64,000 nt of DNA from Lytechinus pictus (lineage: Eukaryota), in contig NC_087258.1 of NCBI RefSeq assembly GCF_037042905.1, positions 23,064,001 to 23,128,000 of the forward strand. The letters are read 5' to 3'. Positions 1-64,000 of this stretch are shown piece after piece. How positions within the stretch are numbered: position 1 is the stretch's first letter; each line of letters opens with the position of its first letter. The notes beneath the pieces are model-generated. The model searched no databases, was not told where the DNA came from, and worked only from the letters and a program-made list of their open reading frames with translations. The position numbers were made by a program, and so were the translations under genes.

Positions 1-1072
1 ATACTATTTTAATTCCAAAATGCTTTGTAAAAGAGGCATGATAGGCAACGCGCTATCAACCTCAGCATATCTTTAAAAATTAGCTCATTTATACCCATAG
101 AAGGGATAGTTCGGATAATCTGAATAGTTTGAAAGGAACTCGTACTCTCATTTTTCAGAGCTGAAATTATGTTCGAATCATAATTTTCAGTTCGTGATAT
201 TACAGATAAAGTGCTATCATTGTGCGATCTAACTGGATAAAAAAAGGATGTGAGAGAGTAGGGAACAAAGCGAGAGAGAGACAGGTAGAACAAATACAAT
301 CTTCCTTCATCCGTTTGCTGTCAGCTTGTAACAGATACTCTGTTATTTTTATATAGAATTCATATGAAACGTATTTCTTTCCTGTCCTCAATGAATTGAT
401 TATGTAATTTAACCTTCAAATGCAATGACCTGGATGGATGGATTACGTCATACTGAAGAAGAAGAAGAAGAAAGGCGCGAAGAGAGGTAAAAACAAGGGG
501 AGAGAGAGAGAGAAAGAGAGAGAAAAAATCGGGATGACTACGGCGAAGACGATTGTGATAAAACAAGGATGAAAACGAAAATCGAAGAAGAAAGAAAGCA
601 TAAGAGGAGAGTAACCAAGGAACAAAATGACTAAATTTAGCAGAACTCCAAGGTTAACATGCCTGTCTCATATCCTTTTAATCTAATTCCATGTGCATTT
701 TTACTCCCGATCTATGTTCCACCCAGCATTTTCCGCCTTCAGAAAACCAAAATGCCAAGTTATCCACCGGCATACAATCGCAATCCTGACAAGCGTGACT
801 TTCATCAGGGATACTGGCCGCTATAAGTTTCTCTTCATATCGCTTTCTTCCTCAACTCGTATTTTCCTTGTCAGCTGTCCTGGCAGCCATTTTAATTTCA
901 TTATCTTTCCCGAATGTCGCGCATATCAAATCATGTCTCTTGAATTTCATCGATAATTCATAAAGCGCCATCCCACTTTTCCGAATCCCATGACTCTATA
1001 CCTATCTAAATGCCCAGCTTTGTTCTTTCATATATAATTATCATTTTACAATTTACATGATTCGCGTCTACG

Positions 1073-1368
1073 CAAGGGCGGAAATCTCTCCCTAAAGGTA
1101 GGGAGACCCGAAAATTTTACAAGCAAAAAAGGGGGGTAATCATCCCAAATGTAAGGTAAGGTCATTTCAACTAAAATAAATTCAACAAGCAAAAAAAAAG
1201 GTGATTACCCAAAACGGTAAGGTCATCTCGTCAAAAAATACATGTTTTATTTCGATTTTTAATGACGTATATTTCTTTCCATCATAAAGGAACAAAAAAT
1301 AGTAAGGGGACATATTGTGTCCCCCTATTTAGGTAGGGGGACGCGTTCCCCTTGGATTTCCGCCCATG
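1073..1368. mobile_element. Short hAT-like MITE
   Basis: Termini CAAGGGCGGAAATC ... GATTTCCGCCCATG are imperfect inverted repeats; degenerate 8-bp flanks CGTCTACG / AGTATACG. Confidence 0.5.
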
Positions 1369-1716
1369 AGTATACGTCAGCCGAGCATGTCAAACACTCT
1401 AACAATAAAGCGCACAAGCTTAACGGGTCGAACAACAAAAAGGAATGACATGTCCTCAAACGCAGAATAAGCTATTTAAATTTTTTTAGGACTCGATAAT
1501 TTGGCTATTCTCTTGCCATTTACGATGTCAATAAAATTCATTTAAAATGGCACAATCTATCACGCAAAACATATTTATATGTCATTTTATCCACATCATA
1601 TATTTTTGAGAGTTTTCACTCTAAACAGGGAACGCGGAATAATTTTGGAGGGGGGGGGGGGCTGACCATGCAAAAACACAACTAGATGGTCATTTTTAAT
1701 TTTCTTTTATACACGG

Positions 1717-2130
1717 TTAACCCTAATAGGACTGGGGGGCATGATAACCCCTCCCCCTCCGCGAATCGCGCGATCATTCCGGAACGCACAAAGCCAGCGG
1801 CCGCGAAATTTTATGGCATTTTCCTTTGAAATCTCGCACAACTTTTGAGATCATTTTCGCGAAATCCCGGTATAGCATCGCGACACCACGTGACTTTTAA
1901 TTTTTATACATTGTGTACAAAGTCCATGGGATATGATATGGTGATTAATTTTCATTCTAATTGGTCTGTTTAACTGATTTACGGCTGAATGTAGTTATTA
2001 AATGGTCAGTAAGAATTTATCTTGAAAAAGATTGAAACAAATGATGAAAAACAAGGAAAGACATGACAGATTCTTGAAAAAACAAAGAAATACATTAGGC
2101 TTTATGATTTAAGATTCAAAATTACTGATT
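1717..2130. mobile_element. Partial piggyBac-like MITE (same family as 7636-8359)
   Basis: Begins TTAA-CCCTAATAGGACTGGGGGGC, matching the reverse complement of the right end of the 7636-8359 element; other end not found, right boundary approximate. Confidence 0.55.
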
Positions 2131-2833
2131 ACAAACCCATCTTTTCACAATACCGTTGGGGAATGAAATCCTATATCCTTGACTGACAGATGCGTCCCTT
2201 TAAGTGATTGCATTATGGAGGATCTCTTCAAGCAGAAGAGGATATTGGCAGACAATAAAGTAAGGCTGAATTGACCTAACTTCATCCTATCTCTACTCAA
2301 GCGAGTATTATTACCAGTCCATGCATATATCACGCTTCAATCATCACACACGCAGAAAGCATAATTACATGAATTTGGAAACACAATTTACGACGACAAG
2401 CGAAGCAGTATTACCATGGGGGTACAGAAACGCGTTGATTTTTACGGAGGCCTTTCTTGGAAGAAATCGTTGACTTAAAACCATTTGAGTGTATATTTGT
2501 TTGATCAAGAATGTACATTGTTTGCTTATTACATTTCCTGATGCAAATATGTAAGACAAAAACATATTTACATTGGAAATTGGTAAAAATGTGACTATCA
2601 AATGATTCAGAATTATAATTTTTCTACATTAAGCTGTAGGCCTAATTGGCGCGGGGGTCCAGAATCGAAAGTATGGGGTAGGGTACAAAGGGGGGGGGGG
2701 CACTTTACCTTCCAAAACTCTGTGACAAGTAAAAATATACTCCTCCAAACAGCCCCTCCCATTGATATTGGAGGAAAAAAAATCGATTACATAATACTCT
2801 CTAAATTCCTAAGAGCTAATCTGTTCCCAAACA

Positions 2834-3041
2834 CACTCCTCTCAGAGTGAGACAAGGGACCAATCATTTTGGAGTGGTATTTACATCTTTTGAGAGTGCA
2901 TTATAACTCCTCCTGGAGTGAAAAGTGCATATATTTTTTTACACATTTTCGCTCCTGCAGAAGGAGCTATTATCCACTCTCAAAAGAATAAATCCCACTC
3001 CAAAAATGACTGGTCCCTTGTCTCACTCTGAGGGTAGAGTG
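2834..3041. mobile_element. Palindromic MITE with CACTC termini
   Basis: CTCAGAGTGAGACAAGGGACCA..TTTTGGAGTGG near the left end is inverted at the right end (CCACTCCAAAAATGACTGGTCCCTTGTCTCACTCTGAG). Confidence 0.7.
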
Positions 3042-3053
3042 ATTAGGGTCCAG

Positions 3054-3314
3054 GGGCCCGTCTTACAAAGAGTTGCGATTGATCCGATCAATGGAAAGCC
3101 AGCAAAGTATACATATAAAATGCATGTTTGTTCAAAAACTGTTTCTAGATATGAATGTATATCCATAAATTCATTGATTTCTTGACAATTTTGTGTGTTA
3201 TCCTTTGATTACAAAGGACAGTTTGAAAATTTCCTGTAGAAAAAAATATGACACTGATGGATTTTCAGAGTTACGATTGATTGGATCAATCGTAACTCTT
3301 TGTAAGATGGGGCC
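3054..3314. mobile_element. Harbinger-like MITE
   Basis: TIR GGGCCCGTCTTACAAAGAGTTGCGATTGATCC / GGATCAATCGTAACTCTTTGTAAGATGGGGCC with CAG on both flanks (3-bp TSD). Confidence 0.7.
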
Positions 3315-3495
3315 CAGATTGGATCTTTAGTATTTAGAGTGTAGTTTCCTCGTGTTTTTACTCCCCCCCCCTCCCCCCAAAAAAATCTCATTGTTTTCTT
3401 CATGGAGGAGGGGCATAGATTGACCTCTGACCTCTGGCTGCCGTGTCAAGTTGAGATTGATCTTCCATGTCGATTTACTAACTTAAAAATGAATA

Positions 3496-3943
3496 GACCA
3501 GTTCGTAGTTACATCAGGGACAATTTTGGTCAAATGACCTTTCATTTATTTAATTATGATAGGCAGATTTCAAAGCAGGATATAACATATGCATGCCTTA
3601 CATAGCAGGATGAATAAATTGAATTATACCAGGTGACTAGAATAGCACACCATTGAAGACTCCATGAAGGTATTTGTTGCATTTCTACTTTGAATGCATA
3701 TTATAGCATGTTGTACAATGTACTTGGCAAACTGCAGTGAAATACCAGTCGTGGACGCATTTTTGTTCTTTGTGGATGCAAATGAAAAACATATTTGAAA
3801 AGAATATATGAATAACCAAGACACCAAAGTTTGTGCTTATCTCATTAAATTTTAAACCACCAATGCCACTCTAGTACAAATGACCTTTCTCTGATCATGC
3901 GCAGAATCTTCTGATCATGCGCAGAATGGAACTACGAACTGGC
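3496..3943. mobile_element. TIR MITE
   Basis: CCAGTTCGTAGTT at the left end and AACTACGAACTGG at the right end; subterminal tandem duplication TCTGATCATGCGCAGAAT x2. Confidence 0.55.
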
Positions 3944-4641
3944 TTATTACTCGTGAGAAGTCATTACACTTATTAAAAAAAAAGTTATTACCATTCACTC
4001 ACTTTAAAATATGAAAATATACATACAAATACTGTTAACGCTTTTGTACTTAGATCTCATTTTCATTATCATTTCTTTTCTTCTTCGATGTAATCTGGCA
4101 ATTTGAAATAAATAACGTTCTATAATTTCCAAGAAAACTGGCAACGTCTTGCATGAACCAAATCTATACCGTACTGAGAAAAGACAATTTGTGACTGCAA
4201 GGTGTCTAATGCACAAAAGTAAAGCAAAATCGCAGAGTAATTCAACAAATTGATTCGATTTTCGAGTGCTTTCGCTTTAAATTGAGAAAACTCGTCTTCC
4301 TCGTGCTACAGCTAACCGAGGAGCTTCCATCTCCTTGAGCTAACGAAGCTTGCTCATCTGGTCGGAAGATATTGTCTAAAATGCAATATTGCCGTCGGCA
4401 ACACATGCAGCTACTTTCAATCTCGCTTCAGCTATCTTTCTTTCTCTCTCTCTCTCTCTCTCTTTCTTTCCCTACCTCTCTCCGCTCTGTCTCCTCCTTT
4501 CTCTTTCTTTCCCGATCTCTCCGTCACTTTCTCACATTCTGTATCTTGCTATCTCCTCTCTACTTCAATATTTGTTCTTTATTTGATTTTATTTCCACAC
4601 TTCAATATCAATAAGTATGATCATTTTCAACATTACATAAT

Positions 4642-6306
4642 AACTAGATTTTAATTCGTCATGCGGACGAATTAGGTGGTCTGTCCTTATTCTCGCCATC
4701 ATGATCACTATTTCCATGTTCAAGCAGATCAATATGATCTTCATGATGACAACGGAATGTTCATTATGGATGGAATACTTGCGAAAGTCGGGAGATGATA
4801 AAGAACTGTGAAAAGGGTCTCTTTGATATATGAAAATACATGTGATATGAAAATAGTAATTATAATCTGTTTAATCTTGCTAATTTTTAACTTTCATACC
4901 TTTTGAATACCATAAAAGATCGTGTACGAGGTGGTAAAAAGAAAAAAAAAATGAAAAAAAAATCACCTTGTTCACCCCCAGGACTCGAGCCTGCGCCCCC
5001 GAGATCTCAAGTCAAGTGCGTTATCCATTGAGCCACGATATTCCCCATAGAGATTACACGTTCCCATAGAGATTACACGTAAGCAAATTTGAGAATTGCA
5101 AATCCAACTTTGCAAGCGAAAAACGGGCATGATCCCGGTATCTGATCAAAAAATGGAGGGCACACTTCCGAAAGCTGAGAATCTTAGCTACACCATATTC
5201 AAAGCTCAGAGACAACTGACAAAAGAAAATGGAGATATAGCTCACGAAATAGAGGAATGTAGAATCTAGTTTTGAGAAAAAGTCATGTCCCATAGAGATT
5301 ACACGCAAAATGAGTAAAAATGACATGCCTTTATTATTTGCAATTTTTCAAGATGATCCGTTCATTAAAATGAAAAATAAAGGCAATAATTCAGAAAGAG
5401 TAAGACCTAAGCTACAACATATCGAAAATTGGGCGAAAATTGACTAATATTCACGGAGTTAGAGCCTAATTTGCATAATGGTTATGACGTCATAACAAGC
5501 AAAATGGATATTTTGATTTCCAACGCAGTTTTGATGACGTCATGATCAAATTGAGAGACAATGGTGACATGAAATCAAATCTACAACTCATATTCTATCG
5601 ACATTTGAAAAAAAAATTGGGGGTCAACGGACTATTTAAAGAGCTACAGTGAATTTCCAATAGGCATGTTTTCGCCCATATATGGCCTGTAGTGAGAGCT
5701 CGCGCGCACACGTGCTGCAAACTTTAACGGGTGTTAATTTCGTTATCAATGGTCATAGAAGGTTGATCAAGGTATCAAATTGCTCAGAATTATATCATCA
5801 ATGCAATGATGTAAAAAAAACTGTGTTTCTGCGTTGCGTTATGGCGTTGCGCGCGGAAACGCGCGCAATTTTTTTGAAATGCTTAAAATGACTTGAAACG
5901 TACCCAAAAAAATTTATAAGCCATTTGGAGAATTTTTTTGGCTTTGACGCGCGTGTACGCGCGCGTCTTGACCTTTACATGACCTTTGATGACATTGACA
6001 GATGACCTTTGATTTAAAGTTTATGTGATGTAAATATGGTTGATTATTGATGATCCGTTATGTTGATATGATCAAATTGAGAATTTTACAAAATGGCGCG
6101 TAGATGACGTCATCATGACCAGATGACCTTGAAAAGCTTAGTATGCCGTCTCTATGATAGACTCTATATATGACAGAAAAATCAGCCAAAATGATTCAGC
6201 CAATTCGGAGAAAAGTTGGCGACAAACATAGGTGCTAAAAATAAATAATAAAGAAAGAAAATTCTGACGAAATTAAGAGGTGATCTGTCATAGACAGACC
6301 ACCTAA
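4642..6306. mobile_element. DINE-1/Helentron-like non-autonomous element
   Basis: Left end AACTAGA-TTTTAATTCGTCA with adjacent inverted copy GACGAATTA; right end carries the matching subterminal inverted repeat TGACGAAATTAAGA followed by a stem-loop AGGTGATCTGTC-ATA-GACAGACCACCT; internal short repeats CCCATAGAGATTACACG x3. Confidence 0.65.
4971..5038 (-). pseudogene. Degenerate tRNA-derived segment inside the DINE-like element
   Basis: Minus strand reads GTGGCTCAATGGATAACGCACTTGACTTGAGATCTCGGGGGCGCAGGCTCGAGTCCTG: A-box-like and degenerate B-box, with no proper acceptor stem. Confidence 0.5.
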
Positions 6307-7019
6307 TAAACAGACATTCGCCAACATAATGATTAACACAATTATTAACATAATATACTACAAAACAAAGTAATACTACAAAACAAAATAATATCATTCT
6401 AAGTAAAATCAAGATTAAAAATTATACTTGGAAAATTTTATCTTTTTAATTGTTGAAAAAAGTATTTGAATTAAAATTATTGTATTTCCCCTCATCTATT
6501 TTGATCTCTTCCCTCTCTCTCTCTGTCTTAAGAATATTTCTTCTTCTCATCATCTATATTACTTTATCTGTCCCGAATTTCCCTTCCTGTCTTTATTTAT
6601 CTCTATGCAAAAAGAAAAGAATACTTGTTACATCCTCTTGATTATCTATGTATGTGTGTGCGCTTGTGTCTCTCTTTCTTTCCCTCTAATTCCGAAAATT
6701 TAGTGAACTTTACTTTACTTTTTCTTTATATCACACCTCACAATACATATTCCCAAGTCCAGATCCCATTTTCTATCCCTCTCTCTCTCTCTCTCCTGTC
6801 TCTCTATAACTCTCCCATTTCTTCTTTCTATTTCTCCTCTCCTCTCGGCCTTTTCTTGCCTTCTTCTTCCCCAACTCCCTTCCCCCTCATTCTTCCCGAT
6901 CCTCGACAATAATTGTCGCTTGCTTCATATCTTTCCTGCATATAATGGCGAATAGTACGTTTTCAGTGAAAGCAAGTGCTTTAAATATGCTGGAATCAAA
7001 TCGGGCGAAAAGAGTATAA

Positions 7020-7171
7020 TACCTCGGTCACATTTGCTCTACGGCGAGTCAAAAACAGCCGCTTTAACTTTTTTTGGTACCAGCTACATATAGGTGGTTT
7101 GAATGAAAATGAATAAAACGGCTGTTTTCGACTCGTCGTACGGCTGCAGTAGAGCAAATGTGACCGAGGTA
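7020..7171. mobile_element. Small palindromic MITE
   Basis: TACCTCGGTCACATTTGCTCTAC ... GTAGAGCAAATGTGACCGAGGTA perfect 23-bp TIR, plus internal inverted CGAGTCAAAAACAGCCG / CGGCTGTTTTCGACTCG. Confidence 0.75.
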
Positions 7172-7635
7172 AAACTACATTATACCTTTTCCATCATAAA
7201 TCAAACACGAACAAGACTACAACCGTCGTCAGGTTTACAAATTACCCTATAGGCCTACTCTCATATTCCGATTAGGAGATATTACTGTGACACGGATTTT
7301 CTAGCAAAGTTTCATAATGTAATTAGAATACTGTTTGTTTTGAAGGGAAATCCCCTCTTGCAAAGATTAAAAATTTCCATATTAAGTGTTAAGGACGAAT
7401 TAGAATCATTTTGTCTCTATTTCAGCCGATGCAATTATATTCAGCCCAGGGGTACGTTGTACAAAGCGGTGCAATCGGACGTAACTCCAGAAATCGATCG
7501 AAACTTCGATTTTCAACCAATCAGAATTGACTATTTTGGATTCGTGCATGCTTGATTTTGTGAATCCCATTCAATCGCAAGTCTGTTTTTGCAACGGCAC
7601 TCAGAACCTGATACGCGTTTTGGACCCGGATTTAA

Positions 7636-8359
7636 CCCTAAAGGACTGAGCTATTTGAGATGTATTGAGGACGGGGGGGGGGCATGATTCCCCCCGTCTG
7701 ATCTCGGCTGCCGTTCGCGCGATCGCGCCGAAATTTGGCACGCACATTCTTTACCCTTATAAACTACAAGCCAGTATTTAAAAAACTTAAAATGATTTTT
7801 TTATTTCTATTGTACAAAATATGCAAATTTATTCATGAAAAACAATATTTGCATATTTAACACCCAATTTCAAGTCAAATTTTCTCCCTTTTTTGCCAGT
7901 CATCTTTGTAATCTAATTTTAAGGTTTCCACAAAGAAAAATTACGAAAGCCAATTTTGTTCGTTATGTATTTCTTTGTTTTTAGAATTTTTTATGTATTT
8001 TTTTTTTACATCTTTTTTTTTAATGAAAATTATTACAGACTATTCAACAACTAAATTAACCCCTAAATTAATTAAGCAGACCAATTAGAATGAAAAATAA
8101 TCACCCTTTTATGAATTTCATCTCCCATAGACTTTGTACACAAAGTATAAAAATTAGCCATTTTCGGCATGACGTTGTCTCGTAAAAAGGCACGTGACGT
8201 CGCGATGCCATACCTGTATGTCGCAAATTTGGTCTCAAAAGCTGCGCGAGACTTAAAAAAAAAGTCATACAATTTCGCGGCGCTATGTTTTTGCGTTTTG
8301 AAAATATCGCGCGAAGCGTTGAGGGGGGGGGGGCATCATGGCCCCCAGTCCTTTTAGGG
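7636..8359. mobile_element. piggyBac-like MITE
   Basis: TTAA|CCCTAAAAGGACTG ... CAGTCCTTTTAGGG|TTAA: 14-bp TIR with TTAA TSD. Confidence 0.85.
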
Positions 8360-9797
8360 TTAAAGGATGAATTTGACAGCATGATGACGATGACAGGTAA
8401 AAAGTATGAAAAATCACAGATCATGATAGAAATATCATAGTGTGTATTACCGAGGAGAGGTAAGACATTTCTTTTTTTGTCAAAAGCATGATTTTTTGAT
8501 CTGCTTTTTTTGTAATCATGAAAACCAAGAAAACGCACGATTGAACAAATAATATGTATTGCCGATTCCACAGCAAATCGATTTTCCCGGCAATGGGGGT
8601 CATTTAAAAGCAAAACTCCATATCCAATAGTATTGAACAGAAGAAATATCATGTACACAATAAATTATATTTCGTTTGTGTGTGTGTCTTATATAATAAA
8701 TTCACTTCAATATTCGTGACCTGATTATGTTTGAATATTGTTTTTAAAACTAGGATTTCATATTTCCGTCAAGAGGCGGCTTTTTTACTTTGCTTTTTAT
8801 GAAATCGGGATAGAAACACTGAAAGAAATGCTTGATTGAGGATGTGTGTATAATGGTGTGCGAGAGAGAACGAAAATGAAATAGAGAGGGCTGGGATATT
8901 CAGGTGGGAGAGAAAGTGTGTTTGTGTGTGAGAGAGAGAGAGAGAAAGGGGGAGAGACAGACAGAGTAATGTAGACAGACAGAGTGGGATAAAGACAGAC
9001 AGACATGCGTGTAGACAGAGGTAACTTGTTTTCTCAAAAATTGACGATGCCCATACTCAAAGTGAAGATGATGGTTTCATTTTTTTAAATAATAAATTTG
9101 TGTTTAATATTTGTCTAAGTAGGAGAGATCCTTATTTTTTTCCCAACTAAACAGATTATGACCATGACATGACAAATTACATGCTTTTGAAGCCAATAAA
9201 TCCATTTCATTACTAGGTAGTATTGACGTTTTGTAAGCGATTTCTTAAGACAAATTTTACCAATTGAAACTAATATAAAAAAGTGCAGTTTCATTAAATA
9301 TGATCCCGAAATTCCACATACAGTATTAGCGTATTAGCGACACGAACTGCATCCTAGTAGTTTACTGCATGCGACGACCATTTTTAAAATGAGGCTTATT
9401 TTATGGGAATTCGTTATTTAAAACATTGCCTAATGAATTTTCATATCAATACCATCTAGTGTATAAGGCATAAAGAGTTTGAACATATTAGTAATTGTTT
9501 TTCATTATTCTGTTGAACCTTGTTAATTGTTAGAGGCGACACGAAATAGAGAACATAATGTTGACAATGTACGAGAACGTGGAATCTCTTTTTCTGTAAT
9601 ATATTTCTTAAATTCCTTTCAGTGAAATTGATAAATGAAAAGACCAGTTCAATTGATCTATAAATGTATGCATATTTTTACGAATTACTTATTTTACCGG
9701 TACATTGCTGTATTATCTATGAAGTTATTTGTCAGTTTATGTTTGTATTTCACGGCTGTTTGCAAGTGTTATCACTGGAAGAATCGATAAAACATTA

Positions 9798-10038
9798 TAC
9801 TGCAAAAACTGCGGTGTTCATATAACACCAGTCCGGAATCTATATATGACCACACCAGAGAGGTGTTAAAACAACATCGGTCTGATATCAAATCGATGAT
9901 GTTTTAACATTAATTGGTGTTGTATAAACGCCTATCTGGAATTAGTCCAAAACCAAACCGGTGTTGTTTTAATACTTCTCTGGTGTGGTCATATAGATTC
10001 CGGACTGGTGTTAAATTAACAGCGCAGTTTTTTCAGTG
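9798..10038. mobile_element. CACTG-terminus (EnSpm/CACTA-like) MITE
   Basis: Long imperfect palindrome (ACACCAGTCCGGAATCTATAT / ATATAGATTCCGGACTGGTGT), ends CAGTG, 2-bp TSD TA; same family as 13272-13514 and 60615-60852. Confidence 0.75.
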
Positions 10039-10203
10039 TACTTCAAAACAAACGTGTAAATAACGTTCGTCCACGAAGGTATACAGAGTTCTTACTCTCA
10101 TCACCACATGTCTTTTACCCCCCCCCCCCGTCCCTGCCCCCCCCAAATAGTCATTCCATAGGTTGTAACTCCAGACTTTACATGTACTACATACCCGTCA
10201 CAA

Positions 10204-10607
10204 GGTATATTGCCAATCCGTCTACGACCAACTCGTCCACTCACCACATGGTCTACTTCTATTTAGTCTAATGCCATTACGTCCAACTTCATTCTATCTA
10301 ACAACCATTTGGTCCAATAATTACCTTGCCTAATCATCACTTCGTCTAATCACCATTTCGTCTCATAACCAGTTGATCTAATATCCATTTCATTTTCATC
10401 CATTTCGCACAATTAACACTTAGTCCAATTAGACCGAACGGTATATGGACTAAATGGCTATTGGACCAACTGGTTATTAGACGAAATGGTGAGTGGAAGA
10501 ATTGGCAATTAGACAAGGTGGATAGTGGACGAACTGATGGTAGACCAAATGATAGTAGACGAGATGGAAATTGGACGGATTGGCATTAGACCAAATGAAA
10601 ATAAACC
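10204..10607. mobile_element. Foldback-type MITE with ~15-16-bp tandem subrepeats
   Basis: Left half is built of CCA(N)TTxGTCTAA repeats and the right half of their inverse TTAGACxAAxTGG; ends AAATAAACC. Partial copy at 58327-58515. Confidence 0.7.
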
Positions 10608-10641
10608 AAAAATAGTCATTCCACACACGGTAGATATGCAA

Positions 10642-10880
10642 CACTGTAAAAACTGTGGTGTTAAAACTGACACCAGTTGGTGTTAATAGAGGACCACACC
10701 CCGAGGTGTTAAAATTACACCCTAGAGATTAAAAATAACACCAAAGCGTGTAAATGTAACAACCAAAGGTGTTGTAATGACACCTATAGGTGTAAAACTA
10801 ACACCACCAATTCAACACCGGTGTAAAATAACTGGTGTGGTCCTCTATGTACACCGGTTAACACCGCAGTTTTTGCTGTG
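10642..10880. mobile_element. CACTG-terminus MITE
   Basis: CACTGTAAAAACTGTGGTGTTAA ... TTAACACCGCAGTTTTTGCTGTG with AA 2-bp TSD. Confidence 0.7.
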
Positions 10881-11880
10881 AAGGAATTCCGGCAAGCAGT
10901 TCTAAGTATTATGTCAGGCCATCACATCCCACACACCACAAAAACCGTCAATATTTTTCTTTTCATAAGTACTTTTCTAAAATGAAGGCCAGATTCTACT
11001 CAAAAAGGCTCTCAGTAAACAGAATGGAACGTATTATATGGAGGAGTTCAACCAAATCGAATGCATACATGTTTATTGTATAAATTTCCATCGTCCTTTT
11101 GCTGTATTTCCTTTAAAATGCAATGCAGTCCGTTGATATGTGAAAAAGATGCTCGAATCTAGCAGAGAGTGTGACATTTGGCATACTGTGATATTTCGGG
11201 GCACTGATTTCAATAATTAATACAAAAATAATGGTGGTCGATTTGAATTCATGCCATTCATTCCTACTGGAACGGATTCTATGTGCAAAACGTATATTAC
11301 AAGTCAATATAACAATTCATGTGCGAAAGATGGAATTTTAATACATGTGTAGCAATTCTACGCTGTAAAACACTGTTTAAGCACGTTATTTAAGCCCGCC
11401 ACTCTAACAGCAACTGTTTAAACTATTTAAACTGTTCAAACCTTTTAAACAAGTTGTTTAACAGTTTTAAACAATTACAAACAAGTTTAAACAACTTGTT
11501 GTTAGAGTGACAGGCTTAAACAACGTGCTATTTTTTTTAATGTGTATAAATTGAGTTGTCTAAGACAATGGCGTTTACAGGTATTTTCGCTATATAAGAA
11601 TGTACCCTTTTTAGAGAATATTATGCATTTAACAGAGTGTTATACAATGCAAACCCTCGGCCGTACGCAGATTTTTTCCCCAGGGAGACGCCAAAAATTT
11701 AAGAAGCTCGAAAGTGAAGGAGCGAAGCGGTCGAGCCTGTCATGGTGGCACTTTTGCCTATTCTTACTAAAGTGAAATTAAAGGATTGACTCTTTACACC
11801 GTCAATTTGGTGGAGTTGTTATTCTTCGTAAATTATTTAACAAAGCTTACATGGCAAAAACAACAATAACAGAGTGTAGA

Positions 11881-13233
11881 TTTGTTAACAAGTTATGATT
11901 TCCTCCTATAAAAGCCTCTTAATTTACTATCTATTGTCCACGGCGGACGGCATTTGAATATTAATGAGTCAGAAAGAAGAGGATCGAGGGTATTTGAATT
12001 CCAGTTCATCGTGGCTTAGCTGTGAACCAGAATAGCCTGGTGGTTGAGTCGCTGCCCGGAAAGCAGTAGATGGCAGGTTCGAATCCCACTGGTTCCAATT
12101 TTTTCTGACTTATGATCTTATGATTTTCATTACAGATCGAGCATACTGATCTTATGATTTTCATTACGGATCGAGCATACTGATCTTAAACAAATAGGAG
12201 TGGTGCCGAAAAATTTGTTAACAAGTTATGATTTCCTCCTATAAAAAGCCTCTTAATTTACTATCTATTGTCCACGGCGGACGGCATTTGAATATCAATG
12301 AGTCAGAAAGAAGAGGATCGAGGGTATTTGAATTCCAGTTCATCGTAGCTTAGCCGTGAACCAGAATAGCCTGGTGGTTGAGTCGCTGCCCGGAAAGCAG
12401 TAGATGGCAGGTTCGAATCCCACTGGTTCCAATTTTTTCTGACTTATGATCTTATGATTTTCATTACAGATCGAGCATACTGATCTTATGATTTTCATTA
12501 CGGATCGAGCATACTGATCTTAAACAAATAGGAGTGGTGCCGAAATTTTTTTTAACAAGTTATGATTTCCTCCTATAAAAGCCTCTTAATTTACTATCTA
12601 TTGTCCACGGCGGACGGCATTTGAATATTAATGCGTCAGAAAGAAGAGGATCGAGGGTATTTGAATTCCAGTTCATCGTGGCTTAGCCGTGAACCAGAAT
12701 AGCCTGGTGGTTGAGTCGCTGCCCGGAAAGCAGTAGATGGCAGGTTCGAATCCCACTGGTTCCAATTTTTTCTGACTTATGATCTTATGATTTTCATTAC
12801 AGATCGAGCATACTGATCTTATGATTTTCATTACGGATCGAGCACACTGATCTTAAACAAATAGGAGTGGTGCCGAAAAATTTGTTAACAAGTTATGATT
12901 TCCTCCTATAAAAGCCTCTTAATTTACTATCTATTGTCCACGGCGGACGGCATTTGAATATTAATGCGTCAGAAAGAAGAGGATCGAGGGTATTTGAATT
13001 CCAGTTCATCGTGGCTTAGCCGTGAACCAGAATAGCCTGGTGGTTGAGTCCCTGCCCGAAAAGCAGTAGATGGCAGGTTCGAATCCCACTGGTTCCAATT
13101 TTTTCTGACTTATGATCTTATGATTTCCATTACAGATCGAGCATACTGATCTTATGATTTTCATTACGGATCGAGCATACTGATCTTAAACAAATAGGAG
13201 TGGTGCCGAAAAAAATTTGTTAACAAGTTAACA
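11881..13233 (+). repeat. Tandem array of 4 x ~333-bp units, each with a tRNA-like Pol III cassette, flanked by an 11-bp TSD
   Basis: Units start at ~11881, 12214, 12548 and 12881, with a stub at 13216; near-identical. AGAGTGTAGAT is present at 11871-11881 and 13234-13244. Each unit has a ~34-bp internal duplication TGATCTTATGATTTTCATTACRGATCGAGCATAC. Confidence 0.95.
12024..12104 (+). ncRNA. tRNA-like cassette of array unit 1 (repeated in all four units)
   Basis: A-box TAGCCTGGTGG (12033-12043); B-box GGTTCGAATCC (12076-12086); anticodon-like arm GCTGC-CCGGAAA-GCAGT; closing helix GAACCAG/CTGGTTC, followed by CA and T6 (12099-12104). The D/T arms are non-canonical, so this is not a bona fide tRNA. 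Confidence 0.6.
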
Positions 13234-13271
13234 AGAGTGTAGATGTACTCTGGACCACAAATATCACAAAA

Positions 13272-13514
13272 CACTGCAAAAATTCCGGTGTTGATTTAAC
13301 ACCAGCCCGGAATATATATATGTCCACACCAGAGAAGTGTTAAACAACACCGGTTTTGGTATTAGTCTAACACCAGATAGGTGTTTATACAACACCAATT
13401 AGTTTTAAAACAGCATCGGTTTGATTCCAAAATGGTGTTGTTTCAATACTTCTCTGGTGTGGACATATATAGATTCCGGGCTGGTGTTAAATCAACACCG
13501 GAGTTTTTGCAGTG
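13272..13514. mobile_element. CACTG-terminus MITE
   Basis: CACTGCAAAAATTCCGGTGTTGATTTAACACCAGCCCGGAAT ... ATTCCGGGCTGGTGTTAAATCAACACCGGAGTTTTTGCAGTG; near-perfect long TIR. Confidence 0.85.
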
Positions 13515-14864
13515 TAGCAGCTCCTTTTTGGGAGCTTATTTGCACCACACATGAAAAAAGTAAATGTATGCACCCTATTGCACCATGTACTGACTGAAAT
13601 TTTCTTACACTCTTAAGATCTGTTCGCATTCCCAGGGGTGAAAATTTTGACCCTTTTTAAAAGGTGCAACTCTACACCTTGTAGGGTGCAAAATGTACCT
13701 ACCTGCACAAAGGAAGGTGCAAAAAGCGCATAAGAAAAAAAAATGTGCTCCCAAAAGAGCTTCCAATGTGACATTTAAGGGTGCAGAATTGAACCTTAGT
13801 GTGTAGTCTGAAATCACTGAGATTCTCGTCATATCATTTTCAATCTAACTGTATGAAATAGAATAATAGTCTACATCCATAATGATAAAACACCTATGTA
13901 TTACTTTATAATAATTCCATTCAGGTAAGTTTTCAAGGTCTCATATTACACATTACCATTAGCATATACCCTGATGGCGTGTAAAAGCATGAAGCTCTTA
14001 AACGAGCTGGAGGCTATCATGTATCTTTTAAAGGGCAAACCAACCTCAAGCACTCTTCGATTCGCTTGCCAGAAGAGCAGGTGGTTTTCCCACCGATATG
14101 ATCCACGTGAGAGTGGTCCTATACGGCGAGATTTACACATATTCTTTTCAATTTGTCGACGCCTTCCTCATTCTTTTCAATTTCATGACAGAGATGAATT
14201 GGGCGAGTTACGTTCGTGCATTGTAGAGAGATTTTCCATTTTCTTTTGACATTTACGCTTAAGCGTAAAATTACGGCAACATCACATTCTATAAAAACAT
14301 TCAGTCTTATAAAGGGAATGGGTGATATCAAATCATATAGCAATGACTTGTTTTAAGTTGTCGTAAAAATTTGTCTAGCAATCAGTGGCGTAGAGATGGG
14401 GGGCTTGGGGCGCTTGCCCCCCCCCCCCCCCAAAAAAAAAAAAAAAATCACGACCAAGAAAAAAGGGAAGGAAAAGGAAAAAGAGAAGGGTGAAATGTGA
14501 CATTATTTTTTTAATATGTTAAAATCTATCACAAAACTCTAGCCCCTTTATTTGTTTTATGCTTATTACGCCACTACTACCAATTAAATGAAATGTTAAA
14601 AAAATGTCCTCCGTCATAGATATGCCCTGGTCAGCTGATACTTGGCGTTAACAGGGGCCCAAAACGTGAGAACTGATTACGTGCAAATATGACTTGGAAA
14701 TGAGATGCCTAAATGCTGAGAAGATTTGTAATTATTGATGATCTGACATCACCTCTCTCATCTTTACCGAGATAGCCTGCTCTTCATCTCTATCGCCTTA
14801 TTTCATATCTCGCATTTTCCTACTTCCTTTCACCTCTCTTATTCTTTAACGATCTCTTTTTAAA

Positions 14865-15395
14865 TTGTTTTTTATTGATACATTCTTTCTTTCATTTCTT
14901 TCCTTCTTTATTTCTTGTTCCGTCTTTTTTTCATTCTCTCTCTTTTTTTCATTTATATATTTCTATCTTNNNNNNNNNNNNNNNNNNNNNNNNNNNNNNN
15001 NNNNNNNNNNNNNNNNNNNNNNNNNNNNNNNNNNNNNNNNNNNNNNNNNNNNNNNNNNNNNNNNNNNNNNNNNNNNNNNNNNNNNNNNNNNNNNNNNNNN
15101 NNNNNNTTCTGTTTGCCTTCTTTCTGTTTGCCTTCTTTCTTTCTTTCTTTCCTTCTTTCTTTCTTTCTTTCATTCTTTATTTCTGTTTGCCTTCTTTCTG
15201 TTAGCCTTCTTTCTTTCTTTCTTTATTGCTTTCTTTTTTTATAATTTTTCTGTAGTTCTTTCTTTCTTCCTTCATTCCTCTTCCTTCCTTCCTCCCACCC
15301 ATATTTCCTAGCTTGCTTCCTTCTTTCTCTCTTCTTTCCCTCCTCCCTCCCTTATTCTTTTTTTCTTTCTTTCCCCTTCTCTCTCTCTCTCTCAT
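14865..15395. repeat. Pyrimidine-rich (TTTC/CT)n low-complexity tract spanning an assembly gap (N 14970-15106)
   Basis: Direct inspection. Confidence 0.9.
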
Positions 15396-16794
15396 TCCAG
15401 AGCGACCATCTCATGGGTCATCTATTGATGAGGATGAAGATGAAGAGGCGCGGCTCGTGTTCCCATGGGAACCTCTCATCCACCTCCCAATCTCCTTCAA
15501 GCATTGTGAACGTAAACACTCAGCGTTAACGAACAGCCCTTCTTTAAAAGCTCTCTGAGAACATTTTTTTCATTATGAATAAACATGGTCTTTAAAGGGG
15601 TTGGCGGTTAAAAGTAAATATCATGATGCATAATTTATAGTTCCCGCGCGCAACCGTGCTGAACGAGAGAAAGATCATATTTAGAGGCGAGTTTTTGTAT
15701 TACCATGGAGATGCAAAACCGCAGGCGATATGCATTTTGATTAAATTCATACTTCGTTTCCAAGACTCCTACACGATCGACAGCAGTACATAGATATCAG
15801 TATTATCATACAGGGTCTTCGTTAAAGATTTAGTGCAGGGGAAAATGCCCGAGAGCTAAACTTGCTTCTGGCACGCAGGTAGATGAATTCTGGTTTTACT
15901 TGTTAAACAATCAGATCATCAAACGCATTAATAATGCATTGATTTCGATAATCATCTAATTGCTTTGCATATCCAATATTAAATTGCTATCTTATGATCG
16001 TTTTGCCCGAGGTCGTTGTCCCTTAATGGGAGAGGGGTACAGGCAGTAAAATGAGTTATTATATTATTTTAACAGATAGAAATTTTATTTTACATAGAAC
16101 AAATAAACATCTACTATAAAGAAAAAATGAAAGGAAGAAGAATAATAATAAAAGAAGAAGAATAAAAGAAGAAGAAGAAGAACGACAACAACAAGAACAA
16201 GAAGAAGAAGGAGGAGGGGGGAGGAGGAGGAGAAGAAGGGGGAAAGGAGAAGAAGAATACAGGGTTCTGTCATAAACCTGTTCGTAAGTTACAAATCACT
16301 TCACGTATACGGCTCGTGAGCCCTTCTTGTGCCCAATGGAATACACCGAATCTATTAGCACTATGGGAGTGCATTTCATATTACCCATATCAAATCATAA
16401 CAAATAATTGATTATGCTTTCGCATGATGATTGTTCACAATTGCAGCTGATGGGAAACAAAGTGATTTAATACCCGTAGGTGTTTCGCAAAGATTTAAGT
16501 TTGACTTTACGCATGGAGGTGCTTGTATTGACAATAGTTCGCTCTCAGAAAAAAGGTTCTTTAAAGGTTCTATGATTGTTCCGTATTTTGAACCTTTAAT
16601 AAAGGTTCTCTAAAGGGTTCTAAATTACCTTAAGCAGCCACTTAGAAATCCTTTTAGATCCTTGATAAATTCACTTAAGGTTCTTGAGCACGTAAAGAAT
16701 CATTTTGGGAACCTTCCTTTTTTCTCGAGGGTTTCAATTTTGTCTAGGAGTGTTGGGAGGATTACGGATGTGTTCTGTAAAAGTAGAAACTAAC

Positions 16795-17056
16795 CTGATA
16801 GCAAAGACACTACAGCGGCAATGACGAAGGAGAGGACGATGGCTGGCCCGGCTACCTCACGAGCGATCTGTCCAGCCAAAACGTAGATACCAGCTCCAAG
16901 GGTGCTTCCGACCCCGATGGCTGTCAGATCCCACATACTCAGACATCTCTTCAGTTCGCTCTGACCGATGTCTTCAGTATCCAGCTTCTTGGTCCGGCTG
17001 AGACGCTGGAAGCCACCGAGGAAGAACTCCTTCACCCTGGCGGCGTCCATGTCCAT
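16795..17056 (-). CDS. First coding exon of a cationic amino-acid transporter (SLC7A1-4/CAT family, APC superfamily)
   Basis: Translation contains [54 protein letters not shown], the CAT TM1-TM2 signature (GxGSTLGAGxYVLAG, AGP). Ends at a phase-1 donor CAG|GTTAG (intron starts 16794). Upstream acceptor with long polypyrimidine tract TTTTTTCCAG| at 17200, so the exon is 16795-17199. Downstream exons were not recognised in the window. Confidence 0.9.
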
Positions 17057-17744
17057 CCTCTCGGGTGGGATCCAGAAGTGCCTCTGGATGACGTCGCAGA
17101 AGACCTCTCAACCTGAGATCCGGTGACGTTTGACGTGTGTTTTTACTGTGTTTCAGGGATACTGTACGAGATCTGGATAGGCTAATAGTACTGACTTTCC
17201 TGGAAAAAAAAGAGAAAAAAAAAGAGTTAGACAAACCATCATGTGACTTTATTGCAATTTATTTTGCCAATTTTGTAGATTGGATGAAGTGGGCCTATAT
17301 TGCAATGAAAATGAAAACTATATGATAAAATGCAATTTTGACATTTGATTTTATGTTCTAATCTTCCATTGACACGGGACGTCTTTCTTTGTTTTGTTTT
17401 TTGTAAATCAACCATTGAGGAGAGAAGTAAAAAGATTGCAGTATCGTACAAAATATGGACAGTACTTTCGAAATATCTGGAAATTTTCAGATGTTGACCC
17501 CACTTCTTTGAAGGTGAAGAAGAGGATGGTCGATCTAGGGGGGGGGTACTAGAGAGCATCATTATACCTGTATAGGTATGTCAGGTATAGCAGAATCACC
17601 GTTCTAAATGACCCAAATGGCGCCGCAAAGCTCATACATTATGTATCTATATCATGATACGCGGAAAAGCCGCTGGTCGACCGCAGGGACAACCCGTTTT
17701 CACCGTCTTCGAATCCTCGATTCATGAACTCTTTAATTTGCATA

Positions 17745-18200
17745 ATGATGATGATGGTGGTGGTGAAGGTGTTGATGGTGATGATGATGATGATGAGGAT
17801 GGCGATGATGGCGGTGATGGTGGTGGTGATGGTGGTGGTATCGGTGATTATAGTGGGGATGATAATGATGATGAGGATGATGATGATGACAATAATGATG
17901 TGGTGATGACGATGATATCAATACAAATGATGATGGTGGTGGTGGTGGTGATGATGATGATGATGACAATGATGTGGTGATGAGGATGATATCAATACAA
18001 ATGATGATGATGACGACGACGATGATGATAATGGTAATGATCAAAATGATGATCGTGATGATAGTGGTGTGGTGATGGTGGTGTTGACAATGATGATGAT
18101 TACGTTTGTGGTGATCATGAAGATGATGACGGCAACGACATTTATGAAAAATGATGATGCTTGGTGATGATGATAATAGTGATGAAGTTGATGGTGTTGG
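17745..18200. repeat. (GAT/GGT)n trinucleotide microsatellite
   Basis: Direct inspection; explains the poly-Asp/Met/His ORFs. Confidence 0.9.
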
Positions 18201-20205
18201 GTAATGATAGACCTGTGATTTAATCTGTTAAAATAGTATTATCAGAGGCCCCTAAACTTTATGAGTGACAGAAACAGAAGGAACAAGGGTGTCTTTCAAA
18301 TTAAAACATGTTTAGCAAAATATATTTTTTTAAATAAAACAATACAAATAAAATGCGTGGGTTCCCTCCGCTGTACCTTTTCATCCCACCGTTGACAACG
18401 TCTAAAGGCTCTTTTGATGTACAGCCATGACAGATGTGCTAATATGAAAAGTTTAAATGAATATACAAAAAAGCACATTAATATCACTGACTATAGTATT
18501 ACAGTCGTAGTTTACTCACCGAATATGTAATGCAGTAGCAGAAAGTACTTATTGTTTTATTAGCAGACGATTCGTTTGAAGTCAACCAAAGATGAGCAAA
18601 AATAGACACATACGCTTCCGCACTTAAAGGGAGTCATCAGCGATTATCGAGGATTCAGTATCTATATCCTTCTAAATACTTCGCATTTAGCAAAAGAAAA
18701 TAAAGAGCCTTCGAGTTCATGTTCAAATCACGGTCCCACATGGTCAAAAGCAGATCAATGATCGTATGCATTCACTCCATTTACTCAGAAGTCATCATTT
18801 ATTTGCCCAATCACCCTCCTTCCTGTGTAACAGCTGTTGGCTCCAGTGAAATGTCATCAATGCCGCGCTAAATGCACATTGGGATACAACATATGACTAG
18901 CATTTACGCTTGAAAACACTCAAAAGTAGATCAAGGATTTTACAGAAATAGGCTGCGAGACAACAGGAGGATGTTTTCCCCGCAAAATAACAACAAAAGC
19001 GGTCCGAAAAATAGACAAATGACTGCACAATATGGTATAATCACCCCACCGTAATACGCGTGCGCTTGGATTGGATACAGTGCATTAGGGTACACACACA
19101 CACACATTCGAGGCGCGGCGGCGTTGGAGGAAAAAGTGAGTTCACTCTGTCAGTGACAGCCTACATGGCATTCGCTAGCAGACGATATAGTATACTTTCC
19201 CGCTTGTTGTTGTCCGATTCTGGATTTTCAATGATAGCGATTTCATTCGATAGAGCGTTCGATTCCACCTGTGTGAGCTGCGCGCACACGAATCTCTGGT
19301 TTCAAAGGATATCTGTTGCGCATAAGCGGCGTTTATCATCACGCTAAAATAGCAGTATTATTGACACTTAATTACGGGTATATATTGCTAAATATGAAAT
19401 ACCATTGATGGTATTTTACGCGTTTTATGCTATCAGACACGGTTAAACAACTTACCGTATGGATTGACTGACGGGTGCAGCTTCAATAAGAATAGACAGG
19501 TTCTCCGTCGAGACGTGAAAAAGCCGATTCAAAGGTCAAACTTGGATCGAGTTCATCGAAAAGGCAACACGTTAATTCGAAGGGCCCCCATCCCCCCTCT
19601 CTCTCTCTCTCTCTCTCTCTCACATCAGAAGATCTGGCAAATCTAGTCAAATACAATCAGAAGCTAAAATTCCGCCCATCTCTTAATTTCCTTTCATTAC
19701 ACAAAGATGAAATGCATATAATTTTATTCTTTCCTGCACAGAAAAAAAATCTTGAAAGCGTTTTCATTAGACATTTAACTGAAAATTGACAGGTAATACT
19801 ATATTTGAATCCTTATATCGCTAACCATAAATTGGCGGCATTAAAGAAGGCCAACATATTTTATTCTTATTTAACGACGCAGTGCTTGCAAGGCTCATAA
19901 GGCAACATATTATGGTTAAGGGAAAACTTATATTGTGTTACGAGTTCGTTTTAATCAAACATAATTATTTTGTTATCCCATTGGATATATATGGCTATTA
20001 TTTACTAGAGTTACCTTTTAAATGTTTTTTTTTCACCTTCTATTCCCTCTCTTATCCGCCCCCCCCCCCCCCCCATTTTTGTCATTACTTGACAAGTCAT
20101 ATGGGGCGATTTTGTTCTATGATTTCAATCGTTTGACTCTACAATCGTTCCACTTCTAGCACAAAACAGAGACATTTATCAGGGTATTAAGGGATGAAAA
20201 AACTC

Positions 20206-20761
20206 GCTTACATTCGTAATTCCGAAGGTTCGTTATTCCGAACGTTCGTATTTCCGAAGGTTCGTAATTCCGACGGTTCGTTAGTCCGAAAACGAAATGA
20301 GGTTCGTAATTCCGAAGGTTCGGTTGTCCGAAAGCGAAGTGAGGTTCGTAACTCCGAAGGTTCGTTAATCCGAAAACGAAATGAGGTTCGTAATTCCGAA
20401 GGTTCGTTAGTCCGAAAACGAAATAATTAACGAACCTTATTTCGTTTTCGGACTATCGAACCTTCGGAACAACGAACCTTATTTCGTTTTTCGATTAACG
20501 AACCTTCGGAACAACGAACCTTATTTCGTTTTCGGATTAACGAACCTTCGGAACATCGAACCTTATTTCGTTTTCGGGTTATCGAACCTTCGGAATAACG
20601 AACCTTCGGAATAACGCCACAAATGTTCGGATTAACGAACCCTTTTACGTTTTCGGATTAACGAACATCGAGGTATAGGCAATTTACGTGTTTCGGAATT
20701 ACGAACCTTCGGAATAAAGAACCTTCGGAATAACGAACCTTCGGAATTACGAAGTGTAACC
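20206..20761. mobile_element. Foldback-type element built from 16/32-bp tandem repeats (GTTCGTAATTCCGAAG) in inverted arms
   Basis: Left arm GCTTACATTCGTAATTCCGAAGG..., right arm ...CCTTCGGAATTACGAAGTGTAACC; arms meet at ~20425. Same family as 28770-29725 and 30393-37159. Confidence 0.85.
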
Positions 20762-20947
20762 CAAAAACAGTTTTCACCCCCCAAAAAAAATCATGATTTA
20801 ACTTTGTTTTGCTCTTTTCTGAATAGTTAATCATCATGCATCATACAAAAAAGTGTTCGATACCAAATCTTATTGGGATAATTGGGTGAATGAACAAGAG
20901 ATAGTTATGAAGATACCGCAAGCGTTGATTTCCGCCGTAGTAATACA

Positions 20948-23063
20948 CAGGGGCGTCGATGCATTTTTCAGATGGGGGGGGGGGGGGGCGCAAAATCATG
21001 AGTCATAAAAACATTACAAAGGCGCTCGATCGCACAAAACAAACATGAAGAGAAAACATAATTTTTATTCAACAATCAAAAGATGCGAGCGTGAAACGCA
21101 AGCAGAAAATTTGTGTCATTCCGACCTAAAATGATGGATAATTGGGTATCTTCCTACATTAATAATGCGACTTGGATTCTGGGCATTTCTAAATACATTT
21201 CTATTAATATAAAAGTCAATAATGCGAACGCGATTCGCGAGCTGAAAAAATTGTATTTCGATATGAAGAAGGGTCAATTTATGCACTTTTTTCAAGCACT
21301 GTTTAGGGAAATTTTGAAGTGGATATGGACCGCAATGAGTAAATCGTGAGTGCGCGAGGCGCTAGATGATATATTATTAGTGATATTTTGATTTAGGACC
21401 GGGATATTTTAAAGATATAATGTCATCATATATGGACATGATGACTATCTTCCTATTCCTATTCCGAAGCTCGAGATGAAACTTGTCGACTCCAATCTGA
21501 AAAAAAAGGACAATTTGATTATTAGAAATTCTTGGATATATTATTATTATCTTATTAATTATAAGCCTAATGAGAGCGCGAAATTTGTTGATATTAAGGC
21601 CTGAAAACTGGACATTTTAACTTGCCTGCTTGCTTGACTAGAGTCACATACAGGGGGCTGTCAACTTCGACTCGAGTCAAAAATCATTCACAATACACAC
21701 AGAGTGTAAAGTCTATTGTTCATGCACACACACACAATAGTGATGTGTGCTTGGCATTGTATTGTGTACCTTCAATGCTTTTCTTTACAATAAACCAATC
21801 AAAGGCTACTGTGAGCTGAATAGCCCATGCAAATCAACTTATAAGATTGCACCTTAAAATGAATGTGGCGCAGGAGTGATTCCGTCAGTGGCGGGCCGCG
21901 AAATTATTTTTCCCACCGCAGTTTATAAGCAGTTTACGAACTTTAGGTGCATGTTCTGTGCACTGACGCAACGATTCTGATACAGTGTAGATCAGAGTCT
22001 AGTCTATACTAGAGACTAGAGACTAGATCTAAACTAAACTATTTAGATCTTCGACTAGTTCTATATACGGACTAGACCTATTTAACCCCGGGTATTAAAC
22101 CAATGATACTAAACTCGTTGGTCTAACGTATAAGTAAACGTAAGTTCGGAATTAACCAGTTCCAATAACCATGGCATTAGTCGGCATTAATAGGCATTAG
22201 ACAGGTCAATATTTGAGATAATGTTAAAGCTCTAGCCTAGGCTATCCCTAGTCTAGCCTAGCATTTTGTCTTCTCATTAATGGCAATTTGATAAGTGTTT
22301 ACGAATTGGATCTAGATATAGATCTAAGCCTGAGGCTTATGTACATGATGTAAGGGTACCGATTATTTGAGGGTGCTGATCGATTCATATCATCCGTGGC
22401 AACGTTGATGTGAACGGCGGCCACAATTTAGTCCACGCGCATGCGTACGCTTATTCCGAAGACACAAGTCGTGAATATTCACATTTGCGTCTGGAACTGC
22501 GGTGGGAAAAATAATTTCGCTGGCGGCCCAAGAGTCAAGCACTTGCATAACTATGAATAGGATGCATGGGTTAATATATTTTTAACAAACGATGCGAGCG
22601 CAAATCTCGAATCGAAACTTTTGATCAACTGTCATGGAAAGGTTTTTTTTTTAATTATTAGAATTAATTTAGATATAATTTATACATAACTCACCTGGAT
22701 CCACCTATGGAAAAGGGGGTTTGCCATTTTCTTGTTTATACATTGGCAGAAAAGAATTCTATGCCTATATGATGACATACCTGCGCAAATAAAGGGCCTA
22801 CTGTAACAAAAGTTGCAATGATAGATGGAATATCATTTCCCGCGCGGAGAAATCATGATTTTGTACTGTTAGTACTATAAATGTAAAAACTAAATTTTAT
22901 ATTGTGTTTGGTTAATTTGCTGATTTCTGTGTAACATTACAAGTTTATTTTATTTTTGCGCTTACGGAATTATTGGAGGGGGGCAAAACGATATGCTTGC
23001 CACCCCAATATTTTCATTAGTGGGGCAATCGCCCCCTCCCCCACCCCCCAATCGACGCATCTG
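20948..23063. mobile_element. hAT-like non-autonomous element
   Basis: Termini CAGGGGCGTCGAT / ATCGACGCATCTG with perfect 8-bp TSD GTAATACA (20940-20947, 23064-23071). Confidence 0.85.
21898..22520. mobile_element. Mutator-like MITE nested in the hAT element
   Basis: Perfect 26-bp TIR GCGAAATTATTTTTCCCACCGCAGTT; 9-bp flanks TGGCGGGCC / TGGCGGCCC; interior rich in CTAG/TCTAGA. Confidence 0.8.
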
Positions 23064-23079
23064 GTAATACAATTGCATA

Positions 23080-23860
23080 CGGCGTGTCCCACAAAAAATG
23101 TTAATGGCAATTTAAATGAGTATAATGTAATAATTGCCAAATCATATTGTAAATAATTTCAGAATTACAAACTAGCATTTGTTTTATACAACTGGTATAA
23201 ATTCCATGCAATATGGTCCATTGAACACAGAGATATCAGCCTCCTTTCAGCACTCGTCAGAAAACCTCTCAGTCCGAGTTTCGGTATTATGTTGAATAAA
23301 GTGCGTAGTCGAATCATTTTTTCATTCACTCTTATTGTATTTCCTTTTTGAAAGTTTCTGCCCACAACTCGCGGGTCCATGCTTAAGTTTATAAACAAAT
23401 GAAGGTTCAAGAGTGTTGGCATATCTTTAATCAAACATGAAATTTATACTTTTTTAATAACTACAAGGAAGTGAATTAAAACATATTTTTAATATATAAT
23501 CTCATCTTGAAAAGTTGCATAATTTTTTTCTTCTAGTTTGTACATGTATTAAATTTTATTACATGTATTCGTGTCATAAGCAATTACATGTTAACTGATT
23601 CTTTTTTCTGTGCTAAATTATGGCCTATCTGATCTGCCCGTCAAGGCGGAGGCATGTCTGCAGTCTGAGGTTTCGTGGTAAGTGTGTAATGAAAAAATGC
23701 TCATATCTTTATGTTTATTGGACCATATTACATAAATTGTCCTCCAGTTTTAGAAAATGAATTGTTGTTTACAGGTTTAACGATATAAATGATATAATGT
23801 TGTGATTTTAATGTTATACCCATCTAAAGTGTCATTAACATTTTTTTGTGGGACACGCTG
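23080..23860. mobile_element. Tc1/mariner-like MITE
   Basis: TA|CGGCGTGTCCCACAAAAAATGTTAATG ... CATTAACATTTTTTTGTGGGACACGCTG|TA. Confidence 0.85.
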
Positions 23861-25186
23861 TACTACCAAACATGAATAATTTTTTTAAAATATATATAAA
23901 GAAGTATCCAGTCTGTACTCCTCTTTTTCTCTTGTGTGTTGACGCAAAATATTATGTGACACGATTTTTATAACAGTTACCGGATTGGGGCAAGGGTATT
24001 ATTACATAATTACAATTTCTGTACCCCATTTCCATTAACAATATCAAAATGTATCAAAAAGATATATCTTAATTTTCACCCTGACAAATAGTATATTGTA
24101 AAAGTAGCAGAAAATTTAAAATTTAATCAATCGACAAATCATTTCACACCCGTTCCTAAAAAAAAATCACGAATCGTTTAAAAAAATGAAATTTATGCAT
24201 TTTATATTACATAACATATGGGGCAGCTGCTCGTATATGACGTCACAAATCCAAAACTTTTAAAAATTCCAATAACTTTCTTAACCTTTAATGGATTTTC
24301 CTCAAACCTTCACCAATATTTTTATTATTTTCTGCTATTTTTACAACAATCTTTTCTTCGGTGTGAACTTTCCCTTTAAAATCCAACTTTGGATGAATTT
24401 TCATTTCAGCTTGTTCTGGTCAATGTTAATGGATATATGTGACTACCATTTATTCCTTAGTTTTATTGGAAGGACAAAAACATTGATTTCTAACAAGATA
24501 CCGTCATTTATTTATTTCATAAATAAATAAATAAATTATAAACAACACTTATAAAGCGCTTAATACGCATTATTTCTAAGCACTGGATACATAGACAACA
24601 ATAAATACAAGTACATGTCAGCGAAATAGAAAATAAAATCTAATATCAACTTAAGACTACCGAAAATTTAAGGAAAATGGATAGAGGATAAATCAACAAT
24701 TTACAATTTATTTTTTTATTCATTTCCACATTAATAAATTATAATACATGTTATAACAATCAATAATATCGCACGATGTGGGGGAGTTACTAGAAGCTAA
24801 ACTGCTTGTAAAGAGAGACTCATGAAGTAAGAAAATAAACAAATGCTCCTTGCAATGAAAATGGTACACATCAAATCATACAATTTATTATATAGCCAAA
24901 ACAATAACCGAAAAAAAAAGTTTTTTTAAACTAACAATTCAATAACACGAACAACACATGGGCACTTTTACCAGTATGGTCACTTTAATCCGTAAAAAAA
25001 GGATACATAAAAAATATGCAGTAATTATAATATAATTAATTGATTTTATTTCATAAGCATTACACAAAGTGGACGGCAATGTGTTATTATGCAAAAGTAT
25101 GCAATTCACGTAAACATTTAAAAATACACTTTCTCCATAATTAATTACGTGTTCTGCTTGCTTGATATAATTTTAGAATGTTCAAA

Positions 25187-25460
25187 ATAATAATAATAGC
25201 TGGATTTATATAGCGCTTTTTGCCTGAGGATACAAAGCGCTTGCTATCATTACCCCGGGTTTAGCTCGAGCTACCATCACCGACGCTCAGTGCATGCAAG
25301 GAATTAATCCTGCTGGGTACCCATTCACCTCACATGGGTCGAGTGCAGCACAGTGTGGATACATTTTTTGCTGAAGGAAAACACGCCATGGCTAGGATTC
25401 GAACCCACGACCCTCTGTTTGAAAGGCGAGAGTCAGAACCACTAGACCACGACGCACCAC
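25187..25460 (-). mobile_element. tRNA-derived SINE
   Basis: Minus strand: GTGGTCTAGTGG (A box) ... GGTTCGAATCC (B box), core TGTGCTGCACTCGACCC..GTGAATGGGTACC shared with 34964-35287, and a (TTA)n tail. Confidence 0.85.
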
Positions 25461-26510
25461 AAATAGAATGAAATATAATATGTATTTCTGCAAAGATACT
25501 GATCGCATAATAATTATCAATCATTCTTTCTACTGGTACATGATTGCACTTCCAGAGCAAATCTCCAGTCTATTTTAGAGTACTCAACGTTAAGAAGACC
25601 GCACAAAATTGTAAATTTATATTTAAAGACATAACTACACAACAAAAGTAAAGGTATGCACCTGGCAAAAATGAGTATTACATTGTGTAGCCGTCGTCAA
25701 ATGTGTATTACAATTATCATGATATCACAAACGCACGATATAAAATCTGAAGGACACAATTTCTCATAGAACATGTTGTGTGTCTCTCTCTCTCTTCTCA
25801 CTCTCTGGCATCAAGGTTGCTCTTTCACTCCGTTTTAATCTCCATATGATATTAGATAAATTTTTGTGGCAGACTAGCCAGTATCGTGAGAAAACAAAAG
25901 CTCATTTTAATGCACCGATGATCAAATTTAAGGACAGGTACAGTGTTTGAGAGGTATGGTCCAGATGTGTTTGAGGTGAATTATTTTTATCCTAATAATA
26001 TGATTGGTACATTTGGTTGTGTGCAAGCACGTGACCTGTCATTTATTTGACATAACGCGTAGATTACTATTGACCGATGATGATTGGTCATTAGTAAAGT
26101 ATAATGACCGGTCATTGTTTCGGGATGAAGATGATTAAACAAAATAACAATGATCTATATTGTATTACTATATAAAACTTTTAATACACATCATTTTGCT
26201 CTGGCATTAAAATAATTACTTACACTTTGATTTCGTTAAACGCCTTCGGCTTCGACTCGGGCGTATTAAAAATGTAACAACGGTCATTCGTGTATGTGAG
26301 TTTTACTAATGCCACTGATGATCATGATTTGTAATATTTGTATACTAATGCGTGCTGTTTTTATGTACAGTAATATATAAGGGGTAGCGAATTTTACGTT
26401 ATTTTTGTTAATTAACATGCATTCCTCTATTACCTTAAAGTGGTGAACAGTTTATATGTTTTACGTGAAACTATTATTAGCCATAATAATTCCATTTATA
26501 ATATGTATGT

Positions 26511-27290
26511 TTATGAATTCGTTAGAAAGAGCGAACGGGCCCACCTGGTCGGCTCTTTAATTCCAGAGATATTTCGAGTCACGATACATTTGAACACGTG
26601 TCTGAACACCGAATGTTTCCAAGCATACACGATCGGGTTGACGCAACTGTTGAATGCAATGATGGCGAGGGTCATGGGACTTACTTCGTAATCCTCGGAT
26701 ACGAAGAGGATGACGATGGACGGTGTCCCACAGAGGAAGAAGAGGACGATGATGATCAGCATATTCGTGGTGATCTTCGATTCGAGCTCCCGCTGGCGTT
26801 GTGCGAATTCTCCTCTGACCGATTTTGGATCGTCGTGGACACCAGGGGCCTTCGATGTATCGTCCATCGGACTGTTCGTCGCACCGTTTTCAGCATGCTC
26901 CTCAGATCCTATGCGACGCAGATGGCGCTTGACATGTTGGTAGATTTTGACGTAGCAGATGACGATCAGGACTAGGCACATCACAAGCCATGCCCCTGCT
27001 GTGTACGAATGCGGGTTGCCTTTGACAAGGGAGCATATACCTTCGTCCAGTCCAAACTTGGCAAGTCCCGAAACCGCTAATACGACGTTGAAGCCGGCGA
27101 TCGAAAATGAAGTGATGTCAATCATGATCGCCATTTTCCTGTGCGTGTACAATCGATTGTAATCCGTTCTAGCCTTGGTTATCATGTAGAATCTGTTGTA
27201 GGCTAGGATAGTCACGCTCACCCCCATGAAGATAAACATTGCTACCGCCGCAAAGACACATACCCTGTCAAAGGACACCGATCTCGTAAA
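26511..27290 (-). pseudogene. 5'-deleted rhodopsin-class GPCR copy 1 (TM3-TM7 only)
   Basis: High identity to 37281-38273, but ~390 bp spanning the N-terminus, TM1 and TM2 is deleted (junction ATCTCGTAAATCAACTGATT). There is also a 9-bp deletion in TM3 (ILAYNRF vs ILALIAYNRF). The ORF begins at a non-ATG codon. Confidence 0.85.
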
Positions 27291-27906
27291 TCAACTGATT
27301 AGCAGCAGTCTTGAACTAGCGGGAGCACGTTGAAAATTATATATCATCAGCCAAACTCTACATGCAAAATGGACCTTTTGCTCAAAAAGATATATTTTTA
27401 TTCGACGATCCTCTGTCTATCTCAAGTGCAGAGGGGAAAGAGCCGTGCGTGTTGATAACAATGTATGGATATATCATGATGAAACGATGTTTGATGTTAA
27501 ACAAAGACACAATTATTGATAGTAATTTTGCTTTATCATGTTTATTGATTGATGGAATTGATACAATGGGGTTGCAAATAGCATCGTTAGGTTATCAAAC
27601 ACAAAAAAGTAAATTTCAAAACCTTAAGTGTTTGAATGCTGTGTGAGCAACTTCCTTATTCAACACCAGATAGACACCTATATACCAAAGAGCTTGAGTA
27701 GCACGAACGTGATGGTGAAGAATTGAGTAAGTTATATCTAAAAACGCAAACTTTGAGATAGAGAGGGTGATGAGAGAGATAGAGAGAGAGAGGGAAAGGG
27801 AGAGAGAAAGGGGAGAGGAGAGGAGCAGAGAAGAGATGTATATACAGTATATCAATCAAGTGAAATCTATAAAGGAAATGTAATATCGTAAATGAAACGT
27901 ACAAAT

Positions 27907-28220
27907 TAGATTTAGATTAAGATTTTATTAATTTTCCGTTCACAAAGCACAACAAAATCAAAGTAACAATACATAGTCAAATTTAAAGTACAATTTCAAT
28001 CGGAATATGCATAAGAATTAGAAGGTATAAACGATGAGAACTAATGAAAACTAAAGTAACTTTGACTAATAATTACATAAAACAGAACGGAGTGGCTTGC
28101 CAAGAGAAGCAAAGCTTGTATGGGATGCAAGCCCCTGTAACTTAGTTTCAATACCTAACTTAGAGACAACATTACAAGACTATAGTATAAAGGAGAGACG
28201 GAAGACAGTTTAATAGGAGA
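27907..28220 (-). mobile_element. 3'-end fragment of a LINE-type retroelement inserted in GPCR unit 1
   Basis: Absent from paralogous unit 2 (39050-39060 is contiguous). (TCTAA)-like short tandem tail at the left end on the minus strand; AAATTA on both flanks. Confidence 0.55.
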
Positions 28221-28769
28221 AATTATTATACTATAACCCAACAAAAAGTCAATAAGACAATTCTAACAATTCAATCAAACGTATAACACATGGGCTTTTT
28301 TTTACCAATATGGTCAGTTCAATCCGTAACAAAACAGATACATTAAAAACATGCAGCAATCATAATATAATTCATTTTCAGAGTTGATTTTATTTCATAA
28401 GCATTACACAAAGTTGACGGCAATGAGTTATCATGCAAAAGTATTCACGTAAACATAAAAACACACCTTCCCCGCAATTACGTGTTCTGCTTACTACAAT
28501 TTTAGAATGTTTAAGCGAAGATAAGAATTATCCTGGAGTTTCATGCAAGATTAAATGAAACGTATTTCTGCAAAGACACTGACTGCGAAATAATCATCAA
28601 TTAATCTTTCTACTGGTACATCCTTGCACTTCTATAGGAGATCTCTAGTCTATTTGAGAGTACCAGACGTTAATAAGACCGCACAAGATTTAAAAAAATA
28701 TATTTACAAAAATAACTACACAACGAAAGTAAGGGTATGCACTTTGCGAAAATGAGTATTAAATTGTGC

Positions 28770-29725
28770 GGTTACACTTCGTAATTCCGAAGGTTCGTAA
28801 TTCCGAAACACGTAAATTGCCTATACCTCGATGTTCGTTAATCCAAAAACGAAAAAGGGTTCGTAAATCCGAACATTTGTGGTGTTATTCCGAAGGTTCG
28901 TTGTTCCGAAGGTTCGATAATCTGAAAACGAAATAAGGTTCGTTGTTCCGAAGGTTCGTTAATCCGAAAACGAAATAAGGTTCGTTGTTCCTAAGGTTCG
29001 TTAATCCGAAAACGAAATAAGGTTCGTTGTTCCAAAGGTTCGCTAATCCGAAAACGAAATAAGATTCGTTATTCCGAAGGTTCGTTAATCCGAAAAATGA
29101 AAACCGGGAAAGCAGAGGAAGGTGGTGGGGGGAACACCGTTGCTGTACAATTGGTATGAGGATGGGAAGGCAAGGGCGGACAAACGAATTTTCGTTTGGG
29201 GGGGGGGGCAAAGCCAAAAATGACACTCATACGTCAAAATGGGCACTTTGGTGATATTTTCACCATGAGACCCGGGCCATGAAATTATCATCTGCGTGAA
29301 GTCATTGTGTATTTTATAGTAATTAAGTAGAGAAAAGCCTTTTTGAAGTGACTTCTGAATATGGAAAGATGTAAATTTAGGCTTTATTTTTCGCGAGAGT
29401 GTATAATGAGCAAGCGGTTTGGAAAAAAAATCAAAGCTGAAGTTGTAAAACTCGTTTTGGGGGTCAATTACTGTTAAAATGGCATTATTGCGAGGTGTTG
29501 CGAGCGTGAATCACAATCTCAAACTTTAGGGCATTTCAATAAGAAAAAAAAAAAAAATTCCGAGCAGGTTTCTGCTATCATTAAAAAGATGTGCATCTAA
29601 CCATGGACCCAATAGAGTCCATGATCTAAATAAATTAACACGAGCGCAAAGCGCGAGCTTAAATATACTGACCAGAAAAGGAACCTGTTATGGAATAACG
29701 AAGCTTGGGAATTACGAATGTATGC
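28770..29725 (-). mobile_element. Internally deleted foldback element, inverted copy of 30393-37159
   Basis: 28770-29690 is the reverse complement of ~36205-37159 and is joined directly to a ~35-bp left terminus (TGGAATAACGAAGCTTGGGAATTACGAATGTATGC). Confidence 0.85.
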
Positions 29726-31305
29726 GAAATTCACTACCCCTTATATATTACCGTACAAAAAAACCCACCACGCATTAGTCTACAAAATAATATTAAAAAT
29801 CGTGATTATCGGTGGCATTAGTAAAACTCACATACACACAGGAGCTTTGTAACGTTACACACCCGAGTCGAAGCCGAAGGCGTTTTGAAGAAATCAAAAT
29901 GTGGGTAATTATTCTAATGCCAGAGCAAAATGATGCGTATTAAAAGTGTTATATAGTAATGCAATATAGATCCTTGTTATTTTGTTTAATCATCTTCATC
30001 CCAGAACAGTGACTGTTCATTATACTTTACTAATGACCATTCATCATCGGTCAATAGTAATCTACGCGTTATGCCAAATAAATGACAGGTCACGTGCTTG
30101 CACACAACCAATCATAATTATTAGGATCAAAATAATTCATCTCAAACAAATCTGGCCAATACCTTTCAAACATGATCATTGTAGCATTCAATTGTGCTTT
30201 TGTTCTCTTAACATATTGGCTAGTTTGCCACAAAGATTTATCGAACATCATATGGAGATTAAAACGGAGTGAAAGTGCAACCTTGATGTCAGAGAGTCAG
30301 AAGAGAGAAATCATGTCCTTTAGATTTTATATCGTGCGTTTGTGATATCATGATAATTCTAATACACATTTTGACGACGGCTGCACAATGTCGCATACAT
30401 CCGTAATTCCGAAGCTTCGTTATTCCGAAGGTTCGTATTTCCAAAGGTTCGTAATTCCGAAGGTTCGTTAGTCCGAAAACGAAATGAGGTTCGTAATTCC
30501 GAAGGTTCGTTAGTCCGTAAACGAAATGAGGTTCGTAATTCCGAAGGTTCGTTAGTCCGAAAACAAAATGAGGTTCGTAATTTCGAAGCTTCGTTAGTCC
30601 GAAAACGAAATAAGGTTCGTAATTCCGAAGCTTCGTTAGTCCGAAAACGAAATAAGGTTCGTTAATCCGAAAATTAAATAAGGTTCGTATTTCCGAAAAT
30701 GAAATTAATTCATTTTGGCAACGAGAACGGTGTTTTCCTTACAAGATAACAGAATATTATGCAATAATAGTGATAACGAACGATGATACATGTGTGTTGT
30801 GGCCAAAGCATGTATTTCATTAAGAATAGGCGCCCGGATCAAGCATAGGCTTAATTTCGATTTTATCTGAGCAATTGCTGCATAAGCAAATGGTTTAAGG
30901 ATGCAGGGGATTAAGAGTGTTGGTCGCGTGCGAGTAACCTACAGATAATAGGTTTTGTATTGGAGGGGGTGTCATTTTAATGAGCTTTGCTGGTAATAAA
31001 AATAAAAATAATACTAATGATGATCATAATAAAAATGGTAATAAAGAATATAAATGTTAATAAAATTTTATTGATCGTAACGCCTAGTGTTAACAATGTT
31101 AATCCTTTTTTTTCTTTGTTTTACACTTTTTTTTATTCTAGGTCTCTTTCAGCTTGATTTAATTAACTTTGTGTATTCTTATTATCATTCTCTTTTAGGT
31201 CCAGTTCAAATCTACTCGACTTTTCTCCTTCTTTATATTTTGATTTGTTATGAATATCAATTTTCTTTGTTTTACACTTTTTTTATTCTAGGTCTCTTTT
31301 CTACC

Positions 31306-33953
31306 ATGACTTACCATCTATCTTTATTTCACCAGCTCAGGAAGATCAAGCTGAAGGCCCTCAATACCTCTTTTCACCAGGACAATTACAGATTTTATTC
31401 CCTCAATCGCATTATACCCACGGGGCCTCCAACTTCATTGCACTCCTGGTCTCGGTACGCTCACACCTGAACTTCGCAAACGATGGAACCAGACCTTACA
31501 TGGAGCTTCAGTTCGACTAATTAACATCCTCTCTGAACAGTGTATTGCTTCTCTTGATTCTTTTTCAGCTGACATCAGTAGCCTGGAAGACGAACTACGT
31601 TCTTGCTGTACCCAAACCCAATGGCTTCAGTATAATGATGAAATTGAATCTGATCTCTCTAAACACAGGTCTCTCCTCACTGAACGCAGGAACATAGGCA
31701 ACCTCACAAAGAAGCGACAACGGTCAAACAGATTTAGACGACATACCAACAACAATGATGCATCCCCCCATTTGGTTGTTAATCTCTCATCCTCCCCTCT
31801 CTCCCAAGCAGAAACCTCTCTTCTCTCTAAAGGTCTCAAGTTTTGCCCCACGCCACCAGAAGTTGAACAGATAGCTCTCAGCCAAGACCTCTCTACATTC
31901 TATCGCAGGATACGTCTCAAAGAGTTCTTTTTAGATGCACCCCCTTCTGATCCCGAGCCCTTCTACAAGAAAAGCACATGGATTTCACCCAAGAATAGAG
32001 TTCCTTCCCTTGAAACTTACATCCAAGCTGTCTCATCCCAAGTTCGCTCCACAGATACCCTCGACACCAGAGCACATGACAACCTTCCTCGAGAAGAACG
32101 CCAGGCTCTCTCATCACTCAAAAACAGGTCCGACATCATCATCAAGCCTGCAGACAAAGGATCAGCCGTCGTTGTTATGGACCGCCAGCAGTACATCGAT
32201 GAAGCCATGAAACATCTCAATAATCGATCTCACTATGCACTCCTCGATTCTGACCCTACTTGTAATTTCTCCCTACAGATCCAATTAACACTGAATGACA
32301 TGAAAGAACACCAGCATCTCTCCGGGAAGGCCCACAAATTTATCTCCCCTACTAATGCTAAACCTGCCCGCTTCTATCTCCTCCCGAAGATCCACAAACC
32401 TGGCAACCCCGGTCGACCCATCCTCTCAGGAAATGGTTCCTCAACAGAGAACATCTCCCTTTTTGTTGATTACCACATTAAGCCCCTTGTCTCACGTGCA
32501 CCCTCTTACATCCACGACACTCCAGACTTTCTCAGGAAACTAAATGACATCAAGGACCAGATACCCGAGACTGCGATCATCGGCACTTTCGATGTTTCTT
32601 CACTGTACACCAGCATTCCCCACGACGAAGGTATCCAATCATCATGTGAAGCCTTAGCCGCCAGTGGCCATTCCAGTCCCCCCATATCCGATATCAAATC
32701 TCTGATGTCTCATGTACTAACAAAAAACAACTTCACATTCATGGGCAAGCACTACCTACAGATATTTGGTACAGCAATGGGCGCCCGGATGGCTCCTTCA
32801 TTCGCCTGTCTCTTCATGACCAAGCTGGAACAGAAGATGTTAGATTCAGCCCCCTGTCGCCCATGGATTTGGTGGCGTTACATAGATGACATTTTCTTCA
32901 TCTGGACCAGAGATGAAGATACATTCATTGACCACATCAATTCCTTCCACAGGACCATCAAATTCACTTCTGATTTCTCCCAACAGGAAACCCACTTCCT
33001 TGATGTCACAGTCCAGAAAAAGTATAACGGTATCACCACTACCCTATACTCTAAACCCACAGATACCCACCAGTACCTCCACTCATCCAGCTGCCACCCC
33101 CGTCACTGCAAAACCGGCATCGCTTACAGTCAAGACCTCAGACTTCGCCGTATCTGCTCCGAGGACCCTGATTTTTCCTTCCATGCCAGGAATTTGCAGA
33201 AACATCTCTGTGCCAGGGGCCACGGGGCTAGGGCAGTCCAACTGGCAATTAACAAAGTTCGTTCTCTCCCCAGATCTGAAGTTCTCAAACCAAAAAGTGA
33301 CAAGGAGACTACCGGCAGAATACCGCTTGTGACCACCTTCCATCCCAATCTACCCCCTCTCCGCAAAATTCCTGTGTGATAACCACCACATTTTACACAC
33401 TTCTGATCGTCTCCAACAGGCCGTTCCCGATACTCCCCTTCTAGCATACCGACGCCCACCGAATCTCAGGGACCTCATTGTTCGTGCTGAAGTGCCCTCC
33501 CTCACTAACAATTCTTCTCCCATACAGCATGGCACCTTCAAATGCACCAGCAACATGTGCATCATACGTGAAATACACTTTCACGAGGGCGACACTCTCA
33601 CCAGCAACTCTACCAGCCTGTCTCACCAAATCAAGGGCAACATAACTACCACTAATGTTGTATATCTCATCACTTGCAGAGTTTGTAGGGTACAATACAT
33701 AGGGGAAACCAAGACCACACTCAAGAGACGATTCTACGGGCACAGATCCACCGTCAACACAGCAAAGCTGGACACTCCAGTTGGCCGCCATTTTAACCTC
33801 CCCAACCACTCCATCACTGACATGATGCTACAGGGCATCGAATCTTTAGGTACCCGTCCTGACTCAGTCCGTACGAGCAGAGAGAAGCTCTGGATGAGAC
33901 GACTTCGCACCACCCAACCTCATGGCCTGAACATCCAAGAGGGGAACGACTGA
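31306..33953 (+). pseudogene. Penelope-like retroelement ORF: reverse transcriptase + C-terminal GIY-YIG endonuclease, two frameshifts
   Basis: ACCATG at 31306; frameshift at ~31418 into IPRGL...; PLE motifs LSKGLKFCP, IIKPADKG, YLLPKIHK, GRPILS, FDVSSLYT, GTAMG, WRYIDD, FLD; frameshift at ~33372; then VVYLITCxxCxxQYIGET..LKRRFYGH..REKLW..PHGLN (GIY-YIG). Confidence 0.95.
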
Positions 33954-34858
33954 TTATTCTTTCCTATCCACTTTCAATTTATATATACATATCATTTTTC
34001 CCCTCAGCTCTTTTGAATTATAGTTTCTTCCTCTACTTTCCTCCCATATCTCATACAAGCTCAGCTCCAATTTTTCCTTCCTTATTCAGGCGATATAATA
34101 ATTATTATATATATATATATTTTCTTTCTTTCTCCACTCACCTCTTTTAGATTTACCACATTTGCTTATTTACATGTATACTATGGTTTCTTCATAATAC
34201 ACCCCCTCTCTTCTATATTTGCTTTTACCTTTTTAGGCAATTTGCTTCCTCTTTTTCACATATACAGTTTTTTTTTTTTTTTTTTTTTTTTCCTACTGTA
34301 TAGTCCTATGTTTTTTTCCCGTCACACCTAGCGGATTACAATATCAGTTACACCATATGTGTATTTATATTTTTTCATATACATTTCTTTTTTGGATATA
34401 TTTATATACAAATCACTTATAGATACATATTTACACTTACCTTCTTCTCTTAGTTTGTTTAATGCTTTATCATATATACTTATATGTCTTTTGCACATTA
34501 TCAGTTGTTCCCCATTCTTTTCCTTTTTCCCCCACTCTTATGCACCAGTTTATTATGCCTTTCTTTGTAACCTGTTTGACCCACCTCTCACTAATTCTCT
34601 AGTTATTCATCCCTCTATCACTGTTTTGTTCCAGATCCTGTTTGATGTTGCCTGCCTCATTATCTTAATCCCTCTTGGCCTTACTTACACTAACTTCCCT
34701 TTGTGTCTGCCTACTCCTTTTCTTTCATCCCCTTCACTATTAAACCTGATTGGTCTTCTCTACTCACTAATACCCCTTTTGTCTCCTTGTTTCTAGTGTT
34801 GATGTAGCTTGTTTGTGGTCTATATTATGGTTGTTCCACTTTATATGTTTGTCATTTT

Positions 34859-34897
34859 GCCTCCGACGAAGATTCTGCTAGGATCGAAAGCTTAGGC
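34859..34897 (+). ncRNA. Minimal type I hammerhead ribozyme motif (core variant CCGA)
   Basis: Stem I GCCT/AGGC; core CCGACGA-A; stem II GATTCT-GCT-AGGATC; GAAA; palindromic stem III AGCT; cleavage triplet CUU. Located at the PLE 3' end, where such motifs are known to occur. Confidence 0.8.
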
Positions 34898-34963
34898 CCC
34901 TTTTTGACTTTCTAATTTCCTTTTTAAATGATTCAAAAAATGCTCGTAATGTTTACTTTTTAT

Positions 34964-35287
34964 GTGGGGCGTTGTTGCCCAGTGGATTAGTCTTCTGACT
35001 ATGAAACAGAGGGTCGTAGGTTCGAATCCCAGCCATGGCGTAATTTCCTTCAGCAAGAAATGTATCCACACTGTGCTGCACTCAACCCAGGTGAGGTGAA
35101 TGGGTACCCGGTAGGAAGAAATTTATTAAATGCCTTCATTTGGGCGCCTAGGCAGCCCAGCTAAAGCCGGGGTAATGATAATAGCAGGGCCCGCTGGGAG
35201 AACAGTTTTCGGAACTGAAGTGGCTTCCCTTGGTAAATAATACCAATATTATTATTATCATTATCATTATTATTATAATTATTATTA
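34964..35287 (+). mobile_element. tRNA-derived SINE
   Basis: GTTGCCCAGTGG (A box) ... GGTTCGAATCC (B box); core shared with 25187-25460; (ATT)n tail. Confidence 0.85.
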
Positions 35288-37280
35288 GGCCTACATGAAA
35301 TTTCCAAAAGTTTGAGCTCGTGATTCGCTCGCAACATCCCACAAGGATGTCCTTTTAACAGTAATTAGGTCCATAATTGACCAAAAAGCGAGTTTTACAA
35401 CTTCAGATTTGAAATAATTTTTCGAAACCGCTTGCTCGCTACGCTTGCTCGCGAAAAATAAAACCTAAATATATATCTTATCAATCAGAAATCAAGTAAA
35501 AAAACCTTTGCTCAACTTAATTACTACAAACCACACAAATTCTTTACACAGATGATAATCTGATGGTGAAAATATCCGTTTGCACCAAAATGGCCGTTTT
35601 GGCATATAAAGTGCAACTTTTTTGTTTTTGCCCCCCAAAGGAAAATACGTTCCGCCGCCCCTGGTTGAAACATGCATCGTCTTCATGGCTAACTGCAAAA
35701 ATTATTTAACATGTCCCTTTTAGTTCAGGTCAGAGCTTATATTTAAAATTTCTGCTCGCGCTTCTTGCTCGCAGTTGTCATCTAGTTACATAGGCATCTT
35801 GTTTTGAAGATCACAAACATATTGCCCATCATATTCATAAAAAACATTATAGCTCGCGCTTCGCGCTCGCATTATTTAAAAATGGCTTATGATATTATTA
35901 CATATTTAGTTTATTTTATAAGAATAAAGCTAATTATTGGTCGTTAGGACTACCCTTTCAAAGAAACAAACAAACAAATATCAACTTTGAGCTGCCGATC
36001 GGGGAAATTATGGGTGAACAAACAGGGAAATGTTATTTTTCCAAAATGGGAAATTCTCTTTTTTCAAAATAAATACTCTTTTTAAAGTACACATTTTAGA
36101 TTAATTTTCAGGCTGGAATATTACAATTTGTCAGCTCGCGCTTCGCACTCGCATTATTCGATTGGTGAAATATGTATCATAAAGAGGTCACTAAATGCAG
36201 TCCTTAACAAGTTCTTTTTCTGGTCAGTATATTTTAGCTCGCGCTTTGCGCTCGTGTTAATTCTTTAGTTAGATCATGGACCCTATATGGTCCATGGTTA
36301 GATGCACATCTTTTTAATGATAGCAGAAACCTGCTCGGAATTTTTTATTTTCATTTGTTATTGAAATGCCCTAAAGTTTGAGCTTGTGTTTCACGCTCAC
36401 AACACCTCGCAATAATGCCATTTTAACAGTAATTGACCCCCAAAACGAGTTTTACAACTTCAGCTTTGAAATTCTTCCAAACCATTCGCTCATTATACTG
36501 TCTCGCGAAAAATAAAGCCTAAATATACGTCTTTCCATAATCAGAAGTCACTTCAAAAAGGCTTTTATCTACACAATGACTTCACGCAGATGATAATCTC
36601 ATGGTGAAAATATCACCAAAGTGCCCATTTTGACTTACGAATGTCATTTTTGGCTTGCCCCCCCCAAACGAAAATTCGTTCGGCCGCCCTTGCCTTCCCA
36701 TCCTCATAACAATTGCTCCCCCCCCCCACCACCACACTTGCCCTTCCTCTGCTTTCCCGGTTTTCATTTTTCGGATTAACGAACCTTCGGAATAAAGAAC
36801 CTTATTTCGTTTTCGGATAAACGAACCTTCGGAATAACGAATCTTATTTCGTTTTCGGATTAACGAACCTTCGGAATAACGAATCTTATTTCGCTGTCGG
36901 ATTAACGAACCTTCGGAACAACGAACCTTATTCCGTTTTCGGATTAACGAACCTTCAGAACAACGAACCTTATTTCGTTTTCGGATTAACAAACCTTCGG
37001 AACAACGAACCTTATTTTGTTTTCGGATTAACGAAGATTCGGAACAACGAACCTTATTTTGTTTTCGGATTAACGAACCTTCGGAACAACGAACCTTATT
37101 TCGTTTTCGGATTATCGAACCTTTGGAATAACGAACCTTCGGAAGTACGAAGTGTAACCGTGAATTTCATGTTATTTTTGTTTAATTAACTTGCATGCTT
37201 CTATTATCTTAAAAAGGTAAACAGTTGACATGTTTTACGTGAAACTCTAATAATCAGAATATTTCCATTTATTATTATGT

Positions 37281-38273
37281 TCATGAATTCGTTAGCACGA
37301 GTGAACGGGCCCACCTGGTCGGCTCTTTAATTTTAGAGATATTGCGAGTCACGATACATTTGAACACGTGTCTGAACACCGGATGTTTCCAGGCATACAC
37401 GATCGGGTTGACGCAGCTGTTGAATGCGATGATGGCGACGGTCATGGGACTTACTTCGTGATCGTCTGGTACGAAGAGGATGACGATGGACGGTGTCACA
37501 CAGAGGAAGAAGAGGACGATGATGATCAGCATATTCGTGGTGATCTTCGATTCTAGCTCCTGCTGGCGTTGTGCGAATTTTCCTTTGACCGATTTTGGCT
37601 CGTCGCAGACACCAGGGGCCTTCGATGTATCGTCCATCGGACTGTTCGTCGCACCGCGGCTCTCAGCATGATCCTCAGATCCTATGCGACGCAGATGGCG
37701 CTGGACATGTTGGTAGATTTTGACGTAGCAGGTGACGATCAGGACTAGGCACATAACAAGCCATGCCCCTGCTGTATATGAGTACGAGTTGCCTTCAACA
37801 AGGGAGCATATACCTTCGTCCAGTCCAAATTTGGCAAGTCCCGAAGCCGCCAATACGACGTTGATGCCGGCGATCGAAAATGAAGTGACGGCAATCATGA
37901 TCGCCGTTTTCCTGTGCGTGTACAATCGATTGTAATCCGTTCTAGCCTTGGTTATCATGTAGAATCTGTTGTAAGCAATAAGAGCTAGAATAGTCACACT
38001 CACCCCCATGAAGATAAACATTGCTACCGCCGCAAAGACACATACCCTGTCAAAGGACACCGATCTCGTCAATCCGATAAGTGACACCACTTGCACAGGT
38101 AAAAGAAGGCAGGTAAGGAGGTCGGTGACCGCGAGAGCGACCACGAAGATATTCGTGGTCGTCTGCAGTTGGCGGGATAGTACGACAGCGGCGATGACCA
38201 TGATGTTTCCTAGAACCCCTAGGAGGGATATCGTAGCAAAGATCCATGCTGCTATTATCCTTTGAACACTCAT
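37281..38273 (-). CDS. Single-coding-exon rhodopsin-class GPCR copy 2 (candidate chemoreceptor-like), ancestral ATG lost
   Basis: 7 hydrophobic segments; GN (TM1), LAVTD (TM2), TM3 Cys, AYNRF (DRY position), ECL2 Cys, CVTP (TM6), NSCVNPIVY (TM7). Confidence 0.85.
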   Translation of the reverse strand: MSVQRIIAAWIFATISLLGVLGNIMVIAAVVLSRQLQTTTNIFVVALAVTDLLTCLLLPVQVVSLIGLTRSVSFDRVCVFAAVAMFIFMGVSVTILALIAYNRFYMITKARTDYNRLYTHRKTAIMIAVTSFSIAGINVVLAASGLAKFGLDEGICSLVEGNSYSYTAGAWLVMCLVLIVTCYVKIYQHVQRHLRRIGSEDHAESRGATNSPMDDTSKAPGVCDEPKSVKGKFAQRQQELESKITTNMLIIIVLFFLCVTPSIVILFVPDDHEVSPMTVAIIAFNSCVNPIVYAWKHPVFRHVFKCIVTRNISKIKEPTRWARSLVLTNS

Positions 38274-40291
38274 ATCTGATGGGTCGATGGTGAAGTTACT
38301 CGTAGACGAAGATATGATCTACTTTAGTTGTGAAACTCTAGTTTGCTTGTGGCCTTTAAGTGTGCCTATATCTCAACCAACTATGGTTGTGAATGTACAA
38401 TCCCTAGCGTCAGTACCAAGACTTCAATTTTAATCATTTAGCAGTTTTCGCCTGAGAAATCTTCCACTGATTAGCAGCAGTCTTGAACTAGCGGGAGCAC
38501 GTTGAAAATTATATACCATCAGCCAAACTCTAAATGCAAAATGGACCTCTTGCTCTATGAGATTTTTTTGTTCGACAAACCTCTATCTATCTCAAGTGCA
38601 GAGGGGAAAGAGCCGTGCGTGTGGATATCAATGTATGGATGTATCATGATGAAACGATGTTTGATGTTTAACAAAGACACAATTAACAATTTTGCTTTAT
38701 CATGTTTATTGATTGATGGAATTGATACAAGGGTATTGCAAATAGCATCGTTAGGTTATCAAACACACAAAAAAGTAAATTTGAAAACCTTAAGTGTTTG
38801 AATGCTGTGTGAGCAACTTCCTTATTTAACACCAGATAGATACCTACCAAAAAGCTTGAGTAGCACGAACGTGATGGTGAAGAATTGAGTACTTCATATC
38901 TGGAAACGGACTCTTTGAGATAGAGAAGGGGGATGAGAGAGATAGAGAGTGAGGGGAAGGGAGAGAGAGGGGAGAGGAGCAGAGAAGAGATGTATATATA
39001 TCAATCAAGTGAAATCTATAAAGGAAATGTAATATCGCAAATAAAACGTACAAATTATTATACTATAACCCAACAAAAAGTCAATAAGAAAATTCTAACA
39101 ATTCAATCAAACGTATAACACATGTTTTTTTTTACCAATATGGTCAGTTCAATCCGTAACAAAACAGATACATTAAAAACATGCAGCAATCATAATATAA
39201 TTCATTTTCAGAGTTGATTTTATTTCATAAGCATTACACAAAGTGGACGGCAATGAGTTATCATTCAAAAGTATTCACGTAAACATTAAAACACACTTTC
39301 TCCGAAATTACGTGTTCTGCTTAATACAATTTTAAAATATTTAAGAGAAGATAAGAATTATCCTGGAGTTTAATTTGATGCAAGAATAAATGATACGTAT
39401 TTCTGCAAAGACACTGACCGCGTAATAATCATTAATCATTCTTTCTACTGGTATATGCTTGCACTTCCAGAGCAAATCTTTAGTCTATTTTTGAGTATTC
39501 GACGTGAAGAAGACCGCACAAGATTAAAATATATATATTTTTTCATCAATAACTGCACAACCAAAGTAAGGGTATGCACTTTCCAAAAGTGAGTATTGCA
39601 TTTTGCAGCTGTCGTCAAAATGTGTATTAGAATTATCTCGATATCACAAACACACGATATAAATTCTAAAGGACATAATCTTTCTCTTCTGACTTTCTGA
39701 CATCAAGGTTGTTCTTTCACTCTAATATGCATAGATGATCAAGTTTGAAAGGTATGGTCCAGATTTGTTTGAGGTGAATTATTTTTATCCTAATTATATG
39801 ATTGGTTGGGTGTAACCACGTGACCTGTCATTTATTTGACATAACGCGTAGATTACTATTGACCGATGATGATTGGTCATTAGTAAAGTATAATGACCGG
39901 TCATTGTTTCGGGATGAAGATGATTAAACAAAATAACAATGATTTATATTGTATTACTATATAAAACTTTTAATATACATCATTTTGCCCTGGTATTAGA
40001 ATAATTACTCACACTTAGATGTCGTTAAACGCCTTCGGCTTCGACTCGGGCGTATTAAAAATGTAACAAAGCTTCCTCGTGTATGTGAGTTTTACTAATG
40101 CCACTGAGGATCATGATTTGTAATATTTGTATATTAATGTGTGCTGTTTTTAAGTACAGTAATATGTAGGGATAGTAAATTTCATGTTATTTATTGACTT
40201 GCATGCCTCTATTACCTTAAAGTGGTGAACAGTTGACGTGTTTTGAGTAAAACCCTTATTAACCATCATGATAATTATAATTATTATATGT

Positions 40292-41326
40292 TTATGATTT
40301 TGTTAGCACGAGTGAACGGGCCCACTTGGTCGGCTCTTTAATTTCAGAGATATTTCGAGTCACGATACATTTGAACACGTGTCTGAACACCGGATGTTTC
40401 CAGGCATACACGATCGGGTTGACGCAACTGTTGAATGCGATGATGGCGACGGTCATGGGACTTACTTCGTGATCGTCGGGTACGAAGAGGATGACGATGG
40501 ACGGTGTCACACAGAGGAAGAAGAGGACGATGATGATCAGCATATTCGTGGTGATCTTCGATTCGAGCTCCCGCTGGCGTTGTGCGAATTCTCCTTTGAC
40601 CGGTTTTGGCTCGTCGCGGACACCAGGGGCCTTCGATGTATCTTCCATCGGACTGTTTGTCGCACCGCGGCTCTCAGCATGCTCCTCAGATCCTATGCGA
40701 CGCAGATGGCGCTTGACATGTTGGTAGATTTTGACGTAGCAGATGACGATCAGGACTAGGCACATCACAAGCCATGCCCCTGCTGTGTACGAGTACGAGT
40801 TGCCTTCGACATGGGAGCATATACCTTCGTCCAGTCCAAACTTGGCAAGTCCCGAAGCCGCCAATACGACGTTGAAGCAGGTGACCGAAAAGGAACTGAC
40901 GGCAATCATAATCGCCGTTTTCCTGCGCGTGTACAATCGATTGTAATCCGTTCTAGCCTTGGTTATCATGTAGAATCTGTTGTAGGCTATGAGAGCTAGG
41001 ATAGTCACGCTCACCCCCATGAAGAGACACATTGCTACAGCCGCAAAGACACACACCCTGTCAAAGGACACCGATCTACTCAACCCGATAAGTGACACAA
41101 CCTGCACTGGTAGGAGAAGGCAATTGAGAAGGTCGATCACCGCGAGAACGACCACGAAGATATTCGTGGTCGTCTGCAGTTGGCGCGATAGCACGACAGC
41201 GGCGATGACCATGGTGTTCCCTATAACCCCTAGGAGGGATGTCGTGGCAAAGATCCATGCTGCTATTATCCTTTGAACACTCATATCAGATGGGTCGATG
41301 GTGAAGTTACTCGTAGACGAAGACAT
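40292..41326 (-). CDS. Single-coding-exon rhodopsin-class GPCR copy 3 (344 aa, intact)
   Basis: Complete ORF with N-terminal NFT sequon, GN, LAVID, AYNRF, CVTP and NPIVY motifs. Confidence 0.92.
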   Translation of the reverse strand: MSSSTSNFTIDPSDMSVQRIIAAWIFATTSLLGVIGNTMVIAAVVLSRQLQTTTNIFVVVLAVIDLLNCLLLPVQVVSLIGLSRSVSFDRVCVFAAVAMCLFMGVSVTILALIAYNRFYMITKARTDYNRLYTRRKTAIMIAVSSFSVTCFNVVLAASGLAKFGLDEGICSHVEGNSYSYTAGAWLVMCLVLIVICYVKIYQHVKRHLRRIGSEEHAESRGATNSPMEDTSKAPGVRDEPKPVKGEFAQRQRELESKITTNMLIIIVLFFLCVTPSIVILFVPDDHEVSPMTVAIIAFNSCVNPIVYAWKHPVFRHVFKCIVTRNISEIKEPTKWARSLVLTKS

Positions 41327-43622
41327 GATCTACTTTAGATGCGAACCTCCAGTTAGTTTGTGGCCTTTAACGGTGTATATATCTCAACCTATTATGGTTA
41401 CGAATGTACAATCCCGAACTTCAGTACCAAGACTTCACTTTTTAATCATTTAGCAGTTTTCACCTCGGAAATCTCCCACTGAATAGCACCAGTCTTTAAC
41501 TAGCGGGAGCACGTTGAAAAATATATAGCATCAGTCAAACTCTACATGCAAGATGCACCTCTTGCTTTGAAAAGACTTTTTTTGTTCAACGAACCCCTTT
41601 CCATCTCGAGTGCAGAGGGAAAAGAATCATGCATGTGCGTGTTTGCGACAAGGAATGGATGTATATATCATGATGAAACAATGTTTGATGTTAAACAAAA
41701 CTCAATTAGTAATTTAGCTCTATTGATTTTTGAAGTTGATACAATGATATCGCAAAAGGCATCATTAGGTTATCAAACACAAATAGGTAAATTTGAAAAT
41801 CTTAAGTGTTTGAATGCTGTGTGAGCAACTTCCTTATTTAACACCAGATAGACGCCAACCAAAATCTTGAGTAGCACGAACGTGATGATGAAGAATTGTG
41901 TAATTCATATCTAGAAACGCAAACTTTTAGAGTGAGATCGAAAAGGATGAGAGGGATACAGAGAGAGAGAGAGGGGGAGAGGATGTGGTGCAGAGAAGAG
42001 ATGTGTATATCAATCAAGTAAAATCTATAAAGGAAATGAAATATGGTAAATGAAGTGGCGTCAAAACAAGAAACTGTATTCCGTTGTCAAATTAAACTCC
42101 TTTAACATGTTCAATGGTAGCGAAAATAACACAACCAGGTTTTAATTACTTTGTGGCACAGCGGCGGTAATTCAAAATTCATATATTTTTTGTGGGGCTC
42201 TTGTAGAAACAGAAGTGAATCACACGTCCTTCCACAAAGAAACTTGGTCTGGAAATGGGTATTTAACTATCCGGACAAATTAACTCACTTTTACGCGAGT
42301 TACTCTCTTTTTATTTTTATAGGTTTGAGAGAAAATATCAGGCAAATAAAATGTGCAGTAATCATGGTTATGGTTGCCATATCATTAAAATATATATAAA
42401 GATTGCCTCATATTCAATTTGTCACAAGCATAACATTTCACAAAGGTGAAAACGTTACCATGGTTACTCCACAGTTTTATAAAGTACTAAAAGGTTTTAT
42501 AAAGCACAGGTTTAAAAAGTACTGTACATTTTCACTGCCATCATGACGTGTCCATGATTTTAGACAATATAGCAATGAAACTCGAATAAGCATTTCGAAC
42601 AATTATTCTTGTGTTTTACACATTTCGGCATTATATAGTTTATTTCAAAAATAGGTCTCTCGTTAATTAAGGGTTCTGAAGGGCTCCCTCCTCCTCTGAT
42701 TTCGATCAATGAAGCATACAATACCTCCTCATTTTAAAAGGGAACAACTTCACTTCTCATATTTGTTATTATGTACGTTGTATTCATGTAATAAAATGTA
42801 CCCCTTTATTTGCCATCTAATACTTCTACAGCAGTAATAATCCCCAAACCCTAAAGGCCAGACAAAGAAAATGTAAATATTTCTGAATATTTTTAATAAT
42901 TGGTAATGTTTGGGCAACAGTGTGGCCCCAACTATAGTTTGTTATTCTTTATATGAATATACAAATGACTCATAATTCAACTATATGATCATAATTATAC
43001 ATTATTACTATGTAAAATTTAATGTATTTAATGTTGTGATGGTCACACTATGTACATTGTCATGACATGCAGAAACGAATAAATAAATAAATAGAATAAA
43101 ATGAATGAATATAAGTATACAAATGACTCATTGTTCGACATAAAACAAAGAAAACATTTGACATAATTATCAATGACGTTTATGAGGTTACGAACGTTTC
43201 CGTGCAGGTCTTCTGCTAGCATGGGCAAGTAGAAATACAATCATGGCAACTGGGATCAGTTGTACGGTCTAATAGAAAGTGACTAAATGTCACCAGTCCC
43301 ATCACAGAGTTGTGTTTCATAAGATCAAAGCTAGGCGACGCATATGATTTCATTATTTCGCTAATACGTTTTGAGGCCGCTTCCCTAGTCAAGCACTGCT
43401 TATGGTAGCGGTCTCCAGCATTTTTTTTTGTCTACTCAACAAAGTACAACTTATAATATTGCAAACTAATACTATCTATATACATTTTTGCAAATGAATG
43501 ATTATTTGTATATATTTTTGTAAAAAGAAATGTATCACTATTTTTTTCTTTATGTTGTACATTATGTTTGTTAATTATTTCTGTTGGAAAAATGCTGAAA
43601 TAAAATCAAATCAAATCAATTA

Positions 43623-44633
43623 TCATTGCTCGGTTACGTGTGCAGTCCTTCGGAGCGATCGAGCCCATTGTGTTGGTTCTTTGATAAGGTTGATCTTTCC
43701 ACCAAGGATACATCTAAAGACGTGTCGGAACACAGGATGCTTCCAGGCGTAGACTAGAGGGTTGATGCAGCTGTTGAGGGAAAGGATGGCGACGATGAGG
43801 GCGCTCGCGTCCTGATCACCGGGCAGTACCAACGTCAGAATGGACGGGAACACACACAGAAAGAAGAACACGATGACGATGAGCATATTGACGGTGATCT
43901 TTGATTCCAGTTCCTTCTGGCGCTGCGCAAACCCTCCGTTAGCCATCTTGGGTTCAACAGTCTGACTGGTGGCCGAAGAATCGGAATTCTGCTTGACTGA
44001 CGCAACATGGCGCAAATGGCGCTTGATGTGTCGATAGATTTTGACGTAGCATACCAAAATAACGACAAGAGAGGTTATTAACCATACACCAGACATGTAC
44101 GTATATGAATTACCTTCCACATGAGCGCATATGCCTTCGTAGTGTCCGAATGTTGCAGTTCCCGTTGCTGCAAGGGCAACTGTGACAAGGGATACTGCGC
44201 CACTTATTACTAAAAGCATGGCTACCATCTTTTTCTTGGTAAAGAGTCGGGTGTACTCTCCTCCTACTTTCGTGATCATGTAAAATCGATTGTAAGCAAT
44301 CAAGGTCAATGTGGAAACACTTATCCCCAAGAAGACGCAAAGACACACGGCGGCGATGGTACAAACCCAGTCGAAAGCAACGGATCTTCCGATCCCTAGG
44401 AGGGACATCACTTGAACAGGCAAGAGGAGGCAGTTGAGGAGATCAATGATGGCGAGGCCGACGACGAATATGTTGGTCGATGTCTGGAGTTGTTGAGACA
44501 GGGAAACGGCCATTATGACTAGAATGTTGCCAGGGATTCCGACCAAAGCCGTCGTTGCGAATATGGCAGCAGCAATGATACCCTGAACATTGATCTCGAA
44601 TGTGATCGTTGTGTTGTCACTAAATGATGGCAT
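43623..44633 (-). CDS. Single-coding-exon rhodopsin-class GPCR copy 4 (336 aa, older paralog)
   Basis: Complete ORF with NTT sequon, GN, LAIID, AYNRF, CVFP and NPLVY; clearly more diverged from copies 1-3. Probable 5'-UTR acceptor TTTTTTATATTTCAG| at 44738. Confidence 0.92.
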   Translation of the reverse strand: MPSFSDNTTITFEINVQGIIAAAIFATTALVGIPGNILVIMAVSLSQQLQTSTNIFVVGLAIIDLLNCLLLPVQVMSLLGIGRSVAFDWVCTIAAVCLCVFLGISVSTLTLIAYNRFYMITKVGGEYTRLFTKKKMVAMLLVISGAVSLVTVALAATGTATFGHYEGICAHVEGNSYTYMSGVWLITSLVVILVCYVKIYRHIKRHLRHVASVKQNSDSSATSQTVEPKMANGGFAQRQKELESKITVNMLIVIVFFFLCVFPSILTLVLPGDQDASALIVAILSLNSCINPLVYAWKHPVFRHVFRCILGGKINLIKEPTQWARSLRRTAHVTEQ

Positions 44634-47124
44634 ATTTATGATCGTGCTGGTAGCAAAGACATCGAACTTGGAAGATAGTTTAAAAAGATCGCTATAGTCC
44701 TACTAGTAACTGTAACATCCCCCATTGATGGTTTATACTGAAATATAAAAAAGAATTTACGAACCCGTTTTTCTCAAGTAATGTCTTGATCATGGTTGAG
44801 GTTAGAGTACAAGTTTTCAGCAAACGAATAATTTCACTTTTGGCCCCTTTTGAGTACCGACATTAACCATTTAAAAATCGTTTTAACCGCTTTAGTCAGT
44901 TAGCGTTGGTTACTTGGTAAGAAATAATGACGGGATCATGATAAAGACACTTCATTTGGACACTTTATTGTTGACTGTATCATTTCCTGATTCTTATGAT
45001 GGTTTAATTGTTCCAAAATCATGATAACATTTGATTCGTCCAAGAATGCTTTACCACATGTCGCTATGTTCTGTATACCCCTCTACCGAGCTTCACAAGT
45101 GAGGTACTCAATCTCCAACTCCTTTAAATCTTCACGGATGTCTTAGGTGCACATACAGTTGTAGTATTTTAGATCGAGACACTGCACAAACAGTGTATAG
45201 GGATACAAAAATACACCAGACGGTGGCCTGAACTGAAGGAGAAGAAGAAATCTCTCAAGAAGAACAAGAGGTCGAACGATAACCCCTCCCTTCAAGGTGA
45301 TCTATACGTTGTGGTCATTTTCCCGCCATAAGTTTGAGTCCTCTGAAAATATTTGGAGAAGTACGTTTAGTGACCTGCGTCCGGATGGAAATTATAGTGA
45401 TCATCTAGTTCTCGATACGGCCCACGCCACGAAGATTAACTTTGTTCATACTACCACTGAGGAGAGTTCCTGAAAGGTTAAACAAAAATGCATTAAAAAT
45501 AATAGTAGATTATTTTAAAATATAGGTTGATGAATGCTAAATAAGAGAAACTATGTACTGTAGAGTTATTATACGGACCGGCTAGTTTTGGTTTCATAGA
45601 ATATTTTGTGAACTTCGGGCAACAATTATCAATTTGGGGATGATGCCTTGAGTGCTTGATAAATTATTTGTCACCGTCATTTGTCAAAACGGGGGAAAAA
45701 GTCCAAATTACATTTTAGCTGAATCGGTCACAAAATCAAAACAAATTAATTCAACAAAGCATGATGGAAAATATGATATGTATAAAACTCCACAGAATAC
45801 AAAAATCAGAAAACAAGATCTGTTTGCTGAACTAATATCACCAGTGGTTTTTACCATTTTGAATATTTCATTGGCACTATCTTGTCGATAATGGGGCGAG
45901 AAATAGTACAGTTGAAAACAATGTATAGCATGGCCTTTGATTCTCTCGGGTAATTATTTATGAATAATAGGCCTATACCATTATCAATGCCTTGCGTATA
46001 ATGGTTTTCCATGCGAGGGGGCATCAATATGAAAGATTGAGTAGAAGAAATAACCAGCTTTCCTACTACGTTTGATACATCGTGAGACAACTGGTTATTT
46101 CTTCTACTCAAGCCTTCACCACGCTGAACCTCTTCCACATCAATATGTAAGATGTTAGAAAAAATGTTAGCGGGGAAGCGAATCGACCGAGCTTTTCTCA
46201 AAGGGTTTTGAGACTGAAAAGAAAAGACTTCGTGTATACTGCATAGTATATCTGTAAGAGTTACAATGAAAAAGTATCAGTTAAAATTCGTGGCGGGGGA
46301 CTAGAATCAATCCACCCAGTTTGTCCAATTCTTTATGGTGCATTTGAATTTTACATTATTTTAGATTTATTCTCATTTCATCGCTTATCTGCTTTATGAG
46401 ATATAATAATAACATAATAATATAATAAATACCCGGGAACACCCTGCTGGTAAAGAGAGAGCAATTCCATCTCTGATACCAACGCATTTCCTGTTTGCAA
46501 TAATAAAAAATATATCATTGCTCAATAATAAGCCTACATTTATTTCTCTATTATTCTGCGATTACAACGAGGAAATTAACACCGCCCCTCTTTACAAATT
46601 ATACTTTTATTACTGCCCGTAACAAAGGAATATAGCAATTTTTCATCAGCATCGCATTTGGATCTGTTTGTAATAACCAAAACAGCCTTCAACGCGAGTG
46701 CATGCACTTATTTATTTATATATTTATTTCAGTTTTATTTACGCAGGGTAGCCCTTTCAGTTATAGAACTGATTTACAAAGAGGCCACTTATGACAGGGA
46801 TTTAGAGAAATGCGCGTTGAAAAACCTTGCTATTCATTTGTACTCGATCCAATCCAGACTGAACGCATTTGCTATAGGATTGAAAATGTGTGCACAATGA
46901 ATGAATACATTGTTGGGAAAGCTGCTCAAATCAGACAAAATACAATATTGCGGTATCAAGGACATATTGGTATGCTCCTGCATGTTCAATAGTACACAAA
47001 TTATACTGCGCGGGCGAGCACATTAAGTGGATACATATACACAGGGTTTTTTTCCAATTTCAAATGTGAACAAAATGCTCCATGTCATTAAAACATACGT
47101 TTCTTCAAAATTGTTCTACAAATA

Positions 47125-47285
47125 TTATTTTGTATTATTATTATTACCATTATTATAATTATTATCATTATTATTGTTTATCATTATTATCATTATTACA
47201 ATTATTATTATATTTATTATTATCATTATTATTATTATTATCATCATTATTATTTTCATTATTATTATCATTACTGCTACTACAT

Positions 47286-47333
<48 letters not shown>

Positions 47334-47350
47334 TTGTTGTTGTTATTATC
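47125..47350. repeat. (TAT/TAC)n microsatellite
   Basis: Direct inspection. Confidence 0.9.
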
Positions 47351-48500
47351 ATTCTGTCCGAAAATGTAGGAAATATATAGCATGTGAAACCAAACCAGAA
47401 CACGATTAGATCACGAACGCTTGTCACAATCATGAATTCAAATTCTACTCCGGAGGTGAATTCCACTTAAGTTTCACTCACATCACAGTTTTCTATAGAG
47501 CGTTTGACAGGTCCGATGATTTTCTAAAGATGACTTGCAATCATCATTATGATGATGATTTCAAGATTCACGTGTGAAAAGGCCATAAGAGGGGTTTTAT
47601 ACATATATGTGTGTGTGTGTGAGAGAGAGAGAGAGGGTGTGTGTGTGTGTGTAAGGGTGTGTGCGTGTATGTCTATGTGATTCAAGATAATTCATAAAAT
47701 CGAACATAAAGTTGTTGCATACGCCGCGAGTTTAATTTGTAAAGCAAAACTATGATAATATCTGAATCAAATAAATTGCATGGATTTAAAATGGATCCGG
47801 GTCGACTTTGAAAAGCCACTAGCTGAACACTCGATTTAGATTCGAACATCGAATATTTGATTTTAAAGCTTACAAACTTTCTGAAATTCAAATTCTATTC
47901 GATTCAACCTTAATTCAGAGCTCACCCGGTGGCTAATCACATCGATCTTGATCCATTTTAGATTCCCCTTAATTAGAGTCATCATAAAATGACCAAAGTT
48001 AATTTCTGATAATTATTATGATCTTCTTCTTATTTCAAGAGAAATTATCTTGAAATAAGATTTCGATGCTGTTAATTTGCGAGATAAAGTAAGACGACTT
48101 ACCTTACGTAATTACAAAATGGATCCTGGCTTGGTCAACGAGTTTCAACGGCTACCGGTGGCAGCCCAGTGGTCACAATATTCCCCGTACCATCCCATTT
48201 AACGGTCATCATTTCAAAGTAATGATTTTTTTTCCCAATCTGCGCATAAGCTTTCATTGATTGTGTCGACAGTGCTGACATTTTCTGTAATGAAACGTCG
48301 ACTGGCAATTTCATTGAGCATGTTAACACGATTTAATAAAAAAAATGTAACACCAAACACTTCCACCGTGTGCAATAGAAGCTAGGGCGTGTTTACACTG
48401 GGATGCTATCCTTCGCTTCCGAAAGTTGCCAAGACGTCGTACATCTATTTATTTTTTTTATCAATTGTCTTCCTACTCCTTTCGTCCCTTAGATTGTGAG

Positions 48501-49687
48501 CAGTGTCGTAACTACGGGGGGGGGGGACATGGGGGGCACGTGCCCCCCCAATCGGCTGACCAAAAAAAAAAAAACGGGGAAAAGGAGAAAAAGAGGGAGA
48601 AAGGAAGAGGAACGTAGTGGCAAAGAAGAAATTATTATTCATTATAATTGTATATTGTATTATAATCAGGTTATGTTATATTACATAGGAAACATTTTTA
48701 TCATAACTTTATGAAACATAATTTGCTCAGGGTCCATGTCTTCATTGTTCCTGGTGCTCGCATTGTCTGTTTAAAGAGATATAAACCTGTTGTTCGAAAA
48801 CCTCCCGTTTTCAAGTCAATATATATACACCAAATATATTATTGTTTTATGTAGTGACATATGCTTCTTTTTCATGACTACTTAAAGTGATTGCCCCATG
48901 TTAAGGTCTTAATATAAAACATTTCCTGTCCGTGATTACCATCGCTTCAGTGGATTGGTGAGATATGTCTGCTCTCCATGAATTCCTAAAATCAGTCCTT
49001 GAAATGTCCCCTTTTCTGATCTGAATATCCAAAATTTTCAGCTCGCGCTTCGCGCTCGCATCATTTGGTTAGTGAAATACGTATGGTCTTAGTGAATTCC
49101 TACAAACAAGCCTTAGACTGCCCCGCTTCAGGTCTGAATTATCTAAATTTTCAGCTCGCGCTTCGCGCTCGCAATATTTGATTAGTGAGATGCGTATGAT
49201 AATCATGATAACATTGACTACAAAAAGTGCTTCATGTGTTCAGATGTAATTCTAACAAAATTAGTAAGCGCTTGGCACTCGCATTACATGACTATGGTGA
49301 GATATGTATACTATTAAGAGATTCCTAAAATAAAGTCCTTAAGATCTCCCTGTTTGGGATCAATATATACAAAAATTTCGGCTCGCGCTTCCCGCTCGCA
49401 TTGTTTAGCAAGACAGGTACGTATCATGATTACAAAAATTCGATTATAAAGTCCTTTTTTAGGTCTGAATATCAAAAATTTTCAGCTCGTGCTTCGCGCT
49501 CGCATTATTTGATTGCTGAGTTGTGTATGTTATTCATGATTGCAATGACTACAAGTGCTTCCTTAAAATGTCTCTATTAGGTCAGTATACCTGACAACTT
49601 AGCGCGCTTCGCGCGATCACTATATAAGTGACTTAAAAATTTTGCTGGTGCCCCCCCCCCAATGCCGTGACCCACGGTACGCCACTG
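48501..49687. mobile_element. hAT-like non-autonomous element
   Basis: CAGTGTCGTA ... TACGCCACTG termini with perfect 8-bp TSD ATTGTGAG (48493-48500, 49688-49695); internal repeated CAGCTCGCGCTTCGCGCTCGCA modules. Confidence 0.85.
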
Positions 49688-49763
49688 ATTGTGAGTAAAC
49701 TGGGGAGCGTTTCGTCAGCATTTTTGTCTGACAAGTTGTTGCATCTGACAACTTTTCTTGATT

Positions 49764-52700
49764 TTTTTGCAGGAATTTCTGCATTTTATTCATAAATCAA
49801 CAAATGAAAATAGAATGATACAATAACAATGACATAAATGAGTACATTTTTGTGTGACAATCGAAAATATAAATAATGAATAAGGCTGAAAAATACATAA
49901 ATGAAGCACGTAAAATAGTAAAGTGGGTAAAAATGCAGGGGCCAGCTATAATAAGCAGGTAACTGCTTGAAACAATAGCAGCCATGAGGGAGGGCTACAT
50001 GGGAACCGTAATAATAGGTTATGAATAGAATTCGATAAAATGATGTCACAAAAGAGAAAGTATAAAAGTTTAGATTTTTAATGGGGAGAAACAAGATAAA
50101 GTTTTTTTTTAAAGTGCGAGTGAGTGCTAGTGGGTGGGTGCAGGTGATACATTTATGAATACTTAGAAATAAGAAACTTTTTCAATGAAGCTTTAAAAGA
50201 AAAAAGAGACGCGGACTGTTTGATGTTATGTGGCAAGGCATTCCAAATATCTGGACCATGATGGCGAATTGTTTTATAAGTGAGTAAGATTCTGGGGTTG
50301 GTTAAGTGGATATCTGTTGAATGACGCGTTGGATAAGTATGTATGTCTTTGTTATAGATAACAAAATTGCGAAATGGAATTGGAATGGTATTTGTGGAAA
50401 ATTTAAACATAAATATGGCTATTTGGTATGTGTTAATATCCTCAATTTTCAATGTCTTTAAGTTGTGAAATATTGGATTAGTGTGTGCAATGTAATGTGA
50501 AAGTGTACAGATGCGAAGTGCCTTTTTTTGAAGACGGAATATAGTTTCTATTCTTGACTTACTACTATACCCCCAAACAATGTTGCAGTAAGATAAGTGG
50601 GATAAGATGAATGAATTGTAAAGCATAAATAATGACTTTTTTGAGATATAATATTTCAATCTATATAAGATTCCTATCCCTCTGGATGTCAACATACAAA
50701 TATTGCGAATGTGACTGTTCCAAGTCAAATTTGAATCAATCAAAACACCTAAAAATGTGGTTTCTTGTTTTTCCGTGATGGGAATATCATCTATAAAAAT
50801 GTTGTTGAGAAACTTGTGTTTACTTTGAATGTGTTGAAAATACATAAAATTTGTTTTGTTTATATTTAAAGAGAGCTTATTAGCTCTAAACCACATTGAT
50901 AATTTCTTCAATTCTAAATTAAGTGTTGGAACAAGTATATTTAAGTCTTTGTGTGAATAGAATACATTTGTATCATCTGCAAATAAAACAAACGTCAATA
51001 TTCTAGATGCATTCACAATGTCATTCATATAAATCAAAAATAACAAGGGACCCAAAATAGATCCTTGTGGTACTCCACATTTTAAAGTACAAATATTAGA
51101 TGATTTAGATTAAAAACAAACATAATGGCGTCGATTGCTTAAGTAATCTTTAAACCAAGCGAGAACCACCCCCTAACTCCATATTTCATTAATTTACAAA
51201 GTAAAATGCGATGATCCATGATATCGAATGCTTTCGACAAATCCATAAAAACACAAACAGTGTGTTCCTTTTTAGATAAAGAATCAGAAATTTTGTCACA
51301 TAATTGCAAAAGTGCAAGGTCCGTTGAATGATTATCTCTGAAACCATATTGATTAGGAATCAGTAAATTATTGCTGTTCAAAAAAGAATATAAACGCTTG
51401 TAAACTATTCTCTCAAGTATTTTAGAGATACCCGGTAATAAAGAAATTGGACGATAGTTTGAGATAAGACATGGATCATCTTTTTTGTATATTGGAATTA
51501 TTTTTGCAATTTTCAGTAGATCGGGGAAAATACCACAAGAAAGAGAACGATTGAAAATATGCGAAAGCGGGGAGGCTATAAAATAAATTATTTTTTTCAA
51601 AAGATAGACACTTATACCATCATGCCCACAGGATTTAGTCGGTTTCATGGACCTAACAATTTCTAAAATCTCGTTAGTATTTGTTGGATTGAAAAATAAA
51701 GAATGTTCTGGGACATCGTTTAAATATACAGAAAAGTCATCATCATTAGATGTTATTTTTGAAGCTAGTTTTGGGCCAATATTATTGAAGAAATTATTAA
51801 ATGCATTAGCAACATCAAAGGAGTCTTGCATTTGTTGACCATTGTCTACGAAATTAACGTTATCACATGTTTCCTTTTTCTTACCTAAAATTTCTTTTAT
51901 AGATTTCCATAATGTATAATTATTATCTTTATTATTTTCAATTTTATCAGAAAAGTAGGATTTTCGAGCTTGGCGTATAACTGATGTTAATTTATTGCGG
52001 TATTTTTTGTATTCATTTATATTTTCAGTTGTAGGCGATTTAATTGATATTTTATATAATCTATTTCTAGTAAATATGGATTTGATTATAGTTTGGGTAA
52101 TCCAAGGTTGTTTGCTCTTCTTTTTATTCGATTTAATTTTTATTAATGGCATATTTTTTTCGTAATAATAAAGAAGTTTGTCCAAAAATCTTTCATAAGA
52201 GTCATTAACATTATGTTCAAGATAAATATCTTGCCAAGATTCTTCAGCCAAATCTGCCTTCAATGACTCAATATTACGATGGGTTTCTTTCCTTCGCATT
52301 ATAGTGTATGATTTGTCAGTAGCCTTGAGTTGGCGTTTATCGTTTGGATACATTGCAAAAATAGGCAGATGGTCTGAAATGTCATAGTAAATTATTCCAT
52401 TATTGTTATTATCAAGTGCGTTAGAAAAAATATTATCAAGTATTGTATTGGATACGTTTGTAATTCTAGTAGGTTTATTTATAAGATGTTGAAGTCCAAA
52501 AGATGATAATAGATTTGTAAAATGTTGAGCGATTGCATTGTATGGAAATGATAGATCAATGTTAAAGTCACCCATGATATAAATATCTTTGTTTTCACGC
52601 GAAATTGAATCAAGACTGGCTTCCAATTCATTTAAAAATGTTTCAGCTAAACTGATTGGGGGTCTATAAATAACACCAATTATTTTATTTTTATTTTTAG

Positions 52701-55700
52701 CATTAGTAATTTCTATGAATAAGGATTCTATATTTTTCAGCTCAATATCATGTCTTAATTTGAAATTCAAATCATTATGAATATAGAAAGCGACACCGCC
52801 CCCCTTACCAATTTTACGATCAATGTGGAGAAATTTGTAGTTATCGATATTGAGAATGGGAGGTGACGTTGAATGCAACCAAGTCTCTGTGAGACCAATG
52901 ATAGAAAATGGAAATGTATCAAGAATGGATAAAAGTTCGCAAAGCGTATCAAATTTTTTCTGTAAGCTTCTTATATTTACGTGCATTAAACTAAAGTAAT
53001 CTGGAATAGAATTTGGAACTGTTTTGTTGAAAGCATTATTGAATTCGTTAGCTGTATAATATTTATTTTGGGGTGAAAAGATTTCAGCATTCAGTAAATC
53101 TGTTGAGTCAAACATGAAAGAACAATGTATGGCATATGGCGAGTTAAAGAAGTAAGCGAAATAGTGCTCGGTGTGTGCAAGTGCAAGAGGTGTAGGCTAA
53201 AAGCAGTGAATAAAGAGTCCGTATACATGTTCACCTTTGCGTGACGATCTGACAGACTCGGGGCCGGTGCATAAATTAATCATTGTCATAAAAAAAGGTT
53301 TTAAAAGTCTATGAATCTATTGATATAGTTTTAATTTCCTAATTTTCGTGTAAAACTATGAGGTTGAAATGATAACTAAAAATATCTTTGAATTGATAGA
53401 AAACAGTAATTAGATTAGAAATATACTTTTCTATCGTTTCATGACATCATTATACCTTGAATAACAGAAGATATATCATGGAGAAAAGGTAGTGTTTAAG
53501 CAAAATATACACACATATATTTATATGCATATTACAGCTTACTGGAGCCTCGGAAGAACATTTTGGGAGGCAAAATAGATATATAAGGAATTATGTGGAA
53601 GAAATTTATAGACGCCGATGGAACTAATACTAGTACATAAACAAACCCATACAATAGATGCACATGATGTAATCAGATTCATGCTGACGAATAAGGGAAT
53701 ATAATAATCCTGTGCATTCGTAAACTGGCGTCAAACAGCATTTTGGAATGGAAAAAAAAATCCTGCCCTCTTAGAAAAAAAAGAAGAAAAAAGATGTCAT
53801 TGACAAATGAATGTGGTTGGAATGTAAAGCAATAGATGATAGAGAATGTCAAGAGCAATATAAGTTAACATTGATGTACAAAAAGTAGGGGCGAATGAAC
53901 GGTAAAACAAGGTTTCTATTAAGCATAGTAGTGTATAGGTACGAGCATTAAAGATCCTCATTTGCATAGGAATTCGACATATTCACGTGCTGTAAATTGT
54001 AACCTATTCATAAAAAACAGAACCTATGATAATGTCATCTGAGTGCAATTAAGATTTTTTTGCAATACATCTGACAATAAACAATGCCAAAATGGTTTGA
54101 TTTCAAATGGGAAGAAATAAAGAGAAAAATGCATAGCAAGCAGAGGTGAGGAAACGTATCGGAGACGCAATTATATGAGATCCCTGTCATGCAGGAATTT
54201 ATGTTAAAATAGGGCAAATAGAAATGGACCCTGTACCAAATGAGGAATTTTGACTCTGAAAAGGGCAAGTCGCTTTTGAAATGTAACAGCTGAATAATCT
54301 CATTCGCATTGGTATAATGTAGAAATGCGCATGTAAACCAATGATGATAGAAATGTTTTCCTTTTACATAATAACAGCAGGGGAACAACGTATATAACAA
54401 GGTCTCCTTCGTGTTGGAATTCATGAGACATGTAAGATGGATCACATTTGCATAGGAATCCGACACATTCACGTGCTGTAATTGTAGCCTATTCATCAAA
54501 AACTGAATATGTATTATAATGAGGTCGAAAAAAAAAAGGTATTAAGAATTTTGCAGTGCACTTGAACAACCAAAACATTACAAATGGTTTGATTTGGAAT
54601 ATAAGGAGATAAAAAGCAAAATGCATAGACGTGTTTTGTATCGAAGATACAATAATGAGATCCCTATTACACTGGGTTTTCTATTTACCAAATGAGATCC
54701 AACATTAGCTCTGAAAATGGCAAGGTGAAGTTAAAAATACAATCGTATTTATAAACTCATTTGCATTGACCATAATATTTATAGCGATATTTTTATAGGA
54801 ATGTGTTTGTAAGGCAACCTGTTCTAGAAAAAAGAAAAAAAAAATCGTAGAAAATACAGTTTTAACTTCATAAAACTTCGGAGGAGAGTATGGAAAAGAT
54901 TTCGGTTAATAACAAACAAACAGACAACGGAATTATAAAGGCATCGTGTACAAGATCAGGTCATATGCAATATTATCACGTTGAGCTTCATTTTAATGAA
55001 TTACTTCATTTGCATATGAGAAAATTAATGCAAGACTTACGTAAACTCAGCATTATTTTTTGGAAAAATAAAGAAAATCACGCAGTGTATGTATGTATAT
55101 GCGAGAAGTTACTTTTTCGCAGAATATAAAAAACTGGATGTGTCAAGTGACAATAAAATTTGCTCAATTTCTTTATTCAAGAAAATAAGATATAAGATAT
55201 CCAAACATGTTCACATGGTATACGTTGACAATAACCACAGGCAAAATAATGCCTAGATTTAGAAATTCAAACTTTTTTTGTGTAATCAAAATATAAAGAG
55301 TGTAGTGTTTGCATGTTTGGTCATTTTATTTTCGAGATACATTTTTTTTTTAATATTCGAAGACAGTGAATTGAACTCATTCTTATATGTTTTTTTTTTT
55401 TTTTTCGAAAAAGAAAATCTCAAACATGCCAACACGCAACATCGCCGATCACAATATGGTTTTATTAATGGATCTATTGCAGGAGAAAATTTAACCCTTC
55501 CGCAAATACATACATGTATTATCGAAATTGGAATCATGCACTGAATAAGCTTTCTTATCCCTTAAGCAGAAAATAATTTAGTATTTGTATGACAGCGATG
55601 ATTACTTTCTGTCTTTCCAAAAGAGAATAGAAAAATCTATCCATGCTCAAACAGCATATAAAAAAAACCGTTGACAAGGTTATCACTAAAACAACAGCAG

Positions 55701-55730
55701 GATGACTGCAGTGATAAAAATGATTCTTCG
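49764..55730 (-). mobile_element. Full LINE insertion, including a long 5' non-coding region, splitting a Harbinger-like MITE
   Basis: 3' end AATAAAATGCAGAAATTCCTGC-A7 on the minus strand. Left flank TTCTTGATTTT and right flank TTCGTGATTTT (TSD-like). MITE halves at 49701-49763 and 55731-55815. Confidence 0.6.
50153..53115 (-). pseudogene. CR1/L2-group (Crack/Daphne-like) LINE ORF2: APE endonuclease + RT, frameshifted near 51050-51150
   Basis: HVNIRSL, LTETWL, GGGVAFY, YRPP, MGDFNID, SDHLP (APE); NYRPISLL, QYGFR, FMDLSKAFD, (CGVPQGSILG)PLLFLIYMND, LFADDT, FLGV (RT). Confidence 0.93.
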
Positions 55731-58326
55731 TGATTTTGATTGGCTGAGAAGCACTGTTACTATGATAACTGTCGGATAAAACAGGAATTGTCGGATTAAA
55801 CGTCTGACAAGTCCTTAGATGAAAAAAAAAGTAATTTCAATTCATTTCAATTCAAATCATTTCATTTCATATTAATTCATATAATTTTGATTAATTTTAA
55901 TTCAATTCAATTTAATACAATTCAGTTCATTCCAATTTAACGAATGTCAATTAAATTTAAGAGATCTGTGTTTTCATAGTTTTTTTTTTATTCGTACATA
56001 ATTCCATATAATTTAGGAAACATTCCAGAATTACGCGTCGTGAGAACTTGCTGAAAACGAAAAAAAACTTTTGAACTTAAATAATGAATAAGCAGATATT
56101 ACAAACATAATTATCAACGGGTGTGAACGCACTTTCTGAGGAGAACAGGTGGAAGACTTCCTGTCTACTCGCGTTCTTTCCTATACAAAGGGGATAAGAT
56201 GAACGCTGTGGTAACAGACTTACCTGTGCAAAGTGACACTTAATGGCGTTCCTTACATTACGTGACCACGATCTAAAAATGAGGAATCTTTAGATAGACT
56301 TTGAATCGTCGTTTGATTCTGCATATGAGCCTATTCGCAGATAGAGAGATGGCAGGTGTATATGCCTAGGCATTTTCAATTGAAAATCCCTACTACCCCA
56401 ACCCCGAAAAACAAGCTATTTCCATTTTTTTTTTCAATTTAAGACATGTGCATAATACCATTAGCATGCTAATATGGTTTTAAAAAAAAAATCCTTTATT
56501 CCCCACGATTTCACAGATAAGAAACGGATACGAACACAAGCTTGTAAGGAGGTAAATATTTCGTTACACGGTTTACCGGTAAATCTAATCTGAAATTAGT
56601 TTTTTGTTTCTTTATACTTTCGTGAAAAAAAAATACATTTCTGCATTTTCTGCGACACATTAGATCAAAATTTGAAGCGGAATTGCAGGTATTCAGAAAC
56701 AGAAATTTTTCATTTTATTTTTTAGGGCCGTAGCCAGGTATTCTTGTGGGGGAGGGGTTCTGAATTAGAAAAAAAAAGTGAACCTTTTTTCCGATGCACA
56801 TTCTGACCAAATACCAGGAGATCTCAATTTACTATGTCTGACAATACAATAACAAACAAAGGTTCAAGTACTGTCACATTCACCTTTTACAAAGAGACAT
56901 CATCACTTTAATTAGACTCGACTCATTGTGGACGAGGGGGGGGGGGCATTGGAAACCCTGAAAATTTATATCCACCAATGAAGCCAAAATAAACGACTTT
57001 TCCTCCTTCTTTTTTTTCTTTTCTCCCCCCCCCCCCTTCCCTCCCTCTCACTATCTCTCTCTATAAATATACATATACTTTTTTGCTGTTGGAGAGCGGC
57101 GGCAGGGTTCAGCAGAACCCAGGACCCCCCCCCCCCCCTCCCCCCGGCTACTACCCTGATTTTTTGCAAACAGAAAATCATTTTCCCTATGGTTTCCCAG
57201 GAGTACCTCTATATTAGGCCTGCTCTATATCATTATTTGGACGATGTAAACACTCGTGATATAACGGCATGTGATCTTATGGACTTGTAAGGTTCAATTA
57301 CGTTGTTTGATTATTTCAAGTTGGTAATTACAGTGGGTATAGTTTTGAGGAATACGATGGCATACACGTTGATTAGGTAGCTAGCCTCTTAAAATTTAAT
57401 GAATGACTGTTTCTGTGCTAATTATCTTCGAGTGAAGAAGACTTCAGATCGATAAATGCATGCGAGGGCAAACTCTCAAGATTTCCTTCATAGCCCGGGG
57501 GGGGGGGGGGTTCCCTCATAATATTAAATGCTGTACACAAATCCAAAGTCTTATTGGGGGGGGGGGGTAACGTCCCCGGACTTGTTGCCTATGGAGTACT
57601 AATTAATGACCGACGAGCTCACCAAAGGCGATTCTTTAACGTATACTTTAACTGATTATGCGGTTGGCATGTAACTTGCAAGCATAGAAAATGGATCAAC
57701 TTATATGCTTGCAACACTAATGCATTGCTTCAGTGCTCAAGATGCCTTACATTCGAGGAAGTTTAAGTATAAAAGAAGTAGTATCGATTTTATAATGATA
57801 CTGTTTATGTTGAAAATTTGAAATAAGTAGCCAATTGTGTTCCCCAAAGTAATATTATATACTTTTTTAAAAGAGTTGGTCAAAATACCAATTTTGGGTG
57901 AACTCTAAGGAGCATAAATGCATGGTCAAACTCAAGCAATATTTGTATGTCTCCCAGAACATGCAGAATGTAGTTGATAAAGGGTGTTTTCGCTCTTTCA
58001 ACGCGGGAATTCTCTACAACGCATCGATTCCTTTGAAAATGCAATTAAAATCACAATGAGGCTTTTGTCGAGAGTTAGTGCTGGACTGGGACAGCAGATC
58101 ATCGAAGATTTGCCGCGGACGAACAATTGCAAATAAATAATAGTTGTCTAGGTCAAGAGATTCCGATGCTGTCCCGGTCCACCAACTTTCGACAAAAACC
58201 TCTCAGCTCTCCATTGTGATTTTACTTTCATTTTCAAAGGAATTGGTGCGTTGTAGACAGTTTCCTGCTAGGAAATGCGAAAGGTCCGGATTGGCCAGTT
58301 TTATCGGCAGCACACATAATTATATT

Positions 58327-58515
58327 GGTTTATTTCCAATTCGTCTAATGCCAATTCGTCCAATTGCCAACTCTTCTACTATCATTAAGTCTACCATCAG
58401 TTCGTCCACTCACCACATGGTCTACTTTCATTTAGTCTAATGCCATTTCGTCTAATAACCAGTTGGTCCAATAGCCATTTAGTCCATATACCATTTGGTC
58501 TAATTGGACTAAGTG
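58327..58515. mobile_element. Partial foldback MITE (family of 10204-10607)
   Basis: Shares TCGTCCACTCACCACATGGTCTACTT..ATTTAGTCTAATGCCATT with 10234-10278. Confidence 0.7.
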
Positions 58516-58601
58516 CAAAATTTTGAAAATCAATAAAATTGAAATTGAAATTTGAATGAAGACTAGACGCCAAACTCTCTGTATGTGTCAGCCAAAGTTA
58601 A

Positions 58602-60195
58602 AGGGATGACCCGGGCTGAAAATATTTATATCTAAATAAATAGAGTAAAATTCACAAAAGCAAAATGCTGAAAGTTTCATCAAAATCGGATAACAACTAA
58701 CGAAGTTATTGAATTTTAAAGTTTATCAATATTTTGAGAAAGCAGTTATATACACATTGTCATGAATATTCATCAGATGGAATGATGATGTCACATCCCC
58801 ACTTTCCTTTTTCTTATGTTATTACATGAAATAATAAATGTTTCATTTTTTCATACATTTGTAAATGATGTGGATGTGTCTCCATTATGGTGAGATAGAT
58901 AATAAGTAACTAATGCACTTTATCAGTTGTCAATCCAATTGTTTTAGTTCTTGGTAGAAAATTTTTGAATAGACTTAATTTCATGTAATAAAATGAAAAA
59001 GTAAAAGTGGGGATATTGCAGCATCAGCCCACCTAATGAATATTCATATAAAAGACATGCCCGGAACTGTTTCACCGGAATAATGCAAATTTTAAAATTC
59101 AATAACTTCGTTATTTGTTATCCGATGTTGATCAAATTTTCAGCACTTTGCTTTGTGAATTTTACTCTCTTTATTGAGATATAAATGTATCCATTCATTT
59201 ACAAGAATATGATTTCTAAACAAAATGTCCTTCATGTTTCCTTAAATAATACCCCATTAGAACAAGTTCATCATGTCAAATACCTAGGCATCATAGTTGA
59301 TGATTATTTGAATTTCAATTTGCATATAGAAAACATGTTGCAAAAAATAGGTCAATTAGTCGGCTTTCTGGGAAGATTGCGGCGATCCCTAAGTGAATCG
59401 ATTCTGAAATTAATATATAGTTCACTGATCCTCCCCTACTTTGATTATGGTGATGTTGTTTACGATGCATCCTTTAGGAAATACACAGACCGCCTTCAAA
59501 AACTGCAAAACAGAGCAGGTCGTATTATACTCCAAATTAAACCCGAATCTCATATATCTATTTTGGAAATGCATGATATACTTAATTGGCAATTGTTGGA
59601 CAAAAGAAGAAGCGATCATTCCCTTATTATCATGTATAAGATCATGAATAATCTATCTCCGAAATATTTAAGAAATGAATTTGAGTTAGTATCACATACG
59701 TATCCCTCCCGTTTCGGAACCAAATTTAAATTACCCAAACCAAGAACAAATTACCTCAAAAGATCCTTCAAGTATAAAAGCGCCATGGCTTATAATTCCC
59801 TTCCTCTTCACATTAAATCATCCCCTAGTATTAATATTTTCAAATCTAAGATTGTTGATCTGTAGCCACATGGACTCCGGTACCCCCTCCCCCATTCCCT
59901 GTTAGGTTTGCACCCCTTCCTTTTTTTTTTTTTTTTTTTTTTTTTGGCGGTGTTTTATCTAAATATGTTTACTGTTGATATTTGTATTTTCATTTATCTT
60001 CTGTACATCTGTTATTTTAATGTGGTTATATTGTGTCTAAATTATACGTTAATGTTAAATGTTATGGACCCCACGGAAGACCAGCGTGACTGCCAGTCAC
60101 GCTGAATGTGGGCTATCCACCGTATTTTATTGTATATAATTGTGCTTTTAATACGGAAATAAATACTACTACTACTACTAGCCTGGATCCTCCCT
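58602..60195. mobile_element. Kolobok-like TTAA MITE interrupted by an L2/CR1 3' fragment
   Basis: TTAA|AGGGATGACCCGGGCTG ... GCCTGGATCCTCCCT|TTAA; long inverted arms 58620-58720 / 59090-59185. Confidence 0.75.
59190..60180 (+). mobile_element. 5'-truncated L2/CR1-type LINE (RT C-terminus + 3' UTR)
   Basis: KYLGIIVD..LNFNLHI, YSSLILPYFDY, LQKLQNRAGRII, RSFKY..YNSLP; 3' UTR with AATAAA and a (TAC)n tail. Confidence 0.88.
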
Positions 60196-60614
60196 TTAAT
60201 ATTGAATCTAGTCTCACTACATAACTCCAGAATGCATTATGCACTATGCAAATTGCGAAAACAAAGGGTCTGTGCCTGCAGAATAATACCGCTTTGTCTG
60301 ATTTACGAGGGAGTGGAAATATACCAGAGTGAATAAAAAATAAAGTTATGAAGGTTACACTACTAACATTTCAATAGGCCTATAGATAAGTGGTACAGAG
60401 CCTTTGTCTGGCTTTAGTATTGTTTTGTTTTGTTGGACTTGCATGCATGATTTACAGTGGAGCAAGAAAAAAAAATTACATAAAAAATTGATTTGCAAAT
60501 AGGCCTTTATCAAGGTTCGCATTAGCAAAGTACCCAAAAATTCAATTATGCAAGAAATAATTGATATAGATAATGCTCTAATAGAAAAGGCCTTCAAGGT
60601 GATACAGTTACGCA

Positions 60615-60852
60615 CACTGCGAAAACGCCGGTGTTAATTTAAAACTAGCCTCGTATACATGTATCTATATCGATCCTCACCAGAGTGGTGTTGAAAAAAC
60701 ACTGGTTTGGCGTAAAGCTAACACCAATTTGGCATTTTAGCAACACCGATTACTGTTTAACCAATATCGGTTTGATTCTTAACTGGTGTTGTTTCAACGC
60801 TTATATGGGTACCAGGTTGTTGTTGTTAAATCAACACCGGTGTTTTGCAGTG
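60615..60852. mobile_element. CACTG-terminus MITE
   Basis: CA|CACTGCGAAAACGCCGGTGTT ... AACACCGGTGTTTTGCAGTG|CA, 2-bp TSD. Confidence 0.75.
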
Positions 60853-60990
60853 CAGCAAAAGCGGTAGTGTTAACCGGTGTTACTTCAAGACCCATGGGTG
60901 TAACACTTTGGTTGTTACTTTAACACTGTTTTATTGTTGTGTTCAATAGGGTGTAGTGGAGAAAAAAACAACGATCGGTGCCATTCTTAA

Positions 60991-61566
60991 AGGGGAATCC
61001 AACCCAAATAAAAACTTGTTTTTATATGAAAAAGAAAAATCAGACAAGTTGATAGGTGAAAGTTTGAACAATATTGGACAAACAACAAGAAAGTTATGAA
61101 TTTTTAAAAGTTGTAAATATTGGTAATCTCTATATTTATGGAGACTTCAAATTGGCCGCATATGAGATGTCATAGTGATGTAAGGCAAGGACTACTCTTC
61201 CATGTACTCCAATACACATTATGGCTAAAATGTCATTTTTCCCAAAAGTTTTATTTCAAATTATATTTTTCTTTCATGAGGACACTATATACTACCTAGG
61301 TTATATTTAGATTACTGCCCCAGGGGAATGGGTACTTAGGAGAAAACCACAAATCCCTGATAATAAAGTACATGGCCTATGGGAAAGTTGTCCTTGCCCC
61401 TTGTCATAATTTACTTACCTAGTTGCCAATTTGAAATCTACATACTATTAGTGATCTCAATTTTAAAGCAGCTATAACTTTCGTATTGCTTGTCCAATTT
61501 CTTTCAAACTTTCACCATTCTCTCCTTCCCAACACAACATTTTATGGCCAAGGCTGGATTCCCCTT
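60991..61566. mobile_element. Kolobok-like TTAA MITE
   Basis: TTAA|AGGGGAATCCAACC ... GGCTGGATTCCCCT(T)|TTAA with inverted subterminal GGTGAAAGTTTGAA / TTCAAACTTTCACC. Confidence 0.75.
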
Positions 61567-62317
61567 TTAATGTCCAGGTGTTTACACGGTGTAGGCCTAT
61601 ACTGGGTATTGGACTCTAGTAAATCATAACTTGCCAGGGCTTATATAAGACCCCCCACCCCACCCCACCCCTCCTTCTAGATCTCGGCCGTTGACTGCAC
61701 GATCGTGCCATGATAAATGCGTGATGTTTTTTTTTTTTTTATGTAAATGTTTATATGAAAATAAATGTTTATGAGAAATGAAATGAAATGACAAAAATAA
61801 AATTGACACGTATGTTGCCTATGGCATAATATAAGAATTGCATAACTATCTTTCTTTAAAGTAAATTGTTTGCTATTATTGATTATGCCTATTTGTGCAT
61901 GAAATGAGAATATGGAATCAATTAATATATTTCTTTGCAGTTCAATAAAAGCCAACAAACTCAATACACTCCCACCCACTGCATACCTTCATACTGAGGA
62001 CGTACATATCGCCCCCCCCCCTAAAAAATAAAACCATGTTTATTCATGATTTATTTTTTTATTTTTTTACAAACTTTTTCGGTGCTTTCCTTTGTCATCC
62101 GTGTGTATTGGTTAAATTTGAGAAAACGCGATGTTTTAAGGGTAAAATCTCTTTACATGACACATCTGTATTTGACAAATTGATACCTTGAATTTTATAA
62201 TCAGTTATATTTGAGATATTTCGCAGTTATAGGATGAAGAGTGTTCATGGATATTCTTAGAAGTTAATAAAAATAACAAAGAGTTACAAGCCGCCCTTGA
62301 CATTTGACTAGAATCAG

Positions 62318-62601
62318 CTACATTGTTCTAGTTTTGTCCACTTTTTTTCTCTGAATTCGCACCAAGCGGTGGCAGCTGTCGCATTGTTTCCATATTTGGT
62401 CGTAAGAGGGCGTCTTATATCTAAGTCTCATTGGACGCGTTGAGTCGAGCGTGGTCGCCGACCATCTCGACGTCCATGCGAGAATCCAGGGCAAGCAGTG
62501 ACATATCAAGACGATGATTGAGGCGGTTAGGAGGGTGATGGCGAGGACGATGGCGGTGAAGTCTATGTAATCGTGTGTAGTCCATTCGTCGTCGAGAAAT
62601 C
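62318..62601 (-). CDS. Putative terminal coding exon of a single-pass membrane protein
   Basis: Acceptor TTTCTCTATAATTACAG|; phase-1 frame FLDDEWTTHDYIDFTAIVLAITLLTASIIVLICHCLPWILAW...KTRTM*; GC-elevated, one clear TM helix. Confidence 0.65.
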
Positions 62602-63170
62602 CTGTAATTATAGAGAAATCAAAGGGAAAGTTCGCAATAGAAATGCGTGGGTAAACATAACGTACATAGAAACAGATATTGAGAGAGTAGGCCAGTAAAA
62701 GTTTTGCGAATACTCAACTTTGAAAATGAGAGTAAATCGGGAAATTTGAATTGCTATCAATAATAAAAAAATAAAAACTACGTAACACAAACGTTACTTT
62801 TTGGTAGTCCATTTCACTCAAGTAATCGACTTTCAGTTTTGTTTTCACTTTCCTACTTTCATTTCTTTTCAATAAAAATTTTTATCCCTAACGTTGCTTA
62901 CTTTAATGCCTGTGAGCATACACAATGATTTTTAGGCCTATCCCCATGATGTGGCTTACAACAAGATTTTTTTTCAAATAAAAAAAATGAAAAACAAAGA
63001 AAAAAATAATGGATTCCCGGAGCATGGTCTTTTGACAATAATGTTGCTGGGGTTTAGCGATGCTGCTATTTTAGTTGTAGTTGGTGGTTGTGATGGCGGT
63101 TGCTGTTGTTGTTGTTGTTGTCATTTGATATTTTCAGGCAATCAAACATAAAAAGTAATAGTGATCCTAC

Positions 63171-63266
63171 TTGTTTTCGATAAATTCAGTTCTTCACAGC
63201 GAGTCCTCTTTCCATAGGCATTTGGCCAGGGCGCCATCACCGTCCAGTCTGCCATCCAGCCTTGTG
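63171..63266 (-). CDS. Putative penultimate coding exon (96 nt, phase 1-1) of the same gene
   Basis: Acceptor TTTTTTTTCAG|, donor |GTAGGA; encodes QGWMADWTVMAPWPNAYGKRTRCEELNLSKT and splices in frame to 62601. Confidence 0.6.
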
Positions 63267-63837
63267 CTGAAAAAAAAATGAATATTTTGTTGACAATTAC
63301 GTTAAATACAAAGAAAATAGAATTATGGGATAAATATATATATTTCATGTTATAATCTCCACGATCTAATATGATTCGAATCTGATCTGCATAATTTTGG
63401 CTTAGCTGGCAATCTGGATTGTTTAAAAGAGAATTTGCCCTTTTATTTATGTCTTTTTTTTTCTTTCCATCCCTTCTTTCTTTTTCTATATTTTAAAGCT
63501 CATTCCGTTTATCACTGATTTTTCGCCCCCACCTGGATGCGGGACAGGGTCGCTGAATATTTAAAACCTAATGAATTTTGTTGTTTTTGCGAGGTTGTCA
63601 TAAATATATTAAGCAAAATCTACCTCCTCTTTTCACAAGACAAGATTCACACCCCCCCCCCCCCAAAAAAAAAATGTAAAAGTTACATCGAATCAGACTC
63701 CAGGGGCCCGTTTCACAAAACGTGTTATAGTAACATATTTGCACAAGCAGTTTAACTACTTAAATCATTAATTTTGATTTGATTGGCGGATAGTAACGTT
63801 GTTATAGAAATTATTAATTCATTAAAGTATAACAAAT

Positions 63838-64000
63838 CTAACTGAGATTACAGACTTTTTGTATGATAAAATGGACCGAAAACATGTTACTGGTGGTATT
63901 TTCTTGGACTTACGCAAAGCTTTTGATGTTATTCCTCACAATTTTATACTTGCAAAACTTAAGTACTATGGTATTACTGGCAATGAATACAACTGGATGG
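63838..64000 (+). mobile_element. CR1/L2-type RT fragment running off the window
   Basis: Open frame LTEITDFLYDKMDRKHVTGGIFLDLRKAFDVIPHNFILAKLKYYGITG (FLDLxKAFD motif). Confidence 0.85.

Follow-up and report, generated by a model that had tools for sequence, protein, structure and literature searches.

The tandem array at 11880-13230 of the window (the whole 64,000-nucleotide stretch of Lytechinus pictus DNA that was analysed) is one copy of a dispersed mobile element, and it is probably the insertion of a non-autonomous, hammerhead-less retroelement for whose copying a Penelope-like element (PLE) supplies the reverse transcriptase/GIY-YIG endonuclease. As the insertion pattern of the family is the one published for PLEs, we read the family as related to animal retrozymes but free of a hammerhead and equipped with a tRNA-like cassette. 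Below, A and B denote the two unit positions at which copies recurrently end.

Units and boundaries of the array

The features of the array, all on the plus strand, are as follows.

11871-11881 (+): left copy of the target-site duplication (TSD), AGAGTGTAGAT, with a possible extension to AAC at 11868-11870
11882-12214 (+): unit 1, 333 bp, with its 5' end inside the palindrome (unit phase 332/1)
12024-12104 (+): unit 1's tRNA-like cassette, comprising acceptor stem, A box, B box and T6 at 12099-12104
12113-12188 (+): 34-bp internal subrepeat of unit 1, 2.2 copies; it recurs in every unit, and many of the 5' truncation points of the family fall here
12213-12262 (+): unit junction with both recurrent family 3' ends; B is the palindrome AAATTTGTTAACAAG, A is ..CTCTTAATTTACTAT, and the ~36 bp between them form the 'tail'
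12215-12548 (+): unit 2, 334 bp (TRF and unit alignment)
12358-12429, 12691-12762 and 13024-13095 (+): cassettes of the other units, repeating that of unit 1
12549-12881 (+): unit 3, 333 bp (TRF and unit alignment)
12882-13216 (+): unit 4, 335 bp (TRF and unit alignment)
13217-13230 (+): terminal stub, unit positions 1-14; a B-type 3' end in the palindrome TTTGTTAACAA, without the 36-bp tail
13234-13244 (+): right TSD copy, AGAGTGTAGAT; 13230-13233 (AACA) may belong to an extended duplication with one indel

The original prediction described near-identical tandem units between direct repeats of AGAGTGTAGAT, and both were confirmed, with units of 333, 334, 333 and 335 nt and a stub of 14 nt. 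TRF reported one array here (period 333, 4.0 copies, 97% matches, score 2591), and mean column identity in the four-unit alignment is 98%. The unit is 333 bp long with 40% GC. Three variants shared by subsets of units and 10 singletons indicate that the array has evolved in place, and the variant already pointed out as common to units 3 and 4 is a C at alignment column 91.

The array starts at 11882 with TTGTTAACAAG. At the right end the unit reaches position 13/14 (..AACAAGTT/A) and is followed by AAC[A]AGAGTGTAGAT, which pairs with AAC-AGAGTGTAGAT in the left flank; the right end of the window array is thus the usual palindrome end plus the TSD, and, if one indel is allowed, the TSD of this copy may measure 14 bp. 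The 'TTAACAAG doublet', previously taken for the short-repeat tail of target-primed reverse transcription, resolves into that palindrome end and the duplication. We infer that the window copy is a single-arm insertion, starting at B, running through four units and ending in the palindrome. The shared start and stop phase that had been remarked on holds for this copy and for loci L031 and L034, the only ones whose 5' end lies in the palindrome when the BLAST query is rotated; it fails as a family rule, most 5' ends being truncated at other places in the unit. A preference of 5' ends for unit position 1 was rejected with the same rotated query, as these ends are mostly artefacts of the query boundary in BLAST.

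A dispersed family with two recurrent ends

Genome-wide, the family comprises at least 369 units (41-mer, up to 2 mismatches; 0 in controls) on many contigs and at well over 40 loci, in keeping with the proposed dispersal with independent TSDs. There were 525 candidate loci, of which 40 were scored and 21 sequenced with their flanks; these 21 are the best BLAST hits, so the sample is biased to young copies. Each array is its own insertion block in all 21, and TSDs of 7-15 bp (mean 11) surround the whole insert in 15. Flanking repeats of at least 8 nt occur at 15/21 family loci as against 4/420 mismatched flank pairs (1%), so the direct repeat around the window array is more than chance, and the suggestion that the array entered as one mobile multimeric block is supported. 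An all-against-all BLAST of 2.8-kb flanks found none shared between the 21 loci. The array was also considered as the core of a larger element; this was rejected, since such matches as the flanks have are to unrelated dispersed repeats, at distances that do not correspond.

As a rule in this family, an array has 2-13 units and complete flanking duplications, and the units within it are identical or almost identical, with 0 differences across the 4 units of L031 and 2 singletons across the 12 units of L039. Loci at 99% identity lie at C8:35.006 Mb, C7:39.33 Mb and C10:34.997 Mb. Where two unit types (lettered A and B independently of the ends) occur together, they alternate as ABABA in L040 and follow the irregular order BABBAAB in L049.

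Among 31 arms, 0-13 units long, 29 terminate at one of two unit positions ~36 bp apart: B ends (15 arms) fall at phase 10-20, in the palindrome TTTGTTAACAAA, and A ends (14 arms) at phase 46-56. There are 23 further matches in which GCCTCTTAATTTAC lacks the usual unit sequence after it, most of them additional A-type ends at 46-51, although at least two (TTTACTAAGCAT...) resemble a deletion-variant subfamily rather than A ends. The 5' ends are truncated, with phases spread over the unit and 20/31 at positions 230-333. Eight of the 21 loci hold clean two-armed insertions, in which an inverted arm stands head to head with the other arm within one duplication; the inverted arm faces outward with a fixed 3' end that is always of the other type, so that all eight pair one A end with one B end. 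In L033 and L043 multi-unit arms flank the inversion junction, all inside one duplication, and in L034 the arms join in the palindrome. Small or irregular inverted pieces occur in L031, which additionally carries a 12-nt B mini-arm, and in L045, L046 and L049. The coordinates of the family search matches suggest more two-armed insertions. The inferred nicks fall immediately 5' of GTT, on one strand or the other, in 7/30 cases as against ~0.5 expected; B-type junctions show some microhomology, and there is no poly(A) or microsatellite tail. A hairpin at the site-B junction (ATAGGAG...CTCCTAT) was predicted, yet it is no more stable than shuffled sequence.

This pattern is familiar from PLEs, whose insertions are truncated at the 5' end and partly tandem, with a neighbouring copy that is inverted and itself 5'-truncated, and with a tail of 30-40 bp that is often confined to one end (PMC8557442; PMC3846280). 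Their reverse transcription is initiated within the RNA, at two neighbouring sites that bracket the tail; each of the two target strands is cut and extended, and insertion in vitro does not need hammerhead cleavage (PMC11167929). Non-autonomous PLEs give rise to multicopy insertions arranged head-to-tail, and hammerheads are missing from Naiad and most Chlamys PLEs (PMC8557442). The in vitro work, in which the start site is the same for both strands (PMC11167929), leaves the strict A/B pairing of arms unexplained. Of the two enzyme sources previously put forward, a LINE or a Penelope reverse transcriptase, the insertion signature favours the second.

In such a scheme, the PLE protein would bind a long transcript covering several units, and its endonuclease would nick the two strands of the target ~11 bp from each other, in many cases immediately 5' of GTT. 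Reverse transcription would start internally, at B (the palindrome) or at A (36 nt downstream), and would not use the RNA 3' end as its start; extension from one or both nicked strands, together with template jumping, would yield head-to-tail multimers and head-to-head arms. The genome contains 468 GIY-YIG candidates, 59 of them above the Pfam cut-off, often as head-to-head pairs and with open frames of up to 1026 aa, and the window itself holds one PLE (an ORF pair with RVT_1 and GIY-YIG). The unit shows no similarity to that PLE or to six further PLE loci drawn from the 468 candidates, a comparison of genome coordinates placed no monomer locus near a GIY-YIG hit, and no other part of the window matches the monomer.

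The cassette, the transcript and alternative routes

The tRNA-like cassette predicted for the middle of the unit is there, at unit positions ~143-223, with a perfect B box (GGTTCGAATCC) and T6 as described; its A box carries one mismatch. In unit 1 the tRNA-like stretch covers 12024-12095, with a perfect 7-bp acceptor stem and an anticodon stem, and T6 begins two bases past the acceptor stem. A genuine tRNA gene was rejected: the cassette scores 18.6 bits against the Rfam tRNA models, below the 47-bit gathering score, its D and T stems are degenerate, and ARAGORN called no tRNA. The cassette resembles a tRNA gene or SINE head that has been captured in unprocessed form. A Pol III transcript stopping at T6 would omit sites A and B, which points to the cassette as a putative passenger or local Pol III unit rather than the source of the transposition template. 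Cutting of monomers by RNase P/Z, one of the routes originally put forward, finds no counterpart in the 31 arms: none ends at the borders of the tRNA-like stretch (~143, ~214) or at T6, the ends lying at 10-20 and 46-56, and a single arm, the inverted one of L032, has its 5' end near the tRNA head (phase 135).

Canonical PLEs with a C-terminal endonuclease usually carry a hammerhead, and its absence here counts against the PLE reading. The family resembles metazoan retrozymes in unit size and tandem form, as had been noted, and in low GC. It could be a true retrozyme, in which a unit-length RNA is set free either through a self-cleaving motif not yet recognised or through a host nuclease, circularised and reverse-transcribed by rolling circle, possibly with a PLE's enzyme; we regard this as unlikely. 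Rolling-circle copying of one circle predicts the identity of units within arrays, the duplications exceed 4 bp as in metazoan retrozymes, and the ABABA order of L040 fits a dimeric template, but the BABBAAB mix of L049 is impossible from one circle. The reported absence of a hammerhead was borne out by a pattern scan for CUGANGA on both strands with one mismatch allowed, whose sole one-mismatch matches are CTTATGA in the 34-bp subrepeat, without the essential G5, and by a search of Rfam ribozyme families, none of which, hammerhead included, matched at E<=10. The unit folds with z of -1.8 (plus) and -0.8 (minus), within ~2 sd of shuffles, and is predicted to be neither rod-like nor strongly self-paired. 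Three raw paired RNA-seq runs gave 700-1000 reads per run in both orientations, indicating modest transcription, and none had clustered read starts or ends, although small non-polyadenylated circles may escape such libraries. These results lend no support to the unrecognised ribozyme or circular RNA first envisaged; given what the libraries may miss, they only weaken the retrozyme reading, and as the reads neither cover the 5' flank nor define any ends, the RNA-seq does not discriminate between readings. That PLE insertion in vitro can dispense with hammerhead cleavage also counts against a retrozyme.

The remaining alternatives differ in the enzyme or in the history they propose. A SINE-like or satellite RNA could have been moved by a LINE with an AP- or REL-endonuclease, its inverted arms arising by ordinary twin priming. 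AP-endonuclease LINEs are present, one of them in the window at 50153-53115, and LINE target-primed reverse transcription likewise produces duplications of a variable 7-15 bp, truncated 5' ends and 5' inversion; some microhomology at B-type junctions also speaks for this route. With twin priming, however, the inverted arm has its outer end at internal positions that vary, whereas in these insertions that end is invariably A or B; a choice of two 3' ends separated by 36 bp, each used once in a two-armed insertion, is not a LINE feature, and neither the tailless copies nor elements that do not start at the tRNA head suit a LINE, so we consider this route improbable. For the window locus alone, an inserted monomer or dimer might later have expanded in place by unequal exchange, as the variant common to units 3 and 4 and the other signs of evolution in place would allow. 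This is quite improbable, because multi-unit arrays with complete duplications are the family norm and head-to-tail multicopy insertion is documented for non-autonomous PLEs; expansion cannot account for the multi-unit arms on either side of the inversion junctions in L033 and L043, and their presence within one duplication makes it unnecessary. There is, finally, very little probability that the family belongs to the non-autonomous LTR retrotransposons bearing a Pol III promoter (Cassandra/Helenus/Ajax). Cassettes resembling small-RNA genes, and tandem arrays, have been described from such elements, and the repeats at the two ends of the C(ABC)nA layout are, formally, terminal direct repeats, but their duplications are a fixed 4-6 bp or none as against 7-15 bp here, and the family has variable 5' ends and inverted arms. 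No flanking terminal sequences are common to the arrays, the element ends read TTGTTAAC.. and ..TTTACTA(T) without TG..CA, and a PBS-like TGGTGCCGA occurs in the young subfamily only.

Relation to known elements and significance

On the PLE reading, the nearest relatives would be non-autonomous PLEs, such as the pLTR-only (pseudo-LTR) derivatives, the Chlamys family MRC1 of Chlamydomonas and the sequences captured between pLTRs in Adineta vaga. Like these, the family has dispersed copies, variable TSDs, 5' truncation, head-to-tail multicopies with an adjacent inverted arm, a tail at one end (here ~36 bp long), a palindromic junction or end and no coding capacity; its unit differs in bearing a tRNA-like gene with its own terminator. 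It shares the lack of a hammerhead with Naiad and most Chlamys lineages. With autonomous PLEs (Penelope/Poseidon, Neptune, the anole element PAc) it has in common two start sites with the tail between them, the use of both target strands and tandem or inverted insertions, but it contains no ORF and no hammerhead, the in vitro work on PAc reports no strict A/B pairing, and the inferred nick motif is |GTT rather than the ATT reported for PAc.

Animal retrozymes are themselves pLTR derivatives of PLEs. The metazoan non-LTR retrozymes (newt, Schistosoma SM-alpha and mussel repeats) are tandem monomers of 170-400 bp with low GC, in dispersed arrays with duplications of more than 4 bp; they co-occur with PLEs, which have been proposed to drive their mobilisation (Cervera and de la Pena 2020), and abundant monomer-length circular RNA is a further trait of theirs. 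The family in the window lacks their defining type I hammerhead, and its predicted fold is not strongly self-paired. With tRNA-derived SINEs it shares the A and B boxes of a tRNA-like module, together with mobilisation by retroelement enzymes acting in trans, but here the tRNA-like part sits mid-unit and is followed by T6, the copies are multimers, and there is no LINE-like tail. We found no description of such a family in echinoderms in the literature searched, Repbase aside, and no literature match to strings of the unit sequence.

A further reading, which we think rather doubtful, makes the family a ribozyme-free counterpart of retrozymes, in which the palindromic B site would replace the hammerhead in defining unit-length templates. 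B would then serve both as an endonuclease-like motif (T|GTTAAC|A) and as the start of reverse transcription, acting with a tightly closed tRNA-like domain, and the Pol III cassette would aid expression or RNA stability. If so, the family would stand for a new class of mobile element that depends on PLEs and bears a small-RNA gene, and its intermediates might be circular or self-primed.

PLE transposition is poorly understood, including the tail, the tandem and inverted forms of insertion and the role of the hammerhead. Here a short, young, non-coding family shows all the hallmarks of PLE insertion without a hammerhead, and its start sites, strictly paired as A and B, are legible at single-base resolution. 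It thus offers a compact natural substrate on which internal initiation of reverse transcription, the use of both target strands and the need for ribozyme cleavage can be tested. Searches based on the hammerhead can overlook retrozyme-like arrays of this kind, which should be filed in annotation under PLE-dependent retroelements rather than satellites or SINEs, and PLE machinery can disperse a tRNA-like Pol III cassette.

A dispersed family of 333-bp arrays

The array comprises four head-to-tail units of 333, 334, 333 and 335 bp with a mean column identity of 98% in a MAFFT alignment, and TRF assigns it a period of 333, 4.0 copies and a score of 2591. Each unit carries a tRNA-like stretch, a T6 run and a 34-bp subrepeat in 2.2 copies.

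11871-11881 and 13234-13244: direct repeat AGAGTGTAGAT, bracketing the array
11882-13216: the four units
13217-13230: 14-nt stub of a next unit

The repeat array, AGAGTGTAGAT flanks, tRNA-like stretch and missing hammerhead core described in the original prediction are all confirmed (TRF, MAFFT, Rfam), as is a variant shared by units 3 and 4: this C is one of three subset-shared variants, found alongside ten singletons. The 'TTAACAAG doublet' read as a short-repeat tail instead consists of the unit as far as position 13/14 and then AAC[A]AGAGTGTAGAT, which matches the left flank AAC-AGAGTGTAGAT. The terminus is an end in the unit's palindrome plus a target duplication, possibly longer than 11 bp. 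Directly 3' of the array lies a MITE-like hairpin element (13265-13510), with a second copy ~1 kb upstream (about 10715-10960) that is 84.6% identical in inverted orientation (BLAST) and also aligns, more weakly, in direct orientation. This hairpin family also occurs at L045, a locus of the 333-bp family; its Rfam matches to plant miRNAs (best E 6e-9) are below the gathering score and spurious.

Across most large contigs of the 811-Mb assembly, the monomer matches at well over 40 loci, where 1 to 13 units make up an array, and a 41-mer from the tRNA-like cassette occurs 369 times at ≤2 mismatches versus 0 for a reversed control. Family arrays at G000 C1:28167477-28168572 are spaced at 372/350 bp and at C2:41386466-41386789 at 283 bp, and RNA reads include a variant with one copy of the 34-bp subrepeat missing, so unit length differs among subfamilies.

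We extracted 20 loci with 3-kb flanks, and the end and duplication statistics cover 21 inserts, taken as best BLAST matches and thus biased towards young copies. Loci share no flanks beyond unrelated dispersed repeats, whose distances do not match, and this rules out that the arrays form a larger element's core. Direct repeats of at least 8 nt flank 15 of the 21 inserts, compared with 4 of 420 mismatched flank pairs; the idea of a mobile family had been made to depend beforehand on such dispersed loci with independent duplications. Where both copies can be placed, duplications are 7-15 bp long (mean 11). This variable length is evidence for staggered nicking with target-primed reverse transcription, and against mobilization by a transposase, an integrase or a rolling-circle transposon.

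Fixed ends and paired arms

With a rotated query guarding against BLAST-boundary artefacts, 31 arms can be distinguished at the 21 loci. Fourteen end at A (..CTCTTAATTTACTA/T), at positions 46-56 of the unit (its phase), and 15 at B, inside the palindrome AATTTGTTAACAAATT at phase 10-20, with ~36 bp between A and B; the remaining two, both small or irregular pieces, end at neither. A pattern search added 23 further sites where the A motif lacks its usual continuation, most of them A-type ends breaking at 46-51 and at least 2 resembling a deletion-variant subfamily instead. Arms are cut short at their 5' ends at many different phases, unevenly: 20 of the 31 breakpoints lie in the final third of the unit, immediately 3' of the tRNA-like domain and the 12-bp helix that closes it, a cluster that would fit reverse transcriptase stalling at this domain.

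Eight inserts (L032, L033, L034, L039, L043, L044, L047 and L050) are clean two-armed, head-to-head structures within one duplication, and all eight have one A and one B as outer ends, for which the probability is ~0.004 if end types are independent. At L031 a 12-nt B mini-arm faces an A end, and the arms of L034 join exactly within the palindrome. The window copy is one arm only, starting at B and running through four units to a 5' end within the palindrome.

Of 30 inferred nicks, 7 are immediately 5' of GTT on one or the other strand, against about 0.5 expected, and the element's own B site (TTT/GTTAAC/AAA) is a palindromic double of this motif. This small sample suggests that a single endonuclease specificity serves both strands, and that self-targeting is possible.

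The cassette, its transcripts and the origin of arrays

In every unit the acceptor stem of the tRNA-like stretch is perfect over 7 bp, and there are also an anticodon stem, a perfect B box and an A box close to consensus. T6 begins two bases past the acceptor stem (discriminator-like base, two more bases, T6), and the 3' side resembles that of a tRNA gene before processing, terminator included. A genuine tRNA gene is ruled out (18.6 bits against Rfam; ARAGORN calls none). A hammerhead core is lacking on both strands of the unit, and the ribozyme families of Rfam give no match to it at E≤10. Folding z-scores of -1.8 (plus strand) and -0.8 (minus strand) indicate no unusual stability; a hairpin is predicted around site B, yet it is no more stable than shuffled sequence.

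The proposal that RNase P/Z cutting defines the mobile unit conflicts with the arm ends, which avoid the cassette borders and T6: none of the 31 arms ends there, and a 5' end near the head occurs only in the inverted arm of L032 (phase 135). A Pol III transcript of the cassette would span ~80-90 nt and lack A and B, so it could not serve as transposition template unless termination fails. We take the cassette to be cargo that was captured or else a local Pol III unit, a putative role.

Three raw paired RNA-seq runs with the same species label each place 700-1000 reads on the unit, with equal mate orientations and the greatest depth over the tRNA-like part. Most are 90-95% alike to the unit and hence derive from other family members. 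None crosses the 5' flank of the window copy in any run; the family is transcribed at a modest level, and upstream transcription does not extend into the window copy. Read starts and ends show no clustering on the unit in the three runs, and there is no sign of precise RNA processing in these libraries, which could miss small non-polyadenylated RNAs.

Young arrays are nearly uniform inside (four identical units at L031, three at L038, one singleton in 8 at L032 and two in 12 at L039), and divergence between arrays reaches 5%. The window array is older and may in addition have undergone changes in place. Unit types alternate at L040 (ABABA), and at L049 (G000 C16:6.507-6.510 Mb) seven units of two types, linked at three columns, run BABBAAB. 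The L049 mixture is hard to reconcile with copying of one monomer circle and suggests that templates were switched between RNAs or that gene conversion occurred. As multi-unit arms lie on either side of an inversion junction within one duplication, multimers already exist at insertion. A long tandem transcript could supply them, as could a circular template or repeated template jumps between RNAs, the route that L049 favours.

Penelope-like elements as the probable mover

Insertions of Penelope-like elements (PLEs) are marked by high 5' truncation, partial tandems acting as pseudo-LTRs, an adjacent inverted 5'-truncated copy and a 'tail' of 30-40 bp, often at one end only (Craig et al. 2021, PMC8557442). 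In those of Adineta vaga, one inverted pseudo-LTR has a 31-bp tail, duplications measure 8-9 bp, junctions contain palindromes, and unrelated sequences are mobilized between pseudo-LTRs (PMC3846280). In the only in vitro study of a PLE protein, both target strands were cleaved and extended, reverse transcription began internally at two adjacent sites whose interval is the tail, and cleavage by the hammerhead was not required (Frangieh et al. 2024, PMC11167929). Non-autonomous Chlamys PLEs form multicopy insertions arranged head to tail, and hammerheads are missing from Naiad and most Chlamys lineages (PMC8557442). According to a 2026 preprint, animal retrozymes derive from PLE pseudo-LTRs.

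The 333-bp family is like PLEs in its 5' truncation, tandems, inverted arm, ~36-bp tail and duplications. LINE twin priming also yields an inverted arm, but one whose outer end is variable and internal, with one 3' end type, whereas the family has fixed A and B ends. The family does not qualify as a SINE, and neither does it qualify as a tRNA gene or an LTR-type element. The original prediction of a retrozyme-like RNA without a hammerhead, perhaps copied by a Penelope reverse transcriptase, holds in part: the insertion pattern is of Penelope type and the hammerhead is missing, but without it the family falls short of the definition of a retrozyme. We consider it likely that the family is a non-autonomous element mobilized by a PLE. 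Five of six testable features of PLE insertion are present; the sixth, and the deciding one, would be sequence kinship with an autonomous PLE, and here the unit had no similarity to the six PLE loci compared with it or to the PLE in the window.

A genome search for GIY-YIG domains returned 468 candidate loci, 59 of them above the Pfam cut-off; some have open frames ~1000 aa long, and many form head-to-head pairs. Reverse transcriptase-encoding features in the window include these:

31772-33953, + strand: ORF pair with RT (RVT_1) and GIY-YIG domains
50153-53115, - strand: LINE with AP-endonuclease (Exo_endo_phos) and RT domains over two ORFs

The window PLE is 46-48% identical to other PLE loci in the genome over aligned RT segments. 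Inverted arms of 42-bp tandem repeats bracket its ORF pair (28804-29180, 30397-30731 and 36721-37182; surroundings 28800-37200), and the 'foldback transposon' predicted here may be, or contain, a PLE with inverted pseudo-LTRs. Downstream of the ORF, another tRNA-derived SINE-like sequence (GGGGCGTTGTTGCCCAGTGG...GGTTCGAATCCCAGCC...; 34966-35200, + strand) shares only a B-box 14-mer with the 333-bp unit. Elsewhere, a young PLE family (L052 1830-3270 and L054-L056; G000 C13:5.23 Mb, C1:11.3 Mb, C8:37.40 Mb) has copies 98-99% identical, ~565-bp tandem repeats from about 60 bp past the C-terminal GIY-YIG domain and a perfect head-to-head pair at C8:37.40 Mb. Rfam and a CUGANGA scan found no hammerhead in these 3.3-kb loci.

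The strict A/B pairing of arms is not explained by current PLE models, and the 333-bp family provides a natural substrate that is compact, lacks a hammerhead and has start sites resolved to the base.
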